Shown: one piece after another, positions 1-64,000 of the stretch
Layout of the letters: each line of letters begins with the position of its first letter
Position numbering within the stretch: the first letter of the stretch is position 1
Assembly (NCBI GenBank): GCA_031400975.1
Contig: JANNQX010000269.1
Span: forward strand, 10,687-74,686
DNA from: Gemmatimonadota bacterium
GTDB taxonomy: Bacteria > Gemmatimonadota > Gemmatimonadetes > Gemmatimonadales > GWC2-71-9
Direction of reading: 5' to 3'
Length of the DNA stretch: 64,000 nucleotides
The notes under the pieces: generated by a model
What the model was told of the DNA's origin: nothing
The model's database searches: none
Seen by the model: only the letters and a program-made list of their open reading frames with translations
Program-made: the position numbers and the translations under genes

Positions 1-467
1 GGTGGGACGACCGGGGTACCAGCGGGGTCGTCGAACGGCGAGACGACATCGTGGAAACGGCGTTGGCCACCGGTCTCGATTCCGCGCTGGCGCGACACGG
101 TCCCGCCGACGGTGAGGGCTGGCTCTGGCGTAACGCCCACCACGCGAATCTGTATCATCTGCTTCGAATCCCGGTACTATCGGCGCTCAACCTATCGGTG
201 CCCTCCGGCCCGAATACGATTAGCCCATCCGGACCCGGTGGGACTCATGGTTCGAGCTGGCGGATGGTGGTCGAACTGGGGCCGGAGGTCGTGGCGTGGG
301 CGACCTATCCGGGCGGCCAATCGGGCAACCCTTTGAGCCGGCACTATCGTGATTTTCTGCCTCAGTGGTTGGCCGGCGAACTTGACTCCCTCGTCGTCCC
401 AAGCCGCGCCGATCTGTTTCCACCTCCGCGCATCGAGAGCAGGTTCATCTTCGGGAAAGGGCGATAA
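1..467 (+). CDS. penicillin/AHL acylase (Ntn-hydrolase, S45) family protein, C-terminal fragment; 5' end outside window
   Basis: Frame is open from base 3 to TAA 465-467. The tail YPGGQSGNPLSRHYRDFLPQWLAGE matches the conserved GGQSGNP..S.HY C-terminus of penicillin-acylase-family enzymes. Confidence 0.75.
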   Translation, partial: WDDRGTSGVVERRDDIVETALATGLDSALARHGPADGEGWLWRNAHHANLYHLLRIPVLSALNLSVPSGPNTISPSGPGGTHGSSWRMVVELGPEVVAWATYPGGQSGNPLSRHYRDFLPQWLAGELDSLVVPSRADLFPPPRIESRFIFGKGR

Positions 468-469
468 CC

Positions 470-820
470 ATGGTCGTGGCGTACTGGATGCTGGTCATGG
501 CCAACGCTTCGGCCTTTGGCACCTTGCTTTTGGGGTGGTATGTGGTGCCGTTCGTCGGGCTGATCGGGGCCTGGTGGGCGCCCCGGGCTTCGCGACCCCT
601 GATATCGGTGCCGGTGGGATTGGCGCTCGGCTGGGGCGTTCTTTTGGTGCGTAGTGCCCGGAGTGACGGCTTTCCGGCACTGGCCGAGATTTTGGAAGCG
701 CTGCTTCCGGTTCGGCCGGCCGCCCTGGCCAGTGCGTCACTCGGGTTGGTGTTTCTACTTGGCCTCGGCGCGGCGTTGGTCGGGGTGGCTCTTCGTCGAC
801 CCGTTGCGACGGGTTCCTGA
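470..820 (+). CDS. hypothetical integral membrane protein
   Basis: 116-aa ORF starting 3 nt after the acylase stop. It has several hydrophobic helices (FGTLLLGWYVVPFVGLIGAWW; LGLVFLLGLGAALVGVAL). No family recognised. Confidence 0.5.
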   Translation: MVVAYWMLVMANASAFGTLLLGWYVVPFVGLIGAWWAPRASRPLISVPVGLALGWGVLLVRSARSDGFPALAEILEALLPVRPAALASASLGLVFLLGLGAALVGVALRRPVATGS

Positions 821-823
821 TTC

Positions 824-1750
824 GTGGGTTCACTTCTAGGTCGGAGTACATTGTCAATGAAATCACTTCTTGTCGCGGGGCTGGTGATTGGCTCCGTTGG
901 GTCGGCGCAGGCTCAACAGGATTCGGTTCGAATCCAGACGGTCCCGGTGGCGACCGGGGTTTACATGCTGGTGGGGCAGGGCGGCAACATTGGTGTCTCA
1001 GTCGGTGAGGATGCCGTCTTCCTGGTCGACGACCAATTTGCGCCGCTAACCGACAAGATCATCGCGGCGGTCAAAACGCTTTCGGACAAGCCGATCAGGT
1101 TCCTGCTCAATACCCATTGGCACGGGGACCACACCGGTGGCAATGAGAATTTCGGCAAGGCCGGCGTGATCATCGTGGCCCACGACAATGTTCGGCAGCG
1201 GATGAGTGTCGAGCAGTTCATCGCCAGATTCAACAGCCGAACCCCGCCGGCGCCCAAGGCGGCGCTCCCGGTCGTCACCTTCAACGACGTCGCGACCTTC
1301 CATCTCAATGGCGACGACATCCAAGCCACCCACCTCAAGAACGCCCATACCGACGGCGATGTCTTGGTTCGATGGCAGAAGGCGAACGTCATCCACCTCG
1401 GCGACACCTTCTTCAACGGAATTTACCCGTTCATCGACCTGTCGAGCGGGGGGTCGATCAATGGGGTGATCGAGGCCGCCACCAAGGCGCTGGCCCTGGC
1501 GGACGAACAAACCAAGATCATCCCCGGTCACGGCCCGCTGTCGGGGAAGGCTGACCTGATGGCCTATCGGGATATGCTGGTGACGGTGCGGAATTCAGTT
1601 CGGTCGTTGATCGCCCAGCGGAAGTCGCTACCTCAGGTCTTGGCGGCCAAGCCGAGCGCGGCGTTTGATGCGAAGTGGGGCAATGGGTTCATGAAGACCG
1701 ACGACTTCGTGGCCACAGTGTTCGAGAGCCTCGCGGCTAAGAAAAAGTAG
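824..1750 (+). CDS. secreted MBL-fold metallo-hydrolase
   Basis: Signal peptide MKSLLVAGLVIGSVGSAQAQ, metallo-beta-lactamase motif LLNTHWHGDHTGGN, and later HTDGD and IIPGHGP metal-ligand motifs. Confidence 0.85.
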   Translation: MGSLLGRSTLSMKSLLVAGLVIGSVGSAQAQQDSVRIQTVPVATGVYMLVGQGGNIGVSVGEDAVFLVDDQFAPLTDKIIAAVKTLSDKPIRFLLNTHWHGDHTGGNENFGKAGVIIVAHDNVRQRMSVEQFIARFNSRTPPAPKAALPVVTFNDVATFHLNGDDIQATHLKNAHTDGDVLVRWQKANVIHLGDTFFNGIYPFIDLSSGGSINGVIEAATKALALADEQTKIIPGHGPLSGKADLMAYRDMLVTVRNSVRSLIAQRKSLPQVLAAKPSAAFDAKWGNGFMKTDDFVATVFESLAAKKK

Positions 1751-1764
1751 TTGCCGCAGTCGGG

Positions 1765-2301
1765 CTATCGGGTAAAGACGAGGATGGCGCCGCCGTCGTA
1801 CCCGGTTCCGTATCGGATGCTGGCGTCGGCGGCGTTGAGATAGCGGATTTCCCGGACCGCCGAAGCCGAGATCTCCGCCAGGGCGCCCAACCGGCCACGG
1901 GGGGCGCCATCGACAATCACTTGGGGTGTTGGCGTCACGGCTCCGCTCGCTGCGTTGCCGAACGAACTGGCTCCCCGAGTCCGCAGGAAGCCGGGGCGAA
2001 GGCGCTGGACGATGTCCCGCGCGGTTTGGACCTCGCTTCGGATCGGGTCGATCTCTTCGACGACGATCAGGTCCGGTTGTCGCTTCAATTTGGGTCTTGG
2101 AGCCGAGTCTTGGGCCGAGAGCGGCTCGGCCAATGCCACGAAGAAGAGCAGGGAAGCGAGCCGCGTCATTGGGGCCTCGGAGGAAGCGCTGGATCGGGAA
2201 GTATACTCCGGAGCGGCCTCGCGCCCAGTGTGGGGATGGCTCCAGGGCACGGCTGCTCCGACCCCGACGATCATCGCCGCCAGCATCAGTCTGCCCGTCA
2301 T
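1765..2301 (-). CDS. exported protein with TonB-dependent-receptor plug-like C-terminal domain
   Basis: The C-terminus VIVDGAPRG...EIRYLNAADASIRYGTGYDGGAILVFTR resembles a TBDR plug. ATG 2301 overlaps the upstream RHH stop (ATGA). An alternative start at ATG 2169 has a GAGG RBS and gives a classic signal peptide, MTRLASLLFFVALAEPLSAQ. The 261-aa ORF in the track is over-extended. Confidence 0.6.
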   Translation of the reverse strand: MTGRLMLAAMIVGVGAAVPWSHPHTGREAAPEYTSRSSASSEAPMTRLASLLFFVALAEPLSAQDSAPRPKLKRQPDLIVVEEIDPIRSEVQTARDIVQRLRPGFLRTRGASSFGNAASGAVTPTPQVIVDGAPRGRLGALAEISASAVREIRYLNAADASIRYGTGYDGGAILVFTR

Positions 2302-2489
2302 GTCGATTCTGGCTCCTTTGCAGGTGAGTTCGGGGTGCCCCTGGGGATTACACCCGCGATCGTCAAAGCCCGACGAAGGGCGAACTCGATTTGACCGTTG
2401 AGACTTCGGAACTCGGTCGCGGCCCAGCGCTGCAACGCGTCGTGCAGCGCCGGGTCGATTCGGATGAGTACCGATTTCCGCTCGGCCAT
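2298..2489 (-). CDS. Arc/MetJ-type ribbon-helix-helix DNA-binding protein
   Basis: 63 aa. KSVLIRIDPALHDALQRWAATEFRSLNGQIEFALRRAL fits the beta-strand plus two-helix RHH pattern. It starts 6 nt after the SPFH stop. Confidence 0.7.
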   Translation of the reverse strand: MAERKSVLIRIDPALHDALQRWAATEFRSLNGQIEFALRRALTIAGVIPRGTPNSPAKEPEST

Positions 2490-2495
2490 ACCGAA

Positions 2496-3365
2496 TCAGG
2501 AGTACAAGGTTCCGGTGTTCACGACCGGTTGAGTCGACCGCTCGCTGCAAAGGACGACCAGCAGGTTCGAAACCATCGCAGCCTTCCGCTCGTCGTCGAG
2601 GTCGACAATGCCCCGTTTTGAGAGGAGTTCGAGCGCATTCTCGACCATGCCGACGGCCCCCTCGACAATCTTCTGCCGAGCGGCGATGATGGCCGATGCT
2701 TGCTGTCGTTGGAGCATGGCCTGGGCAATCTCCGGCGAGTAGGCCAAGTGGCTGATCCGGGCATCCACCACGTGAACACCGGCTTTGGCCAGGCGCTCTT
2801 CGATGTGTTGCTGGAGGGTCTTCGAGACCTCGGATGGCGAGCCACTGAGTGACAGTTCGCCGGTCTGGTGGGCATCGTAGGGGTACGTAGACGCCAAGCT
2901 CCGGACCGCCGATTCGCTTTGGATCTTGACGAAGTGCTCGAAATCATCGACCTCGAACAAGGCCTCGGCGCTGTCAACGACTTGCCATACTACGACCGCG
3001 GCAATCTCGATCGGGTTGGAGTGGTTGTCGTTGACCTTGAGTTTGGTGGTCTCGAAGTTCCTGACTCGGAGGGAGACCTTACTCTTCACCGTAAACGGGT
3101 TGGCGAACCAGATCCCCTCGTCTCTGGCCGAGCCGGCGTACTTTCCGAACAGGGTCAGCACTTTCGCCTCATTGGGGTTTACGACGAAGATCCCTGCCGC
3201 GGCCAACAGGACGACGGTTAGGACGGTGATGGCCGCGACGACGAAGATCGGTCGTTCCGCCTGAACCGCCTTGGTGAAGAGCCAAACCGCCCCGGCCAAT
3301 CCGGCAAGGGCCAGTCCGATGATCGGCAGACCGGGGGTTGGGTGGTTGGGACGTTCCTTGATCAT
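2496..3365 (-). CDS. SPFH/band-7 (stomatin/prohibitin-like) membrane protein
   Basis: N-terminal TM ([18 protein letters not shown]...[21 protein letters not shown]) followed by an SPFH core ([33 protein letters not shown]...[28 protein letters not shown]). GGAG RBS lies 8 nt upstream. Confidence 0.85.
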
Positions 3366-3385
3366 GACGACGACTCCAGCTGAGG

Positions 3386-3424
3386 GTGATATCTCAATGA
3401 TATCACAAGAATATCACTTGTCAA
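3386..3424 (-). promoter_or_regulatory. sigma-70-type promoter of the SPFH operon overlapped by three (G/A)ATATCAC operator-like repeats
   Basis: On the minus strand: TTGACA (3424-3419), a 16-nt spacer, then TGA-TATCAT (extended -10, 3402-3397). On the plus strand: GTGATATC 3386-3393 and GATATCAC 3399-3406 form an inverted repeat, and AATATCAC 3410-3417 is a third copy 11 bp from the second. Confidence 0.6.
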
Positions 3425-3503
3425 TAGGCCGGGGGGCCTGGTTCCAACGTTTGCCCTGTCCGGGTGATCCAATTGCTCGCTACCCCACACCCAGGCAGAT
3501 GCA

Positions 3504-4046
3504 TTGGCTGCTCCATTGCGACTAGACCTCGCGGCACTTGAGCACGACGACGTCGCCCTGGCGGCCGGCGGGGACACCGACGCGTTCGAGCGGCTGTACC
3601 GCCGGCATGTGGCGCGGGTGACGGCGTTGGCCCGATGGCTGATTGGCGATGGGGATGTGGATGATGCGGTGCAGGAGGTGTTTGTCCGGGTTTGGCAAAA
3701 GCTGGGCACCTTCGCGGGGAACAGCGCCTTCAGCACCTGGCTTCACCGGGTCGCGGTGAACGCGATGCTCCGCCGACGGCAGACGATCGGACGATCGCGC
3801 GCCCGGTTCATCCAAGATGACCTGGCCATGGCGGAGGCGCCGAGCGCCAGTCACCACCCCGATCTCAAGGTGGCGATCGAACATGCGGTCGGCACCCTGC
3901 CCGCCGGAGCTCGTGAGGTGTTTGTGCTGCACGACATGGAAGGGTTCAAGCACGAGGAAATTGCCCAGATGTTGGCGATCGATCCCGGAACCTCCCGTTC
4001 GCAGCTTCATCGGGCTCGGATGCTGCTCCGCAAGGTATTGAGCTAA
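3504..4046 (+). CDS. ECF-type RNA polymerase sigma factor (sigma-70 family)
   Basis: Region 2 (DAFERLYRRHVARVTALARWLIGDGDVDDAVQEVFVRVWQKLGTF...FSTWLHRVAVNAMLRRRQ) and region 4 (REVFVLHDMEGFKHEEIAQMLAIDPGTSRSQLHRARMLLRK). The TTG start at 3504 is uncertain. Confidence 0.88.
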   Translation: MAAPLRLDLAALEHDDVALAAGGDTDAFERLYRRHVARVTALARWLIGDGDVDDAVQEVFVRVWQKLGTFAGNSAFSTWLHRVAVNAMLRRRQTIGRSRARFIQDDLAMAEAPSASHHPDLKVAIEHAVGTLPAGAREVFVLHDMEGFKHEEIAQMLAIDPGTSRSQLHRARMLLRKVLS

Positions 4047-4726
4047 TGACTGGAGACAAGGCAATGTCGGATCAATGGACGGACCAGCTTTCCGGGTACC
4101 TCGACGGCGACCTCGACCCCGTGGTTGCGGCCGACCTCGAAGCCCATCTAGTAACCTGCTCGGAATGCCGGGTTGTGTTAGCCGACCTTCGGCAGATTGT
4201 CGCGGCGGCCCCATCGTATCGGGGTACTGAGCCAGGTCGCGACGGGTGGCCCTCGATCCGGGCGGCGATCGAGACCGACCGGATGGTTTCGTTTCCGTCG
4301 GCCGGCCGGCCGGTTCAGGGCCTCCGGTGGCGGCATCTGGTCGCGGCCGGTCTCGTGATGGCGGCCGCTGGCTTGGCGGGCGGGTGGTATTGGTTTGGAG
4401 ACCGTCCCGGTGGCGTTGAGCCGCCACAGGTGGCGACCCAGCCGGGTGCCGGGGCGATGGTGGCCGGCCTGACCAGCGTCGCCTATGACAGTGCGGTCGC
4501 GGAGCTAGAGCGGGTTCTGGTCACCAACCGGGCTCGGCTCGACACGGCGACCGTCCGGTCGGTGGAGTCCAGCTTGGCCTTGATCGACCGGGCGATCGCT
4601 GAAGCACGGACGGCGATCCAACGCGACACGGCGAACGGGTATCTCAATGGTCAGATCGCGGCGAACCTGAAGAAGAAACTGACTGTTCTTCGGATCGCGA
4701 CGCGAGCGATGGATTCCGAAACCTAA
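4046..4726 (+). CDS. anti-sigma factor (zf-HC2 type, single-pass membrane)
   Basis: TAATG junction with the sigma gene. Zinc-finger anti-sigma motif LSGYLDGDLDP...HLVTCSECR, and a central TM (LVAAGLVMAAAGLAGGWYWF). Confidence 0.8.
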   Translation: MTGDKAMSDQWTDQLSGYLDGDLDPVVAADLEAHLVTCSECRVVLADLRQIVAAAPSYRGTEPGRDGWPSIRAAIETDRMVSFPSAGRPVQGLRWRHLVAAGLVMAAAGLAGGWYWFGDRPGGVEPPQVATQPGAGAMVAGLTSVAYDSAVAELERVLVTNRARLDTATVRSVESSLALIDRAIAEARTAIQRDTANGYLNGQIAANLKKKLTVLRIATRAMDSET

Positions 4727-4744
4727 CGTTAAGGTGCCGCATAT

Positions 4745-5683
4745 ATGATGGTTCTCGCAGCTTCGTTCGTCGTGCTCCTGGCTCTCCAGGCGCCGCGGTT
4801 CGACACCGATACCACCGTCGCCGTTCCCCAAGGCTCCCGGCTCCGGCTCCAAAACCAAGGCGGCGATGTCACCGTCAAGACGTGGGACCGTGGCCAAATT
4901 CGGATTCAAGCCACCCATTCCAAGCGTTCCTCCGTTGCGGTCAACGTTCGGGGCCAGGTGGTGGAGATCGAAGCCCAAGGGCGCCGCGGGATCGCGACAT
5001 CGGTGGACTATGAGCTGACCGTCCCGACCTGGATGGCTCTGGATATTGGCGGGATGTACGCGGAGGTCTCGATCGACGGAACCAAGGCGCCGGTCAAGGT
5101 CCAGACCTTAGAAGGAGACATCACGCTACGAGGCGGGGCCGAGACCGTCAACCTGAGTACCGTCAACGGCCGGATCAAGGTCGTTGGAGCGCGGGGCCGG
5201 ATCGAACTGCATGCGGTGTCGGAAGGCATCACCGTCAGCGACGTGGCTGGCGGCGACCTGGTGGTCGAGTCGGTCAGCGGCGACATCGACCTCCGCCGTG
5301 TCGACGCCAAGTCGGTTGACGCCCAGACCATCAGCGGCGAGGTGATCTATGAGGGCCGGATCGTCGACGCGGGCTCCTATTCATTTCTGACCCACAGCGG
5401 TGACGTGACCCTGGCGATCGCCGAGGCCACCAACGCCAGCCTCACGGTAGTCACCGGCAACGGCGAAGTCAGCTCGAGTTTCACGCTCAAGGCCGAACGA
5501 GCCGGCCGGCGGCGAAGCACGTACCGGATGGGGAATGGAAGCGCCAATGTCGAGATTGAGACGTTCAGTGGGGACGTCGAACTGATCCGGTCCGAGGAAT
5601 TGAAGGCCGCCAAGGTCAAGGTAAAGGGAAAGGCTCCGTCCGATGACCGGGACGACGACCAGATCGAGGGAGAGGACCGATGA
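4745..5683 (+). CDS. DUF4097-type beta-strand repeat protein (putative adhesin/LiaG-like)
   Basis: N-terminal hydrophobic leader and repeated G(D/E)(I/V)x(L/V) strands (GGDVTVKT, EGDITLRG, VNGRIKV, SGDIDLR, SGEVIYEG, SGDVTLA, SGDVELI). Confidence 0.7.
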   Translation: MMVLAASFVVLLALQAPRFDTDTTVAVPQGSRLRLQNQGGDVTVKTWDRGQIRIQATHSKRSSVAVNVRGQVVEIEAQGRRGIATSVDYELTVPTWMALDIGGMYAEVSIDGTKAPVKVQTLEGDITLRGGAETVNLSTVNGRIKVVGARGRIELHAVSEGITVSDVAGGDLVVESVSGDIDLRRVDAKSVDAQTISGEVIYEGRIVDAGSYSFLTHSGDVTLAIAEATNASLTVVTGNGEVSSSFTLKAERAGRRRSTYRMGNGSANVEIETFSGDVELIRSEELKAAKVKVKGKAPSDDRDDDQIEGEDR

Positions 5684-6561
5684 AACAGTTCTTCGGTGGG
5701 TGTGGTCTGGCTTTGGTGCTGGCTTCGGGCCCGGTGCAGGGACCGCAATTCGAACTCACCCGGGACCTCGCCCAAGGCACTCGCTTCGTGCTCCGGAACG
5801 TCGTCGGCGACGTTCACCTCGAGGCCGGCACCGGCCGGACCCTCGAAGTGCGGGCGAAGAAGACGGCCGGTCGCCGGGGCAACCCGGATGAGGTGGATAT
5901 CACCACGATCGAAATCGACGGCGGCGTGGCGGTGTGCGTCTACTATCCGATGTCCGACCGGCGTCGGTCGCGAGGGCGCGACCACGACGACGACCGGGAC
6001 CGCTCCCGCCGCGACGATCCCTGTCGCCGGGATTCCGAATGGCAGGGCACCGACCGGAACGACACCTCGGTCGATTTCGTCGTGCGCCTACCGGCCGGTC
6101 TCCGGGTCGACGCCCGGACGGTCTCAGGCGACCTGATCGGCCGGGGCCTCCGGGGCACCCTCGACCTTGGAACCGTCTCCGGGGACGTCCGGTTGACCGA
6201 TACCGAAGGGGATATTCTCGAGGCGTCCTCGGTCAGTGGTGACGTGGAGCTGGAGGGCATCCGAGTTCGACAGGTGACGGCCGAAACGGTCAGCGGGGAT
6301 GTGACGTTCGCGGGCCCAGTCGACGGGAAGGGCCGCTATGATCTCAAATCACTGAGTGGGGATGTCGTCATGACCGTCCCCGAACGCCCCGACGCGACCG
6401 TGAACGCCGTGACGTTCAGCGGCGACATCGATTCGGTCTTTCCGGTCACGACCACCGGGCGGAGCCGCCGGCATCGCTTCAGCGCCACCTGGGGCAGCGG
6501 GACGGCGAAGCTCGACCTCGAGTCGTTCTCGGGTGACATCAAGATTCGCGAGGCCCGTTAG
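5680..6561 (+). CDS. DUF4097-type beta-strand repeat protein with Asp/Arg-rich insert
   Basis: ATGA overlap with the previous gene. Same SGD(V/I/L) repeat series (SGDLIGRG, SGDVRLTD, SGDVELEG, SGDVTFAG, SGDVVMTV, SGDIDSV, SGDIKIRE). Insert SDRRRSRGRDHDDDRDRSRRDDPCRRDSE at aa 92-120. Confidence 0.7.
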   Translation: MKQFFGGCGLALVLASGPVQGPQFELTRDLAQGTRFVLRNVVGDVHLEAGTGRTLEVRAKKTAGRRGNPDEVDITTIEIDGGVAVCVYYPMSDRRRSRGRDHDDDRDRSRRDDPCRRDSEWQGTDRNDTSVDFVVRLPAGLRVDARTVSGDLIGRGLRGTLDLGTVSGDVRLTDTEGDILEASSVSGDVELEGIRVRQVTAETVSGDVTFAGPVDGKGRYDLKSLSGDVVMTVPERPDATVNAVTFSGDIDSVFPVTTTGRSRRHRFSATWGSGTAKLDLESFSGDIKIREAR

Positions 6562-7652
6562 GGTACGATCAAGGCTTTGATGACGGTTTGGCTCTCGACG
6601 GCGGCCAGGGCATCACCGGCGTGGGCCAGGTCGAATCGGCCTGACACCATCTCACGCCAAGGGATTCGATGCTGGAACCGGGCGGCGAGCTCGACCGCCC
6701 GATGGAAATGGGAATAGTCCGATCCCCAGCACCCGCGAATCTCGATGTGTTTCCGGTTGATCTGAAAATGGGGGTGGATCGGTACCGTGCCATGGTCGGT
6801 GTACTGGCCGACCACCACCACCCGGCCTCCGTCTCGAACGAGGTCTAGGGCCTGCGAAACCGCCTCCGGCCGGCCCGCGGCCTCGATCACTACGTCGACC
6901 CCGCGACCCCCAGTCAACCGGCGTACCGCCCCTACCCTTTCTTCGTGGGCCAGGGACAAGTCGAGGGTCGCCGTCGCACCCATTCGACGAGCGAACGACA
7001 AGCGATCGGCCGGCGCCCCCACCGCCACGATGTGTCCTGCACCCGAGAGGCCGGCCAGTGCGATCACCGATTGACCCACGGGACCGACGCCCAAAACCGC
7101 CACACTCTGGCCCAGCTTGAGTTCAGCGCGGTCGATCGCATGGACGGCGGTCGAGAGGCCACAGCCGCCGCCGATGAACGTTTCCGGTTCGAGCCCAGGG
7201 GGGAGCCGGATCATGCGGACGCCCGGCTTGATCCAAATTCGCTCCGCCCAGCCGCCTAACGGACCTTCGTTCGCTCCATAGGAGATCCCATAGACCTTGC
7301 GCGAGGGGCACCGGGTGGTCTGCTTGGCCACCAGGCACTGGTAGCATTGGTTGCAGGTCTCGTGGACGTCAAGGAATGTGACGACGTCGCCCTGATTGAA
7401 CTCGACGCCCTCGACGTCCCTGATCGGTCCAGCCATCGCCACGATCCGCCCAACCGAGACGTGTCCGGGGATGAGCGGGTACGGGACACCCGATAGCCTC
7501 CCGTGGTGAAGGTGGACGTCAGTGCCGCAGACCTCGGAATAGATTGTCTCGAGCAGGGCGGCCCCGGGGGCTAGCGGGGGAATCGCGATGCGCTCGAGGC
7601 GAACCGGCTGGTCGGGGGCCGGCATGACGGCCGCCAGGCAAGTGTCGGTCAT
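6558..7652 (-). CDS. zinc-dependent alcohol dehydrogenase family (MDR) oxidoreductase
   Basis: Trimmed to ATG 7652 (MTDTCLAAVMPAP...). EVCGTDVHLHHG and PLIPGHVSVGRIV Zn-ADH motifs and the Rossmann segment VAVLGVGPVGQSVIALAG. The track's 501-aa version carries an Arg/Pro-rich false N-terminal extension. Confidence 0.85.
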   Translation of the reverse strand: MTDTCLAAVMPAPDQPVRLERIAIPPLAPGAALLETIYSEVCGTDVHLHHGRLSGVPYPLIPGHVSVGRIVAMAGPIRDVEGVEFNQGDVVTFLDVHETCNQCYQCLVAKQTTRCPSRKVYGISYGANEGPLGGWAERIWIKPGVRMIRLPPGLEPETFIGGGCGLSTAVHAIDRAELKLGQSVAVLGVGPVGQSVIALAGLSGAGHIVAVGAPADRLSFARRMGATATLDLSLAHEERVGAVRRLTGGRGVDVVIEAAGRPEAVSQALDLVRDGGRVVVVGQYTDHGTVPIHPHFQINRKHIEIRGCWGSDYSHFHRAVELAARFQHRIPWREMVSGRFDLAHAGDALAAVESQTVIKALIVP

Positions 7653-8503
7653 CGGCCAAGTCCCCGATCGGCGGCCAGCAATTCGAGGTGGACCCCGGAC
7701 GTCCATTCTGGGGCGACCAAGATGGAATGGCCCCCAAATCGGCGAAACGGGACGCCCTCGGTGTTGAGGCAGCGCTTGGCGGCGTCGAGGTCGTGAACCG
7801 CGACCGTAAAGCCGAGGGGCACTATCACGGTCGGGTCGGGCACCGCGGCGGCCCCGAGGCGGGCGGTCGCGTAGGTCGGGCCAACCAATATGAGTTGGGT
7901 CCGACCCAGTGAAAGCGCCACCCCGCCTGGGTGGGGGTGGATCCGAGCCCGGCCGAGAAGCCGTTCGTACCCGACAGCCGCCGTCTCGGGATCGGGATGG
8001 AGGACCGTCATTCCGGCGATGCCGAAGGCGGTGTTTGGGTGCCGTTGCCACTCCGGACGCCAAACGAACTCCCGGGTGTGTTGCTGGCAGAAGAAAGCCG
8101 GGAGGGCCGGGCTGGCCTCCGGTGGCAGGTGGGCAACCGTGAATCGGGCCTCAACGAACCCGGTGGCCAGTCCGACCGGCCGGGCAAAGTCGACCACGGG
8201 TGGCAAGTCGAGTCCTCGATCGATTAGCGTATCCCTCGCACCCCGGGCGTCTGCGGTGCCCAAGGCCATGCCCGCAAAGCCCTCTCGACGGTCCAGCGTC
8301 GTGGCCCATCGGTCATTTGCTGGCGACCGTTCGAGAACCGAAAGCAGCTCGAAATAGTCGTGCCCGAGCATGATTGTATGGTTGGCCGTCCCGAGCGTCG
8401 GGTGGCCACCTCGAGGCGTCAACCTGAAGCCAAGCCGAGCGTACTGCTGCTCGGCCAAGTCAAGGTTGCGGACCAGCACGATGGTATGGTCAAGAAAGAT
8501 CAT
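7649..8503 (-). CDS. VOC/glyoxalase-like domain protein
   Basis: Trimmed to ATG 8503 (MIFLDHTIVLVRNLDLAEQQYARLGFRLTPRGGHPTLGTANHTIML). Its stop overlaps the ADH start by 4 nt. Confidence 0.7.
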   Translation of the reverse strand: MIFLDHTIVLVRNLDLAEQQYARLGFRLTPRGGHPTLGTANHTIMLGHDYFELLSVLERSPANDRWATTLDRREGFAGMALGTADARGARDTLIDRGLDLPPVVDFARPVGLATGFVEARFTVAHLPPEASPALPAFFCQQHTREFVWRPEWQRHPNTAFGIAGMTVLHPDPETAAVGYERLLGRARIHPHPGGVALSLGRTQLILVGPTYATARLGAAAVPDPTVIVPLGFTVAVHDLDAAKRCLNTEGVPFRRFGGHSILVAPEWTSGVHLELLAADRGLGR

Positions 8504-8608
8504 CTGGGTCTTCGATCGTCGGTCGCCGAATCTACTGAGCGGCCGGTCCCGAAACAACGCGTCGGCAACCCGGCTACTTTCAATCCGGTCATCTCCCTGG
8601 AGCCTTCC

Positions 8609-8971
8609 GTGCCGGCACGTCTCGCCAATCCCAACAAGATCAGCCACCACCTGACGACGACCGCATTCTCGCTCGCGGGCTACCAGATTACCGAGACCCT
8701 CGGCGTGGTACTCGGCATCACGGTCCGATCCCGCTCGATTTTCGGCCTCATCGGGGCCACCTTCGAAACCCTTCGCGGAGGCCGCATCAACCGGTTCGTC
8801 GAACTATGCGAACGAGCTCGAGGCGAAGCTTTCGAGCTGATGCTCCAGCACGCCGAGCAATCCGGCGGCAACGCAGTCATCGCGATCAATTACGACGCCA
8901 CCGAAGTGATGCAAGGGGTGAGCGAAGTGCTCTGCTACGGCACCGCGGTCATCGTCGAACCCCTCCCATAA
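8609..8971 (+). CDS. YbjQ/UPF0145 family protein
   Basis: TTTAFSLAGYQITETLGVVLGITVRSRSIFG...GGRINRFVELCERARGEAFELMLQHAEQSGGNAVIAINYD...GTAVIV aligns with E. coli YbjQ. There is no ATG near the homology start. GTG 8609 has a GGAG RBS 6 nt upstream, so the start is uncertain. Confidence 0.7.
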   Translation: MPARLANPNKISHHLTTTAFSLAGYQITETLGVVLGITVRSRSIFGLIGATFETLRGGRINRFVELCERARGEAFELMLQHAEQSGGNAVIAINYDATEVMQGVSEVLCYGTAVIVEPLP

Positions 8972-8972
8972 C

Positions 8973-9042
8973 CCGAGTGCCGAGCGCCGAGCGCCGAGCG
9001 CCGAGCGCCGAGCGCCGAGCGCCGAGCGCCGAGTGCCGAATG
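8973..9042 (+). repeat. heptanucleotide tandem repeat (CCGAGNN)x10, intergenic
   Basis: Read directly: CCGAGTG, CCGAGCG x6, CCGAGTG, CCGAATG, CCGAGCA. It begins 2 nt after the ybjQ-like stop and lies about 90 nt upstream of comM. Confidence 0.95.
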
Positions 9043-9132
9043 CCGAGCATTCCGCCTAGTCTCGCGTTTATTCGGTTAGCACCCAGGGCGCCCGGCGGGT
9101 AAGCTCTGTGGTGCCTACCCACGGAGTGGTTC

Positions 9133-10704
9133 GTGCTCGCCAAAGTTCGCTCGGCCGCCATAATTGGGATCGATGCCTATCCAGTCGATGTCGAAATTGA
9201 TCTGGCCAATGGGTTGCCTTCGTTTTCGACAGTCGGTCTTCCTCACGGGGCTGTCAAGGAGGCTCGGGAACGGGTGTCGGCGGCGCTCACAAATTCCGGG
9301 TTTGAATTTCCACTCAAGCGGATCACCGCTAACCTCGCCCCAGCCGATGTGCCCAAGGCGGGCTCCGCATTCGATCTGCCAATCGCCCTCGGGGTCTTGA
9401 CGGCCAGCGGACAGTTGTCGATTCCTGGGCTCGCCGATGGCTTTGTCTTTGGGGAGCTCGGATTGGAAGGCAGCCTTCGTCCGCTCCGGGGCGCCCTCTC
9501 GCTGGTGAGCTGTGCGAAGGCGCTCGGCGCCCGATGGGTACTGGTCCCACTGGCAAATCGGGCGGAAGCCACGGCGGTTGAGGGCCTCGAGGTTCTAGCT
9601 GCCGAGTCGCTCCGGGCGATCGCGAATCACTTTCAGGGGCGCCAGCGCCTCCCGGTGGGATCGAACCCACCGGCTTCCACCAGCGAGTCAAATGACTCGG
9701 TGGATTTCGCGGAGGTCCGAGGGCAGTTCGTCGCCAAACGGGCGCTCGAAGTGGCGGCGGCAGGGGGTCACAACCTGTTGATGGTGGGTCCCCCCGGCAG
9801 TGGCAAGACCATGTTGGCTCGGCGGCTCGCCACCATTTTGCCAAACATGTCAGCCGCCGAAGCCATCGAGGTAACCAAGGTCCACAGCGTCGCGGGGCTC
9901 TGCGGGACCGATAGCGGTCTGCGGGCAAGGCGGCCGTTTCGGGCGCCTCATCACACCGTGAGTGACGCCGGAATGACGGGCGGCGGCGCCCACTCCCGCC
10001 CCGGCGAGGTGAGTTTAGCCCACCACGGGGTCCTATTTCTCGACGAACTGCCCGAGTTCCGCCGGAACGTTCTCGACACCCTTCGTCAGCCTCTCGAAGA
10101 CGGCATCGTCACGATCGCCCGTGCCCAGCTGACCGTGACCTACCCGGCCCGAATCATGTTGATTGCCGCCATGAACCCGTGTCCCTGCGGATACTACGGC
10201 GATCCGACCCGGGAATGCCAGTGCACGGCCCTCGTTCGTCGTCGATATCGAAGCCGAGTCTCCGGTCCGCTGTACGACCGGATCGACCTCCAGTGCCAAG
10301 TGCCCGGGGTTTCGTGGTCGGACCTGGCCGGAGCCGAGCCTGGCGAATCGAGCGCGGTGATGGCCGCGAGGGTCAGCCGGGCTCGGGAAAGGCAACAGCA
10401 GCGGCTCTCGGGACACCCCACCGCGACCGTGAACGCCCACCTGTCCGGCCGGGAGGTCGAGCGGTGGTGCGCCCCTGATGGGGCCGGCCGAAGGCTCCTC
10501 GGCCTCGCCATGGCGCGACTGGGCTTGTCAGCGCGAGCCTACGCGAGAGTCCTGAAGGTGGCTCGGACCGTGGCGGATCTGGCCGGAGACGACCGGGTGG
10601 GGGCTCTGCATGTCGCCGAGGCGGTTCAATACCGGGGCCTCGATCGAGCTATTGGGGGACTGCCAGGTCCACCACCAGCCGGAGCCGGTATGCCTCAGGG
10701 CTGA
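9133..10704 (+). CDS. comM: YifB/ComM family Mg-chelatase-like AAA+ ATPase
   Basis: N-terminal Lon-like domain (AIIGIDAYPVDVEIDLANGLPSFSTVGLP), Walker A MVGPPGSGKTM, GVLFLDELPEF, a CPCGY...C.C zinc ribbon and a C-terminal YARVLKVARTVADL helix. GTG start with GGAG RBS. Confidence 0.92.
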   Translation: MLAKVRSAAIIGIDAYPVDVEIDLANGLPSFSTVGLPHGAVKEARERVSAALTNSGFEFPLKRITANLAPADVPKAGSAFDLPIALGVLTASGQLSIPGLADGFVFGELGLEGSLRPLRGALSLVSCAKALGARWVLVPLANRAEATAVEGLEVLAAESLRAIANHFQGRQRLPVGSNPPASTSESNDSVDFAEVRGQFVAKRALEVAAAGGHNLLMVGPPGSGKTMLARRLATILPNMSAAEAIEVTKVHSVAGLCGTDSGLRARRPFRAPHHTVSDAGMTGGGAHSRPGEVSLAHHGVLFLDELPEFRRNVLDTLRQPLEDGIVTIARAQLTVTYPARIMLIAAMNPCPCGYYGDPTRECQCTALVRRRYRSRVSGPLYDRIDLQCQVPGVSWSDLAGAEPGESSAVMAARVSRARERQQQRLSGHPTATVNAHLSGREVERWCAPDGAGRRLLGLAMARLGLSARAYARVLKVARTVADLAGDDRVGALHVAEAVQYRGLDRAIGGLPGPPPAGAGMPQG

Positions 10705-11053
10705 TCGGCTGCGAGCGTGAGGTGTTGGGGCGGAGGTCCACGATAGTGATCGAATAACGGCCATCGTTCCAGGTCGTGGGTAGCGCCGATTGGATCAGGA
10801 TCGGGCCTCGGGCCGAGGCTCCGAACAACTCCAGTTCAATCCCGGCCAGGCCTTCGACCACGCAGACGACATCGATTGGACAACGAGTGTCGCTGGCGAC
10901 CCGCCGAAAGCCGACGGTCAGGTCGGCGCCAATGACCCGAGCGCTTTGGTTCGGGGTGAGCTCAAACTCCTCGCCGAGGGGCACCTCGGTCGGGTCGATG
11001 CCGAGGCATCCCCCCGCCAACCCCGCCAAGACGATCCAGGTCCACCGTTTCAT
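10649..11053 (-). CDS. hypothetical lipoprotein
   Basis: Signal peptide plus lipobox MKRWTWIVLAGLAGGC. 134 aa. Its 3' end converges on and overlaps the comM 3' end. No family recognised. Confidence 0.55.
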   Translation of the reverse strand: MKRWTWIVLAGLAGGCLGIDPTEVPLGEEFELTPNQSARVIGADLTVGFRRVASDTRCPIDVVCVVEGLAGIELELFGASARGPILIQSALPTTWNDGRYSITIVDLRPNTSRSQPISPEAYRLRLVVDLAVPQ

Positions 11054-11230
11054 GGTCAGTCATACCTCCGCCGATCCGTTCGGCAACACTCGTACCACCC
11101 GGGTCCGGTGCTAAGTCGTGAAAACACCCCCCTCAGGATTGGGCGGGGGCATGAGTGTGGCGGAATGACGCGCGGAAGCGACACGGTTAGGCGCGGGGGG
11201 AGGGTGGAACGCGTGAGTGAAATCCGACCG

Positions 11231-11746
11231 CTAGGTGCCCGGGAACACCTGCCGAAGGTGGGTCAACACTTCGAATTCGAACCGGCCGGTTGTCGCGCAG
11301 GCGACCCGCTCGCTCCGGCCCCCTGGGACGTCGACCGCCTCGGCGTTGAGGTTGAGTTGGAGCCGGGCGCCCTTGGCCGCCGGGGTAACCCGGGCGCCGA
11401 GGTTCAAGAACACATGCCAAAGGTCGGCGTTAGGCCCCCCGAGACCCTCGCCGCAGGTTAGGTACAGGGAGATCGGCCGCTTCCCAAGGCGGCGGATCAG
11501 CCGAAGGCGCTTGACGCCGATTTCCCGCCCGGCTTGATCCTCGTCTTTCATCGCCAAGTTCCGGTCGGCGAAAATCGCTTTGAGGACACCGTAGACACTG
11601 TCGGCCGGGCCGGCAACGACTCCGGTCATTGAGCCTACGTCACGCTCGAACGTAAAGGTCCCCCAATCGGTCAAGAGTTTCTCTTGACCAAACGCGGGGC
11701 CGGCGACAGTCAGGAAGAGGCCGACGAGCCAACGGGCGCTTTGCAT
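11231..11746 (-). CDS. hypothetical secreted protein
   Basis: Signal peptide MQSARWLVGLFLTVAGPAFGQ. 171 aa with non-low-complexity composition. No family recognised. Confidence 0.55.
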   Translation of the reverse strand: MQSARWLVGLFLTVAGPAFGQEKLLTDWGTFTFERDVGSMTGVVAGPADSVYGVLKAIFADRNLAMKDEDQAGREIGVKRLRLIRRLGKRPISLYLTCGEGLGGPNADLWHVFLNLGARVTPAAKGARLQLNLNAEAVDVPGGRSERVACATTGRFEFEVLTHLRQVFPGT

Positions 11747-11776
11747 GGGATCCTCGTTCAGGTTTGCGAGCGGGAT

Positions 11777-11791
11777 CTGGTAATATTACAG
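11777..11791. promoter_or_regulatory. AT-rich palindrome CTGGTAATATTACAG upstream of the DUF457/YdjM-like gene (operator and/or -10 element)
   Basis: Perfect 10-bp palindrome GTAATATTAC (11780-11789) flanked by CTG...CAG, 25 nt upstream of GTG 11816. It contains a TAATAT -10-like hexamer. Confidence 0.4.
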
Positions 11792-11815
11792 CCTCGCGCA
11801 CTTGAGGAGAATCTG

Positions 11816-12760
11816 GTGGACCCGATCTGTCATACTCTGGTTGGGGCGGCCCTCTCGAAGGGCGGCCTCGATCGATGGAGTCCCCGGGCGACGGCGGTCT
11901 TGATCATCGCCGCGAACGCCCCCGACCTCGACTTTGTTGCCACATTTGTTGGGCGCAACTTGGCTTGGCGGCGAGGGATCACTCATGGGGTTCCGGCCCT
12001 TTTGATATGGCCCTTCGTCATTGCCGCCCTGGCCATGGCGTTCGATCGGTGGCGACATCCGGCGGCCCCGGCCCGGGCTCGCTTCGGACCGCTCGTCGTT
12101 ATCTCGGCGATCGGCGTGATCACCCATCCCTTTCTCGACTACCTGAACAACTACGGAATGCGCTGGCTGATGCCGATCCGGAATCAATGGTTCTACGGCG
12201 ACAGTCTCTTCATCGTGGACCCGTGGCTTTATCTCATCCTCGGACTTGGGTTGTGGTTCGCCCGCCGGAACCATCGGACCGGGCAGCCCGACCCCCGCCG
12301 GCCGGTCCGGGTGGCCCTGGCTTTGGCGGCCATCTATGTCGGATTGATGATCGCCGGGACGGCGGCGGGCCGAGTGCTGGCTCTGCGGACGTTAGGCAGG
12401 GCCGATCCGGCTCGGGTGATGGTGACCGCGATGCCGGTGACGCCATTCCGAAGGCAGCTGATCGCCGACGGCGGCGGGGACTTCCAGGTCGGCACGGTCG
12501 ATTTACTCCGGCGGCGAGTTCAAATTGACTCGGTCATCCCGCGAAGCCCCCGCCATGAGGAAGCCGTGGTGGCGTTGCGGCGGACCGCGGTGGGACGGGG
12601 CCTCATCGCCTGGTCGCGGTTTCCCGTGGTCCGCCGCCTCGAGGATGGCGGGCTCCGATTCTTCGACCTCCGGTACAGTGATGGCCGGCTTCCGTCTTGG
12701 GCCAGTCTTGACGTCAGCCCTCAGGGGGACGTGATCGCAGCGTCTTCAGGGTCGCATTGA
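11816..12760 (+). CDS. membrane-bound metal-dependent hydrolase (DUF457, YdjM/YbcI-like)
   Basis: Trimmed to GTG 11816 (VDPICHTLVGAALSKGGL...IIAANAPDLDFV...ITHPFLDYLNNYGMRWLMP). GAGGAG RBS 6 nt upstream. Confidence 0.75.
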   Translation: MDPICHTLVGAALSKGGLDRWSPRATAVLIIAANAPDLDFVATFVGRNLAWRRGITHGVPALLIWPFVIAALAMAFDRWRHPAAPARARFGPLVVISAIGVITHPFLDYLNNYGMRWLMPIRNQWFYGDSLFIVDPWLYLILGLGLWFARRNHRTGQPDPRRPVRVALALAAIYVGLMIAGTAAGRVLALRTLGRADPARVMVTAMPVTPFRRQLIADGGGDFQVGTVDLLRRRVQIDSVIPRSPRHEEAVVALRRTAVGRGLIAWSRFPVVRRLEDGGLRFFDLRYSDGRLPSWASLDVSPQGDVIAASSGSH

Positions 12761-13658
12761 GCCATCGAGCCGCCAGTCGCGAGGCCCGTTCGGCTTCGTC
12801 GAGGGATGACCACGCAAAGCGAACTGACGCCCCCGGTGGTAATTGAGCGAACCGGGCCAAGTCGGCACTGATCACGGCGCCAATCTTGGGGTACCCTCCG
12901 ACGGTTGGCCCGTCCCGGAGGAGAACGATCGGTTGTCCGTCGTCCGGGACCTGGATCGCCCCGAGGCAGGTGGCTTCGGACGGAAGGGTGGCCATCATCC
13001 GGACCGCCAGGGGCTGCCCCTGGAGTCGACTCCCCATTCGGTCTGAGTGGGCCCCAATCCGATAGGTCGTGCCGGCGAGCGCGGCAAAGGCTTCGTCGCC
13101 AAAGAGATGGCCTTGCGGGCCAGGGGCTAGTCGAATGGGTCCATCCCCAAGCGAGGGCCAAGTCACCGAGGTACCATCCGATGGAACCGCCTTGAGGTCG
13201 GGGCCGCAGTCGAGCCGGTCGCCGGCGGCCAGTCGCCGCCCGTTGAACCCTCCCATCGCGGTCGGGAGGTATGTCGATCGGCTCCCGAGAACGGGGGCGA
13301 CGTCGATTCCTCCCCGGATCGTGACCAGGGCAAATCGGCCGGCGGCCGCTGACGACACCGCGAGGCGGCTCCCGCTGGGCACGCCCAAGGTCGTGTTGGT
13401 CGGCCGGTCGAGGCCCTCGAGCCGGACGGTTGCCGCACCAACGACCGCCACGACCGTCGCAGCGGTGAACTCGATCGTCAGCTCGCCTTGGGCAATTTCG
13501 AGCCCGGCGGCATCGTCCAGGTTGCCGACCAAGGCGTTGCCGATCCGCAATCCATCGGGGTCCATGGCCCCGCCTGGCGGGAGTCCGATCCGCCGTCGGC
13601 CGCTCCACCCGAGGTCTTGAACCGAGACCAGCCCGGTGGCCCGAAACACCACGACCAC
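12714..13658 (-). CDS. pxpC: 5-oxoprolinase subunit C (allophanate hydrolase subunit 2-like / KipA)
   Basis: GLVSVQDLGWSGRRRIGLPPGGAMDPDGLRIGNALVGN...GAIQVPDDGQPIVLLRDGPTVGGYPKIGAVISADL is typical of the PxpC/KipA family. Confidence 0.88.
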   Translation of the reverse strand: MVVVFRATGLVSVQDLGWSGRRRIGLPPGGAMDPDGLRIGNALVGNLDDAAGLEIAQGELTIEFTAATVVAVVGAATVRLEGLDRPTNTTLGVPSGSRLAVSSAAAGRFALVTIRGGIDVAPVLGSRSTYLPTAMGGFNGRRLAAGDRLDCGPDLKAVPSDGTSVTWPSLGDGPIRLAPGPQGHLFGDEAFAALAGTTYRIGAHSDRMGSRLQGQPLAVRMMATLPSEATCLGAIQVPDDGQPIVLLRDGPTVGGYPKIGAVISADLARFAQLPPGASVRFAWSSLDEAERASRLAARWLNATLKTLRSRPPEG

Positions 13659-13659
13659 T

Positions 13660-14310
13660 CTAAGTCGCCACGGTAAACCGGACCCGGTCGCCGACGGCGA
13701 GTAGGGCCGGCGGTTCGCGGAATGGGTCGAACAGCACTGCGGTAGTCCGACCGATCAGGTGCCAGCCACCGGGGGTTTCAGCCGGGTACACGCCGGTTTG
13801 GGCCCCCGCGATGGCGACGGATCCGGCGGGAACCCGGGTTCGTGGCGATCCGCGGCGGGGGAGCACGAGCGCCGGGTCGATCGGGCCGAGATAGGCGAAA
13901 CCGGGGACGAAGCCGAGTAACCCCACCCGGTACTCGACCCCTGAATGCCGAGCAATCACCTCGGTCTCCGAGATGCCGGCCGTGGCCGCAACCGAGGCGA
14001 GGTCAGGGCCGTCGTAGTGAACGGGAATCCGGACCAGTGGAGTAGGGTGGAGGACTTCCAGCCGTACTGGTCGGGCGGAAACCAGTGCCAGATCATCGGC
14101 GAGTTGGCGGAACGTGGTGACGTGGGGATCGAAGTGGACCGTCAACGTGGTGTAGCCGGGGACGAGTTCGAGGAGGCCGTGGGGCGGTCGGGCCGCGATG
14201 CCGGCCTCGAGGTTCGCGACGGCCGCCGATGCTTGGGCCGAAATCGAGGTGCTGAACGTAATGGTCAGGGCGGCGTCGCCGAGCGGCGCAATCCGGGGGA
14301 GCTCGGTCAC
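13660..14310 (-). CDS. pxpB: 5-oxoprolinase subunit B (allophanate hydrolase subunit 1-like / KipI)
   Basis: IAPLGDAALTITF...LVPGYTTLTVHFDP...YRVGLLGFVPGFAYLG...RVPAGSVAIAGAQTGVYP is typical of PxpB/KipI. Confidence 0.88.
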   Translation of the reverse strand: MTELPRIAPLGDAALTITFSTSISAQASAAVANLEAGIAARPPHGLLELVPGYTTLTVHFDPHVTTFRQLADDLALVSARPVRLEVLHPTPLVRIPVHYDGPDLASVAATAGISETEVIARHSGVEYRVGLLGFVPGFAYLGPIDPALVLPRRGSPRTRVPAGSVAIAGAQTGVYPAETPGGWHLIGRTTAVLFDPFREPPALLAVGDRVRFTVAT

Positions 14311-15068
14311 CGGGCGAACGGCGCGATCTCGATGCCGATCGACTCGAGCTTTTCGCGCAAGGAACGGACGATGGCCACGGCGTGGGGTCCGTCGCCATGG
14401 ACACAGAGCGAATCGGGGCGAACAATCCGGCGGGTGCCGTCGATGGCGATGACGAACCGCTCGGTCACCATCCGGACGGCGCGTTCCACGATCAGGGCGA
14501 CGTCGTCAAGCACGGCCCCAGGTTCCCCCCGAGGGACCAACTGACCGTTGGCGAGATAGGCCCGATCCACGAACGCTTCACGAGCGACCTCGAGGCCTCC
14601 GGCCTGGGCCTCGGTCAACATCAACGTTCCCTCAAGTCCGAGGAGCATCAGGCTGGGGTCCACACTCCGAATGGCCCGGACGATCGCCCCCGCGATCGAG
14701 GCGTCCTTGGCGGCGCGGTTGTAGAGGGCGCCGTGGGGCTTGACGTACCGGAGGGCGGTGCCGTGTCCGACACAGAAGGCGGCCAGCGCGCCAATCTGGT
14801 AGACGACGTCGGCTTCGACTTCGGCGGGTGTCGCTCCCAGTTCCCGGCGCCCAAATCCGACCAGATCGGGATACGACGGATGAGCCCCGACCACGACGCG
14901 CCGGGCGGCGGCCCGCGAAACGGTTTCTCGCATCACCAGTGGATCGCCGGCGTGGAAACCGCAGGCAATGTTGGCGGAGCTAACCAAGTCGAGAAGCTCA
15001 GCGTCGCCCTCGAGATGATAGCGGCCGAACCCTTCGCCAAGGTCCGCGTTCAGGTCAATCGAGGTCAC
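14307..15068 (-). CDS. pxpA: 5-oxoprolinase subunit A (LamB/YcsF family)
   Basis: Trimmed to GTG 15068 (VTSIDLNADLGEGFG...SSANIACGFHAGDP...VGAHPSYPDLVGFGRR...VKPHGALYN). Confidence 0.9.
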   Translation of the reverse strand: MTSIDLNADLGEGFGRYHLEGDAELLDLVSSANIACGFHAGDPLVMRETVSRAAARRVVVGAHPSYPDLVGFGRRELGATPAEVEADVVYQIGALAAFCVGHGTALRYVKPHGALYNRAAKDASIAGAIVRAIRSVDPSLMLLGLEGTLMLTEAQAGGLEVAREAFVDRAYLANGQLVPRGEPGAVLDDVALIVERAVRMVTERFVIAIDGTRRIVRPDSLCVHGDGPHAVAIVRSLREKLESIGIEIAPFAR

Positions 15069-15748
15069 GTGGTGTCCGAGGGAACCGACCGTACGATCTT
15101 GAAGGCAAAGTTTTGCTGGACCCACTGGCGGACCCGCTGGGAGGCCTGGACCGCGGGCTGAAATCGCATCACAGCCAAGGCCTCTTTCACGGACGCCGCA
15201 AATTCCTCATGGGTGGTCCGAACCACCTGGATTGTGGAGATATCCACCCGGCCGCTCGTATCGACGACATAGTGCACGAAGGTACTGCCCTCGAGGTGAT
15301 TCGCCAGGAGGGCGGCCGGATAGACCGGGGCGCTGCTGTTTGGATCGCGGACGACGGCGGAGTCAACTTCGATTTCACTCAGCGCGGTCTCCTCGATGAC
15401 GACGGGTGCCGAGGGTTCGGCGGCCGGGCTGGTCTCCTCCGGTTGGCCGGCGGTCCCGATCGGGAGGGCTTGTTCCGGCTGGTCCGGTCGGGGGATCGGT
15501 TCCTCGGTCGCACCGGCGGTGCCCACCAAGGGGGACCAGTCGATGGCGCTGCCGGGTGTTCGACGGCCGAGATCGCGGTCCGGCGGGACCAGAAACACCA
15601 CCAGTTGTTCGAACGGGGAAGGCCGGTTGTCCACCTGGGCCGGGCCGGTGGCGACCAGGATGACGATTGCGCCATGGAGGATCAAGCTGGCCACGGCGCC
15701 GACATTGAAAACTCGGGGCCGGGCTGGTAGCAAATCGAAACGGGCCAC
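15065..15748 (-). CDS. energy transducer TonB family protein
   Basis: GTG 15748 is preceded by AAGGAG plus 6 nt. TM (VGAVASLILHGAIVILV), a Pro-rich linker, and a TonB C-terminal domain (PVYPAALLANHLEGSTFVHYVVDTSGRVDISTIQVVRTTHEEFAASVKEALAVMRFQPA). Its stop overlaps the pxpA start (GTGA). Confidence 0.8.
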   Translation of the reverse strand: MARFDLLPARPRVFNVGAVASLILHGAIVILVATGPAQVDNRPSPFEQLVVFLVPPDRDLGRRTPGSAIDWSPLVGTAGATEEPIPRPDQPEQALPIGTAGQPEETSPAAEPSAPVVIEETALSEIEVDSAVVRDPNSSAPVYPAALLANHLEGSTFVHYVVDTSGRVDISTIQVVRTTHEEFAASVKEALAVMRFQPAVQASQRVRQWVQQNFAFKIVRSVPSDTT

Positions 15749-15822
15749 GGGGCGCTCCTTACCAATAAACACTAGGGCTAGAAGCCGGACGCTGGCAAGG
15801 GATGGCGGGTTTCACAAAATCA

Positions 15823-15857
15823 TTTTATTTGACAAATAAAACTAATATTGATAGATT
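15823..15857 (+). promoter_or_regulatory. sigma-70-type promoter of the MarR gene with overlapping 19-bp perfect palindrome (putative MarR operator)
   Basis: TTGACA 15829-15834, 17-nt spacer, TAGATT 15852-15857. The palindrome TTTTATTTG-A-CAAATAAAA at 15823-15841 covers the -35. This is the most AT-rich stretch in this part of the window. Confidence 0.55.
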
Positions 15858-15862
15858 GCAAG

Positions 15863-16324
15863 GTGCCCAAAGATCCAGTGGCCCAACTGCTCACCGCCTA
15901 CCCGGTCCTCCACCACGCTCTGCGGAAACGGGAGGAGCGGGGCAGCCGCTTGGCTGGTGGCACCGTCACCGACCATCAAGTCACTCTCCTCGCTCAGTTG
16001 GACCAAGCGGCCGGCGGGACGATGACGGAGCTGGCCGTGGCGATGGGGGTGGCTCTCCCGACCATGTCGCTCTCGGTTGACCGTATCGAGGGGCTCGGCT
16101 TGGTCAAGCGTGAGCGCGATGTCGCCGACGGGCGCCGGGTCATCCTTCGCCTGACCGAGGCCGGCGCCCGATTGGTACGGGGGCGGTCCTTGATCGACCC
16201 TGTCCGCGTCCGGGCCCTCCTGGCTCTCCTGACGCCCGCCGACCGGTCTGCGGGAATCGATGCGTTTGTCACCCTAGCGCGGGCCGCACAGCGACTCGGG
16301 CTCCCTTCTCGAGGTACTCCATGA
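15863..16324 (+). CDS. MarR family transcriptional regulator
   Basis: Winged-HTH segment TDHQVTLLAQLDQAAGGTMTELAVAMGVALPTMSLSVDRIEGLGLVKRERDVADGRRVILRLTEAG. GTG 15863 is chosen because it sits 6 nt after the predicted -10. The ORF track's TTG 15848 is the alternative. Confidence 0.8.
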   Translation: MPKDPVAQLLTAYPVLHHALRKREERGSRLAGGTVTDHQVTLLAQLDQAAGGTMTELAVAMGVALPTMSLSVDRIEGLGLVKRERDVADGRRVILRLTEAGARLVRGRSLIDPVRVRALLALLTPADRSAGIDAFVTLARAAQRLGLPSRGTP

Positions 16325-16872
16325 ACCGCCGCCAACGTCTTCGCCGTCGTCAGATCCGGACCGCGGGTCTGTTTGGGCCTGTCGGTCTGGTCGCCCTGGT
16401 CGGGGTCGTCGGCCTGCTCCTGCCGGCCCTTCACCGCGAGGAGGTTCGGACCCTATTGCCGGCCTCGGCCCGAACCGTCTGGGCTATCCTGAACGATCTT
16501 GATGGGATGCTCGACTGGCGTCGGGATCTTCGCAGGTTGGAGCGGCTGCCCGATGCAGAGGGGCGGGTTCGGTGGCTCGAGGTTCGATCGGGAGGCGGGC
16601 TGACCACCTACCAACGAGTCGAGTCGGTTGCGCCCAGCCGGATGGTGGTCCAGTCGGCCGAAACGGGGCGCCGCTGGGTTTACGAGGTGCGCGGTCTCGA
16701 CCGCGGCAGCGAGCTTGCCGTTCTCCAGGAGCGGACCATCACCAACCCGTTCGAGCGGACGTTGGTCCGAGTCTTTGGATCGGATCGGAATGGAATTGAA
16801 CGTCTCACGACCGACTTGGAGCGACGGCTCGCCGGTCGGCGGGCCCAACTCGCGACTCGGGTACCGGACTGA
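16321..16872 (+). CDS. SRPBCC (START/polyketide-cyclase-like) family protein with N-terminal TM
   Basis: ATGA overlap with marR. TM (LFGPVGLVALVGVVGLLLPAL), then SARTVWAILNDLDGMLDWRRDL...RWVYEVRGLDRGSELAVLQERT, typical of SRPBCC. Confidence 0.65.
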   Translation: MNRRQRLRRRQIRTAGLFGPVGLVALVGVVGLLLPALHREEVRTLLPASARTVWAILNDLDGMLDWRRDLRRLERLPDAEGRVRWLEVRSGGGLTTYQRVESVAPSRMVVQSAETGRRWVYEVRGLDRGSELAVLQERTITNPFERTLVRVFGSDRNGIERLTTDLERRLAGRRAQLATRVPD

Positions 16873-16881
16873 CCTCGCGGG

Positions 16882-17166
16882 TCAAACTGGGATGCCACAA
16901 CGTTGGAGCGCGCGCTCGAGGTAGACTTCTACGAGATCGAAATGAGGCGTTTTGCTCCGATGGATCCAGTGGACGGAACAGCCGAGAGAAACGGCCGCTT
17001 CCACGAGATCGATCTCGTTGATGGCAAGGAGGTGACAGGTCCGGCGACCCCGGAACTTGAACAGGTTTTCGTGAACCGCGATGCCACCCTGGGCCGCCCA
17101 GTCGCGGGCAATCGCGACCTCGCGAGTCCGGAAGTAGCGCCAGCCGATCGGACGTGGGTCAGTCAT
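16882..17166 (-). CDS. DUF4031-like protein
   Basis: Trimmed to ATG 17166 (94 aa). CHLLAINEIDLVEAAVSLGCSVHWIHRSKTPHFDLVEVYLERALQRCG follows the DUF4031 pattern (H-L..D...ELH.FA..LG......HYD). Its start overlaps the arfB stop by 8 nt. Confidence 0.5.
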   Translation of the reverse strand: MTDPRPIGWRYFRTREVAIARDWAAQGGIAVHENLFKFRGRRTCHLLAINEIDLVEAAVSLGCSVHWIHRSKTPHFDLVEVYLERALQRCGIPV

Positions 17167-17569
17167 CGGGAGGGCGTTGCCGATCCCGTTTGACTCCGGA
17201 GCGGTGCCGTTTCTGCTCGAGTCGGCGAACTTTGACGCCCTTTGGGATTTTGGTTGCGCGCCGCCGTTTGGGAACGACCAGGGCTCGCCCAATCAAGTTC
17301 TCCAACCGCTCGCGCGCGGCCTCCTTGTTACGAAGTTGGCTCCGGGAATCAGACGCGACGACCCGGATCCATCCTTCGCCGTCGATTTTCGTCGCCAATT
17401 TTGCCAAGAGGAGGTCCCGATCAGGGGTGGCCAACGTGGCCGAGGTTCGAACATTCCACCGGACCTCGACTCGGGTCGATGAGGTGTTCACGTGCTGGCC
17501 ACCGGGCCCGCCAGACCGGGAGGCTCGAAATTCCAGCTCGTGGTCGGGGATCGGGAAGGTGGCCGCCAT
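17159..17569 (-). CDS. arfB: alternative ribosome-rescue factor ArfB (peptidyl-tRNA hydrolase, YaeJ)
   Basis: GGQ motif in RSGGPGGQHVNTSSTRVEVRW, plus a basic C-terminal tail (RRRATKIPKGVKVRRLEQKRHRSGVKRDRQR). Confidence 0.9.
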   Translation of the reverse strand: MAATFPIPDHELEFRASRSGGPGGQHVNTSSTRVEVRWNVRTSATLATPDRDLLLAKLATKIDGEGWIRVVASDSRSQLRNKEAARERLENLIGRALVVPKRRRATKIPKGVKVRRLEQKRHRSGVKRDRQRPPDD

Positions 17570-17626
17570 GGCGGCAAAAGTAATATCCTCGCTTCCGTAA
17601 CCGGGGTGTGCCGTTACGTTTCTGAC

Positions 17627-18424
17627 ATGGAAAGTCGAATCGAGCTGGATCGGTGGCTTGAGGGCCGGGGCCGGGTCTTGCTGGGCTACTCTGGTGGCGT
17701 GGACTCCGCCTTGCTGGCGGTCGTCGGGGCCGCGGTGCTCGGTGGGGGCCGGTTTCTGGCGGTGATCGGCCGGAGCGCCTCATTTCCGGAATCGCAATGG
17801 CGTCAGGCGCGTGCGGTTGCCGACGAGTTTGGAGTGCCGGTAATCGAAATCAACACGGATGAGTTGGACAATCCGGACTACCAGGCCAACTCGCCGCAGC
17901 GCTGCTATTTCTGCAAATCGGAGCTGTGGTCCCGGCTGGCGGAGGTCGCCGCGGGCTCGGGCTTCGACACGATTATTGACGGGACCCATGCCGATGACGG
18001 CGGCGACCATCGTCCGGGTCGGGCAGCCTCCGTTGAGCATGGGGTTCGCTCACCCTTGGCCGAACTTGGCTGGACTAAGGCAATGATCCGGGCCGAGGCG
18101 CGAAGGCTGGGCCTTCCGATTTGGGCCGCCCCGGCCGCCCCCTGTCTGTCGAGCCGAATCCGCTACGGTCTTGCCGTGACGGCTCCGCGCCTCCGCCAAG
18201 TGGAACTCGCTGAGGCGTTCCTCCGTAAGCTCGGCGTCCAAGGCGATCTCCGGGTTCGCCATCATGATGACGTCGCCCGGATCGAGGTGGTGCCGGAGAT
18301 GTTCTACCTAATTGATTCTCAATGGTCGGCGATCAAGTCGGCTCTCACCGACTTGGGGTTTTCCCACGTCGAACGCGACCGGACCGGGTATCGGCGGGGC
18401 AGTCTGCTCCCGGTGGCGTCGTGA
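17627..18424 (+). CDS. larE: LarE-like PP-loop ATP pyrophosphatase (TIGR00268-type sulfur transferase)
   Basis: Trimmed to ATG 17627. PP-loop LLGYSGGVDSALL and conserved Cys set CYFCK plus PCLSSRI. Confidence 0.75.
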   Translation: MESRIELDRWLEGRGRVLLGYSGGVDSALLAVVGAAVLGGGRFLAVIGRSASFPESQWRQARAVADEFGVPVIEINTDELDNPDYQANSPQRCYFCKSELWSRLAEVAAGSGFDTIIDGTHADDGGDHRPGRAASVEHGVRSPLAELGWTKAMIRAEARRLGLPIWAAPAAPCLSSRIRYGLAVTAPRLRQVELAEAFLRKLGVQGDLRVRHHDDVARIEVVPEMFYLIDSQWSAIKSALTDLGFSHVERDRTGYRRGSLLPVAS

Positions 18425-18972
18425 GACTCTTCATCGGGATTCCGCTGCCGGACGCCGCGGGCGCCGAGGTCGCCGGGGCGCTTCGCCAGCTTCGGGCGCG
18501 GGAATGGCCGGTTCGCTGGGTCAGCGAACACGGGCTTCATCTGACCATCAAGTTCTTCGGGGAGACCAGCGGCGACCGAGTGGAGGCCATTGTCGAAATG
18601 TTGAACTTTGCGACCGAGGGCCTTCACCCGTTGACGCTGACCTTGTCGTCCGCCGGGGCTTTCCCCCCGGGCCGCCAGCCAAGGGTCATCCACTTTGCCG
18701 TCGATGCGGATTCCGCCCTCGAGTTGCTCCAGGATCGGGTTGAGCGGGGCGGGGAGCGGCTCGGGTTTCAGCCCGAGGGTCGACCGTTCCGTCCGCACCT
18801 AACCTTGGGCCGAGTCCGAGAGGGGCATCGGCTTCCGGATGGTTGGCAGTCGGAGCTCGAGCGGATTCCTCCCGGCGAGTCCTTTCTGGGCGATCGGGTG
18901 GTGTTGTACGAGAGCGAGCTGACACCGACCGGGCCAAGCTACGCGATTCGGCACACCGTCGTGCTCAAATGA
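18421..18972 (+). CDS. thpR: RNA 2',3'-cyclic phosphodiesterase (2H phosphoesterase, LigT/ThpR)
   Basis: GTG 18421 overlaps the larE stop (GTGA). Both H-x-T/S motifs are present (HLTIKFFGE and FRPHLTLGRV). Confidence 0.85.
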   Translation: MRLFIGIPLPDAAGAEVAGALRQLRAREWPVRWVSEHGLHLTIKFFGETSGDRVEAIVEMLNFATEGLHPLTLTLSSAGAFPPGRQPRVIHFAVDADSALELLQDRVERGGERLGFQPEGRPFRPHLTLGRVREGHRLPDGWQSELERIPPGESFLGDRVVLYESELTPTGPSYAIRHTVVLK

Positions 18973-19619
18973 TCTTGAGTTGCTTGGCGTGGCCGGCCCG
19001 TTTGGTTGGTACGGCGCTGCTGGTCGGGGCCGGGTACGTGGGATGGATCAATCGGGCCGAGGTTCGCCGGTGGATCCATCAGCGCACGGCCGAGCCGGCA
19101 CCCCCACCGGACGACGCGGTGGCGCCCGCCGAGCTCCGCCGCCGGGCGTTGGCACGGTTCGACTCGCTCGCTCAGGGCCAAGCGGACTCCGTCGTGCTGA
19201 CTCCGCGGGAAGTGGCGACCCTGGTCCGCGACGAAATTGATCGGCGAGCCCTGGGGTTCGCCGACAGCGTCGGGGTCGAGCTGCTCGATGGCGGGGTCTC
19301 GATTCGAGCCCAGATCGACGCGGCCCGGCTTCCGAAGGGCACATTGGGCCCGCTCAGTGAATGGGTCTCCGGGCGAGAAACGGTGGTGGTGCAAGGTCCG
19401 CTGACGCTTCGGCGACTGGGCACGGCTGAATGGGCGTTGGACCAGGTCACGATTCGCGGGCTGCCGCTGCCTCGCGGGCTCTGGGAGCGGCTGTTGTCGC
19501 TGATGGTACCGGGGGTTGCCGGCACCGTGTCCTTTCCGGTCGATCGGTGGATTACCGGAATCCGCGTCACGCCACGAGGCGCCGTCTTGTTCGGTGGCCG
19601 AGCGGAGCGGGTCCGGTGA
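18969..19619 (+). CDS. hypothetical membrane-anchored protein
   Basis: ATG 18969 overlaps the thpR stop (ATGA). N-terminal TM (LVGTALLVGAGYVGWI), then about 180 aa of non-repetitive sequence. No family recognised. Confidence 0.55.
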   Translation: MILSCLAWPARLVGTALLVGAGYVGWINRAEVRRWIHQRTAEPAPPPDDAVAPAELRRRALARFDSLAQGQADSVVLTPREVATLVRDEIDRRALGFADSVGVELLDGGVSIRAQIDAARLPKGTLGPLSEWVSGRETVVVQGPLTLRRLGTAEWALDQVTIRGLPLPRGLWERLLSLMVPGVAGTVSFPVDRWITGIRVTPRGAVLFGGRAERVR

Positions 19620-20980
19620 AGCCAAGAATTCTCGTGGTCGACGACGAGCCGGCGGTTCGGGATGCGTTGAGGCAAGTCCTCGAGTACGAAGGGATGGAAA
19701 TTCGGACGGCCGGATCCGGGGGTGAAGGCCTGACCCTGTTTGAGGAATTCCGGCCTCACGTGGTCGTGCTTGACGTCAAGATGGCCGGCCTCGATGGTCT
19801 CGAAGTTCTGGCCCGTCTCAAGGCGGTTGATCCGGGAGCGACGGTCGTGATGATCTCGGGTCACGGGACGATCGCGACAGCGGTTCAGGCCACCCAGCAA
19901 GGCGCCTTCGATTTTCTCGAGAAGCCGCTCGATGCCGATCGACTGCTGGTGACGCTCCGGAATGCGATGGACCACGCCTCATTGGCCGGCGAGCATGAAC
20001 GCCTCAAGGGGTCGATCGACACCAAGTATCCGATGATCGGCTCGAGTCCTGAGCTACGGTCGGTTCGCGATCTTATTGCCCGGGTCGGCCCGACCGGGGC
20101 ACGGGTATTGATCACCGGCGAAAACGGGACCGGGAAAGAATTGGTTGCCCGCGCGATTCATGAGGCGTCCCCTCGCCGGGACCGGGCGTTTGTCGAAGTT
20201 AACTGCGCGGCGATTCCCACCGAGCTGATCGAGAGTGAATTGTTCGGGCATCTGCGGGGCAGCTTCACCGGCGCGGTGGCGGATCGGGCCGGCAAGTTCG
20301 AACTGGCCGATGGGGGGACGCTCTTCCTCGACGAAATCGGCGACATGTCGCTCTCCGCTCAAGCCAAAGTGCTCCGAGCCCTTCAGGAGGGAGTCGTCTC
20401 ACGAATTGGGGCGGCCAAACCGCTCGAGGTGGACGTTCGAGTTTTGGCGGCAACCAACAAAATGGTGCAACAGGAAATCGCGAGCGGGCAATTTCGAGAG
20501 GATCTGTTTTACCGGCTCAACGTCGTCCCAATTGAAGTGCCGCCGTTGCGCGAGCGCCGGGCCGACATTCCTGAACTGATCGCCCACTTCGTCGGGCAGT
20601 TGGGCGGCCGGGCCGGCATCGTGGCGAAGCCGTTCAGCACCGATGCCATCGAACGGCTTGCGACGCGGGCTTGGCCGGGGAACGTTCGAGAACTTCGAAA
20701 CGCGGTCGAGCGATTGCTGATCCTCTCGACCGGCAAGTCGGTTTCCGGGAGCGACGTGGAGCGACTGATCCCCAACGGGGCGGCCGGGCCACCGGAAACA
20801 GATCCCGACTCGTCAGGCAGCTACGGATCTTTCAAGCTGGACGCGGAGCGAGTGTTCCTGCTGCAGAAACTCCGCGAGCATGACTGGAACGTGGCCGAAA
20901 CGGCTCGGGCCGTGTCGATGCCGAGGTCGAACCTCTACAAGAAAATCGAGAAGTACCAATTGACCCGGGAGTCAAAGTGA
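19616..20980 (+). CDS. sigma-54-dependent Fis-family response regulator (NtrC-like enhancer-binding protein)
   Basis: GTG 19616 overlaps the upstream stop (GTGA). REC domain ([14 protein letters not shown]...[16 protein letters not shown]), AAA+ ([39 protein letters not shown]) and a C-terminal Fis HTH ([23 protein letters not shown]). Confidence 0.92.
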
Positions 20981-21432
20981 CCGGCGGCCAACCGCGGGAC
21001 TGGGACAAAGAGATGGCGGAGATTGACAAGGTGCTTGCCAAGACTCCGCCGGCGCAACTCACCGAGCGATCGAGTGCGGGAAGTTCCCCGGCCGCGAGTC
21101 CAACGCGGGGCGGGGCCGTGACGGCGCCGGCCGGGCGCCGCCAAGCACTGTCGACCTGGTTTCGGGTCGGCCTTGGAGTGGCCCTCGCCGCCGGGATGAC
21201 CCAATGGCCATACTTCCATGCCTGCGGAACCGCGCTGTTTGTGTATCTGGGTGCGATTGGGATGGTAGCTGTGACGGGGATCTGGGGCCTGATGACCACC
21301 TGGCGCCGCCGGATGGGGCTGGCCCACGCGATTTCGTTGGTGGTGCTTTTGTCAGGCGGAATCCTGGCCGCCGCCTCGATCCTACCGCGCACTGGCTATG
21401 CGAAACGAACCGCTACCTGGATCTGTCACTAA
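20977..21432 (+). CDS. hypothetical membrane protein
   Basis: GTG 20977 overlaps the regulator stop (GTGA). About 60 aa of soluble N-terminus, then three TM helices (WFRVGLGVALAAGM; ALFVYLGAIGMVAVTGIWGL; AISLVVLLSGGILAAASIL). Confidence 0.55.
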   Translation: MTGGQPRDWDKEMAEIDKVLAKTPPAQLTERSSAGSSPAASPTRGGAVTAPAGRRQALSTWFRVGLGVALAAGMTQWPYFHACGTALFVYLGAIGMVAVTGIWGLMTTWRRRMGLAHAISLVVLLSGGILAAASILPRTGYAKRTATWICH

Positions 21433-21534
21433 GTGGTAGAGGGGCTGGGGTTCAGGAACTTGGTCGCCAGGACAACGACAATGGACGGCGTGGTTGCGAA
21501 CTAGGCGCGGCGCTGGGTAGGTTCGGTTGTCGTT

Positions 21535-22434
21535 GTGTTTTCTTTGGGAAGGGTCTCCACAGGCATGCGTCCAATTCGGGTCGGCGCTGGCAAGGGCGGG
21601 TCGGGCTCTGATGACGGGTCCCTCGACATCTATCTTCGGGAAATCAGCCGCTACCCGCTGATTCCGCAGGAGGAAGAGGTCGAGTTGGCCCAGCGGATCC
21701 GGACGGGTGAGGCCGAAGCCCTCGATAAGTTGGTCCGGAGCAATCTTCGATTCGTGGTCTCCGTCGCCAAGAAGTACCAGAACCAAGGTGTGTCGCTCTC
21801 CGATTTGATCAATGAGGGTAATCTTGGCCTGATGCGGGCGGCCCGCAAATTCGACGAAACCAAGGGCATCAAGTTCATTTCGTATGCGGTCTGGTGGATT
21901 CGCCAGGCAATCCTCCAAGCGCTGGCCGAGCAAAGCCGGATCGTCCGGGTGCCCCTCAATCGGGCCGGGACACTTCATCGGATTACCCGTCGGAGTGCGG
22001 CCCTGCAGCAAGAGTTGGGGCGCCAGCCGACCGCGGCCGAAGTTGCCGAAGGGATGGATATCGGGGTTGAAGAGATCGAGAAGACCCTGGCGATCTCGCT
22101 AAACCACGTGTCTCTCGACGCCCCGTTGGCCCCGGGCGAGGACAATCGGCTCCTTGACTACTTAGCCGATACCCAGAATCCAGGGCCCGATGCCGAGACG
22201 TTCGAGCGGGCCCTGACCCAGTCCATCGAAGAGGTGCTGTCGAGCCTCCGGGAACGGGAGGCCAAGATCCTCCGGTTGTATTTCGGTCTCGACAGTCCGG
22301 AACCGATGACCTTGGAGGAGATTGGGGCGAATTTGGGGATCACCCGGGAGCGGGTTCGGCAAATCAAGGAAAAGGCCCTCAGTCGGCTCCGCCACGTCAG
22401 CCGCTCGAAGGCGCTTGAAAGTTTTCTTTTCTAG
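21535..22434 (+). CDS. compact RpoD/SigA-like sigma-70 family sigma factor (regions 1.2-4)
   Basis: DIYLREISRYPLIPQEEEVELAQRIRTGE, NLRFVVSVAKKYQNQGVSLSDLINEGNLGLMRAARKFD, KFISYAVWWIRQAI, and region 4 LEEIGANLGITRERVRQIKEKAL. The start is uncertain between GTG 21535 and ATG 21565. Confidence 0.88.
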   Translation: MFSLGRVSTGMRPIRVGAGKGGSGSDDGSLDIYLREISRYPLIPQEEEVELAQRIRTGEAEALDKLVRSNLRFVVSVAKKYQNQGVSLSDLINEGNLGLMRAARKFDETKGIKFISYAVWWIRQAILQALAEQSRIVRVPLNRAGTLHRITRRSAALQQELGRQPTAAEVAEGMDIGVEEIEKTLAISLNHVSLDAPLAPGEDNRLLDYLADTQNPGPDAETFERALTQSIEEVLSSLREREAKILRLYFGLDSPEPMTLEEIGANLGITRERVRQIKEKALSRLRHVSRSKALESFLF

Positions 22435-22444
22435 ATCAAGGATC

Positions 22445-22948
22445 ATGGCTTCAAATTCTTCGTTCGATATTTCGACTGGTGCCGATCTCCAAGAGGTAGA
22501 CAACGCGGTCAACCAGACCGTCAAGGAGATCAGCCAACGCTACGACTTCAAGGGCACTGCCTGTACGATCGAATTCGACCGCACCTCGGCGACGATCAAG
22601 CTCTTCGCCGACGATGAGTTCCGAATGAACCAGCTGATCGATGTCCTGGAGGCCAAGTGTGCCAAGCGGCAGGTCCCCTCGAAGAACCTTGCCAAGGGCG
22701 ATTACGAGCCCGGCACCGGTATGTCGATGCGATGTGTCATCACGCTGACCCAGGGGATCAGCCAAGAGACCGCGAAAAAGATCTCCAAGGCGATCAAAGA
22801 AGGTGGCTTCAAGAAGGTCCAAACCCAGATCCAAGGTGAGGAAGTCAGGGTCACCAGTCCCTCCCGCGATGAATTGCAAGTCGTCATGGCCTTCCTCCGA
22901 TCTCAGGACTTTGAAATCGAACTCAAGTTCGGCAACTACCGGGGCTAA
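22445..22948 (+). CDS. yajQ: YajQ family nucleotide (cyclic-di-GMP)-binding protein
   Basis: Trimmed to ATG 22445. SFDISTGADLQEVDNAVNQTVKEISQRYDFKG...KKVQTQIQGEEVRVTSPSRDELQ is characteristic of YajQ/UPF0234. Confidence 0.88.
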   Translation: MASNSSFDISTGADLQEVDNAVNQTVKEISQRYDFKGTACTIEFDRTSATIKLFADDEFRMNQLIDVLEAKCAKRQVPSKNLAKGDYEPGTGMSMRCVITLTQGISQETAKKISKAIKEGGFKKVQTQIQGEEVRVTSPSRDELQVVMAFLRSQDFEIELKFGNYRG

Positions 22949-24191
22949 TTCCTTCCGGTGGGCCGCGCTGTTCGCCCTCTCTGCCGCGACCGGCTGCCCG
23001 CGGGTCGAGGTCGGCGGGGGCGTTGGGTTGCCTTCGGCGGAAACGGCCGAGCCGGTTGTTCGGGTTGCCATCGGACTGCCGCAGCGCGAGGTCACGATCG
23101 GAGGCGCCGCCGGCTTGTTGGTCTCGTCCTCGGACGGGGGCGGCCTGGCGCAGTTTCCGGCTGGAGCCGCCGCGACCCTGACCGGGAGCGGTACCACCGT
23201 ACGGGCTGCTATCGGCGGGATCAGCACGGCGAGTGGGACCGTCTTGACGGTCCAGCCCCTCGACTCAGTCGGCTTGGTCCGCGTAAACGGCCGGGATTAC
23301 CGTGGGTCGCTGCTGGTTACCTCCACTTCGACTGGAATTTTGGTTGTCAACCTGCTCTCGGTCGAGGCCTACGTTGCCGGGGTCGTAAACGCCGAGATGG
23401 GCCGCCGGGCACCGGCCGACAGCGAAGCCGTCTACGCCCAGGCGGTCATCTCACGGACGGTGGCGATGCGAGCGCTGGGGCGCTATCGGATTCGGGGTTA
23501 CGACGTCGTCAGTACGGTGTCCGACCAGGCGTACGGGGGCGTCGCGACCGAGACCGAAATGGGCTGGGCCGCTGTTCGGGCAACCCGGGGACAGGCCCTA
23601 ACTTTTGGCGGCTCAGTCATCGAGGCGTTCTTTCATTCCACCTGCGGCGGCCGAACCGAGGCGGTGGATCAGGTCTTTTCAGGAGCGCCGCAGCCGTACC
23701 TCCAATCGGTGTCCGATCGCGGCCCATCGGGCGAGATCTACTGTGCCATCTCGCCGCGGTTTCGGTGGCGGGAGGAGTGGACCGGCGAACAGGTGACGAA
23801 AGTCGTTCGGGAAAACGCGAAGTTCGTCGGGGTTGCCCCGGACGCGATTGGCGTTGCCGCCGATCTTCAGCTCGCCGGCCGCTCGCCCTCGGGCCGAGCC
23901 GCCGAGCTGGTGCTGGTCGCCGGCGGGCGTCCGGTTCCGATCGCGGGCCAGCAGGCCATCCGACAAGTCCTTCGGTTGGCGGACGGCGGGTGGCTGCGAA
24001 GCACTCAGTTTTCGATCCAGGTGACCCGCACTGGGGGCCGGTTGGTCCGGTTGGCCCTCGAGGGCGGTGGTAACGGCCACGGGGTTGGGATGTGTCAGTG
24101 GGGGGCGGTTGGTCGAGCCCGGGCCGGGGCAGCCTACCAAGAAATTCTGTCGGTGTATTTTCCTGGCACCGATTTGCGCCGCCTTTACTGA
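22911..24191 (+). CDS. SpoIID/LytB domain-containing protein (probable lipoprotein)
   Basis: SVEAYVAGVVNAEMG...FHSTCGGRTE...HGVGMCQWGA are SpoIID motifs. There is no in-frame ATG or GTG after the yajQ stop. TTG 22911 gives a lipobox-like leader (ALFALSAATGC), so the start is uncertain. Confidence 0.75.
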   Translation: MKSNSSSATTGANSFRWAALFALSAATGCPRVEVGGGVGLPSAETAEPVVRVAIGLPQREVTIGGAAGLLVSSSDGGGLAQFPAGAAATLTGSGTTVRAAIGGISTASGTVLTVQPLDSVGLVRVNGRDYRGSLLVTSTSTGILVVNLLSVEAYVAGVVNAEMGRRAPADSEAVYAQAVISRTVAMRALGRYRIRGYDVVSTVSDQAYGGVATETEMGWAAVRATRGQALTFGGSVIEAFFHSTCGGRTEAVDQVFSGAPQPYLQSVSDRGPSGEIYCAISPRFRWREEWTGEQVTKVVRENAKFVGVAPDAIGVAADLQLAGRSPSGRAAELVLVAGGRPVPIAGQQAIRQVLRLADGGWLRSTQFSIQVTRTGGRLVRLALEGGGNGHGVGMCQWGAVGRARAGAAYQEILSVYFPGTDLRRLY

Positions 24192-24199
24192 GGGACACG

Positions 24200-25279
24200 A
24201 TGACCAACATACGCCGCTCCGGACCTCAGGCCCGTCCCGCCGCCCCCCGGTCGCCCGAGCTTGAGGGCCTTCAGGCGCCGCTCCGGCTCGGCATCATCGG
24301 GGCTGGCGCCATCGTCCAAGTCGCCCACCTACCGGTCCTTCGAAAGACCAAAGCGGTCGAATTGGTCGCGCTGTGCGACTCTGACCTGGTGAAAGCCCGG
24401 GCGCTCGCGGAACGGACCAGCATTCCCAACGTCTACGATGACTTCGAGGACCTGCTGCAGCACGAACGGCTCGAGGCCGTGTTGATCGCCACGCCGAATC
24501 ATCTCCACGAGTCTCACATCGTCGCGGCGCTGATGGCCGGGCTCCATGTTCTAGTCGAAAAGCCGCTGGCCCTGTCTTCTGCCGGCGCTCAGAAGATTCT
24601 CCGAATGGCTGAAAAGCGAAACCGGGTGGTGATGGTTGGAATGACTCACCGGTATCGGCCCGACGTCATGGCGGTCCGCAGCTTCGTGCAGGCCGGCGAA
24701 CTGGGCGAGATCACCAGTGTGCGAGCGAGCTGGCACCTGGCCCGCCCGGCCCGGGCACCACTCGGCTGGCGGGAAAAGCGGTCGGAGTCCGGGGGGGGAG
24801 CGATGCTCGACCTCGGCCTCACGATGGTTGACCTCGGCCTGTGGCTCGCCGGCAACCCAGTGCCAATCCGGGTCAGTGCCAGCCTGAGTCGCCCGAGCGG
24901 GGAGCGGTCGGTGGAGCAATCGGGAAGCGCGCTGGTGGTCTGCGAGAATGGGGCGGCGATCTTTGTTGATGTGACCTGGCGGCATATCGGGGAGGGGGAG
25001 CGGTTCGGGGCTGGTCTCCGGGGCTCAAAGGGAACCGCCGGGGTCAACCCCCTGCATGTCTGGAAGGAGATCCACGGCATGGCCCATGATGTCTCGCCGA
25101 CCGGCTCCTTTAGCCGGGAGACTGCTTTTGCCGCCTCGTTCCGGGCTCAGTGGGCGCACTTCCTGGCGGCGGCGGGGGGGCGAGTCGCGATGCCTTCACT
25201 CGATGAGCAAGTCCAAGTTCTGAAGGTGATCGAGGCGATTTACAAGTCTGACGCCGACGGGCGCGACGTCCTGCTTTGA
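24200..25279 (+). CDS. Gfo/Idh/MocA family oxidoreductase
   Basis: Trimmed to ATG 24200. Rossmann LRLGIIGAGAIVQVAHLPVL and LIATPNHLHESHIVAALMAGLHVLVEKPLA. Confidence 0.85.
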   Translation: MTNIRRSGPQARPAAPRSPELEGLQAPLRLGIIGAGAIVQVAHLPVLRKTKAVELVALCDSDLVKARALAERTSIPNVYDDFEDLLQHERLEAVLIATPNHLHESHIVAALMAGLHVLVEKPLALSSAGAQKILRMAEKRNRVVMVGMTHRYRPDVMAVRSFVQAGELGEITSVRASWHLARPARAPLGWREKRSESGGGAMLDLGLTMVDLGLWLAGNPVPIRVSASLSRPSGERSVEQSGSALVVCENGAAIFVDVTWRHIGEGERFGAGLRGSKGTAGVNPLHVWKEIHGMAHDVSPTGSFSRETAFAASFRAQWAHFLAAAGGRVAMPSLDEQVQVLKVIEAIYKSDADGRDVLL

Positions 25280-26517
25280 TTCAGTTCCTTGCGGCTTTGG
25301 TGCTCGCCACTGGGACCCGGCAAGCCCCAATCGCCGCTCCGGTCGCCGGTGACGAGCTCACCGTGTATCTGCTTACGTTCGACCCCGGTGGCCTGGTCTG
25401 GGAGCGGTTTGGGCACAACGCTTTGTGGATACGTGACAAACTCTCTGGGACGGATTGGGCCTACGACTACGGCCGGTTCACTTTCGGTTCCACCCCCGGC
25501 GATGTGCTGCGATTTGCCGGCCGGTTTGCGGCGGCTGACATGCGCTATTCCATGGGCGAAGCGGACGCCCTCCGAACCCTCGCGGCCTATCGGCAGGCCG
25601 GCCGATCGATTTGGGCGCAGGAACTCGACTTGCCACCGGGGGCGCGAATAGCCCTTCGAGACTTTCTGGTCTGGAACGCAAAAGAAGAGAACAAGCACTA
25701 CCAGTACCACTACTACCTCGACAACTGCTCCACCCGGCTCCGCGATGCCGTAGACCGGGTCGTCGGCGGTCAACTCAAGGCCTGGGCCCAGTCCATCGCC
25801 ACGCCGTGGACCTACCGGGATCAGACTCGTCGGACCACTGAAAACAGCCCGACGACCTACACCCTGCTGATGCTCGGGCTCGGCCAGCCGGTCGACCGGC
25901 CCCTGACCGCCTGGGAGGAGATGTTCCTTCCGATTTCGCTCCGACCGTATCTGAACCAACTTCAGGTCGTTGATCCCGATGGACGGCGGCATCCGATCGT
26001 TAAGGAGGAGCGCCATCTCGTTGAGAATTCCCTCTACTCGGTCCAGGACCGGCCGTCGCCGTGGACCCTCCGTTACTTACTGGTGGGCGTTGGGGTTGGC
26101 GGGATGCTTCTTGGGCTTGGCCGGTGGGGCCGCCGGTCACTTGGCGGGCGGTGGGGGTTTGGTGCGGCCGCCGTGGCGTGGACCGTACTGGCGGGGCTTG
26201 GCGGTGTCGTGTTGGCGGCGCTGTGGGCCTTCAGCGCCCATCGGTTCAGCTACTGGAACGAGAACCTGCTCCAACTCAATCTTGGCGCCATCGCTCTGGC
26301 GTTCGTGCTTCCCGGGGCGATTTGGCGGAATCGGTCTCGCTATCGCCAAGGGGTTCGGCTCGCCGCGGTGGTGGCGGCGATTTCTGCGGCAGGGCTTTTG
26401 TTCAAAGTGATTCCCGGAATGGACCAGGCCAATTTCGACATGATTGCGCTGATCCTTCCGATTCATCTCGGAGTCTGGCTCGGGCTCGGCGCCCTTGGCG
26501 CCGGGCCATCCTCGTAG
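25276..26517 (+). CDS. DUF4105 (Lnb N-terminal periplasmic domain) protein with C-terminal multi-TM region
   Basis: TTG 25276 overlaps the upstream stop. LTVYLLTFDPGGLVWERFGHNALWIRD...WAYDYGRFTFG matches the DUF4105 signature. Four to five C-terminal TM helices. Confidence 0.65.
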   Translation: MIQFLAALVLATGTRQAPIAAPVAGDELTVYLLTFDPGGLVWERFGHNALWIRDKLSGTDWAYDYGRFTFGSTPGDVLRFAGRFAAADMRYSMGEADALRTLAAYRQAGRSIWAQELDLPPGARIALRDFLVWNAKEENKHYQYHYYLDNCSTRLRDAVDRVVGGQLKAWAQSIATPWTYRDQTRRTTENSPTTYTLLMLGLGQPVDRPLTAWEEMFLPISLRPYLNQLQVVDPDGRRHPIVKEERHLVENSLYSVQDRPSPWTLRYLLVGVGVGGMLLGLGRWGRRSLGGRWGFGAAAVAWTVLAGLGGVVLAALWAFSAHRFSYWNENLLQLNLGAIALAFVLPGAIWRNRSRYRQGVRLAAVVAAISAAGLLFKVIPGMDQANFDMIALILPIHLGVWLGLGALGAGPSS

Positions 26518-26518
26518 G

Positions 26519-27214
26519 TCAGGTCCCCCGCAACCGTTTCAGTCCGTCCCGGGCTTCGGCGTATTCGGGGAACGCTTTGATCGCTTGATCGTAGAATTCA
26601 ATGGCGCGTTGTTTCTCGCCCTTGTCTTGATAGAGCAAGGCTCGGCTATAGAGCGCCAGGGCGTCGGTCGGCACGTTGCGGGCCTTGGCGGCCTGCGCTT
26701 GAGCCGCCGGCAGCGGCGGGAGCTTAGCGCCCTCGATGACCCGTTCGCCCACGGACTGAATAATCCGGAACATTTGCTTTCGGTCGGTGAGCTTGGGGTC
26801 GCTCTTGACGACCTTGATGATCTCACTGGTTTCGACATCGATGATTCGGGCATCGATTCGGAAGTCGCCATAGAGGTCGATGAACGTTCCGGCGATCATG
26901 TAGCGCGCCCCAACCAGCTTGCCGAGTTTGGCGGCAGTCTGTGCGTCGACGCTGTTGGCGGCCGCGAGTCCCTGCTCATCGAGTAGTTTGCGAATTTGCT
27001 CCCGATCGACCAGTCGAATCGCGGGGCTCTGGGACAATTCCGACATCAACATCCCGGCAATGCCTTTGCGGAGTGCCTCGAAGTCTTCCTTATCCTTGCC
27101 ATAGCTCCCGCCATTTTCGAACGGCAGGACGGCAACGCCCGGCCTCGAGTCTTGCGCTCGGGCAGCTCCGGCCGCCAGCGTTGCAATCAGTACAGCCTGG
27201 GTGATCCGTCGCAT
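26519..27214 (-). CDS. periplasmic CsgG/LpoB-like domain protein with C-terminal TPR
   Basis: Signal peptide MRRITQAVLIATLAAGAARAQ, then GVAVLPFENGG...LVDREQIRKLLDEQGL...ARYMIAGTF...IDARIIDVETSEI (CsgG/TolB-N-like pattern), and a TPR tail ALALYSRALLYQDKGEKQRAIEFYDQAIKAFPEYAEA. Confidence 0.6.
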   Translation of the reverse strand: MRRITQAVLIATLAAGAARAQDSRPGVAVLPFENGGSYGKDKEDFEALRKGIAGMLMSELSQSPAIRLVDREQIRKLLDEQGLAAANSVDAQTAAKLGKLVGARYMIAGTFIDLYGDFRIDARIIDVETSEIIKVVKSDPKLTDRKQMFRIIQSVGERVIEGAKLPPLPAAQAQAAKARNVPTDALALYSRALLYQDKGEKQRAIEFYDQAIKAFPEYAEARDGLKRLRGT

Positions 27215-27229
27215 GGTTCCATCCTTAGA

Positions 27230-28084
27230 TTAGCAACCGAGGGTCAGGCCCTCGGCCGCGACTACCATCTCGAGAGCGCCCCCAAGGCGGTCTCGGCACA
27301 GCGTTGCTTCGGCGACCAATCGATCGACGGCCGCGTCGTCGTGGTCAGGGTCGTGGTGGAACAGTACCAGTCGCCGGACCCCAGCTTCAAGTGCCAGCGT
27401 CGTGGCCTGTACGGCGCTCGAATGCCCCCAGCCAGATCTTGAGGCCAGCTCAGCCTCGAAATACATCGAATCATGGATGAGCGTGTCAGTGCCCTGCAAG
27501 AACCGTACGAGATTGGCCCGAATGTCGGTCGCGATCGGCCCAGCTAACTCGTTGTCAGTCATGTAGCTAAAGGACTGCCCGCCAGCCGCCGATCGAATCG
27601 AAAATCCGAGTGCCCCTCCGGGGTGACAGAGTGGGACAGTCCGGACCTCGAAGCCAGGCAGCGTGAGCTCCGAAGAGGCGATTTCCTCCACTTCGAGCGC
27701 CGATCCGATGGCTGAGAACGGAACCGGGAAGACCGCCGGCGCCATCTGGCCTCGAAGCGTGGCCGCCAACGACGCCTCGGATGATCGGGGCCCGAGAATT
27801 CGAATCGAGTTGCCGGCGGCGTACAGCGGGCGGAAAAATGGGAGGCCTTGGATATGGTCCCAGTGGGTATGGGACAGCAGCACGTTCAGCTCGTGCGCGT
27901 GGGCCGATTCCCGGGCGATTCGTTGGCCCAGGGCCCGAATCCCCGAGCCGGCATCGAGGACCAGGCGATGGCCGTTTTGGTCGTCCACCGACACACACGC
28001 AGTGTTCCCGCCATATCGAATCGTGCTCGGTCCTGGCGTCGGGATCGAGCCTCGGGTCCCCCAAAAGGCGATCGACAGCGTCAC
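27230..28084 (-). CDS. MBL-fold metallo-hydrolase (class-II phosphodiesterase/PhnP-like)
   Basis: FWGTRGSIPTPG...GGNTACV...LDAGSG and the H-x-H-x-D-H motif in LLSHTHWDHIQGLPFF. Ends LVLFHHDPDHDD. Confidence 0.8.
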   Translation of the reverse strand: MTLSIAFWGTRGSIPTPGPSTIRYGGNTACVSVDDQNGHRLVLDAGSGIRALGQRIARESAHAHELNVLLSHTHWDHIQGLPFFRPLYAAGNSIRILGPRSSEASLAATLRGQMAPAVFPVPFSAIGSALEVEEIASSELTLPGFEVRTVPLCHPGGALGFSIRSAAGGQSFSYMTDNELAGPIATDIRANLVRFLQGTDTLIHDSMYFEAELASRSGWGHSSAVQATTLALEAGVRRLVLFHHDPDHDDAAVDRLVAEATLCRDRLGGALEMVVAAEGLTLGC

Positions 28085-28085
28085 G

Positions 28086-28763
28086 TCACCCCCGCTGCGC
28101 TGCCGTTCGGAGTTGGGCGGAGTCGAGCAAGACGATCTCGCGTCGGTTCATGGCGATCGCCCCCTGGATCGTTAGGCTGCGCATGGTTCGAGAAACGGTT
28201 TCTCGGCTGGCGCCGACCATTTGGGCGATGGTGGCGTGGGTCAACTTTCGGGTAATCTTGGAGCCCCCTTCCTCCCGTGCCAGTTCGAGCAGGAGGTGAG
28301 CGATCCGGCCGTTCACATCGAGCAAGGCCAGGCTGGCGATGGTCTCGTCAGCGCGGCGGAGGCGCCGGGAGAGTTCTCGCATCAGGGCGATCGCGAGGTC
28401 GGGCGAGGCCCTGAGACGGGCGCGAAAATCGTCTCGGCGGAGTTGCCAGAGGCTGGCGTCGGTCATGGCGATGACGTGAGCCGAGCGGGGTTCATCGTCG
28501 AGCAAGGCCATTTCGCCGAAGAACCCTCCCGCCGAGAGGACCGACAGGATGACTTCCCGACCGTCCTCGGCGAAAACCGCGACCTTGACCTGTCCGTCGG
28601 CAATCAGGAACAGGGTGTCGCCGGGGTCACCTTGGGCCACGATGACCGTACTCTTGCCGAAGACTCGCTCACGCAGAAGTCCGGCCAAGGCTTGGAGTTC
28701 GTCGTCGCCAAGGAGGCGGAACAGCGGGATGGCCTGGAGGAACTCGGAGGTCGGTGCAGCCAT
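28086..28763 (-). CDS. Crp/Fnr family cyclic-nucleotide-binding transcriptional regulator
   Basis: Trimmed to ATG 28763. cNMP pocket FFGEMALLDDEPRSAHVIA and a C-terminal HTH (THATIAQMVGASRETVSRTMRSL). Confidence 0.9.
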   Translation of the reverse strand: MAAPTSEFLQAIPLFRLLGDDELQALAGLLRERVFGKSTVIVAQGDPGDTLFLIADGQVKVAVFAEDGREVILSVLSAGGFFGEMALLDDEPRSAHVIAMTDASLWQLRRDDFRARLRASPDLAIALMRELSRRLRRADETIASLALLDVNGRIAHLLLELAREEGGSKITRKLTHATIAQMVGASRETVSRTMRSLTIQGAIAMNRREIVLLDSAQLRTAAQRG

Positions 28764-28835
28764 CCGTCCAGCATAGAGGATGGCCGGGTGGCCCGCAAGC
28801 CGATTTCGACTGCTCTCAGGCGACTCGACGTTCTT

Positions 28836-28851
28836 TGTGACCCAGGTCACG
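28836..28851. promoter_or_regulatory. CRP/FNR-type binding site TGTGACCCAGGTCACG
   Basis: Matches TGTGA-N6-TCACA at 9 of 10 positions, with an inner perfect inverted repeat GTGAC-N4-GTCAC. It lies in the divergent intergenic region between the crp-family gene and 28886. An extra GTCAC half-site sits at 28857-28861. Confidence 0.6.
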
Positions 28852-28885
28852 AAAGGGTCACGGCCTGCCTTATCTTGGGCGGAGA

Positions 28886-29341
28886 ATGAAACGCCTCCTC
28901 CGGTTAGGTGCGCTGCTGTTGGGAACCGCCACCTCGACGGTGGTCGGGCAGGCCTCTGCCGAGGGCGCACTCGGCCAGGTCAGGGTTGGATCGCGCCTTA
29001 AGGTGGGGGTGCCCGGTGCGGTCTGGGTCGGCACCTACCAATCGTTCGGATCGGGGGAGGTCGTCCTGGCAAGGGACTCGTTGGTCGAGCGCCTCCGGCT
29101 CGACCAGGTTTCCGGGCTTTGGGTTCGTGGTCGAGCGACGAAGACCGGGGCGATTGTCGGAGCTCTGGCCGGTATGGTCGCGGGTGGCTTCGTCGGCCTC
29201 GTCGTCGCAGGCGTCTGCGAGGTTGACTGTCCGAGCCAAGCGACCGGGATGATTTTTGGCGGCGGAGTAGGGGCCGCCTCCGGCCTCGGGTTCGGAGCGA
29301 TTGTCGGCGCGGCCATTCCGCGGTGGCGACGGATTTTTTGA
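28886..29341 (+). CDS. hypothetical secreted/membrane protein with glycine-zipper C-terminus
   Basis: Signal peptide MKRLLRLGALLLGTATSTVVGQASA. C-terminal Gly-rich hydrophobic segments (GAIVGALAGMVAGGFVGLVVAG; GMIFGGGVGAASGLGFGAIVGAAI). Confidence 0.55.
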   Translation: MKRLLRLGALLLGTATSTVVGQASAEGALGQVRVGSRLKVGVPGAVWVGTYQSFGSGEVVLARDSLVERLRLDQVSGLWVRGRATKTGAIVGALAGMVAGGFVGLVVAGVCEVDCPSQATGMIFGGGVGAASGLGFGAIVGAAIPRWRRIF

Positions 29342-29883
29342 TCAGACTCCCGGGAGCCTGGCGATTCGCTCTGCTGATCGCTCTCTGGCCGGGGACCCCG
29401 GCCCGAGCACAGGTGGTCGGCGCCGCTTCGCTCGGGCCGTTGGTTGGAGTCCAAGTCATTGGCCCGGTACGGAAGCCGGTTTTTGGGGGCCTCGGCGGCC
29501 TTGGATTCGTGACCGGGCGGTGGTTCTTCGGCCCAGAACTCGGTTTGGCCTGGGGTGCTCAAACTCGAATCCGAGTCCTTGGACTGGTTGGCCGGGTCTC
29601 TGCCTCGGGGGAGCGGTTTCGGCCGTTTCTCGTTGCCGGAGCCGGCAGCTATGCCTGGAATAGCCGATCCGACTATGTCCTGCCGGGCGGATCGGTTGTG
29701 GCGCAGTGGAGCGGCGTCACCTTTCTGTCCGGGAGCGTCGGCGGGGGCGCGGAACTGGGCGGGCGCGGCGGCCGGACGGCGACGTTTGAGGTCCGCTATC
29801 ATGGGGTGCTTCAACGAACCGGCTACCCGCCGGTGAGCCGGGGCCTGGTGACCGCGGGCGTCGGGCTCCGGTTTCAATGGTAG
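29323..29883 (+). CDS. putative small outer-membrane beta-barrel protein
   Basis: Signal peptide (LIRLPGAWRFALLIALWPGTPARAQ), alternating Gly/aromatic beta-strand pattern, and a terminal VGLRFQW aromatic signature. Alternative TTG start at 29338 overlaps the upstream stop (TTGA). Confidence 0.5.
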   Translation: MATDFLIRLPGAWRFALLIALWPGTPARAQVVGAASLGPLVGVQVIGPVRKPVFGGLGGLGFVTGRWFFGPELGLAWGAQTRIRVLGLVGRVSASGERFRPFLVAGAGSYAWNSRSDYVLPGGSVVAQWSGVTFLSGSVGGGAELGGRGGRTATFEVRYHGVLQRTGYPPVSRGLVTAGVGLRFQW

Positions 29884-29895
29884 GGAAGTGGCCCC

Positions 29896-29924
29896 TTGCT
29901 CCCGACCGTCGAGGCCGCTACAAT
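29896..29924 (+). promoter_or_regulatory. sigma-70-type promoter upstream of rpmE-prfA operon
   Basis: TTGCTC 29896-29901, 17-nt spacer, TACAAT 29919-29924. It lies about 64 nt upstream of the rpmE GTG. Confidence 0.5.
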
Positions 29925-29987
29925 TCTGGGCTTTCCGGGAAGGGACAAGTTCTTTCCGGGTAACGGTTTAGCCGCAGGAGTAGCGAC

Positions 29988-30212
29988 GTGAAGCCGAATC
30001 TGCACCCGATCTACAATACGATCATGACGAAGTGCGCCTGCGGGAATACCTTCGAGACCCGCTCCACTTCAGCCGCGATCAGCGTTGAAGTGTGTTCCGT
30101 TTGCCATCCCTACTATACGGGGAATCAGCGGCTCCTCGATACCGCCGGCCGGGTTGACCGGTTCCGCCGCAAGTACGGAACCGCGGAGGCCGCGCCAGCC
30201 GCGAAGGAGTAA
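29988..30212 (+). CDS. rpmE: 50S ribosomal protein L31 (Zn-ribbon type)
   Basis: MKPNLHPIYNTIMTKCACGNTFETRST...VCSVCHPYYTGNQRLLDTAGRVDRFRRKY. AGGAG RBS. Confidence 0.95.
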   Translation: MKPNLHPIYNTIMTKCACGNTFETRSTSAAISVEVCSVCHPYYTGNQRLLDTAGRVDRFRRKYGTAEAAPAAKE

Positions 30213-30215
30213 AGC

Positions 30216-31274
30216 GTGGAGGCCAAACTCCGCCAGGCGCTTGAGCGGGCGGAGGAGGTTGAGCGCGAGTTGTCCGAACCGGACCTCGCGAAAGACCCGG
30301 CCCGCATGACAGCCCTTGGGCGCGAGCATTCTCGGCTCGCGCCCATTGTGCGTCTGGGCAAACGATATCTCCAGTTGGACGATGAGCGACATCAGGCCCA
30401 CGAGCTCATCGGGGCAGATGATCCCGAGTTGTCGGCGTTGGCGTATGCCGATGCGGATCGGCTTCGAGGCGAGTTGTCACTGCTCGAAGCCCAGCTTGAA
30501 GATCTCCTGGTGCCCCCCGACCCGCTGGAAGACCGGAATGCGATTCTCGAAATTCGGGCCGGAACCGGAGGGGACGAGGCGGCGCTGTTTGCGGCGGACC
30601 TCCTCCGGATGTACACCCGATTCGCCGAGCGAAACGGGCTTCGGGTGGAGCCGATGTCGGTCAGTGACGGGACGTTAGGCGGAATCCGGGAAGCGATCGC
30701 CGTCGTCAAGGGCTCCCAGGCTTTCGGGTTGTTGCGGCGGGAGTCCGGGGTCCATCGGGTTCAGCGAGTGCCCGCGACGGAAACGCAGGGACGGATCCAC
30801 ACGTCGGCCGCCACGGTGGCGGTGCTTCCCGAAGCGGAGGAGGTCGACGTCAAGATCGATCCGCAGGATCTCCGGATTGACGTTTTTCGATCGTCGGGGC
30901 CGGGCGGGCAGAGCGTCAACACCACCGATAGCGCGGTCCGAATCACCCACCTGCCATCGGGGCTGGTGGTCTCGCAACAGGACCAAAAATCCCAGCTTCA
31001 GAACAAGCTCAAGGGTATGGAAGTGCTCCGGGCCCGGCTCCTCGACAAGACGATTTCGGAGCAAGAGTCGGCCCGAGCGAGAGACCGGAAAGCCATGGTT
31101 GGGACCGGCGACCGGTCCGGGAAGATTCGAACGTACAACTATCCCCAAAGTCGAGTCACCGACCATCGGATTAACTTGTCGGTGCACAATCTCGCTGATG
31201 TCATGGATGGCCGCCTTGACGAATTAGTGAAGGCGCTCCGACTGGCCAGCCGTAAGGAAGCGGCTGATGGCTGA
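30216..31274 (+). CDS. prfA: peptide chain release factor 1
   Basis: PxT-type decoding region ([17 protein letters not shown]) and GGQ motif ([24 protein letters not shown]). Confidence 0.96.
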
Positions 31275-32133
31275 GTTGACGGTGGAGCGGCGGTTGACGA
31301 TCCAGGGCGCGCTGGATGCGGCCACCGCGACGCTGGCGGCCGCGGGCATCGATCGGCCGCGGTGGGAAGCGACTCGTTTGCTCGCGGATCTATTGGATCT
31401 CACGCCTGGTGAGGTGATGTTGGAGCGGAACGCCGTTCTCGAACCGGATCGGCGGCGGTGGATCGACCGAAACGTCCAACGTCGGGCGCTCGGTGAGCCG
31501 CTGGCGTATGTGTCCGGGGTGGCGGGTTTTCGGACCTTGGAGCTGCGATCGGATTCGCGGGCGCTGATTCCCCGCCCGGAAACCGAGGGGATTGTCGAGC
31601 GCGCGCTCGCGCTGGTGCCCGAGGGATTGGCGGTTGATGTCGGTACCGGGACCGGCTGTCTGGCGCTCTCGCTCCGGGCGGAGGGACGATATCGACGCGT
31701 CGTGGCGGTCGACATCGCCCGAGGGGCCTTGGCCTTGGCGGAACAGAACCGGAGGCGGCTCAGGTTGGACATTGACCTCGTCCTCGGCGATCTCACGACC
31801 TCGCTGGCATCCGGCTCGGCCGACGTGGTTGTCTCGAATCCGCCCTACGTCTCTGAGGCGGAGTACGCTCTGTTACCGCCCGAGGTTCGGAGCTACGAGC
31901 CTCGGCTCGCATTGGCGAGCGGCCCCGACGGCCTCGATGCGTCCCGGCGGTTGCTCGATGATGGTCGCCGAGTGCTTCGGCCCGGCGGGTGGATGGTGTT
32001 GGAGTTGGCTTCTTCGAGGGGCGACATAGTTGCAGGGTTAGCGTCTGACCTCGGCTGGCGCGATCTCCGCGTCGATGAGGATCTCTTTGGGCGGCCGCGC
32101 TACTTGGTGGCGCGGCGGGAGGCAGGAGCATGA
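31267..32133 (+). CDS. prmC: release factor glutamine N5-methyltransferase
   Basis: 8-nt overlap with prfA. SAM motif [14 protein letters not shown] and catalytic VVSNPPYV. Confidence 0.92.
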
Positions 32134-32483
32134 TTGACGAACGATCGACAGACCTAGGCCGCCTGATCGGCCAATCGAACGAGTATCAGGCCATGCGACG
32201 GGCTGAGACGGCATTGAAGAACGATCCGGCGACCGTCGCGATGCTCGATAGCATTCAGACGCTGGCCCGGAAGATCGATCAGGAAGCCGCCGGCGGCCAA
32301 ATGCCCGATGAGGCCACCACCACCGCATACGAGGACGCCGTTCGGGCGCTCGAATTGTCGGTGGTTGGACAGGCTTACGTCGTGGCGCGAGCGAACTTCG
32401 ACAAACTCATGGGCCGGGTGAATCAGCAGATCGCGGCGGGGATGGAACGGGGCGCCACGAGCAGCATCATCACGTTGGGGTGA
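32130..32483 (+). CDS. YlbF/YmcA (UPF0342/DUF964) family protein
   Basis: ATGA overlap with prmC. 117-aa all-helical sequence with the YlbF pattern (LGRLIGQSNEYQAMRRAETALKNDPATVAMLDSIQTLARKI...AYVVARANFDKLMGRVNQQI). Confidence 0.6.
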   Translation: MIDERSTDLGRLIGQSNEYQAMRRAETALKNDPATVAMLDSIQTLARKIDQEAAGGQMPDEATTTAYEDAVRALELSVVGQAYVVARANFDKLMGRVNQQIAAGMERGATSSIITLG

Positions 32484-33121
32484 TGACCGGTTTCTTTCTA
32501 GTGCTCGAAGGGCCGGAAGGCGCCGGGAAAACGACGCTTGCCCACGAGCTTGGCCGGCGAATGCAGACCTTCGGCCTCGATCCACTCATCGTGAGGGAGC
32601 CTGGCGGGACGCCGGCAGCCGAGGCGTTGCGCCAGGAATTGCTCCACGATGTGCGAGCCTGGACCCCGGAGGCCGAGCTGTTGTACATGTGCACGGCTCG
32701 GGCCGACCTGGTGGCGAAGCTGATTCGTCCAGCGCTCGACGCGGGTCGGGTCGTGCTCTCGGATCGGTTCGACCTTTCGACCCGAGTGTATCAAGGGGCC
32801 GGCCGTGGCGTCCCCGAGTCCCAGGTTGACTGGGTCAACCGGGCCGCCACCGGCGGCTTGGTGCCCGACCTGACGGTGGTACTCGATGTGCCTCCGGAAG
32901 TCGGTGAGGCTCGGCAAGTGCAACAGGGTAAGCTTCGGGATCGGCTCGATCGCGAGACCGTGGAATTCCATCGCCGGGTTCGGGCCGCTTATCGCCAAGC
33001 GGCCGGCCCAGGTGTCGTCCACCAGGATGCGACGGTGGCGCCGGCGGCGCTGGTGACGGCGGTGTGGACGTTGCTGGGAACGGCGCGACCGGATCTCTTT
33101 GGCCAAGAACGGGCATCGTAA
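32480..33121 (+). CDS. tmk: dTMP (thymidylate) kinase
   Basis: P-loop FFLVLEGPEGAGKTT, then VREPGGT and the DRF...S..YQG motif (SDRFDLSTRVYQGAGRG). Confidence 0.93.
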   Translation: MMTGFFLVLEGPEGAGKTTLAHELGRRMQTFGLDPLIVREPGGTPAAEALRQELLHDVRAWTPEAELLYMCTARADLVAKLIRPALDAGRVVLSDRFDLSTRVYQGAGRGVPESQVDWVNRAATGGLVPDLTVVLDVPPEVGEARQVQQGKLRDRLDRETVEFHRRVRAAYRQAAGPGVVHQDATVAPAALVTAVWTLLGTARPDLFGQERAS

Positions 33122-34425
33122 TGCGAATCCGGTGGGTCGTACTCGCGGCCGTGGCGATCGGTGCTTTCTTGGGCGGCGGTTGGTTACTTCGGCGCGGCCT
33201 GACCATGATGACGCCGAACGGCCGGGCCTCCTCAGACCCGCCCGGGTCGATGGGGTCGCCTAACCGGCTCTTTTCGGCGGTACTCGAAACGGTTCGCAGT
33301 CACGCGGTCGATTCGTTGGACGACCCGTCGATCTACGGCCTGGCGACGTCGGGTCTCCTCAGTGAATTGAAAGATCCCTACGCGACGTTCGTCTCGGCTG
33401 GCGATACCGTTGCCGATCGGATTGGAGCAACGCCGGTCCAGGGCGTCTACTTGGACCGAGTCGAAGACTTCGTCGAGGTCGTTGGCGTGGTGCCGGGTTC
33501 GCCGGCTGCGGTGGCGGGAATCCGGCCGGGCGACGCGGTGATCCGGGTTGGCCCGGCCCGGATCGAGTACCAGCGGCCGGAGGCGGTCGCGGCGATGATC
33601 GACGGCGATTCTGGAACCTCGATCAAGGTTCGACTTGCTCGTCAGGGCGGCGGCCCCCCGCTTTGGGTGACGATTGCCCGTGGTCCGGTGCCTCAATACT
33701 CGGCTCCGAGTCTGACTGTTGATGGTGGGATCTCGGTGCTCCGGGTTTACCAGATCGACGCCCCAGCCGTTGCGATGATTCGGGCAGCGGTCGATTCTGT
33801 GGCCGGGGCCGGTGTCCGCGGCGTGGTCCTGGACCTTCGCGGAGTGGTTGAGGGTTCCTTGACCGATGCGGTCGCCCTCGCGAGCAGATTTCTCGACCAA
33901 GGGCAGTTGATCGTGACCGTCCGCGGTCGGGCAGGGACCGACTCGACGCTGTTCTTGGCTCAGGGGCCTTCGCCGTCGACGGGGGAGATCGCGTTGGTCG
34001 TGTTGGTCGATCGTGGGACGGCGGGCGCCGCGGAAGTGGTGGCATCGGCGCTCCAGGATCACGATCGGGGGGCCGTCGTTGGGGAAGTCACCTTCGGCCG
34101 TGGCGGTCGACAGTCGTACTATCCGCTTCCGAATGGGTCGATTCTTCGACTTACCACCGCCTTCTGGGTGACGCCGAGCGGCCGGGTCATCCAGCGCCAA
34201 CTGCCGGCGACCGACGCCTCGACCGACAGCACGCCGCCGCGCCCCAAGTTCAAAACCGATGCGGGGCGAACCGTCCTCGGTGGCGGAGGCGTGGTTCCCG
34301 ATCGGGAGGTGACGGCGGGCGAGGAGCCGAGCCGAGTGACCGATCCAGCCATGGCGCTAGCCCGGCTGTTGTTGTCGCGGGGCAAGACGCGCCGGGCGCT
34401 GATCGCGGCACTCCCGGCCAACTGA
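33121..34425 (+). CDS. S41 (C-terminal processing peptidase)-like PDZ protein, catalytic dyad apparently substituted
   Basis: TAATG junction with tmk. TM/signal, PDZ (VVGVVPGSPAAVAGIRPGDAVIRVG) and an S41 core. The canonical motifs read DLRGVVEG (normally DLRGNGGG), GTAGAAE (normally GSASASE) and TFGRG (normally TFGKG). Confidence 0.75.
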   Translation: MRIRWVVLAAVAIGAFLGGGWLLRRGLTMMTPNGRASSDPPGSMGSPNRLFSAVLETVRSHAVDSLDDPSIYGLATSGLLSELKDPYATFVSAGDTVADRIGATPVQGVYLDRVEDFVEVVGVVPGSPAAVAGIRPGDAVIRVGPARIEYQRPEAVAAMIDGDSGTSIKVRLARQGGGPPLWVTIARGPVPQYSAPSLTVDGGISVLRVYQIDAPAVAMIRAAVDSVAGAGVRGVVLDLRGVVEGSLTDAVALASRFLDQGQLIVTVRGRAGTDSTLFLAQGPSPSTGEIALVVLVDRGTAGAAEVVASALQDHDRGAVVGEVTFGRGGRQSYYPLPNGSILRLTTAFWVTPSGRVIQRQLPATDASTDSTPPRPKFKTDAGRTVLGGGGVVPDREVTAGEEPSRVTDPAMALARLLLSRGKTRRALIAALPAN

Positions 34426-34426
34426 G

Positions 34427-35275
34427 GTGACCGGCCTCCCGGCGATCGCCATCATCGGGGCCGGGCGGCTCGGTCGGACGATCGGCGAACGGTTGGCGGC
34501 CGCTGGGGGGGTGGTTCGATTCGTCGTCCGTCGGGCCGGCCGGAATCTGCCGGCGCCCGCGTTCGGCGTCGATGATGTCGCGGCTTACCGGGGTGTTCGT
34601 TGGATACTGGTTGCCACTCCAGACGATCAAATTTGGGCCGCGGCGCGTCATCTCGCCGGATTCGGCGTGATCGGGCGCTACCACACCGTCATCCATCTCT
34701 CGGGCGCCCTCGATCGATCCGCCCTCAAACCCCTTCAGCTAACCGGGGCGGCACTCGGGTCGGTTCATCCACTGCAGAGCGTCGCCCTGCCAGCCGCCGG
34801 GGCTAACCGGCTCCGGGGCTCTTTTGCCGGGCTTGAGGGTGACCCGCGGGCGATTCGGGCCGGGCGGCGGCTCGCCATAGAGCTCGGCATGACACCCGTC
34901 GTGCTCCCTTTGGGCTCGAAGCCGGCCTATCACGCCGCCGGGACGATGGTCTCAACCTTTCTCGTCGTACTGTACCAAATGGCGGTTGACCAAGCGGAGA
35001 AGGCGGGGATCGCACCGAGGCACGCCCGGGCGATGTTTTTGCCGTTGATGGAGGGCACGGTTGAAAATCTGCGACTGTTGCCACCCCGGCATGCCATGAC
35101 CGGCGCCGTCCGGCGGGGCGATGTCGCGACGATCAAAGCCCATTTGGCGGCCCTTCCCAAAGCCGAACGCGAGCTCTACTCCTCCCTGACTCGCCGGGCG
35201 GTAGCCCTGGCTCGGACTCTGGCCACCCCGCCAGGTCGGCTCTCCGAGATCGAAGGCCTGCTGCCGGTCCGTTAG
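34427..35275 (+). CDS. Rossmann-fold / DUF2520-type putative oxidoreductase
   Basis: GTG start 2 nt after the upstream stop. N-terminal GxGxxG (IAIIGAGRLGRTIG) and a C-terminal helical domain (GPARRGD-like: MTGAVRRGDVATIKAHL). Confidence 0.6.
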   Translation: MTGLPAIAIIGAGRLGRTIGERLAAAGGVVRFVVRRAGRNLPAPAFGVDDVAAYRGVRWILVATPDDQIWAAARHLAGFGVIGRYHTVIHLSGALDRSALKPLQLTGAALGSVHPLQSVALPAAGANRLRGSFAGLEGDPRAIRAGRRLAIELGMTPVVLPLGSKPAYHAAGTMVSTFLVVLYQMAVDQAEKAGIAPRHARAMFLPLMEGTVENLRLLPPRHAMTGAVRRGDVATIKAHLAALPKAERELYSSLTRRAVALARTLATPPGRLSEIEGLLPVR

Positions 35276-35931
35276 CCGGGCGGAGCCACGATCTTTACTC
35301 CCTTGGGGACGGCGAACTGAAAAGTGCTCGGGGACACCGAAATGTTCGGTCGGAGGCGGCTCAAGATCACGATCCGCCGAGCCCCGCCACCCTCATCGAG
35401 CACAATCCGCCTCGGGAGCGCGTCGTCGACCCCAAGCCAAAGGCGGGCCTTCTTGAATGGGACGCTTTCAGTCGTCGGGACTAAATCGATGACGTCCATG
35501 CTGAGGCCTCCGGTGTTGGTGCGTTCGACATAGCTGACTCGGTACCGGTCCTGGGGCCGGTCGAGAAGCACATCGAGCAGATTCACGCCGTAGACCGGGT
35601 CATTCGGTAGCGGGGAGCGGAAGACGACGTCCGGGGAAGTGCTTGGGGTATAGGTCCAGATCGACTTGCCATCCACGACCACAGCCTCGCCGGCCGGGTC
35701 GCTGAACCGCATCGCAAACAGGTTTTTCCCCGATTGGGTGACTGTGCCCCGGCTGACGAGGGTGTCGCCTTGGGATCGGTCCTCGATGGTTTGGACGAAG
35801 TCGGCTTGGAGCGAGCCCAGGTTTCGGTAGATCCGACCGGCCCGCCCGACGATCGCCGTGGCGTCCTGGGCAAGAGCGGTCCCACCCAATCCGGCCGCCA
35901 GCAGCCCGGCCACGCCAACCACCCGGCTCAC
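35272..35931 (-). CDS. lolA: outer-membrane lipoprotein carrier protein LolA family
   Basis: Signal peptide plus LGSLQADFVQTIED...VSRGTVTQSGKNLFAMRF...VVDGKSIWTYTP, the LolA pattern. Confidence 0.8.
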   Translation of the reverse strand: MSRVVGVAGLLAAGLGGTALAQDATAIVGRAGRIYRNLGSLQADFVQTIEDRSQGDTLVSRGTVTQSGKNLFAMRFSDPAGEAVVVDGKSIWTYTPSTSPDVVFRSPLPNDPVYGVNLLDVLLDRPQDRYRVSYVERTNTGGLSMDVIDLVPTTESVPFKKARLWLGVDDALPRRIVLDEGGGARRIVILSRLRPNISVSPSTFQFAVPKGVKIVAPPG

Positions 35932-36968
35932 AGCCCAGCCTTGGCGCGCCCGGCGACCGTGCGGCCCAATACCGAAGCGATCTGACGGGTCTCGTCCATC
36001 AGCAGTTCAAATTGCTCGGGGTAGAGGGTCTGGGCCCCGTCGGAGAGCGCTTGGTCCGGGTGGACATGGACCTCAATGAGGAGGCCATCGGCACCGGCCG
36101 CCACCGCGGCCCTCGCCATTGGTCGAACCATGGCGCGCCGTCCGGTCCCATGACTGGGGTCGGCCAGAATCGGAAGATGGGAGAGCTGCTTGATGGCGGG
36201 GATGACGTTGAGGTCGAAGACGTTCCGGGCCGTGGAGTCGGTCCCGCGGATCCCGCGCTCGCAGAGAACGACGTTAGGATTTCCCTCGGCCATCAGATAC
36301 TCGGCCGACATCAGCCATTCGGTCACGGTGGCGGAGGGGCCTCGTTTGAGCAGCACCGGCTTTCCGCATCGGCCCGCTCGTTTGAGGAGGCTGAAGTTTT
36401 GCATGTTTCGGGCCCCGAGCTGAACAATGTCAGCGGTGTCGGCCACCGTGTCGAGCCCTTCGTCATCCATGGCCTCGGTCACGATGAGGAGGCCGGTCTC
36501 GGTTCGGACCTGCCGGAGCAGGTCGAGCCCCACGGTGCCGAGCCCTTGAAAGGCGTACGGCGACGTCCGAGGCTTGAAGGCCCCGGCTCGAAGGGCGACC
36601 GCGCCCGAGCGCTTGACGGCTTCGGCCGTTTCGAGAATCTGCGACTCGCTCTCGACCGAACAGGGTCCGGCGATGATGAACAACTCGGTCCCGCCGATCG
36701 AGAGCCCGTTGGGGAGCTGAATGACGGTCGGGTCGGGTCGCCAATCGCGGGCCACCATTCGATATGGCTTGGTGAGCGCGATGACCTCTTCGACACCTGG
36801 CAGAGCCAAGAAGCGGGCCCCGTCGATCCGGCCGTCATTGCCGAGGACCGCGATGGTCTTTCGGCGTAGTCCCGGAATCGCGGTGGCACCGAATCCCAGT
36901 TCCCGAACCAACGCGGTAACCCGCTCCTCGTCGGTGGCGGAGGCGTCGGCTCGCAGCAGGATCAACAT
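35928..36968 (-). CDS. 3-deoxy-7-phosphoheptulonate (DAHP) synthase, type I-beta with N-terminal regulatory domain
   Basis: IIAGPCSVESESQILETAEAVKRSGAVALRAGAFKPRTSPYAFQGLG, KRG motif (LLKRGPSATVTEW), ILADPSHGTGRR, and an N-terminal ferredoxin-like extension of about 70 aa. Confidence 0.92.
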   Translation of the reverse strand: MLILLRADASATDEERVTALVRELGFGATAIPGLRRKTIAVLGNDGRIDGARFLALPGVEEVIALTKPYRMVARDWRPDPTVIQLPNGLSIGGTELFIIAGPCSVESESQILETAEAVKRSGAVALRAGAFKPRTSPYAFQGLGTVGLDLLRQVRTETGLLIVTEAMDDEGLDTVADTADIVQLGARNMQNFSLLKRAGRCGKPVLLKRGPSATVTEWLMSAEYLMAEGNPNVVLCERGIRGTDSTARNVFDLNVIPAIKQLSHLPILADPSHGTGRRAMVRPMARAAVAAGADGLLIEVHVHPDQALSDGAQTLYPEQFELLMDETRQIASVLGRTVAGRAKAGL

Positions 36969-36974
36969 CGCCGG

Positions 36975-39900
36975 TCAGGCCGCGACTTTGTCCCGGTCGC
37001 CGAGTCGGACCCCAACGATCGTTGACACGCCCGGCTCTTGCATCGTGACCCCAAAGACCGCATCGGCGGCCTGCATGGTGCGGGGATTATGGGTAATGAC
37101 CACGAACTGGGTGGCCTCTTTGAATTCGTGCAACAAGTTCGTGAACCGGCCGACATTGGAGTCGTCGAGCGGTGCATCGACTTCGTCCATCAGACAGAAC
37201 GGGCTTGGCTTCGTCAGGTAGATGCTGAAAAGGAGGGAGACCGCGACGAGCGTCCGCTCTCCCGAACTGAGCAGATGGATCCGCTGGGTCTTCTTGCCCC
37301 TGGGCGCCGCGTGGATCTCGATCTCGGCCTCGAGCGGATCGTCCGCGTTCGAGAGCCGCAGATCACATTCACCTCCGCCGAAGAGGGTCTGGAACACCTT
37401 GTGGAAGTTGGCCTGGACCGCCGCAAAGGTGTCGAGGAACAGGGCCTTGGCGGTTCCGTCGATTTCCCGAATTGCCTGGAGCAGTGACTGGCGAGCGGCC
37501 ACCAAGTCGTCCCGCTGGGTGGTGAGAAACTCGAGGCGCTTGGTTTCTTCGGCATGCTCCTCGACGGCCAACGGATTGACCGGCCCGATGGCTTCGAGGC
37601 CTTGAACGATCCGGGACAACTCGTTCTCGAGGGTCTCGCGGTCCAGGTCGAGCAACTGGACTCGGGCCAGCAAATCGGCGACGGGCGCGCGCCATTCGGC
37701 CTCGATTCGGTCGACGATCTTGCCGCGGGCGCCGGCCACTTCTGTGAGCTCCAACTCCAACCGGTGAAACTCTTCGTTCGAGGTATCGACCTCGTCTCGG
37801 AGGGCTTGGACGGATTGTTGGGCGGTGGTCAGAACGGCGGTGGCGGCCGCCAGCGCGCCTTCCGCATCGGCGGAATTGGTTTCCAGCTCCGACAGGGCCA
37901 ATTGCCGTTCATGCCGCTGCTCTCTCCAGGCCGCGTGCTGGGCGGCGAGCCCACTAGCCTCTTCGTCGAGTTGGGCGATTTCGTGCCGGAGCGCTTCGGC
38001 CGCCTGCTCTGCCAGGGCGATAGTCTGATGGGCCCGATCGAGCCGGTCGGTCGTCGCCCGAAGACGGGCGGAAACGTGCGCCTCTTGAACCTGCCAGTGG
38101 ACCCGCCCTTCGCGAGCCGCCTCTTGTTCGACTTCCAGCGACGCGAGCGTCGACCGAGTGGTGCCCAGGGTTTCATCCTGCCGGGCCTGCGTCACCTCGC
38201 CCTCGTGGAGCGCCGCCCCCACCTCGGTCTGGCGATTGGCCGATCGAGTGATCCGTTCGTTGATCCGTCCGAGTTGGTTGTCGGCATCCTGACGTTCACG
38301 GCCCAGGGTCAGCAGCAACCGTTGAGCGTCGTCTCGGTTCACGACCGCTTGACGTTCCCGGTCGCGGGCCTGCTCGAGCACCGCTTGCGCTTCGGCCGCC
38401 ATCCGCTCGAGTGCGACCAGTTGCTCACGGGTTGCCGTGAGTCGGTCGAGGACACTTCGGAGGAGTCCATCCTGAACCTCAATCTCCTGGCCCAAGGCGA
38501 CCAGATCGGCCCGACGGCGAATCGAACCTGATGGCGCGGCCGTTCCGGTCAGAAGGACTGCGCCAGAAGCGCGTTTGAGGACCCGTCCTGACGGATGGAG
38601 GACCTCAGAGCCTTTGAGCAACGCACTGATCCACGGGCCGGCCGGGCCTTCAGCCGACAGCCGATCCGTGAGCGGATGGGCACCAGAGAGGTCGGTCTGA
38701 GGCCCCGGTTCGACCGGCAGAAGCACCAAAGCGCCCGGCTGAGCCTCCTCATACCAGGCGTGGACCTCGCTGATGGTGGTCCAATCCCGGACCAGGACCG
38801 CATGCATCCACTCGCCGAGTAGCCGCTCGGCCAACTCGGCGTCTTCACGGGAGGTATTGATGAAGTCGCTCAGGGGGCCAAGCACCGCGTCGCCAAACCG
38901 AGCCTTGACCGCAAGGAGGGCCTGAGCGGCCGGCGCCAGGCCGACTCGGTCGCGCTCCAACTCCTCAAGCGCCTGGCGCCTGGCGGTGAGTTGCGCCAGG
39001 GATTCTTCGGCCTGCCGCCGCTGATCGCGCTCGGAGGCTTCCCGTTCCCGAGTCTCGGCCACGACGTGGCGGGCCCGATCGGCGGCTGCCGTGGCGGCGA
39101 GGGTTTCCTGAGCCCGTGCGGCGGCCTCTTGATCGGCGCGTTGGGTCCGCCCTTCCACATCGGCAAAATCCTGGGCCAGGCCGGCGCAATGAGCCTCCTG
39201 TTGCGCCAGGTTCTCCCGGAGGGTCGCCAGGTCGCCGTCGAGGGCGGTCCGCTCCCCTTCGAGCGCCCGGAGGTTCTGGGCCTGGGCATGGACGGCTTCT
39301 TCGAGCCGGCGGACCTCGTCCCGATGGGTGATCAACCGACTCCGAACCTCCTCCTCGACTTGGGCCCGGCTTTGGAGGTTCTCCTGGATTTGGCCATGCT
39401 CGGTCTCCGCCAGGGATCGATCACCGGCGGCCTGATCGCGCTCGATGGCGGCCTGGTGGGTTCGGGCCGCGACTTGCTGACGCTCTTCCTCGTCCCGATC
39501 CCGGCGGGCCCGGGCGTGGGCGAGGCGCTCAGCGGCCACGGCGAGGTCACCATCGAGCTTGCCTAACGCGAGCTGGACCTGAGCCAGTTCGCGGGCCACG
39601 ATGGTCCGGTGCTCCTCGGCTCGGGTTCGGTCGGCGGCGCCGGTGTCTTGATGTTGGGTGGCCACGGCCAGCCGCTCCCGGAGTTCAGGCAAGACAGCCT
39701 TCAGGTATTCATGGCGGGCGGCCATGCCCTCCGCCCGTTCGGCCAACTCATCCAAGAGCCTCTGGGCCAAGGTAAGTTGCACCGAGAACTTCTCCTCGGT
39801 GAACTTCGCGTGCCGTTCCGCTTTGCCTTTTTGGCGGGCCAGGCTACGAATCTGCGACTGCACTTCGGCGAGGAGGTCCTCAAGCCGCTGAAGGTCGGTT

Positions 39901-40454
39901 GCGGTTTCTTCGAGCCGGCGCTCAGTGCTGTGCTTTCGATCTCGGTACAAGCCGATCCCGGCCGCCTCCTCAAACAGCGATCGACGTTCGTCCGCCCGGT
40001 CCGAGAGGAGGAGGTCGATCATCTTTGCTTCCATCACCACGCCCGCGTCGCTCCCCAGGCCGGTGCCCCGCAGCAGATCGTTGACGTCGCGGAGGCGGAC
40101 CGAACCCTTGTTGATGAAGTACTCGCTGCCGGCGGAGCGAGTCATTCGGCGGGTGATGACCACTTCGTTGTACGCGATCGGAAGATCGCCGGCGGAATTG
40201 TCCAGAAAGAGCGAAACCTCGGTGACGTTGACCGGGCGTCGATTGATCGACCCCTGAAAAATCACGTCTTCCATTTTTCCGCCCCGGAGGAGCCGGGCTG
40301 ACGTTTCGCCGAGGACCCAGCGGACCGCGTCGGCCACGTTGGATTTACCGCATCCGTTGGGGCCCACGATGGCGGAGACACCATGGTCGAATTCGAGCGT
40401 GACGGTATCGGCGAACGATTTGAAGCCGGAGAGTTCCAGCTTGAGTAATTTCAT
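36975..40454 (-). CDS. smc: chromosome segregation protein SMC
   Basis: Trimmed to ATG 40454 (MKLLKLELSGFKSFAD...IVGPNGCGKSNVADAVRWVLGE). Long coiled coils, a hinge, a C-terminal signature motif LSSGERTLVAVSLLFS and Walker B FCLMDEVDAPLD. Confidence 0.96.
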   Translation of the reverse strand: MKLLKLELSGFKSFADTVTLEFDHGVSAIVGPNGCGKSNVADAVRWVLGETSARLLRGGKMEDVIFQGSINRRPVNVTEVSLFLDNSAGDLPIAYNEVVITRRMTRSAGSEYFINKGSVRLRDVNDLLRGTGLGSDAGVVMEAKMIDLLLSDRADERRSLFEEAAGIGLYRDRKHSTERRLEETATDLQRLEDLLAEVQSQIRSLARQKGKAERHAKFTEEKFSVQLTLAQRLLDELAERAEGMAARHEYLKAVLPELRERLAVATQHQDTGAADRTRAEEHRTIVARELAQVQLALGKLDGDLAVAAERLAHARARRDRDEEERQQVAARTHQAAIERDQAAGDRSLAETEHGQIQENLQSRAQVEEEVRSRLITHRDEVRRLEEAVHAQAQNLRALEGERTALDGDLATLRENLAQQEAHCAGLAQDFADVEGRTQRADQEAAARAQETLAATAAADRARHVVAETREREASERDQRRQAEESLAQLTARRQALEELERDRVGLAPAAQALLAVKARFGDAVLGPLSDFINTSREDAELAERLLGEWMHAVLVRDWTTISEVHAWYEEAQPGALVLLPVEPGPQTDLSGAHPLTDRLSAEGPAGPWISALLKGSEVLHPSGRVLKRASGAVLLTGTAAPSGSIRRRADLVALGQEIEVQDGLLRSVLDRLTATREQLVALERMAAEAQAVLEQARDRERQAVVNRDDAQRLLLTLGRERQDADNQLGRINERITRSANRQTEVGAALHEGEVTQARQDETLGTTRSTLASLEVEQEAAREGRVHWQVQEAHVSARLRATTDRLDRAHQTIALAEQAAEALRHEIAQLDEEASGLAAQHAAWREQRHERQLALSELETNSADAEGALAAATAVLTTAQQSVQALRDEVDTSNEEFHRLELELTEVAGARGKIVDRIEAEWRAPVADLLARVQLLDLDRETLENELSRIVQGLEAIGPVNPLAVEEHAEETKRLEFLTTQRDDLVAARQSLLQAIREIDGTAKALFLDTFAAVQANFHKVFQTLFGGGECDLRLSNADDPLEAEIEIHAAPRGKKTQRIHLLSSGERTLVAVSLLFSIYLTKPSPFCLMDEVDAPLDDSNVGRFTNLLHEFKEATQFVVITHNPRTMQAADAVFGVTMQEPGVSTIVGVRLGDRDKVAA

Positions 40455-40533
40455 TTTGGTTCCGAAAATGGCAGTCGACCGAGGACGGCTGGCTCGTACT
40501 GGAGCCAAAAATAGCCGGGTGGTGGGGGTAGGG

Positions 40534-41967
40534 CTACTCCCGGATCGGCGGATTGGTCAGGACGAAGTAGGGTCGTCCGAGCTTGCGGCCGGTTTCCTCG
40601 GCTGCTTCGCGGGTACCGAACGGGCCGACGATGACGCGAAATCCTTCGTCGGTGGTGGCGGGGTCGATGACCTTGGCCGGGAACCCGGCGCTCGACAGTT
40701 GCTTGGCGAAGTCTCGCGACCACTCAGCGCTTTGCGAGCTGCTCACCTGGAGATACAGGCGGTCGGTGACGGTGGCGTCGGAATCGGAGACGACCAGCAG
40801 GCTATCCTGGGTCACGAGCGCGGACTCCGCGACGGCAGCCGCCAGCGTCTGGCGGTCCTTGGGGAGCCAGGTCGTGACAATCCAGCGGTCGGTGGCACCG
40901 CCGGGGATTCGGCCGGTTTCCCGGCTCGTCCCGCCGAGCGCCAGCGCCACGACATCGCCGTTGCGACGGGCGAGGAGCGTGGCCGCGCCCGCCACCGTGG
41001 GGAGATCGTCCGACCAGCCGGCCTCGATGGTGCCGGCAAGGCGGGTGGTGGCCAAATCAACGACCCAGACGCTGTCTCCGGTCCGCGGCCGCGCCAATAG
41101 CCATCGGCCCGAACCATCGGTTCGGATCTCAGCCGCCTCGCCGGGCAGTTTGATCGAGGCCAGCCGCTCGAGCGAGTACCGCTCGATCACGTCAATCGTC
41201 CGATCGCCGTAGGCAACGTAGATCCGGTGAGCGGACGGGCTGAAGACCATGGCGACCGGCCTTTGCTTCGTTGGGACAGACCGGGTCGAGTAGGGGGCGT
41301 CGGTTTGATACAGCGTCACGCCGTCGGACGCCGCCACGGCGACCAGTTCTCCCCAATAGGTGGCGACCGCCGGCCCGTCGACGATGACGGCGCTGTGCAG
41401 TTGCCGTTCGGGCGACAACACAACGATCCGACGGGGTTTGGCGCCGAGTACGGCGATGTATCGATCGCTGAGGGTGCCGGTCTGAAAGACCGGCGCGTGG
41501 GGGAGGGGCGTCTTGTATTGGATCGGAACCCCGCCCTGGTACCGGGCCACCCGGTTCAGAGCACCGAGCACGAACACGCTTCCGTTCGGCACCATGGATG
41601 CTGATTCCACCCCGGTCGCAAACTGGCGGAGGCCGCGGCTCTCGAGGTCGACGGCGAACAGATTGCCGGCGGTGTCGACGGCCCAAAGAAGGTGGGCTTC
41701 GGCGTTGATCCCGACCACCTCGCGGATACTCGGCGCCACGGCCCTGCTGCTCCAAATCGGATCGCCGAGGCTATCGGGATTGAAGGCTTCGACAACCCCG
41801 CCGCCCTCAGGGACCCGAATCAGGGAGGCTTGCCCGCCGACCGCCGGCAAGTCGGGCGGGGTCTCGACCTCGGCCGCGGGGCAGCCGGCCACCACCCAAA
41901 GGCCGGCAATCAGCAGGCTCCAGCGCCGGACGGTTGCTAGAATGTTGGGCCGAGGCTGATCGTCCAC
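40534..41967 (-). CDS. SPOR-domain lipoprotein with predicted beta-propeller-like body
   Basis: Lipobox LLIAGLWVVAGC. Long beta-rich middle region. C-terminal SPOR (LYLQVSSSQSAEWSRDFAKQLSSAGFPAKVIDPATTDEGFRVIVGPFGTREAAEETGRKL). The ATG lies 31 nt inside the upstream gene. Confidence 0.7.
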   Translation of the reverse strand: MDDQPRPNILATVRRWSLLIAGLWVVAGCPAAEVETPPDLPAVGGQASLIRVPEGGGVVEAFNPDSLGDPIWSSRAVAPSIREVVGINAEAHLLWAVDTAGNLFAVDLESRGLRQFATGVESASMVPNGSVFVLGALNRVARYQGGVPIQYKTPLPHAPVFQTGTLSDRYIAVLGAKPRRIVVLSPERQLHSAVIVDGPAVATYWGELVAVAASDGVTLYQTDAPYSTRSVPTKQRPVAMVFSPSAHRIYVAYGDRTIDVIERYSLERLASIKLPGEAAEIRTDGSGRWLLARPRTGDSVWVVDLATTRLAGTIEAGWSDDLPTVAGAATLLARRNGDVVALALGGTSRETGRIPGGATDRWIVTTWLPKDRQTLAAAVAESALVTQDSLLVVSDSDATVTDRLYLQVSSSQSAEWSRDFAKQLSSAGFPAKVIDPATTDEGFRVIVGPFGTREAAEETGRKLGRPYFVLTNPPIRE

Positions 41968-44900
41968 ACCCCACCTACGGATCGCTGGAGCGGCCGGGTG
42001 TAATCCAGCCGAAGGATCAGGAAGTTAAGGACATTGGCCCGGAGGGAAACCCCGTAGCTGGTCAGGGGGGTCCGGGTACAGGTGCCCAGTAGCTGGCCGG
42101 TCTGACCATTCCGACTACAGACATTGGTTTGGCCGGCCGACCGTTTGAGTTGCACGGTCATGCCATCCTCCCAGAACACCCCCGCGTCGAAGAAGACCGC
42201 CGCCTCAAGGGCTCCGGGAAATCCCCGGATCGGAATGAAGCCCAGCCCCCCGGCTATCAGTGGGAACCGGACTTCGGCATTGAACACCGCCGCCCGGGTC
42301 CCGATCAGCTCATCGAAAGACGAACAGCCGGTGATCGATTGCTGGTCATTGGATTCGAGGCATTCATTTTTCCGGAACGACCCGGCGGTATACCCCCGAA
42401 TCAGCTCGGTGTTCCCACCGTAGAAGCGGAACCTGCTTTCATCACGACCCATTCGGCCATAGAACATCCCGCGGGTCGCGAGGACGACGTTGCCGATCAG
42501 TCGATCGTAGCGCCGCATATCCGCCGTCACCGAGGTGAACTTCCATCCCTCGCCGATCACCTCGAAGTTCTGGCCGACTTCAAATCGAGACCGGCGTCCG
42601 AGAAACGGGCCCACGTAGGCGGACAGTGAGTTGTCATGCACGTAGGCAAGTGATGGCTGGAGGTAGGTGATGCTCTCGAGGCCCCTGGTCTCTAACGTCG
42701 GCTGCCGGCTCGGAAGGCCGGAATTGCTGAAATACGGTTCCCGGATCTCGAGGATATCGTTCTGAATATTGGCGAACGAGACGGTCCCTTCCACTCGCGA
42801 GAAACGAGTGAACGGATAGAATCCCTGGGCTGAGATGTCGCGGAGGACCAGCCGTTGGATACTGGTGATGAAGGTGGTCTCTTGGTTCGTTGGTCCCGGT
42901 TCGAGCGAGCTGTTGTTGTAGAAGAAGTACGGCTGCTGCTGGATCCCGAACGCCCAGTTGAAGCGGTTCTTCAAGTTGACATATTGGGCCACGAACTGGG
43001 TTTCCGGGAGCCGGCCGTTCAGGGAGGCTCCAAACACCAGTTGCTGGTTCGAAAGCATGTCACCGAGGACCACGGTGGCCGAGCCGGTGACGCCGCGCCC
43101 AAAGTTGTCGCGGGTATACCCGATCGTGGGGCGGGCAACGTATTCCGCTTCAAACTTGGTCTTATACGGACGGTGGATGAAATCGGTGGTGTCGGGCGCC
43201 TTGATGTCGACCGAATCGAGCAGCTTGGCGATGGTCAGCGGCCCCGCGGCGTCTTTGACCGAATCGGCCGTAGGGGGTAGGGAATCGGTTCGCCGAAAGC
43301 CGGTGGGTCCGCGATAGAGCGCGCTGGAAGTCAAAACTTCCGGCGACTTCGGGGTTGCCGCCGCTTGGGCCGAGTCCTGGACCACCGGACGAAAGGCCGG
43401 AACCGGCTGCGATTGGACCAGGACTTGGATCGGGGCCTGATTTGGCACCCAGGGCGCCTTCTTCAGCGTGCGCGGGTTCGCGAGCGAGTAGATATCGTAC
43501 TTCCCCTGCTCGAAGTAGACGAAAGCCATCCGGTCGGAACCGCGGGACCAGGACAGTACCGGCGAGAGCGGGGTGATGCCCTGAACCCCAGTGTAGAAAT
43601 CGGTCAGCTGATAAACCTGTCGGTCGCCGAGGTCGTACAGGTAGAGGTTGGCGACCTCGTTGCGGTCGGAAACGAACCCGATGGATTGGCCGTCGGGCGC
43701 CCATTGGGGGCTCGAGTTTCGGCCATGATCCATCCCTGGGAGGACCTCGATGGTCCCGGTGTCGAGGTGGAAGAGCGCGATCCGCAGCTGGCCCCATTTG
43801 AGGGATGCGAAATCGGTCAACGGCCCCCGGTCGGTCGCGAAGGCAATTGTCTTGCCGTCCGGCGACCAGACCGGGTGGAGGTCGGCGAACTTGTCATTGG
43901 TCAGCCGCTTGAAGCCGGTACCGTCGACGTTGATCAGGTAGAGATCTGAGATCCCACCTTCGAGCCCGGTGAAAACGACTTGCTTCCCATCCGGACTGAA
44001 AGTCGGGGTCGTGACCCCCGACAACGGCACGGTGATTCCCCGAACTTGCCGGTTCTTCGCGGGATCGACGATCACGATATCGTCCTTGCCTCCGCGCTTG
44101 GCCGCGAAGGTCAGCATGGTTCCGTCTTCGGACCAGGCTGCCGACGACGTGAAGTATCGAAACGTCTCGTAGTTACCCGTAAAGCTAGAGTTGAGCAGCC
44201 GCCGAATCGGCTTGCCGGTGTTGCCATCGGCCATCCACAAGTCGATGAAGAAGAAGTCCTTTTCGCTGAAGTAGACGACTCGGGATCCGTCCGGTGAGAG
44301 GGCGGGGGCCAAGTGCCAGGTCCCTTCCGAGGTCTTCTGGTTCAGCAGCGGAGCGGCCACCGCCCGGGCCTTGACCCGCTTCCCGATCTCCGGGAGGTAT
44401 TGCTTGGTCACCGCGTCTTGCCACTGGACCACCAATTGGTCGAAGGTCATGCCGAGAACCCGGCGGAGCGACGTTTCGAGTCCGCCCCCGATCGCGTTCT
44501 TGGTAATAGCTCCGATGGCCTCGTCGCCCCAACGTTGCCCGATATAGGTGACGAGCGCGTGCCCGAATTGATACGGGAATACCTGGAGGAAATCGTTTGC
44601 CGATGGGAGCTTGCCTTCAATAGCGCCATCGCGGAGCCACATCGCGGTCTTGGTGTCGATTGGGCCGAGGGATAAGTACTCCGACATCCCCTCACCGAAC
44701 CAGAGCGGGGCATTGGCGCTGATGATGCCCTGGATGCCCGCGCCCCCCCGGCCACGACTCCAGATGTCAAACTGAAATTGGTGGACCATTTCGTGCGCCA
44801 GGACGTGCTCGTTGTCCGCGTACGAACCGGTCAGCGGGAACGTGTTTCGATGGCGGAGGAAGTCGGTGAAGCCGCCGGTGCCTTCATCGACGCCGCCGCC

Positions 44901-45209
44901 GCCGAGGTTCGTTTGTTGGAAGTCGGTGTGCGAGCTGTACAAGATGATTGGCTTGCGTTCCTCGAACTCGTGATTGAGAATCCGAGACAGTCGGGCGTAC
45001 GAGCGTTCCGCCATTCGGGCGACGTCGAGCGCCGCTGGACGTTCGCTCTCGTAGTAATAGACATCGAAATGTTCGGTTTGGATAATCTTGAAATCAAACC
45101 GGCCGTATTGAACCCGGTTCCGACCGAAGTATTGGGCCGAAACCAGGGCGGGGGCCAGGATCAGCCCAAGGAGCAACGGGATGAGGCGACGCATGATCAG
45201 GCCTTTCAT
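41937..45209 (-). CDS. multidomain outer-membrane protein: HExxH (MA-clan-like) domain + PD40/TolB-type propeller repeats + Omp85-type (bacterial surface antigen) beta-barrel
   Basis: Signal peptide (RRLIPLLLGLILAPALVSAQ). HEMVH at aa 139-143 with downstream WFGEGMSEY. PD40 repeats (LSPDGSRVVYF, FSPDGKQVVFT, WSPDGKTIAFA, WAPDGQSIGFV). Omp85 barrel motifs (FYGGNTELIRGY, AVFNAEVRFPL, AAVFFDAGVFW, LRLDYTRPL) and a terminal Phe. Confidence 0.85.
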   Translation of the reverse strand: MKGLIMRRLIPLLLGLILAPALVSAQYFGRNRVQYGRFDFKIIQTEHFDVYYYESERPAALDVARMAERSYARLSRILNHEFEERKPIILYSSHTDFQQTNLGGGGVDEGTGGFTDFLRHRNTFPLTGSYADNEHVLAHEMVHQFQFDIWSRGRGGAGIQGIISANAPLWFGEGMSEYLSLGPIDTKTAMWLRDGAIEGKLPSANDFLQVFPYQFGHALVTYIGQRWGDEAIGAITKNAIGGGLETSLRRVLGMTFDQLVVQWQDAVTKQYLPEIGKRVKARAVAAPLLNQKTSEGTWHLAPALSPDGSRVVYFSEKDFFFIDLWMADGNTGKPIRRLLNSSFTGNYETFRYFTSSAAWSEDGTMLTFAAKRGGKDDIVIVDPAKNRQVRGITVPLSGVTTPTFSPDGKQVVFTGLEGGISDLYLINVDGTGFKRLTNDKFADLHPVWSPDGKTIAFATDRGPLTDFASLKWGQLRIALFHLDTGTIEVLPGMDHGRNSSPQWAPDGQSIGFVSDRNEVANLYLYDLGDRQVYQLTDFYTGVQGITPLSPVLSWSRGSDRMAFVYFEQGKYDIYSLANPRTLKKAPWVPNQAPIQVLVQSQPVPAFRPVVQDSAQAAATPKSPEVLTSSALYRGPTGFRRTDSLPPTADSVKDAAGPLTIAKLLDSVDIKAPDTTDFIHRPYKTKFEAEYVARPTIGYTRDNFGRGVTGSATVVLGDMLSNQQLVFGASLNGRLPETQFVAQYVNLKNRFNWAFGIQQQPYFFYNNSSLEPGPTNQETTFITSIQRLVLRDISAQGFYPFTRFSRVEGTVSFANIQNDILEIREPYFSNSGLPSRQPTLETRGLESITYLQPSLAYVHDNSLSAYVGPFLGRRSRFEVGQNFEVIGEGWKFTSVTADMRRYDRLIGNVVLATRGMFYGRMGRDESRFRFYGGNTELIRGYTAGSFRKNECLESNDQQSITGCSSFDELIGTRAAVFNAEVRFPLIAGGLGFIPIRGFPGALEAAVFFDAGVFWEDGMTVQLKRSAGQTNVCSRNGQTGQLLGTCTRTPLTSYGVSLRANVLNFLILRLDYTRPLQRSVGGVWTISLGPTF

Positions 45210-45562
45210 TCGGGCGCCGGCGTGAAGCTGACAACGGGTGCATCATTCCAGAGTCGCTCGAGTTGGTAGAAGCGGCGCGCCTCCGGGTGAAAAACGTGGA
45301 CGACAAAATCAAAGAAATCGAGCAGAGCCCAGCGTCCCCCCTGGAGGCCCTCGACGTGATGGGGATGGATTCCGAGTCGGGCCAGCCGCTCGAGGATCGA
45401 CGACGCGACACCGCGGACGTGGGCGTCGGAGGTCCCGCTCGCCACGACGTAGTAGTCAGTGGCATTAGACAGCCCCCGTAAATCGAGGGCAACGATCTGC
45501 TGGGCGTTTCGGTCGTCGGCCGCTTCCAGGGCGGCCTGGATCGCGGACGGCAGTCGTTTCAT
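45206..45562 (-). CDS. rsfS: ribosome silencing factor RsfS
   Basis: Trimmed to ATG 45562 (118 aa). IVALDLRGLSNATDYYVVASGTSDAHVRGVA...GGRWALLDFFDFVVHVFHPEARRFYQLERLW. Confidence 0.92.
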   Translation of the reverse strand: MKRLPSAIQAALEAADDRNAQQIVALDLRGLSNATDYYVVASGTSDAHVRGVASSILERLARLGIHPHHVEGLQGGRWALLDFFDFVVHVFHPEARRFYQLERLWNDAPVVSFTPAPE

Positions 45563-45569
45563 TCGGACG

Positions 45570-47408
45570 TCAACCACGGGGGCCTTTGTCTGGTTGCGCA
45601 GGGGTACCATCCTCGACCTGGTAACATACGGCCCAGGCGCCTGGGCCTGCGTGTGTGCCCAAGACGCCAGTGGCAAGGACCACGAAGCAGTCCCGGGGCT
45701 GATAGGCCGCCACCAACGCGGTCCGCAACCGCTCGGCGACTTCCGGGTTTTCGGCGTGGGCGATCCCGAACCGAAGGGCCTTGGGCCGCGGCGTAAGGGC
45801 ACGGTCCACCCAATGGAGGACCCGAGCCACCAACTGCTCGCGGCCCCGAACCCGGTCGATCGGGACGACTCGCCCGGTTTGATCGAGTGACAGGATCGGC
45901 TTGACGTCGAGCATGCCGGCAAGCCATGCCTTTCCTCTCGATACGCGGCCAGATCGCAAAAGGTTCTCATAGCGGTCGACTGTCAAAAACAGCCCCGATT
46001 GGGACCGTACCCTTTCAAGCTCTTTGACAATTGCTTTTGCGCTCCACCCTGACTCGGCCAGTTCGCCCGCCCGGAGGGCCAACAACCCAAGGCCAAGGGA
46101 GGCCGACTTGCTGTCAAAGATCTCGATGCGCTCGAGCTGGGCCGCCTTGACCGCGGCCTGACCGGCCTGGACGGTGCCCGACAGCCCGCCCGAGAGGAGG
46201 ACGGCCACGACTTCGTCGGCCTCAGCGAGACTGGACCGGAATGTCTTGATGAACTCGCCGGGCGTCGGCTGCGAGGTCGTGGGCAGGTCCTTCGCGGTTC
46301 GAAGCTTACGGTAGAACTCCTCAGGCTTGAGGACGACTCGGTCGCGGTAGCTGGTGTCCCCAAAGGTGACTTGGAGGGGGATCAGGGCGATCCGGTGCCG
46401 ATCGAGGACTGAGTCGGGGAGGTCGGCCGACGAGTCGGTCACGATTGCCACCGGCCGCCGTTCGGGGTGCCCGAGCCCTAAGTGCTGGGCCCGCATGTCG
46501 TCAGCCTTGCGAGAGGCCACGGTCCCCCACCGGCCGGCCGCGGCGTAGACCGCCTCAGGCGTATCCGTGTGGACGTGGATCTTCAAAATGTCCCCGATCT
46601 GGGCCACTACCACGGAGCCACCGTACTGATGGAGCAGGGTCCGAACCTCATTCGAGGGCGGGAGGTGATCGCCTCGAATGACGCATTCGGTGCAAAACTG
46701 GTAGTCCCGCTCGGCGGCCACCACGAACTCGGCCGCGGGATTGAATCCAGGCTCATGGCTTAAGGTGGGGGCGGCAAGAATCGGATCGCCTTCGATCAGC
46801 CGGACGACGCCTTCGAGCATCCGGACAAAGCCCTTACCTCCGGCATCCACCACCCCGGCTTCGCGGAGCACGGCCAGGAGCGAGGGCGTTCGGGCCAGGG
46901 CCTCCTGGCCCTCGGCCAGCATCTTTCGCATGAACTCCGCCAGGTCGACACTGGTCTCGGCCGCCTTCTCGGCGGCGGTGGCGGCGTCGCGAGCCACGGT
47001 GAGAATGGTGCCTTCGCGGGGCTCGTCGAGCGAAAGGTACAGGGTGTCCGAGGCCCGCCGGAGGGCTGCGGCGATGACCGAGGCGGTCGCGGTGGCCCGG
47101 TCGCCGATCGATTCGGAAAATCCGAGGAGAAAATGGGCCAACAACATCCCGGAATTCCCGCGAGCACCGAGGACCGCCGCGCGGGCGGCCGTCTGGGCCG
47201 TGGTCCCGAGCGGAGCATCGCCCTGGGCTTGAAGCGCGTCGGCGACGGCGCGAAGGGTCAAGCTGAAATTGGTCCCGGTGTCGCCGTCCGGCACCGGGAA
47301 TACATTCAGCCGGTTGATCTCATCTCGCCCGGCCTGGACCCAGTCGGCCGCCGCATACATGGACCGAGCCAGCCTCGGTCCGTCCACATACGCGATGCCG
47401 ACTGGCAT
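45570..47408 (-). CDS. fusion protein: DhaL/Dak2 (FakA/YloV-like N-terminal + middle domains) fused to a DegV (FakB-like) fatty-acid-binding domain
   Basis: N-terminus: INRLNVFPVPDGDTGTNFSLT (Dak2). Middle: YQFCTECVIRG. C-terminus: VAIVTDSSADLP...PLQVTFGDTSYRD...LPTTSQPTPGEF...LSGGLSGTVQAGQ...IFDSKSASLGLGLL...DRYENLLRSGRVS...KPIL (canonical DegV). Confidence 0.85.
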   Translation of the reverse strand: MPVGIAYVDGPRLARSMYAAADWVQAGRDEINRLNVFPVPDGDTGTNFSLTLRAVADALQAQGDAPLGTTAQTAARAAVLGARGNSGMLLAHFLLGFSESIGDRATATASVIAAALRRASDTLYLSLDEPREGTILTVARDAATAAEKAAETSVDLAEFMRKMLAEGQEALARTPSLLAVLREAGVVDAGGKGFVRMLEGVVRLIEGDPILAAPTLSHEPGFNPAAEFVVAAERDYQFCTECVIRGDHLPPSNEVRTLLHQYGGSVVVAQIGDILKIHVHTDTPEAVYAAAGRWGTVASRKADDMRAQHLGLGHPERRPVAIVTDSSADLPDSVLDRHRIALIPLQVTFGDTSYRDRVVLKPEEFYRKLRTAKDLPTTSQPTPGEFIKTFRSSLAEADEVVAVLLSGGLSGTVQAGQAAVKAAQLERIEIFDSKSASLGLGLLALRAGELAESGWSAKAIVKELERVRSQSGLFLTVDRYENLLRSGRVSRGKAWLAGMLDVKPILSLDQTGRVVPIDRVRGREQLVARVLHWVDRALTPRPKALRFGIAHAENPEVAERLRTALVAAYQPRDCFVVLATGVLGTHAGPGAWAVCYQVEDGTPAQPDKGPRG

Positions 47409-47411
47409 CGG

Positions 47412-47855
47412 CTATTCCGGCTCCACCGTCACCTTGAATTCGGCCCGGACCTCCGGGTGGAGCCGGACGGCGACCGAGTGGAACCCCAATTGTTTGATCG
47501 GGTGTTCGAGTTCAATCTTCCGCTTGTCGATCGAGAAGCCGGCCTTTCCGAGCGCCTCGGCCAAATCGCCGGTCGTGATCGAGCCGAAGAGTTTGTCGCC
47601 CTCGCCGGCTTTAGCCTTGAGCTTGAGGTGAGCGGCCTCGAGTTTCGCCGCCAAGTCGGCCGCTTCGCTTTTTTCGGCCGAGTGCTTGGCGACCCGGGAG
47701 CGTTGCTCGGTTTCAATCCGCTTTTTGTTGCCCGCGGTGGCTTCGAACGCCAAGCCCTGAGGCAACAGGAAATTCCGACCGTAGCCGGGTTTGACTCGAA
47801 CCAAGGCGCCAGCCTTGCCGAGCCCTTTCACGTCTTCACGAAGAATGACTTCCAT
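47412..47855 (-). CDS. rplI: 50S ribosomal protein L9
   Basis: Trimmed to ATG 47855 with GGAGG RBS 5 nt upstream. MEVILREDVKGLGKAGALVRVKPGYGRNFLLPQGLA. Confidence 0.95.
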   Translation of the reverse strand: MEVILREDVKGLGKAGALVRVKPGYGRNFLLPQGLAFEATAGNKKRIETEQRSRVAKHSAEKSEAADLAAKLEAAHLKLKAKAGEGDKLFGSITTGDLAEALGKAGFSIDKRKIELEHPIKQLGFHSVAVRLHPEVRAEFKVTVEPE

Positions 47856-48714
47856 CACTACCTCCAGCGGGAACCGGTCGGTTCCGGAAATCGAGCCAGG
47901 TATCAGCCAGCCCGAGGGTGACCAGCGTTCCGAACGCAATTGGGAGCGCTAGAACGGCGAAAGAAACCAACAACAGTTTGCCGGGAAACGGCCATGACCT
48001 CGCCCCGGTTTGGGCCACCGCCAACCCGCGGATGGCGTACAGGCCGACCCAAACCACCAGGGTATTGTTGGCGACCCGGGCGGCGGGCTCGCCCAATGGT
48101 AGCAGGGCCGCAGCCAAGGTAAAGATAGCACCCCAAACGAAGTGGTCGTTGAATCGAAACGCCTGCCACGGATTGGGAGCCGGTGGCAACGGACGAGCCG
48201 CGATTCGGTGGTACCAGTGCCAGGCCAACCCCAGTCCCAGGAGCGTTTGGAGCCCAACCAATCCCAGAAATAGACGACCAACGGAGTCGGCCGAGTCTCT
48301 GGTTGCGACGGCCTGTTCGCCGGGGGCCCCCTCAAGCAACCGATCCAGCGAGCTCCGGATCTGGGCCGCGACAGCGGCATCGACCGCGCGAAGGTCAAGT
48401 GAGAACCAAGCGACCCAGATGGCCAAGCCGATGCCAGCGGCGCCGATGGCGATCAGACCCCGGGTGACGGTCGGTGCCCTCGGCAGGGCGTGGCACACCA
48501 CGACGAAGGCTGCCGCCGCGAGGAGCCCGACGGTGCTGATCATGCGGGACGTCAGGTCGGTGGAGCTTGCGTCGAAGAGGAGCTTCAGGCTGCCGGCGGT
48601 GGCCAAGAAGATCCAGAGCCACTCCCGGAGGGTCTTTGGACCGGAAAAGAGCAATAGCAGGGCCAAGGGGGCCAAGAGGAAAAGTGGTGGCGCCAAAAGG
48701 AGAAACGCCACCAC
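47836..48714 (-). CDS. multi-pass membrane protein, probably DUF2232 (YybS-like)
   Basis: 292 aa with 6-8 TM helices. Its position between rpsR and rplI mirrors yybS in Firmicutes. The call rests on synteny and topology only. Confidence 0.5.
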   Translation of the reverse strand: MVAFLLLAPPLFLLAPLALLLLFSGPKTLREWLWIFLATAGSLKLLFDASSTDLTSRMISTVGLLAAAAFVVVCHALPRAPTVTRGLIAIGAAGIGLAIWVAWFSLDLRAVDAAVAAQIRSSLDRLLEGAPGEQAVATRDSADSVGRLFLGLVGLQTLLGLGLAWHWYHRIAARPLPPAPNPWQAFRFNDHFVWGAIFTLAAALLPLGEPAARVANNTLVVWVGLYAIRGLAVAQTGARSWPFPGKLLLVSFAVLALPIAFGTLVTLGLADTWLDFRNRPVPAGGSDGSHSS

Positions 48715-48764
48715 CAGGATTGCTGTGCTGAACGCGGGGCGCGGCCCCGTTTCCGACGGCGTGG

Positions 48765-48986
48765 TCAGCCCGCGTACCCCTTGATATAGGGCAGGATCGC
48801 GAGATAGCGCGCCCGCTTGATCGCCACCGCGAGTTGGCGCTGATGGCGGGCCGTCACGCCGCTGAGTCGCCGGGGAAGGATCTTGCCCCGCTCAGTCAGA
48901 AAACGGGACAGCAGTTTCTCATCCTTATAGTCGACGATCCGGATCCGGAGTTCCGCTAGCGGATCGCCTTTTCGATGGCGGCTCAT
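48765..48986 (-). CDS. rpsR: 30S ribosomal protein S18
   Basis: [51 protein letters not shown]. Confidence 0.95.
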
Positions 48987-49336
48987 TCGTCATCCTCCTC
49001 TTCAGAATCGGCCGGCTTGACGGCGGCGTAGTTCGGGGGCGTCGGCGGCTCATCATTGACCACGACGAGGTGGCGGATGACGGCATCGTCGAGCTTGATG
49101 GCTCGCTCAAACTCGGGGAGGGTCTTCGCCTCCGCACTGAACGTCGCGACGACGTAGTAGCCGGTCTCCCGCTTTTTGATTTGATAGGACAGTTGGCGAC
49201 GGCCCCAATGGTTCAACTGGGGAGCCTCGGCGTCCGGCGCGGCGACGAGCGCGTGAAACGCGGCGAGTTTGGCATTGATGGTCTCTTCGTCCAGTGCAGG
49301 ATCGAAGATGTAGACCACCTCATACGGTCGGGCCAT
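48983..49336 (-). CDS. rpsF: 30S ribosomal protein S6
   Basis: ATG 49336 with GGAAGG RBS 5 nt upstream. [18 protein letters not shown]...[21 protein letters not shown]. Acidic tail. Its stop overlaps the rpsR start. Confidence 0.95.
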
Positions 49337-49410
49337 GCACACCTTCCTTTGGTCAAGTTTGCCCCGGCCCTGGGTGCGGAGGGCCGAGGAGGATAGTTTT
49401 TCGAAGGCGG

Positions 49411-49439
49411 AACATAGCTCCAGGCGACCGCGGTGTCAA
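49411..49439 (-). promoter_or_regulatory. sigma-70-type promoter of rpsF-rpsR operon
   Basis: On the minus strand: TTGACA (49439-49434), 17-nt spacer, TATGTT (49416-49411). This predicts a 5' UTR of about 68 nt. Confidence 0.55.
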
Positions 49440-49476
49440 ACCCAAAGCCCTTTGGAATGAACAAGTTAGGAGGTCC

Positions 49477-50142
49477 ATGCGAATCGAATCGATCCAAACC
49501 GGTCAGCCGAGAACTATGGGGAACCCGAACGCCTCGGAGTCCCTCGACGGGCTCTGGACCAGTGCGATTTGGAAAGAGCCGGTAGAGGGCCGGGTATCGG
49601 CCGGGGCTCTGGGTTTGAGCGGCGACAGCCAGGTCTATAAAAAGGGGCATGGTGGGCCGGAGCGGGCCCTTTTGTGGTACCCGATCGAACACTACCAGGA
49701 CTGGCGCTCCGAGTGGGCGACGAAGGACGCGGGCCCCGGGGGATTCGGCGAAAACCTCACTGTCAGCGGGCTGTCAGAACGGTCGGTTTGCGTCGGGGAT
49801 TTGTTCCAGCTTGGCGAGCTCCGGGTCGAGGTGTCGGGGCCTCGAGAGCCGTGTCTGAACCTGGTCCGCCGGTTTCGGAGGCCGGAGGTCATTGAGCGCG
49901 TCGTGGCGACCGATCGGAGCGGCTGGTACGTCCGGGTCCTCAACGAAGGATGGCTGGAACGAGGCCTGGCCATTGCCCTGGTCGACCGGCCCTACCCGCA
50001 GTGGACGATCGCCCGGGCGGCCCGGGTCAAACGGGAGCGGAGCCGCAACACCGCCGAGGCCCGGCTGCTGGCATCGTGCGGAGCCCTGCTGGCGGATTGG
50101 CGAACCAAACTCGGCGTTGTGGCGCTGCCCGCTATACGTTGA
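49477..50142 (+). CDS. MOSC domain-containing protein (YiiM-like)
   Basis: Trimmed to ATG 49477 with AGGAGG RBS. GLSGDSQVYKKGHGGPERALLWYP...GENLTVSGL...VCVGDLFQLGELRVEVSGPREPCLNL. Confidence 0.85.
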   Translation: MRIESIQTGQPRTMGNPNASESLDGLWTSAIWKEPVEGRVSAGALGLSGDSQVYKKGHGGPERALLWYPIEHYQDWRSEWATKDAGPGGFGENLTVSGLSERSVCVGDLFQLGELRVEVSGPREPCLNLVRRFRRPEVIERVVATDRSGWYVRVLNEGWLERGLAIALVDRPYPQWTIARAARVKRERSRNTAEARLLASCGALLADWRTKLGVVALPAIR

Positions 50143-51229
50143 AGCGGAACAGAAGGACGTCGCCGTCTTGGACGACGTATTCCTTGCCTTCGGAGCGGAC
50201 CAGTCCCTGTTCTCGAGCTGGTTTCCAGCCGCCAACCCGGACGAAGTCAGCGAATCCAACCGTTTCGGCCCGAATGAACCCCCGCTCGAAATCAGTGTGG
50301 ATGACGGCGGCTGCCTCCGGAGCTCGATCGCCGGTGTGGATGGTCCAGGCCCGAACCTCTTTTTCACCGGCGGTGAAATAGCTCTGGAGGCCCAAGAGGT
50401 GATAGGCCCCGCGGGCTAGGCGATCGAGGCCCGACTCGGTCAAGCCTAACGAGTCAAGGAAGTCTTTCCGGTCCTCCGGTGCGAGCTCCGCCAACTCCAT
50501 CTCGACCTGGGCCGAAAACAGGACGACCTCAGCCGATTCGTCGGCGGCGGTGATCGCCGCCTGCAGGGCGGTGACATGGGCGTTACCCTGGTTGATGTCC
50601 CCCTCGCCGACGTTCGCGGCGTAGAGCACGGGCTTGGCGGTCAACAGGTTGAATTGCCGGAAGGTGGCGGCTTCCTCCTGGGTGGGGACCACCGACCGGG
50701 CCGGCAGCCCCTCGGCAAGCGCGGCCTGGAGCGCCGTCAGCAGTTTGGCCTCCAACTTGGCCTGGGGGTCGCCGGATCGAGCCGCCCGGACGCTCTTATC
50801 GAGACGCTTTTCGACGGCGGCGAGATCAGCGAGCCCCAACTCAATGTTGATGACCTCTCGATCGCGGACCGGATCGACTGGGCCCATCACGTGTTGGATG
50901 TCGTCGTCCTCGAAGCATCGAACGACATGGACGATGGCATCGACTTCCCGGATGTTAGCGAGAAATTGGTTCCCGAGGCCTTCGCCCTGGCTGGCGCCCT
51001 TCACCAGCCCCGCGATGTCGAGGAACTCGACGACGGCGGGGACCGTCCGTTCCGGCTTGACGAACTCAGCAATCCGGCCCAGGCGGGGATCGGGGACTTC
51101 AACGACGCCGGTGTTGGGCTCGATGGTCGCGAACGGATAGTTCGCGACCAGCGCCTTAGCCGAAGTCAGGGCATTGAATAGAGTCGACTTCCCAACGTTC
51201 GGAAGTCCGACGATTCCGAGTCGAAGCAA
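50132..51229 (-). CDS. ychF: redox-regulated ATPase YchF
   Basis: LRLGIVGLPNVGKSTLFNALT, DIAGLVKGASQGEGLGNQFL, and the C-terminal TGS-like RAWTIHTGDRAPEAAAVIHTDFERGFIRAE. Confidence 0.96.
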   Translation of the reverse strand: MLRLGIVGLPNVGKSTLFNALTSAKALVANYPFATIEPNTGVVEVPDPRLGRIAEFVKPERTVPAVVEFLDIAGLVKGASQGEGLGNQFLANIREVDAIVHVVRCFEDDDIQHVMGPVDPVRDREVINIELGLADLAAVEKRLDKSVRAARSGDPQAKLEAKLLTALQAALAEGLPARSVVPTQEEAATFRQFNLLTAKPVLYAANVGEGDINQGNAHVTALQAAITAADESAEVVLFSAQVEMELAELAPEDRKDFLDSLGLTESGLDRLARGAYHLLGLQSYFTAGEKEVRAWTIHTGDRAPEAAAVIHTDFERGFIRAETVGFADFVRVGGWKPAREQGLVRSEGKEYVVQDGDVLLFRFNV

Positions 51230-51240
51230 TCAGGCCACGG

Positions 51241-53304
51241 TCACTTGTGAAGGCTGGCGAACCATGGAGCCAGCACCAAAGAGACCACGCTCATCAGCTT
51301 GATCAGAATGTTCATCGCGGGGCCGGAGGTATCCTTGAACGGGTCGCCGACGGTATCGCCGACCACGGCCGCTTTGTGAGGGTCGGAACCCTTGCCGCCG
51401 TGGGCCCCTCCTTCGATGTACTTCTTGGCGTTATCCCAGGCCCCGCCTGCGTTGGCCATGAACAGCGCCATCATCACTCCGGTCACCGTCGCTCCCGCCA
51501 GAAGGCCGCCAAGCGCCTTCACGCCGAGCAAGGCGCCCACCACCACGGGAAGCAGCAAGGCCGAGACGCCGGGTACGATCATTTCGCGGAGCGCGGCATT
51601 GGTCGAGATCTCGACGCACCGCGCGCTGTCGGGTTTCACGCCCGGCTTGCCTTCGAGGAGGCCGGGAATTTCCCGGAACTGGCGGCGAACCTCTTCGACC
51701 ATGCCCTGGGCCGCCCGGCCGACTGCGGTCATGGTCGAGGCGCCAATGAAGAACGGCATCACGCCGCCGATGAACAGCCCGATAACCACCATCGGATCGA
51801 GCAGATTGAGTCCGGTGGCATTGAGTCCAACCGCCGATGAATATGCGCTGAACAGGGCGAGCGCGGTGAGGGCCGCCGATCCGATCGCAAAACCTTTCCC
51901 GATGGCCGCGGTGGTGTTGCCGAGGGCGTCGAGCCCGTCGGTGATCTTCCGGACTTCCTTGCCGAGATGGCTCATTTCAGCGATTCCGCCCGCGTTATCG
52001 GAAATCGGTCCGTAGGCGTCGACCGTCATGGTCACCCCAACGGTCGCGAGCATGCCGACCGCCGCGATGGAGATTCCGTAGAGGCCCGCCATCTCATACG
52101 ACAGGTAAATTGCCCCGCAAATCAAGAGCACCGGAAGGATGCACGATTGCATGCCGACGGCGAGCCCGGCGATCAAATTGGTGGCCGGCCCAGTCTTCGA
52201 GGCCTCCGCGATCCGCTCGACCGGCTTGCTCGAGGTGTAGTACTCGGTGACCAATCCGATCAGGATGCCGGACACCGTGCCGGCCACGACCGACCAGAAC
52301 GGCCCATAGACCGGATAGGCCACTCCGGCGTCGCTGGTCATCCCGAGCGGCATCATGCCGGTCAGGACGTAGGCAAAAACGAGGAACAAGCCGGCGGCGA
52401 TGAAGGTCACCAGCCGGAGGGCGTTGGCCGGGTTGCCGGACGCCAGCAGCCGCATCGTCAGGATCCCGATCAAGGACGCCACCAGTCCGGCTCCCGTATA
52501 CGCAACCGGGAGGAGCATGGCCGTCATCCGATTGGTGTCGATAATGAGGGTCGAGGTGGCGGCGAGGGCCACGGTGGCGATGATGGCGCCGACGTAGCTC
52601 TCGAAGATGTCGGCCCCGAGGCCCGCCACGTCGCCCACGTTGTCGCCCACGTTATCGGCAATCGTCGCCGGATTCCGGGGATCGTCCTCGGGAATCCCGG
52701 CTTCGACCTTGCCGACGAGGTCGGCTCCGACATCGGCCGCCTTGGTGAAAATGCCGCCGCCGACTCGGGCAAAGAGGGCAATCGACGACGCCCCCATGGC
52801 GTAGCCCGAAATGATCTGCGAGAACAGATTGGGGTTGGCCGCGGCTTCGGCCGGCCCGAGGAACATGAAGACGATCGCGATCCCAACTAAGCCAAGCGAG
52901 GCGACGGCCAGGCCCATCACGGCGCCGCCGGAGAAGGCAATTCGGAGCGCGGCCTCTTGGCCCGACGCGCGGGCGGCTTCGGCGGTTCGAACGTTGGCCT
53001 TGGTGGCGCCTTGCATCCCAATCCACCCCGCCAGAATCGAGCAGACGCCGCCGAAGACATAGGCGATCGCGGTCTTCGGATCGATAGCCCAAGCCAAGAG
53101 CCCCGCGATCACGAGAATGAAGGGGACGAGAATCCGATACTCAGCCTTGAGAAACGCCATGGCGCCGATATGAATTTGGTCGGCGAGGTCTCGCATGACT
53201 TCGGAGCCGGCCGGTTTTTGCCGGATGCCGGCAAAGGTCAGGAACGTCGCCACTAGGCCAACGAGTCCGATGATCAAAGCATAGAGTGTGAGATTGGACA
53301 TCAT
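51241..53304 (-). CDS. hppA: membrane-bound H+/Na+-translocating pyrophosphatase
   Basis: 687 aa, about 16 TM helices. Signature motifs [43 protein letters not shown] and [15 protein letters not shown]. Confidence 0.96.
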
Positions 53305-53329
53305 GAGCAGTCGCCTGTCGTGGGTGGGG

Positions 53330-53899
53330 TCAGGGCTCTTGGGGCTTCGGGTTCTTATTGTACCGAGTCATGGCGACCTCGATTCCGTCGACGAGCCAGC
53401 ATTCGACGGCATCGGCCATCGGGTCTAGCAGTGCCGCTATAGTGCGGGCCTCTCCGGCTTCGAACCCCCCGAGCACGAAGTCGGCCATGTCATGGTACTC
53501 GGGTGGGAGCGGCCCGACCCCGATCCGGAGCCTGGCGTAGTCTTGGCTTCGGAGCGCTCCCTCGATGCTCTTCAATCCGTTGTGGCCACCGGCCGAGCCT
53601 TTGCTCCGGAGCCGGAATCGACCGACCGGCAGTGCCACTTCATCAACTAGCACGAGCAGGTCGTTGCTCGACTCGAACCCTGGTTTGGCACGGAGCGGCC
53701 CGAGGACGGCGCCGCTCCGGTTCATGAACGTCTGCGGCTTCACCACTTCGCAGGTCCGGCCTCGGGCCGACCCCCGGGCGATGCGAGCCTGCCCATCCCG
53801 GCGAAAAGCTCCGAGGCCCCAGCGGGCCACCAGATGATCGGCCAGCGCGAACCCCGCGTTGTGCCGAGTCCGGTCGTACTCAGGGCCCGGGTTACCCAA
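53330..53899 (-). CDS. pth: peptidyl-tRNA hydrolase
   Basis: [18 protein letters not shown]...NRSG...[29 protein letters not shown]. The track start TTG 53899 removes the usual residues before GLGNPG. The true start may be CTG, ATC or ATT between 53905 and 53917. Confidence 0.9.
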
Positions 53900-53920
53900 C
53901 CCAATGATGGTCCGCAGGGA

Positions 53921-54595
53921 CTAGTCCTTCTTGGCGCCCTCTTCCTCATCGGAGGCTTTAGGCTTGCGAATGAGTTCCGGTTCCGACGAGGGCGTCCCGT
54001 CGGCTGCCGCGGCGGTCGGCTTGGCCTCTTCGGCCTTCGGCGCGACGACGAGGCAGAGGGTGACGGCCCCCTCGGTCATGATCTCGAACTTGCCGGCCAC
54101 CAAATCGCTGACGTGCTTGGAGCCGCCGAGGGCGAGGTTGGTGACGTCCACCTCGACGAACTCCGGGATGTCGCCCGGGAGCACTTTGATCTCGATTTGG
54201 TGGAGCGCCGCTTCGAAGATCCCACCGCTGTTCCGGACGCCTTCGGCGGTGCCGACGAACTTGAGCGGCACCTCGACGGCGATCGTTTCATTGGCGTGGA
54301 CCTCGTAGAGGTCGACATGGAGGATGTCGCTGGGGCGGACCGGGTTGCGCTGGATTTCGCGGATCAAGGCCTTGATTGGCGGGCGATCCGCGACGGTCAC
54401 GTCGAGGAGCGTGTTGCCGGCCCGGACCTTGGTCAGGAGGCGTTCAAGGGCCACCGCGTCGAGTTCGAGCGACTCGGGGACCCGGCCGCGACCGTAGACG
54501 ATCGCCGGGATTTTGCCGCTGCGTCGGAGGGAGCGGGCGGCACCTTTGCCGGCCACGCTACGAGTGTTCGCGCTGAGAATTGCTGCCTTTGCCAT
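53921..54595 (-). CDS. rplY: 50S ribosomal protein L25 / general stress protein Ctc
   Basis: GKGAARSLRRSGKIPAIVYGRG...LIREIQRNPVRPSDILHVDLYEV, plus a long acidic/Lys-rich C-terminal tail. Confidence 0.93.
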   Translation of the reverse strand: MAKAAILSANTRSVAGKGAARSLRRSGKIPAIVYGRGRVPESLELDAVALERLLTKVRAGNTLLDVTVADRPPIKALIREIQRNPVRPSDILHVDLYEVHANETIAVEVPLKFVGTAEGVRNSGGIFEAALHQIEIKVLPGDIPEFVEVDVTNLALGGSKHVSDLVAGKFEIMTEGAVTLCLVVAPKAEEAKPTAAAADGTPSSEPELIRKPKASDEEEGAKKD

Positions 54596-54614
54596 ATGCC
54601 TCGTCCTTCCAGGA

Positions 54615-55574
54615 TCAATCGAACAGCGAGCTCACGGATTGGTCGCTGTGGGTATAGCCAACCGCCTTGGCCAGAAGGCCGGCGATCGAGAGAACTTTGA
54701 GCTTGTCGAAATGCTTCGCCGGGGGGATCGCGATCGAATTGGTGACCGCAATCTCCTTGACCGGGGAATTCATGAACCGTTCAACCGCCGGGCCACTGAG
54801 CAGGGCGTGCGTCGCGCAGACATAGATGTCACGCGCGCCCAGCCGCTTCAGGGCCACGATAGCCTCGGTCATCGTCCCGCCGGTGTCAATCATGTCGTCG
54901 GGAATCAACACGTCTTTCCCGTCGACATCGCCGATCACGTTGACCACCTCGGCCACATTGGCCGCGGTGCGTCGCTTGTCGATGATCGCGAAGGTTGCGT
55001 TCAAACGCTTAGCAAACCCCCGGGCCATCTTTGCCCCACCGGCGTCGGACGCAACGACGACCAAGTCCTTCAGGTCCTTTTGTCGAAAGTGGTTCACGAA
55101 CACCGGCGCGGCGTACAAGTGATCGACCGGCAAGTCGAAAAACCCCTGCATCTGGTGCTGGTGAAAATCGATGGCCAGGACCCGGTCGGCCCCTGCGGTC
55201 GACACCATGTTCGCCATCAGTTTCGCGCTGATCGCGACCCGCGGCTGGTCCTTGCGGTCCTGGCGGGCGTATCCGAAGTAGGGAATCACCGCCGTAATGC
55301 GGGCGGCACTGGCCCGGCGCGCGGCGTCCATCAACAACAGCAACTCCAATAAATTGTCGCCGGGGGGGTTGGTCGGCTGGATGATGTAGACATCCCGGCC
55401 TCGGACGTTTTCGTCGATCTTGACGAAAATTTCCCCGTCAGCGAACCGCCGAATCGTTGCCTTGCAAAGTGGTTGGTCCAATTCCCCTGCCACTTCTTCA
55501 GCAAGCGCCCGGTTGGCGGTTCCTGAAAGCAGCATCATTGGGCTTAAGACCAGGGATTGATTCGGCAGAGCCAT
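54615..55574 (-). CDS. prs: ribose-phosphate pyrophosphokinase
   Basis: RFADGEIFVKIDENVRGRDVYIIQ, YFGYARQDRK, DFHQHQMQGFF, and the PRPP loop LIPDDMIDTGGT. Confidence 0.96.
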   Translation of the reverse strand: MALPNQSLVLSPMMLLSGTANRALAEEVAGELDQPLCKATIRRFADGEIFVKIDENVRGRDVYIIQPTNPPGDNLLELLLLMDAARRASAARITAVIPYFGYARQDRKDQPRVAISAKLMANMVSTAGADRVLAIDFHQHQMQGFFDLPVDHLYAAPVFVNHFRQKDLKDLVVVASDAGGAKMARGFAKRLNATFAIIDKRRTAANVAEVVNVIGDVDGKDVLIPDDMIDTGGTMTEAIVALKRLGARDIYVCATHALLSGPAVERFMNSPVKEIAVTNSIAIPPAKHFDKLKVLSIAGLLAKAVGYTHSDQSVSSLFD

Positions 55575-55630
55575 AGCCCCTAAGTATAGTCCACGACTGC
55601 AGTTGGGGCAACGGCGGAGGGATCGATCGA

Positions 55631-55701
55631 TTGGCCCCGGTGGATTCGAACCACCATTCTCAGAGTCAAAGTCTGATGTCCTGCCATTGGACGAGGGGCC
55701 A
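55631..55701 (-). tRNA. tRNA-Gln (anticodon UUG)
   Basis: Cloverleaf folded by hand on the minus strand. Acceptor TGGCCCC/GGGGCCA, D-arm GTCC-AATGGCA-GGAC, anticodon arm TCAGA-CTTTGAC-TCTGA (U33, UUG, A37), variable GAAT, T-arm GGTGG-TTCGAAT-CCACC, discriminator A. CCA is not encoded. U1-A72 is typical of bacterial tRNA-Gln. Confidence 0.9.
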
Positions 55702-55786
55702 GCAACAAGCCGTTAATCTCAACCGGCCCAAGCAGTTAGTCAAAGGGGAGTTCGCCGGGCGGCGGCCGCCAAGCTAGAATAAGGCA

Positions 55787-56710
55787 ATGAAGATCTCCAT
55801 CAAAGCATTCTTGCTCAGTGGGTGGCTCACGCTCGGAGCTGCGGTTGCCCCGGCTTTGGGTCAGCATGCGCTGGTGCTCCAGAGCGATTTTGGACTCGCC
55901 GAAGGCAGCGTTGCCGAGATGAAAGGGGTGGCGTTCGCCGTCGACCGGAACCTCAGGATCTTCGACCTGACTCACCTGATTCCCCCCTTCGATATCTGGG
56001 AGGCCGCGGTCCGACTCCAGCAGGTGGCGCCGTTCTGGCCGTCCGGTACGGTGTTCGTCTCGATCGTTGATCCCGGCGTCGGCACCGCCCGCCGCTCCGT
56101 GGTCGTTCGAAGCAAGACCGGGCATCTGTTCGTCGGCCCGGATAACGGCAGCTTCACCTTCGTCGCCGAACGCCTCGGGGTCGAGTCGGTCCGCGAAATC
56201 GATGAAACGGTGAACCGGTTGGCCGGCTCGGAGCGGTCGCACACCTTCCACGGACGAGACATCTTCGCGTACACCGGGGCCCGTCTGGCCGCAGGGGCGC
56301 TCGATTTCGAACAGGTCGGGCCGGTGGTCCAGGCCCCCGTGGTGAGGTTGGCCCACGTTTCGCCGGCGGCCGACGGCCCCGTGGTTCGGGGGGCGATCTT
56401 GGCCCTCGATAAGCCGTTTGGGAACGTCTGGACCAATATTCGGGTCGGCGTGTTAGACAGTGCCGGGTTCAAATTGGGCGACACGCTGAATGTGACGATC
56501 CGGACCCGCGGGGCGATCAAGTTCCAGGGTCGGCTTCCCTTCGTGAAGAGCTTTGGAGCCGTGGGGAAGGACCGCGGGTTGGCGTACATCGACAGTTTGC
56601 TCGACTTGGCCTTTGCCCTCAACCAAGCGAGTTTCGCGGCCCGCTATCAGATCGGACGAGGGCCCGATTGGCAGGTTGAGATCTCGTTAGGCCCGGCCAC
56701 CCGACGTTAG
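55787..56710 (+). CDS. SAM hydroxide adenosyltransferase / SAM hydrolase family (DUF62) protein with N-terminal signal-like peptide
   Basis: LVLQSDFGLAEGSVAEMKGVA...IFDLTHLIPPFDIWEAA...FVSIVDPGVGTARR...FVGPDNG...FHGRDIFAY are DUF62 motifs. N-terminus MKISIKAFLLSGWLTLGAAVAPALGQ. Confidence 0.8.
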   Translation: MKISIKAFLLSGWLTLGAAVAPALGQHALVLQSDFGLAEGSVAEMKGVAFAVDRNLRIFDLTHLIPPFDIWEAAVRLQQVAPFWPSGTVFVSIVDPGVGTARRSVVVRSKTGHLFVGPDNGSFTFVAERLGVESVREIDETVNRLAGSERSHTFHGRDIFAYTGARLAAGALDFEQVGPVVQAPVVRLAHVSPAADGPVVRGAILALDKPFGNVWTNIRVGVLDSAGFKLGDTLNVTIRTRGAIKFQGRLPFVKSFGAVGKDRGLAYIDSLLDLAFALNQASFAARYQIGRGPDWQVEISLGPATRR

Positions 56711-57573
56711 GCGGTCTCCGTCGGGAGGGCGAGCCCATGCTTCTTCCCGAGCATCATTTTGGCGTCGTCCCGGTCCCGGGCGTTTCGGTAGAGCCCGAAC
56801 ACCGTTGACCCCGATCCGGTCATCCGGCAGAGGAGCGGCTGGGTCCGGGCCACGGCCTCAAACGCATCCCGGACCACAGGGTGCCGCCCAAACACCGCCG
56901 ATTCAAAATCGTTGCCGGCCATTCGAGCGATGTCACTCCACTTGCTGAGGCTGTCGAGGTCGAGCGCCAAGGCGCCTCGCGGGGCCGCGCCTTGGCGGGC
57001 TCGGTCGACCCAGCCGTACGCGTCGGCGGTGCTTATCGCTACCGGCGGCACCAGGAGGAGGACCGGCGCCGGCGGGAGAGGCGGCAACCGCAACAGTCGC
57101 TCACCGTGACCCCAGCCGAGCGCCAAGGCCGCCCCGGAGAGAAGATACGGGACGTCGGCTCCGAGTCGGCTGGCGAAATGGAACAGCTCTGCTCGGGGAA
57201 TCGCGTGGCCGGCGAGTTGATTGGATAGCTCCAGCACGGCGGCCGCATCGGACGAACCGCCACCGAGCCCGGCGGCGACCGGGATTCGCTTCCGGAGCGA
57301 AATCCGAAGTCCAAACCGACGCCCGGTGGCGTCGATCACGGCTTCGGCAGCCCTGACCGCCAGGTTCTTCTCCGGAGGCCCAAGGTCCGGTCCGTCCACC
57401 GTCAGCTGAACGCCGGTCGATGGCTCGGTCATCATGACCGAGATTTCATCGCTCAATCCAATCCGACAGAACAGGGTCTCGATCCCGTGGTACCCGGATT
57501 GTTCGTGGGCCAAGACTCGGAGGAACAAGTTGAGCTTCGCGGGGGCGCTGGCGGTCAGTTCGGTTGGGTTCAT
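56707..57573 (-). CDS. ispE: 4-(cytidine 5'-diphospho)-2-C-methyl-D-erythritol kinase
   Basis: APAKLNLFLRVL...GYHGIETLF and the GHMP motif IPVAAGLGGGSSDAAA. Confidence 0.93.
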   Translation of the reverse strand: MNPTELTASAPAKLNLFLRVLAHEQSGYHGIETLFCRIGLSDEISVMMTEPSTGVQLTVDGPDLGPPEKNLAVRAAEAVIDATGRRFGLRISLRKRIPVAAGLGGGSSDAAAVLELSNQLAGHAIPRAELFHFASRLGADVPYLLSGAALALGWGHGERLLRLPPLPPAPVLLLVPPVAISTADAYGWVDRARQGAAPRGALALDLDSLSKWSDIARMAGNDFESAVFGRHPVVRDAFEAVARTQPLLCRMTGSGSTVFGLYRNARDRDDAKMMLGKKHGLALPTETA

Positions 57574-58580
57574 TGGGTTGCGCCGGCCCCCAGTCCAGGG
57601 GCCCGGATCGTGATCGGAGTCCGCGACAGCGACCAGAGGCCGAGGAGGGTGATCGGAACGAACGTAGAGAGGTGGTAGGTCAGCCCATACGCCACGGCGG
57701 TGTTGGCGTCCACCCCGAAGACGATCAGGACGGCCTTGATCGCGGTTTCGAAGACGCCGAAGTATCCGGGCGTCGACGGCACCGCAATCAGCACCACGAG
57801 GAGGCTCTGCATCAACAGGGCTCCGCCGAAACCGACGGTAATGCCAAAGGCCTGGAACGCGAGATAAAATGACAAGGCATTAACGACCCAATGAATGATC
57901 GACCAGCCCGCCGCGCTGAGGGCCCGCGACGGTGAGGTCAGGGCGCTCAGTCCGGCCCGGACCCCATCAATCAGCTGGCAAAGCCGCTCAGCCACAGCGG
58001 CCGATGGCACCACCGACCGGACCATTCGCTTCGCCACCTCAGGAACGATCAGAGCAATCGCGCAGAGAACAAGGAGGACGGCCGGCGCGATCGCCAGGCG
58101 GGCGGCCAGGGTCCGAACGTCGAGGCCGTTGATGGTTGCGGTGGCCGGAATGCCCGCCGTCAGGAGACCGACGAACAGAAGCGCGATGATCGTCATCCCG
58201 TCGAAGAGCCGCTCGGCGACGAGCGACGATAGCGCCCGGGCAATCCCCGGCGTCGCCAACCGGCTGATGGCAACGGCCCGCAGGACCTCGCCCGCCCGAA
58301 ACGGGATCAGGTTGTTGGCCATGAATCCGATCGCAATCGCATGCCACAAGGGACCGGGCGGGATCGTCGTGCCGTCGTCGTTGTGGAGGAGAATTCTCCA
58401 GCGGGGCACTCGAATGACGAAGCTGGAGGTGGCCAGTATGACGGCACCGGCGAGATAACCCCAGTGGGCCTGGCGGGCGCTTCGCCAGATCTCGGGGAAC
58501 GAAACGTCTTTCAAGACCCAGGCAAGCAGAGCGATGGTCACGATCGCCCCGATGGCGCCGGCGATCGCCTTAGTCCTCAA
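57570..58580 (-). CDS. UPF0104/LPG-synthase-TM-type (flippase-like) membrane protein
   Basis: 336 aa, about 8 TM helices. Pattern AFMANNLIPFRAGEVLRAV...PSTPGYFGVFE is typical of the TIGR00374 family. The TTG start is uncertain. Confidence 0.7.
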   Translation of the reverse strand: MRTKAIAGAIGAIVTIALLAWVLKDVSFPEIWRSARQAHWGYLAGAVILATSSFVIRVPRWRILLHNDDGTTIPPGPLWHAIAIGFMANNLIPFRAGEVLRAVAISRLATPGIARALSSLVAERLFDGMTIIALLFVGLLTAGIPATATINGLDVRTLAARLAIAPAVLLVLCAIALIVPEVAKRMVRSVVPSAAVAERLCQLIDGVRAGLSALTSPSRALSAAGWSIIHWVVNALSFYLAFQAFGITVGFGGALLMQSLLVVLIAVPSTPGYFGVFETAIKAVLIVFGVDANTAVAYGLTYHLSTFVPITLLGLWSLSRTPITIRAPGLGAGATQ

Positions 58581-60186
58581 GGGCGAGGGGGACGAGGTCG
58601 ATCAACTCGCTGACCAGCGGTTCGATTTCGGTGAAGGGGAGGCCGCGTTTGAGGGCCCCGCTCAGTTCGCGGCGGACATCATTGGCTCGGAGAAGCGCGG
58701 CCCGTCCCCGGTAGAGCAAGGTGCTGATCGGAACGGCGGACTCGGGGCTCGGCCCTCGGGGCTCGGGGCTCGGCACTCGGGGCTCGGCGCTCGGCTTGGT
58801 TTGGAGCCGGTGGTAGGTCGAGAGGCTCTGCTGGAACAGGGTCGGGCCTGGCTGGGCTACCGGGTGATCGGGGGCCAGCGATTCGATGGGGACGATCTCG
58901 GCACTCGGCCCTTCTAGCTCGACGTTTGGCTCGGGCTGGGCGGCGAGAGACTGGAGGGCCCGGACGACTGGGGCGAGTTCGGTGCCGAGGAATACGGCGT
59001 TTCGGGTTTCGGCGGCTTCGGTGAGCCGTTCGGCGGCTTGCTTCAGAGCAGCGCCGAACGAGCCGGGCTGGCGAATGGCGTGGCCGCCCCCAATGGCTTG
59101 TCCGACGGCCTCGAGCAGGCCGGCGAGATGAGGCCGTTCCCGATGGGCCTCTCTCGTGAGCGGTCGTAGCTGGACGAGAAGACCGTAGAGCGTCAGCGTT
59201 CGACCGGCTCGGCCGGAGGGTGCGCCCATCTGGTCGGCGGCTTGTCGGAACCGGTCGGCTAGGCTGACGATTTCAATGACGGCGTCGGTGGCGTCTCTTT
59301 CCCGCACCTCGCCCTGAAAGACAATCGGGGATCGATCGCCGTCCCGGTACAAGCTGGTGATGTCGACGATGTCGTCGTCCCGCCCGAAGGCCTCGAGGAG
59401 GCTCACCGCGCCCAGGACGATTTCCGGGGTGTCTCCGCTGGCCTGGCCTTGGTCGGCGATGTCGCGGACCAGCCGCTGGACCGCGGCGGCCGCCCGGCGG
59501 AGGGCCGTCGGACCGTCCGCGGGTACCGCCGACTGCCGGACCGACCGAATGGTGAGTTCGATCGCGTCGAGGAACTCGGGTAGTGGCGAGAGACGGGGTA
59601 AAGCCGCCAGCCCGCGGAGGGATTGAAGGCGGGGGAGGATGCCGCCGGCGGCAGCGTCGAGTTGGCCCAGCGCGAGGGCCTCGGCGGCCTCCTCCAAAGT
59701 GGCGGCAATAGCCGCCCCCTCTCGGGCGACGAAGGCCCGGACGCTGGGCTTGAGGTCATCGCCGGGTCCGGCCGCGTCGACCGGTTGGGCGGATGCCTCG
59801 CCGATGGAATTGGCGAGGTCGCGGCCGAGCCGATCGGCCGCGACGGAGTCCGTCTCGGTCCAATCGGCGGCCCGGCGGGTCAACCGCTGGAACTCCTCAA
59901 CCGCTCCGGCAACCACCTCGGCCCGTCCGACCGACCAGGTGCCGGGGTCGTCACGATGGGCCTTGGCTACCCGCTCCAAACCGGCCGCCGCCCGGGCGTA
60001 TCCGGCGAGGCCCGCCATCAGCGCGGTCCCGCGCAGGGCCCGCGTCAGCCGGACAAACTCCGCGCCGTCGGGGCGATCGGGTTGGTTGGCGAGGCGAGCC
60101 AGTCGCTCGAGGTAATCGGAGGCTTCGAGGGCGAAAAATTGCAGCCGGCCGGACGGCACAGTCATGTCTGAAGAGTAGGCCGCCAC
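58570..60186 (-). CDS. hypothetical protein with HPt-like N-terminal helical segment lacking the phospho-His; contains heptamer-repeat-encoded PSxEPRx tract
   Basis: 538-aa ORF with normal composition, tightly packed between pdxJ and the UPF0104 gene. The N-terminus FFALEASDYLERL...FVRLTRALRGTALMAGLAGYARAAAGLE resembles HPt (..aHTLKGSA..G). No family recognised for the rest. Confidence 0.6.
   Translation of the reverse strand: MAAYSSDMTVPSGRLQFFALEASDYLERLARLANQPDRPDGAEFVRLTRALRGTALMAGLAGYARAAAGLERVAKAHRDDPGTWSVGRAEVVAGAVEEFQRLTRRAADWTETDSVAADRLGRDLANSIGEASAQPVDAAGPGDDLKPSVRAFVAREGAAIAATLEEAAEALALGQLDAAAGGILPRLQSLRGLAALPRLSPLPEFLDAIELTIRSVRQSAVPADGPTALRRAAAAVQRLVRDIADQGQASGDTPEIVLGAVSLLEAFGRDDDIVDITSLYRDGDRSPIVFQGEVRERDATDAVIEIVSLADRFRQAADQMGAPSGRAGRTLTLYGLLVQLRPLTREAHRERPHLAGLLEAVGQAIGGGHAIRQPGSFGAALKQAAERLTEAAETRNAVFLGTELAPVVRALQSLAAQPEPNVELEGPSAEIVPIESLAPDHPVAQPGPTLFQQSLSTYHRLQTKPSAEPRVPSPEPRGPSPESAVPISTLLYRGRAALLRANDVRRELSGALKRGLPFTEIEPLVSELIDLVPLALED
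58739..58794 (-). repeat. heptanucleotide tandem repeat (CCGAGNN)x8 inside a CDS
   Basis: The plus strand reads GACTCGG GGCTCGG CCCTCGG GGCTCGG GGCTCGG CACTCGG GGCTCGG CGCTCGG, which is CCGAGNN on the coding strand. It is translated as PSAEPRV PSPEPRG PSPES. This is the same unit family as 8973-9042, in inverted orientation. Confidence 0.9.
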
Positions 60187-60197
60187 GCCGGGTCAGG

Positions 60198-60920
60198 TCA
60201 ACGAGGGGCCCGGCCGGTCCGGACGATCCGAGCCATCTCGGAGACCGCCCCGTACATGCCGATGATTACCGCTCGACTGACAACGCTGTGGCCGATGTTG
60301 AGTTCTTCGATTTCGGGGATCGCGGCGACGGCGGCGGTATTGTCGTACGTCAGGCCGTGGCCGGCGTGGACCGCCAGCCCGATCGCCGCGGCATGGCGGG
60401 CCGCCGTGCGGATGTCGTCGAGTGCGGCCGGGCTGGTGGAATGGGTGTGGGCATACCGGCCGGTGTGGATCTCGATGGCGGGGGCACCAAGCCCCTTGGC
60501 ACGGTCAATGGTGGCCCGATCGGGATCGATGAACAGACTGACCCGAGAGCCGGCCTCCGTCAGCTGATCGATGACCTCGCGAAGCCGGCCGGTGTCGCGG
60601 CTTAAGTCGAGGCCCCCTTCGGTGGTGACCTCCTGGCGACGTTCGGGGACCAACGTGACTTGAAACGGCCGCAACTTCACGGCCAAAGCGACGACATCCG
60701 GGGCCAAGGCCAGTTCGAAGTTGAGGACGGTGGTCACCGCCGTCGCGAGCTGCTCGATGTCGCGATCGTGAATGTGGCGGCGGTCCTCCCGGAGGTGGGC
60801 GGTGATCCCGTGGGCACCGGCGGTTTCGGCAACCCGGGCCGCTTCGACCGGATCGGGTTCGGTCGTCTTTCGCGCCTCTCGAAGGGTGGCGACGTGGTCG
60901 ATGTTGATATACAAGCGCAT
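60198..60920 (-). CDS. pdxJ: pyridoxine 5'-phosphate synthase
   Basis: LYINIDHVATLREARK...ITAHLREDRRHI...LNFELA...VTLVPE...EVTTEGGLD...IEIHTG.YA...VHAGHGL.Y. Confidence 0.95.
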   Translation of the reverse strand: MRLYINIDHVATLREARKTTEPDPVEAARVAETAGAHGITAHLREDRRHIHDRDIEQLATAVTTVLNFELALAPDVVALAVKLRPFQVTLVPERRQEVTTEGGLDLSRDTGRLREVIDQLTEAGSRVSLFIDPDRATIDRAKGLGAPAIEIHTGRYAHTHSTSPAALDDIRTAARHAAAIGLAVHAGHGLTYDNTAAVAAIPEIEELNIGHSVVSRAVIIGMYGAVSEMARIVRTGRAPR

Positions 60921-60973
60921 TGCTCAGGACCTCCCGGTCGATTTACTTTCGGCCTAATGAAGGATCGGGGGAC

Positions 60974-61441
60974 ATGGTGCGAACAGGGACGGTAGCGGTA
61001 GCAGCCTTGGCAGCGGCGATTTGGGCCGGTTGTTCGAGCCAAGTGCAGACGGTAGCGGTCGCGTCGGTGGCGGCACCGTCGGCGGTGGCCTCAGCCTTTC
61101 TCCAGGCGGTCGCCGACAGCAGCTTTACCCAGATGGGGGATCTTTGGGGCACCTCGGATGGGTCTGCGGTGGCGAGCGGCAAGCCGGCGAACTGGCTCCA
61201 ACGGGTGGCGGTCATGCACGCGTACCTCAAAGGGGGCCAGACCAAGGTCGTCGGCGAAAGCCCCGGTGCCGCTAAGGGGCCGCGCCGGGTCCTGCTGATT
61301 GAGCTGACCCGCGATGGGTGCGTCAAGACGGTGCCTTTTACGATGATCAGGACCAAGAATGGGTCCTGGTTGGTGAACGCCGTGGATCTTAATGCCGCCG
61401 GAGTTCCCGGTCGCTCGTGTGAGGGCGCCAAGGGAACTTGA
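60974..61441 (+). CDS. hypothetical lipoprotein
   Basis: Trimmed to ATG 60974. Lipobox AAAIWAGC. 155 aa. No family recognised. Confidence 0.55.
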   Translation: MVRTGTVAVAALAAAIWAGCSSQVQTVAVASVAAPSAVASAFLQAVADSSFTQMGDLWGTSDGSAVASGKPANWLQRVAVMHAYLKGGQTKVVGESPGAAKGPRRVLLIELTRDGCVKTVPFTMIRTKNGSWLVNAVDLNAAGVPGRSCEGAKGT

Positions 61442-61456
61442 GCGAGGCCGGCGGAC

Positions 61457-61855
61457 TTATTCCGTCAGCTCGATCAGGAGGCCGGCGGTGGTTTTGGGGT
61501 GGATGAAAGCGATCCGTTTGCCCCCAACCCCGATCCGGGGTTGTTCGTCGATCAGGCGATATCCGGACGCCCGACAGCGGGCCAGTGCCTCGTCGAGGTC
61601 GGCAACTCGGTAGCACACGTGGTGAAAGCCCGGCCCCCGTTTGGCGAGGAACTTGCCAACCGGGCTGTCGGGTCCGACCGGCTGGAGGAGTTCGACCTGG
61701 GCGTCTCCGAAGGGCAGGGAAACGATGGTTGCCCCGTCTCGCTGCTCCGGCTGGTGAAGCGGTTCGAGGCCGAGAACGTCGCGATAGAACGCCAGGCTCT
61801 GGTCAATGTTCTCCACGGCGACACCGAGGTGGGCGATCTGAGCTTTTGAGAACAC
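61457..61855 (-). CDS. mce: methylmalonyl-CoA epimerase (VOC family)
   Basis: Trimmed to GTG 61855. IAHLGVAVENIDQSLAFYRDVLGL...VELLQP...SPVGKFLAKRGPGFHHVCYRVADLDEA...GGKRIAFIHPK...GLLIEL. Confidence 0.85.
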   Translation of the reverse strand: MFSKAQIAHLGVAVENIDQSLAFYRDVLGLEPLHQPEQRDGATIVSLPFGDAQVELLQPVGPDSPVGKFLAKRGPGFHHVCYRVADLDEALARCRASGYRLIDEQPRIGVGGKRIAFIHPKTTAGLLIELTE

Positions 61856-61932
61856 GGTGCCTCCGCGCAGTGGCGCCTTCGGTACAAGAGAACGATGCGT
61901 AAAACTAACATGGTTTACTAAAGGGGCCGTCG

Positions 61933-62262
61933 ATGAGTGAAGCAATTATCCATGTCACCGACGAGACCTTCGCGGCCAGCGTAGAGCAGGCCAAGGGGCT
62001 CGTATTGGTAGATTTCTGGGCGGAATGGTGCGGTCCCTGCCGGGCGATCGCCCCGATCCTGGAAGACCTCGCCAAGGCGAACGCGGGCAAAGTCCAAATC
62101 GCGAAGCTCGATGTCGACGCCAATCAACGGACTGGGATGCGATTCAACGTCCGGTCGATTCCGACCCTGCTGTTCTTTCGGGACGGGAAGCATGTCGACA
62201 CGGTGATCGGATTGGTTCAGAAGCCGGCGCTCCAGGAACGGATCAACAAGCACGCCGCGTAA
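61933..62262 (+). CDS. trxA: thioredoxin
   Basis: VLVDFWAEWCGPCRAIAPILE...NVRSIPTLLFFRDGK. Confidence 0.96.
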   Translation: MSEAIIHVTDETFAASVEQAKGLVLVDFWAEWCGPCRAIAPILEDLAKANAGKVQIAKLDVDANQRTGMRFNVRSIPTLLFFRDGKHVDTVIGLVQKPALQERINKHAA

Positions 62263-62286
62263 GGCGCCCAGATCGGAACCCGCCGA

Positions 62287-62332
62287 GCCGAACCGCCGTC
62301 CAAGCGGATTTGGCGGTTCGGCGTTTTCTTTC
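62287..62332 (+). terminator. intrinsic (rho-independent) terminator after trxA
   Basis: Perfect 11-bp stem GCCGAACCGCC (62287-62297) / GGCGGTTCGGC (62312-62322), a 14-nt loop, then the T-rich tract GTTTTCTTTC (62323-62332). Confidence 0.7.
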
Positions 62333-62337
62333 CCGCT

Positions 62338-63177
62338 ATGGCCGGCATCCTTTTCGTCCTCGCGACTCCGATCGGGAACCTGGGAGACTTGTCCCCCCGG
62401 ACGGCCGAGGCGCTCCGGTCGGCCTCGGTGATTGCCGCGGAGGACACCCGGGAGACCCGAAAACTCCGGGATCATGCCGGCTCCAAAGCCCGGTTAATCA
62501 GTTGGCACGCCCATTCGGACCCGCAGCGGGTCGCAGAGATCCTCGCGCTCCTGGCTGGGGGAGCGGACGTGGCCCTCGCCACCGACGCCGGGACCCCGGG
62601 AGTCAGCGACCCAGGGCCGGTGCTGGTGGAGGCGGTGCTGGCGGCCGGGTTCTCAGTCGTTCCGATTCCCGGGGCTTCGGCGGTGGCCACAGCCCTGATG
62701 GCGTCCGGGATGCCGGCCGACCGGTATCTCTTTCTGGGGTTTCCGCCCCGAAAGGGGACCGAGCGGGACGAATGGCTGACCCGGATCCAAGCCGCGGAGT
62801 TTTCCGTAGTGTGTTTTGAGGCTCCGGGGCGATTGGGTGACCTATTGGCCGATCTCGTGGCGACCTGCGGGGCGGCCCGTCAGGCGTTCGTCGGCCGGGA
62901 AATGACCAAGAAATTCGAGGAGTACCGGCGGGGATCTTTGGGTGAGCTGCAGGCCCGATTCGACGGGGTTGAGGTCCGCGGGGAGGTCACCGTCGTCGTA
63001 GCCGGGACGCCTCGGTCTCCGCCGGTGGTTGACGCCGGCCCGGCCCGGGCGATTGCTCGGTCGCTGGTTCAGTCCGGGATTGAGCGGAGCCGGGTGGCCA
63101 AGGCGGTGGCTGACGCCTTCGGCCTGTCTCGGAACGAGAGTTATCGGGTCGCGATGGAAGAACGAGGCGCCGAGTGA
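62338..63177 (+). CDS. rsmI: 16S rRNA (cytidine1402-2'-O)-methyltransferase
   Basis: LFVLATPIGNLGDLSPRTAEALRSASVIAAEDTR...TDAGTPGVSDPG...PGASA...FLGFPPRK. Confidence 0.93.
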   Translation: MAGILFVLATPIGNLGDLSPRTAEALRSASVIAAEDTRETRKLRDHAGSKARLISWHAHSDPQRVAEILALLAGGADVALATDAGTPGVSDPGPVLVEAVLAAGFSVVPIPGASAVATALMASGMPADRYLFLGFPPRKGTERDEWLTRIQAAEFSVVCFEAPGRLGDLLADLVATCGAARQAFVGREMTKKFEEYRRGSLGELQARFDGVEVRGEVTVVVAGTPRSPPVVDAGPARAIARSLVQSGIERSRVAKAVADAFGLSRNESYRVAMEERGAE

Positions 63178-63833
63178 AACGGTTGATGGCGGTGGCATGG
63201 CTGGCGGCGACCCCTGGGGTCGCCTTGGCGCAGGAGACTATGACGATTGGCCGCCTCCACTACGACGGGGGCGGCGACTGGTACGCCAATCCCTCGAGTC
63301 TGCCGAACCTGCTCAAAGCGCTGGGGGAACGAACTCCGTTCCGGATGGCGGACCGGGAGAAGGTCGTCCAATTGCTGGATGATGACCTGTGGCAGGTGCC
63401 GTACCTCTATATGACCGGCCACGGCAACGTGAAGTGGAGCGATCGCGAGCTCGGAGTGCTTCGACGGTACTTGGAGCAGGGCGGGTTCCTTCATGTCGAC
63501 GACAATTTCGGGATGGACGAGTCGATTCGGCGGGAAATCGGCCGGCTGTTTCCGGATCGGGCGTTGGTCGAAGTCCCCTGGGATCATCCCGTCTACCGAA
63601 ACGTCTACGATTTTCCGAAGGGGTTGCCGAAGATTCACGAACATGACGGCAAACCCGCCCAGGGGTTTGGGATCTTTGTCGATGGCAGGCTGGTCCTCTA
63701 CTACAGCTACCAGAGTGACCTTGGCGACGGGTGGGAAGATCCAGACGTCCACAAAGATCCACCCGAGAAGCGTGAGGCGGCCCTCCGGATGGGTGTCAAC
63801 TTGTTCACCCACGCGGTCGGGGGAAGGGAATGA
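63174..63833 (+). CDS. DUF4159 domain-containing secreted protein
   Basis: GTGA overlap with the rsmI stop. Signal peptide, then IGRLHYDGGGDWYANPSSLPNLL...VPYLYMTGHGNVKWSDRELGVLRRYLEQGGFLHVDDNFGMD. Confidence 0.75.
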   Translation: MKRLMAVAWLAATPGVALAQETMTIGRLHYDGGGDWYANPSSLPNLLKALGERTPFRMADREKVVQLLDDDLWQVPYLYMTGHGNVKWSDRELGVLRRYLEQGGFLHVDDNFGMDESIRREIGRLFPDRALVEVPWDHPVYRNVYDFPKGLPKIHEHDGKPAQGFGIFVDGRLVLYYSYQSDLGDGWEDPDVHKDPPEKREAALRMGVNLFTHAVGGRE

Positions 63834-64000
63834 CGGTGCGCCGAACCCCATTGGCGTTGGCCCAACTGGTCAGCCCGCTTCGGCGGGTGGGCCTGTTGTT
63901 GGTCGGCGTCAGCGGCCTGGCTTTGGTGCTGTTGGCGCTGGCCGTCCCGGCTTGGCTCGCTCGCCTTCACGTGGTGCGGTCGCCGCTGTGGGTGGTGGTC
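63830..64000 (+). CDS. hypothetical membrane protein, N-terminal fragment (continues beyond window)
   Basis: ATG 63830 overlaps the DUF4159 stop (ATGA). MTVRRTPLALAQLVSPLRRVGLLLVGVSGLALVLLALAVPAWL contains a TM helix. The frame stays open to the window end. Confidence 0.45.
   Translation, partial: MTVRRTPLALAQLVSPLRRVGLLLVGVSGLALVLLALAVPAWLARLHVVRSPLWVVV

Follow-up and report, generated by a model that had tools for sequence, protein, structure and literature searches.

The reverse strand of the 64,000-nucleotide window (the whole stretch of Gemmatimonadota DNA analyzed here) encodes a protein composed, in order, of a signal peptide, a gluzincin domain with intact catalytic residues, a TolB-type PD40 propeller, a disordered linker and an Omp85 barrel lacking POTRA domains (Table 1). 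With moderate confidence, we interpret it as an outer-membrane-anchored, periplasm-facing, propeller-gated zinc metallopeptidase that serves a housekeeping function in the envelope. Omp85 proteins play a central part in outer-membrane biogenesis and, to our knowledge, all well-studied members use POTRA domains; among the non-POTRA-type re-uses of the barrel scaffold, we know only of the patatin type (PlpD) as having been studied. The non-POTRA subfamilies represent the Omp85 scaffold re-used for other jobs, and the family described here would test whether Omp85 barrels can anchor or gate degradative enzymes, while its topology and substrates would reveal how the envelope is maintained in little-studied, environmentally abundant diderm phyla. 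Because some hosts have been cultured, among them Fodinibius, Gracilimonas and Halalkalibaculum, the family is experimentally approachable.

An earlier note on this DNA, made from the sequence alone, had described the open reading frame, and it is present exactly as given there. With more than 6,000 homologues identified, the architecture is no chance artifact. NCBI holds the identical protein at 1085 aa, starting from the second ATG (M6), and the true start may lie there, at nt 45194, rather than at nt 45209. The architecture had been described before, since Heinz and Lithgow defined a "WD40-Omp85" or "WD40-like" subfamily of the Omp85/TpsB superfamily in 2014 (PMC4104836). On the basis of domain content, the structural model and comparison with Tables S2 and S3 of that paper, the present protein is a member of this subfamily, the common features being PF07676 PD40 repeats and a PF01103 barrel in the absence of POTRA domains. 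In the Phyre2 matches that Table S3 gives for members, the barrel resembles BamA/TamA and the propeller TolB, and the N-terminal region is matched to M1 aminopeptidases or collagenase and, in one case, to tricorn protease; the main text discusses the propeller alone, as part of a BamA+BamB-like fusion, and does not mention the peptidase domain. The "Metallo" Omp85 subfamily of the same paper was considered and rejected, as it carries PF00149, a different domain. What is new here is the detail: the conserved mature N-terminus, the paired loop cysteines and, specific to the Gemmatimonadales, the long linker together with the overlapping lipoprotein gene. The WD40-Omp85 subfamily has been called not well characterized (Hanson et al. 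2024; PMC11116518), and where the earlier note had allowed for a function already defined by experiment, the literature yielded none for any family member.

Table 1. Positions in the window of the protein's features and of the adjoining downstream gene.
Feature	Residues	Position (nt)	Strand	Basis or remark
Whole open reading frame	1-1090	41937..45209	-	1090 aa, stop codon included; read from sequence
Sec-type signal peptide	1-25	45135..45209	-	Predicted cleavage between VSA and Q
Mature N-terminal tail QYFGRNRVQY	26-35	45105..45134	-	Top-conserved 10-mer of the protein
Gluzincin (clan MA(E)) zinc-peptidase domain	37-285	44355..45101	-	Foldseek; Pfam on relatives; PDB sequence match
Gly-rich loop EGTGGFTD	109-116	44862..44885	-	Conserved; precedes HExxH by about 30 residues
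HEMVH zinc-binding and catalytic motif	H139/E140/H143	44781..44795	-	Invariant, 50/50
WFGEGMSEY, E173 as third zinc ligand	170-178	44676..44702	-	Conservation; collagenase alignment
Candidate transition-state-stabilizing tyrosine	Y213	44571..44573	-	Invariant; aligns with Tyr564 of Grimontia collagenase
Six-bladed TolB/PD40-type beta-propeller	286-590	43440..44354	-	Pfam; PDB search; AF2; Foldseek
Disordered Pro/Ala/Ser-rich linker	596-660	43230..43424	-	pLDDT <50
16-stranded Omp85-type beta-barrel	687-1090	41940..43151	-	AF2; Foldseek; PF01103 on relatives; aromatic terminus
Loop 6, strands 11-12	921-971	42297..42449	-	IRGY 937-940 (nt 42390-42401) and C950/C962
FFDAG, (F/G)xDxG motif, strand 13	1006-1010	42180..42194	-	F1006 and D1008 50/50, G1010 47/50
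Loop 7 Cys pair, clade-specific	C1031/C1044	42078..42119	-	Pair in 8/72 close relatives and 3/50 wide ones; no Cys otherwise
Downstream gene, 31-nt overlap with the target		40534..41967	-	Lipoprotein-type signal LWVVAGC; beta-propeller; SPOR

The zinc-peptidase domain and the mature N-terminus

The signal peptide can be read directly from the sequence, as the earlier note had done, from its hydrophobic core and cleavage site; the residue at position -1 is small (A, G or S) in 48 of 50 relatives, and residues 3-22 form a helix in the AF2 model. For the domain that follows, all of the 50 best PDB matches returned by Foldseek are gluzincin peptidases, including ColG (7zbv; E 8.3e-4, TM 0.58), with M1 aminopeptidases also among the structural matches and sequence identities of 9-16%. 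The target sequence itself matches no peptidase family above the curated cut-off in Pfam and NCBIfam scans, whose only yield was PD40. Among 13 relatives scanned with Pfam, all match BSP and 11 each match Peptidase_M9 and Peptidase_MA_2, and a distant member, P0239, scores above the Peptidase_MA_2 gathering score. A HMMER search of PDB sequences with a profile of the domain gave collagenase 7wss as the best match at E 0.059, which is too marginal to count as evidence alone and was used for residue alignment. H139, E140 and H143 align with His492, Glu493 and His496 of the Grimontia collagenase and E173 aligns with Glu520; Tyr564, the counterpart of Y213, is a residue whose replacement by alanine abolishes the peptidase activity of the collagenase.

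The complete catalytic set (H139, E140, H143, E173 and Y213) is invariant in 50 sequences sharing 31-78% identity, and G174 and E177 are likewise kept in all 50. In the AF2 model the HExxH residues lie on helix 130-150 and E173 lies on helix 169-181, which is the gluzincin arrangement of HExxH on the active-site helix and a Glu ligand on the next helix within a thermolysin-like fold. The HExxH motif is located exactly where the earlier note had placed it, and the metalloprotease-like domain with a downstream Glu ligand that it proposed survives Pfam profiles on relatives, AF2 and Foldseek. With its catalytic residues intact, the zinc peptidase is apparently active. The Gly-rich loop upstream of the motif, of which G110, T111, G112, G113 and T115 are each kept in at least 45 of the 50 sequences, is a candidate substrate-binding edge strand; residues 98-111 have low pLDDT in the model. 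Assignment to family M9 found no Peptidase_M9 match in the target by Pfam, the relatives reaching 7e-7 at best, and because the peptidase domain begins directly after the signal peptide in the model, there is no collagenase activator domain. The N-terminal domain would work like an M9 or M1 catalytic domain and is not filed under M9.

The mature N-terminal tail has a mean column identity of 0.94 over the 50 sequences of 31-78% identity, with Q26, F28 and G29 present in every one, and its pLDDT is below 50 in both models. That the tail closes the propeller as a "velcro" strand is unlikely, as strand 286-289 of the model already stands at the propeller start. This conserved tail so far has no place in the model of a propeller-gated periplasmic peptidase, and it counts against that model.

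Propeller, linker and barrel

Pfam matches PD40 in five stretches of the target sequence (E 8.7e-27), the AF2 strand map contains six blades, and TolB is matched by PDB sequence search (1.5e-16) and Foldseek (3.5e-11), bearing out the at least five PD40/TolB-type repeats of the earlier note. TolB orthology is rejected, since TIGR02800 scores 129.3 bits, well below its cut-off of 343.15, and the matched profile positions, 192-401, comprise the propeller only; by this NCBIfam profile coverage, the N-terminal alpha/beta TolA-binding domain of TolB is absent. The database names "Peptidase S9" and "DPP IV N-terminal domain" are propeller-driven misnomers, as neither Pfam nor the model contains a serine-hydrolase domain.

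The linker is poorly conserved (0.10 in the 50-sequence alignment), and the spacer between residues 590 and 670 spans 80 residues here against a family-wide median of 31, the long linker being specific to the Gemmatimonadales. Besides the disordered linker, the AF2 model has only a hairpin of low confidence and a single short helix between propeller and barrel. The POTRA profiles PF07244 and PF08479 have no Pfam match in the target at E<=1, and the family-wide spacer leaves no room for a POTRA domain of about 75 residues. This absence is the known exception that defines non-POTRA Omp85 subfamilies.

The whole-protein AF2 model (pLDDT 81, pTM 0.73) has 16 long strands within residues 687-1088, mostly at pLDDT 80-95. 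As a HMMER search of PDB sequences with a barrel profile returned nothing even at E<=10, fold comparison was needed, and Foldseek matches the barrel to BamA (6t1w_A, E 1.6e-8), to 7ojf, 9hg5 and 5d0q, and to the BamA barrel 9cs2_A at TM 0.54. PF01103 (Omp85/Bac_surface_Ag) has no match in the target at E<=1; it is matched by 11 of 13 relatives (best 1.5e-15), with its 24-bit gathering score passed by five of eight distant representatives, and the Omp85 membership of the target is therefore deduced by transitive homology. Taken together, these results uphold the earlier proposal of a POTRA-less Omp85 barrel, and the barrel motifs cited for it, IRGY, FFDAG and the terminal Phe, are genuine. In loop 6, R938 is kept in 48, G939 in 50 and Y940 in 43 of 50 sequences, and the last residue of the barrel, F in the target, is W or F in all 50. 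In BamA and TamA, the RGY and FxDxG motifs hold loop 6 locked inside the barrel lumen.

The target contains exactly four cysteines, which the AF2 strand map places in two loops. The C950/C962 pair in loop 6 is present in all 72 close and in 44 of 50 distant relatives, the remaining six having no Cys in this loop, and a single Cys in loop 6 or loop 7 occurs in no sequence of either set. Both of the pairs that the earlier note had read as stapling the barrel loops are present, but only that of loop 6 is a family feature; a loop 7 disulfide is rejected as such, the pair occurring in just 8 of the 72 close relatives.

Distribution and gene neighborhood

When grouped at 50% identity, the family falls into approximately 3,600 clusters. 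A search of species-representative genomes confirmed 561 places with relatives of the N-terminal domain, of which the best 80 are all in Gemmatimonadota; members outside this phylum occur in Balneolaceae, Rhodothermia, Calditrichota and Marinimicrobia. In Gemmatimonadota the gene counts as a core gene, and its vertical conservation is wide. Subfamilies other than BamA and TamA have been called patchy and spread by HGT (PMC4104836), whereas here we find a syntenic core gene across the Gemmatimonadales within a family of thousands of clusters. Conservation in 50 sequences is highest in the peptidase (0.59), followed by the propeller (0.56) and the barrel (0.47).

The order rsfS, target, SPOR lipoprotein gene, smc is found in 39 of 39 Gemmatimonadales loci with full flanks. 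The product of the downstream gene matches SPOR in Pfam (1.2e-8), its propeller matches being weak and below the cut-off, and it is a candidate partner in the Gemmatimonadales only. In the flanks of five distant members the SPOR lipoprotein gene is absent and the rsfS/smc arrangement is gone; these five have five different contexts, with no family-wide conserved neighbor that hints at substrates. Operon-based inference of function for the whole family was rejected for this reason, and the synteny is unusable as family-wide functional evidence. One of the distant members adjoins a SusC/SusD pair.

Proposed function and known systems

After Sec export, the signal peptide would be cut before Q26 and the 16-stranded barrel inserted in the outer membrane, so that the peptidase-propeller module would be suspended in the periplasm, held in this clade by a flexible tether approximately 65 residues long. 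This periplasmic topology is suggested by strand parity, because a barrel with an even number of strands that starts from the periplasmic side would keep its N-terminal module there, and by analogy with PlpD. Judging by its conserved residues, the gluzincin domain would be catalytically competent. Propellers act as substrate filters or recruitment platforms in tricorn, DPP-IV and S9 peptidases, and the propeller-peptidase fusion shared with S9 and tricorn suggests gating here as well, in which the fused propeller would allow only unfolded chains or peptides to reach the zinc site. The likely job would be the turnover or quality control of envelope proteins at the outer membrane, which coincides with the guess of the earlier note. 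The housekeeping character is supported by the Gemmatimonadota spread, the invariant Gemmatimonadales synteny and the peptidase being the most conserved domain, and the link to the envelope is supported, within the Gemmatimonadales clade, by the overlap with the gene for a SPOR (peptidoglycan-binding) lipoprotein.

A more elaborate scheme, which we put forward as speculation with a low chance of being correct, is that of BAM and BepA in one polypeptide. The lateral gate of the barrel would engage stalled or misfolded barrels or lipoproteins and feed them to its own tethered, propeller-gated peptidase, and the QYFGRNKVQY tail, possibly bearing pyroglutamate, would be a regulated active-site plug or a strand that docks onto the barrel or onto a partner, turning the enzyme on only at the membrane.

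Other readings were weighed against the same evidence. The barrel could move its own peptidase-propeller passenger to the surface for extracellular protein nutrition, in the manner of type V secretion. The flexible linker ahead of the barrel in the model and the secreted collagenases among the closest folds fit such a display, which was once proposed for PlpD and has a precedent in TpsB relatives that do translocate proteins (PMC4104836); we nevertheless consider it unlikely, given that the enzyme domain of PlpD has since been located solely in the periplasm (PMC11116518), that the loop-6 RGY and strand-13 FxDxG lumen-lock motifs are kept, and that the linker is only about 31 residues long family-wide. 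A passenger of about 560 residues, propeller included, would also need to cross unfolded, with no POTRA domain, though TpsB (type Vb) and PlpD (type Vd) both have one, and the gene is in the Gemmatimonadales a syntenic core gene amid housekeeping genes rather than nutrient-acquisition loci. Similarly improbable is a role in trimming nutrient peptides in the periplasm, in which the protein would be a tethered oligopeptidase or aminopeptidase, the barrel a mere anchor, and quality control not involved. Complete Omp85 functional motifs seem needless in a mere anchor, the five distant members show no consistent link to peptide transporters or nutrient loci, and the core-gene synteny with rsfS and smc also argues against this role; in its favor are the M1 aminopeptidases among both the Foldseek matches and the 2014 Phyre2 hits (PMC4104836), the classic peptide trimmers among propeller-gated oligopeptidases (S9, tricorn) and the one neighborhood with SusC/SusD. 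The most doubtful reading, put forward in PMC4104836, is an accessory beta-barrel assembly factor ("BamA fused to BamB") with the barrel as insertase, the propeller as scaffold for partners and the HExxH domain as a non-enzymatic substrate-binding or chaperone module, for although the BamA-type motifs and fold are kept and the Gemmatimonadales neighbor encodes a propeller lipoprotein reminiscent of BamB, invariance of the HExxH, Glu and Tyr residues at 31-78% identity is hard to square with a non-catalytic scaffold, conservation is higher in the peptidase domain than in the barrel, there is no POTRA domain to take in substrates, and Gemmatimonas, Rhodothermus and Caldithrix do not appear among the organisms listed as lacking BamA, which makes the target unlikely as a primary insertase.

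For the periplasmic zinc metallopeptidase that we favor, the best functional analogue of an enzyme-anchoring Omp85 protein is PlpD, the patatin-Omp85 (type Vd) protein of Pseudomonas aeruginosa, whose enzyme domain was located in the periplasm by experiment (PMC11116518). In both, a hydrolytic enzyme domain stands N-terminal to an Omp85 barrel, and PlpD is the only such protein that we know to have been studied. PlpD carries a patatin lipase domain and one POTRA, and shows dimerization and strand-swapping, whereas the target carries a zinc peptidase and a propeller and lacks POTRA. With the M9 collagenases (ColG, ColH and the Grimontia Ghcol) and M1 enzymes it shares the thermolysin-like gluzincin fold, the HExxH motif, a Glu farther downstream on the following helix and the aligned Tyr, and it lacks the activator domain of the former and the N- or C-terminal domains of the latter. 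Its six-bladed PD40 propeller is most similar to that of TolB, and its fusion of propeller and peptidase is shared with tricorn, DPP-IV and S9; here the metallopeptidase sits N-terminal to the propeller, unlike the serine hydrolase of S9-type enzymes, which is C-terminal to it. With BAM-BepA it shares the concept of an Omp85 barrel, a periplasmic zinc metalloprotease and a repeat scaffold at the outer membrane; in that pair BepA is a soluble M48 protein of its own, which bears TPR repeats and is not homologous to the target's peptidase domain, whereas in the target a covalent fusion joins the components and the peptidase resembles M9 and M1.

Architecture of the fusion protein

The open reading frame proposed in the earlier note is present with its 1090 codons, and the position assigned there to the HEMVH motif is correct (residues 139-143, nt 44781-44795). 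NCBI already holds an identical product of 1085 residues that starts at the second methionine (nt 45194); the first ATG shares an ATGA with the stop codon of rsfS. More than 6,000 homologues of the full-length query were retrieved, and the gene is therefore real and widespread.

In searches with curated profiles, a PD40 propeller was found in the protein itself (five repeats, E 8.7e-27, together with TolB-type matches) and was the only part of its sequence to reach curated thresholds; neither a peptidase family nor PF01103 was detected in it directly. Among 13 relatives scanned with profiles, the barrel segments of 11 matched PF01103 (best 1.5e-15), and the N-terminal segments matched BSP in 13, Peptidase_M9 in 11 (best 7e-7) and Peptidase_MA_2 in 11. 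The Omp85 gathering score was passed by five of eight distant full-length representatives (39-43% identity in the N-terminal domain), and that of Peptidase_MA_2 by one distant representative, P0239. Precomputed assignments to all homologues include PF26549 and PF26550, the Tricorn_N and Tricorn_2nd propeller families.

Our AF2 model, built on an alignment of 72 homologues (mean pLDDT 81, pTM 0.73), divides the protein as listed in the table. Foldseek searches of the PDB with the whole model returned TolB (3.5e-11), tricorn protease, S9 peptidases and several BamA entries (6t1w_A at 1.6e-8; the BamA barrel 9cs2_A at TM 0.54). With a second, separate model of residues 22-292 (pLDDT 74), the 50 best matches were all gluzincin peptidases, led by the peptidase domains of clostridial collagenases (7zbv, E 8.3e-4, TM 0.58), with M1 aminopeptidases, M30 lugdulysin and M61 ranking next. 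Profiles and models thus bear out the HExxH metalloprotease-like domain, the PD40/TolB repeats and the Omp85-type barrel that had been read from the sequence. The barrel also lacks POTRA domains, as had been claimed: a Pfam scan gave no POTRA match, the AF2 model has no beta-alpha-alpha-beta-beta unit between propeller and barrel, and the spacer joining them has a family-wide median length of just 31 residues. A long Pro/Ala/Ser-rich tether occurs only in the clade of this protein. No solved structure with this architecture was found in the PDB.

Coordinates of the fusion protein, its parts and neighboring genes (nucleotides of the window, or residues where stated)
Feature	Position	Strand	Remarks
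S41 (Ctp/Prc-type) peptidase + PDZ	33064..34425	+	
LolA-like lipoprotein carrier	35272..35931	-	adjoins DAHP synthase
SPOR gene	40534..41967	-	overlaps 3' end of fusion gene by 31 nt
Fusion gene	41937..45209	-	1090 aa
Signal helix	start of protein	-	AF2 model
Mature N-terminus QYFGRN(R/K)VQY	45105..45134, residues 26-35	-	conservation
Alpha/beta domain	residues 34-285	-	AF2; HExxH on helix 130-150, E173 on helix 169-181
Six-bladed propeller	residues 286-590	-	AF2 model
Disordered stretch	residues 596-660	-	AF2 model
16 long strands	residues 687 to 1088	-	AF2; 50-residue loop joins strands 11 and 12
rsfS, mechanical ORF	45206..45970	-	254 aa; RsfS domain covers only residues 146-241
FakA/DegV fusion	45570..47408	-	single 612-aa ORF; Dak2, FakA-like middle and DegV (fatty-acid-binding) domains

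Conserved residues

Across 50 family sequences sharing 31-78% identity with the query, H139, E140, H143, E173, G174, E177 and Y213 are invariant. In a HMMER alignment, H139, E140, H143, E173 and Y213 face chain residues 405, 406, 409, 433 and 477 of Grimontia hollisae collagenase, which, corrected for a construct offset of 87, are His492, Glu493, His496, Glu520 and Tyr564. In the collagenase the first four are the zinc ligands and the catalytic glutamate, and replacement of Tyr564 by alanine abolishes peptidase activity (PMC9304777). With every aligned counterpart conserved, the catalytic set of the N-terminal domain is, as judged by alignment, complete.

No other 10-mer of the protein is as well conserved as the mature N-terminus, whose mean column identity is 0.94 versus 0.88 for the HExxH stretch, in a family at about 35% identity. 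Its first residue, directly after the predicted signal-peptidase cut, is an invariant glutamine (Q26, F28 and G29 each occur in 50 of 50 sequences). Despite this conservation, its pLDDT is below 50 in both AF2 predictions; it may be capped as pyroglutamate, or act as an autoinhibitory or docking strand.

Barrel motifs are likewise retained in the 50-sequence alignment, including the loop-6 RGY (R938 in 48, G939 in all), the strand-13 FxDxG (F1006 and D1008 in all) and a C-terminal W or F throughout. The protein has four cysteines, which the earlier note had paired as two putative loop disulfides. The loop-6 pair C950/C962 occurs in 72 of 72 close and 44 of 50 distant relatives, the other six having no cysteine in this loop, and the loop-7 pair C1031/C1044 in just 8 of 72 close relatives. 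No sequence among either set carries an unpaired cysteine in loop 6 or loop 7, a pattern that would be compatible with disulfides, though just the loop-6 pair characterizes the family as a whole.

Genomic neighborhood and distribution

Within Gemmatimonadales, the gene order rsfS, fusion gene, propeller-SPOR lipoprotein gene, smc, DAHP synthase is found in all 39 loci with full flanks. The SPOR gene encodes a protein with a lipoprotein-type signal (LLIAGLWVVAGC), weak matches to beta-propellers and a C-terminal SPOR domain, a septal peptidoglycan-binding domain. It diverges faster than the fusion protein (31-59% versus 50-72% identity). Five distant family members lie in five unrelated neighborhoods, none adjoining a SPOR gene, and the SPOR partner is therefore lineage-specific. 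The mechanical rsfS ORF and the FakA/DegV-fusion ORF before it share about 400 nt, which, together with the limited extent of its RsfS domain, indicates that the true start probably lies much further downstream. From fakA/degV through rsfS, the fusion gene and the SPOR gene to smc, the genes look like one tightly packed minus-strand block. The FakA/DegV ORF is kept in 33 of the 39 loci; in the better-known two-protein system these parts are separate proteins. Envelope-related genes also lie nearby (window 33064..36968); LolA occupies the corresponding position in 1 of 39 loci, a low count for which limited flank may partly account.

A search with the N-terminal domain alone gave 3,626 clusters when grouped at 50% identity, 717 of them at E<=1e-30, and its non-fragment top matches are proteins of 1,000-1,100 aa that carry the domain N-terminally. 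In species-representative genomes, 561 places were confirmed to encode relatives of this domain, the best 80 of the 561 all being Gemmatimonadota; further branches comprise Balneolaceae (Fodinibius roseus, Gracilimonas, Halalkalibaculum), Rhodocaloribacter, Calditrichota, Marinimicrobia and Longimicrobiales. A Gemmatimonadaceae MAG has a copy sharing just some 36% identity with the window protein (locus L083, 6001-9099) in an unrelated context, with a MoxR/DUF58 cluster upstream and histidine kinases downstream, which suggests two paralogous lineages within Gemmatimonadota. In Gracilimonas sp. Q87 (locus L081, 11938-15078), about 3 kb from a family member, a 1110-aa protein joins Tricorn_N/PD40 propellers to an Amidohydro_1 domain, another type of propeller-hydrolase fusion.

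Database names are inconsistent (BamA/TamA family outer membrane protein, peptidase S9, DPP IV N-terminal domain-containing protein, basic secretory protein-like protein, PD40 domain, Tol biopolymer transport system component), and none covers the whole architecture. The name peptidase S9 is wrong, as the serine-hydrolase domain is absent.

Proposed function and known systems

With moderate confidence, we favor a reading in which the protein would be a zinc peptidase that is anchored in the outer membrane, faces the periplasm, is gated by its propeller and has a housekeeping role in the envelope. Strand parity, the retained loop-6 lock and the precedent of PlpD, a patatin-Omp85 protein whose enzyme domain is periplasmic (Hanson et al. 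2024, PMC11116518), point to a periplasmic topology; display of the N-terminal module at the surface is unlikely. The propeller may gate the peptidase, by analogy with tricorn and S9 enzymes. The analysis thus establishes the folds, the catalytic residues, the lack of POTRA domains and the conservation, while topology, gating and substrates are inferred. Trimming of nutrient peptides is as improbable a role as surface display. Least probable is a non-catalytic assembly factor, set beside a domain whose aligned catalytic residues are all conserved. Overall, what the earlier note observed is confirmed and its interpretation is supported, though the architecture is a known, catalogued subfamily and not a new one.

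Heinz and Lithgow (2014) distinguished ten subfamilies of bacterial Omp85/TpsB proteins, one being 'WD40-Omp85' with 62 proteins, marked by PF07676 with PF01103 detectable or not (PMC4104836). Phyre2 matches of members in their Table S3 assign the barrel to BamA or TamA and the propeller to TolB, and a 'best aminopeptidase hit' column lists M1 aminopeptidases (1z5h, 4kxd, 4fgm), collagenase (4ar1) or tricorn (1k32) at 98.7-100; the main text treats the propeller only, as a BamA+BamB-like fusion (PMC4104836). The WD40-like subfamily is not well characterized according to Hanson et al. (2024, PMC11116518), and our literature search found no experimental work on it. New, to our knowledge, are the ultra-conserved tail, the clade-specific tether and the vertical core-gene behavior in Gemmatimonadota. 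For minor Omp85 subfamilies the 2014 survey inferred a patchy, HGT-type distribution (PMC4104836), whereas within Gemmatimonadota the gene described here behaves like a core gene passed on vertically.
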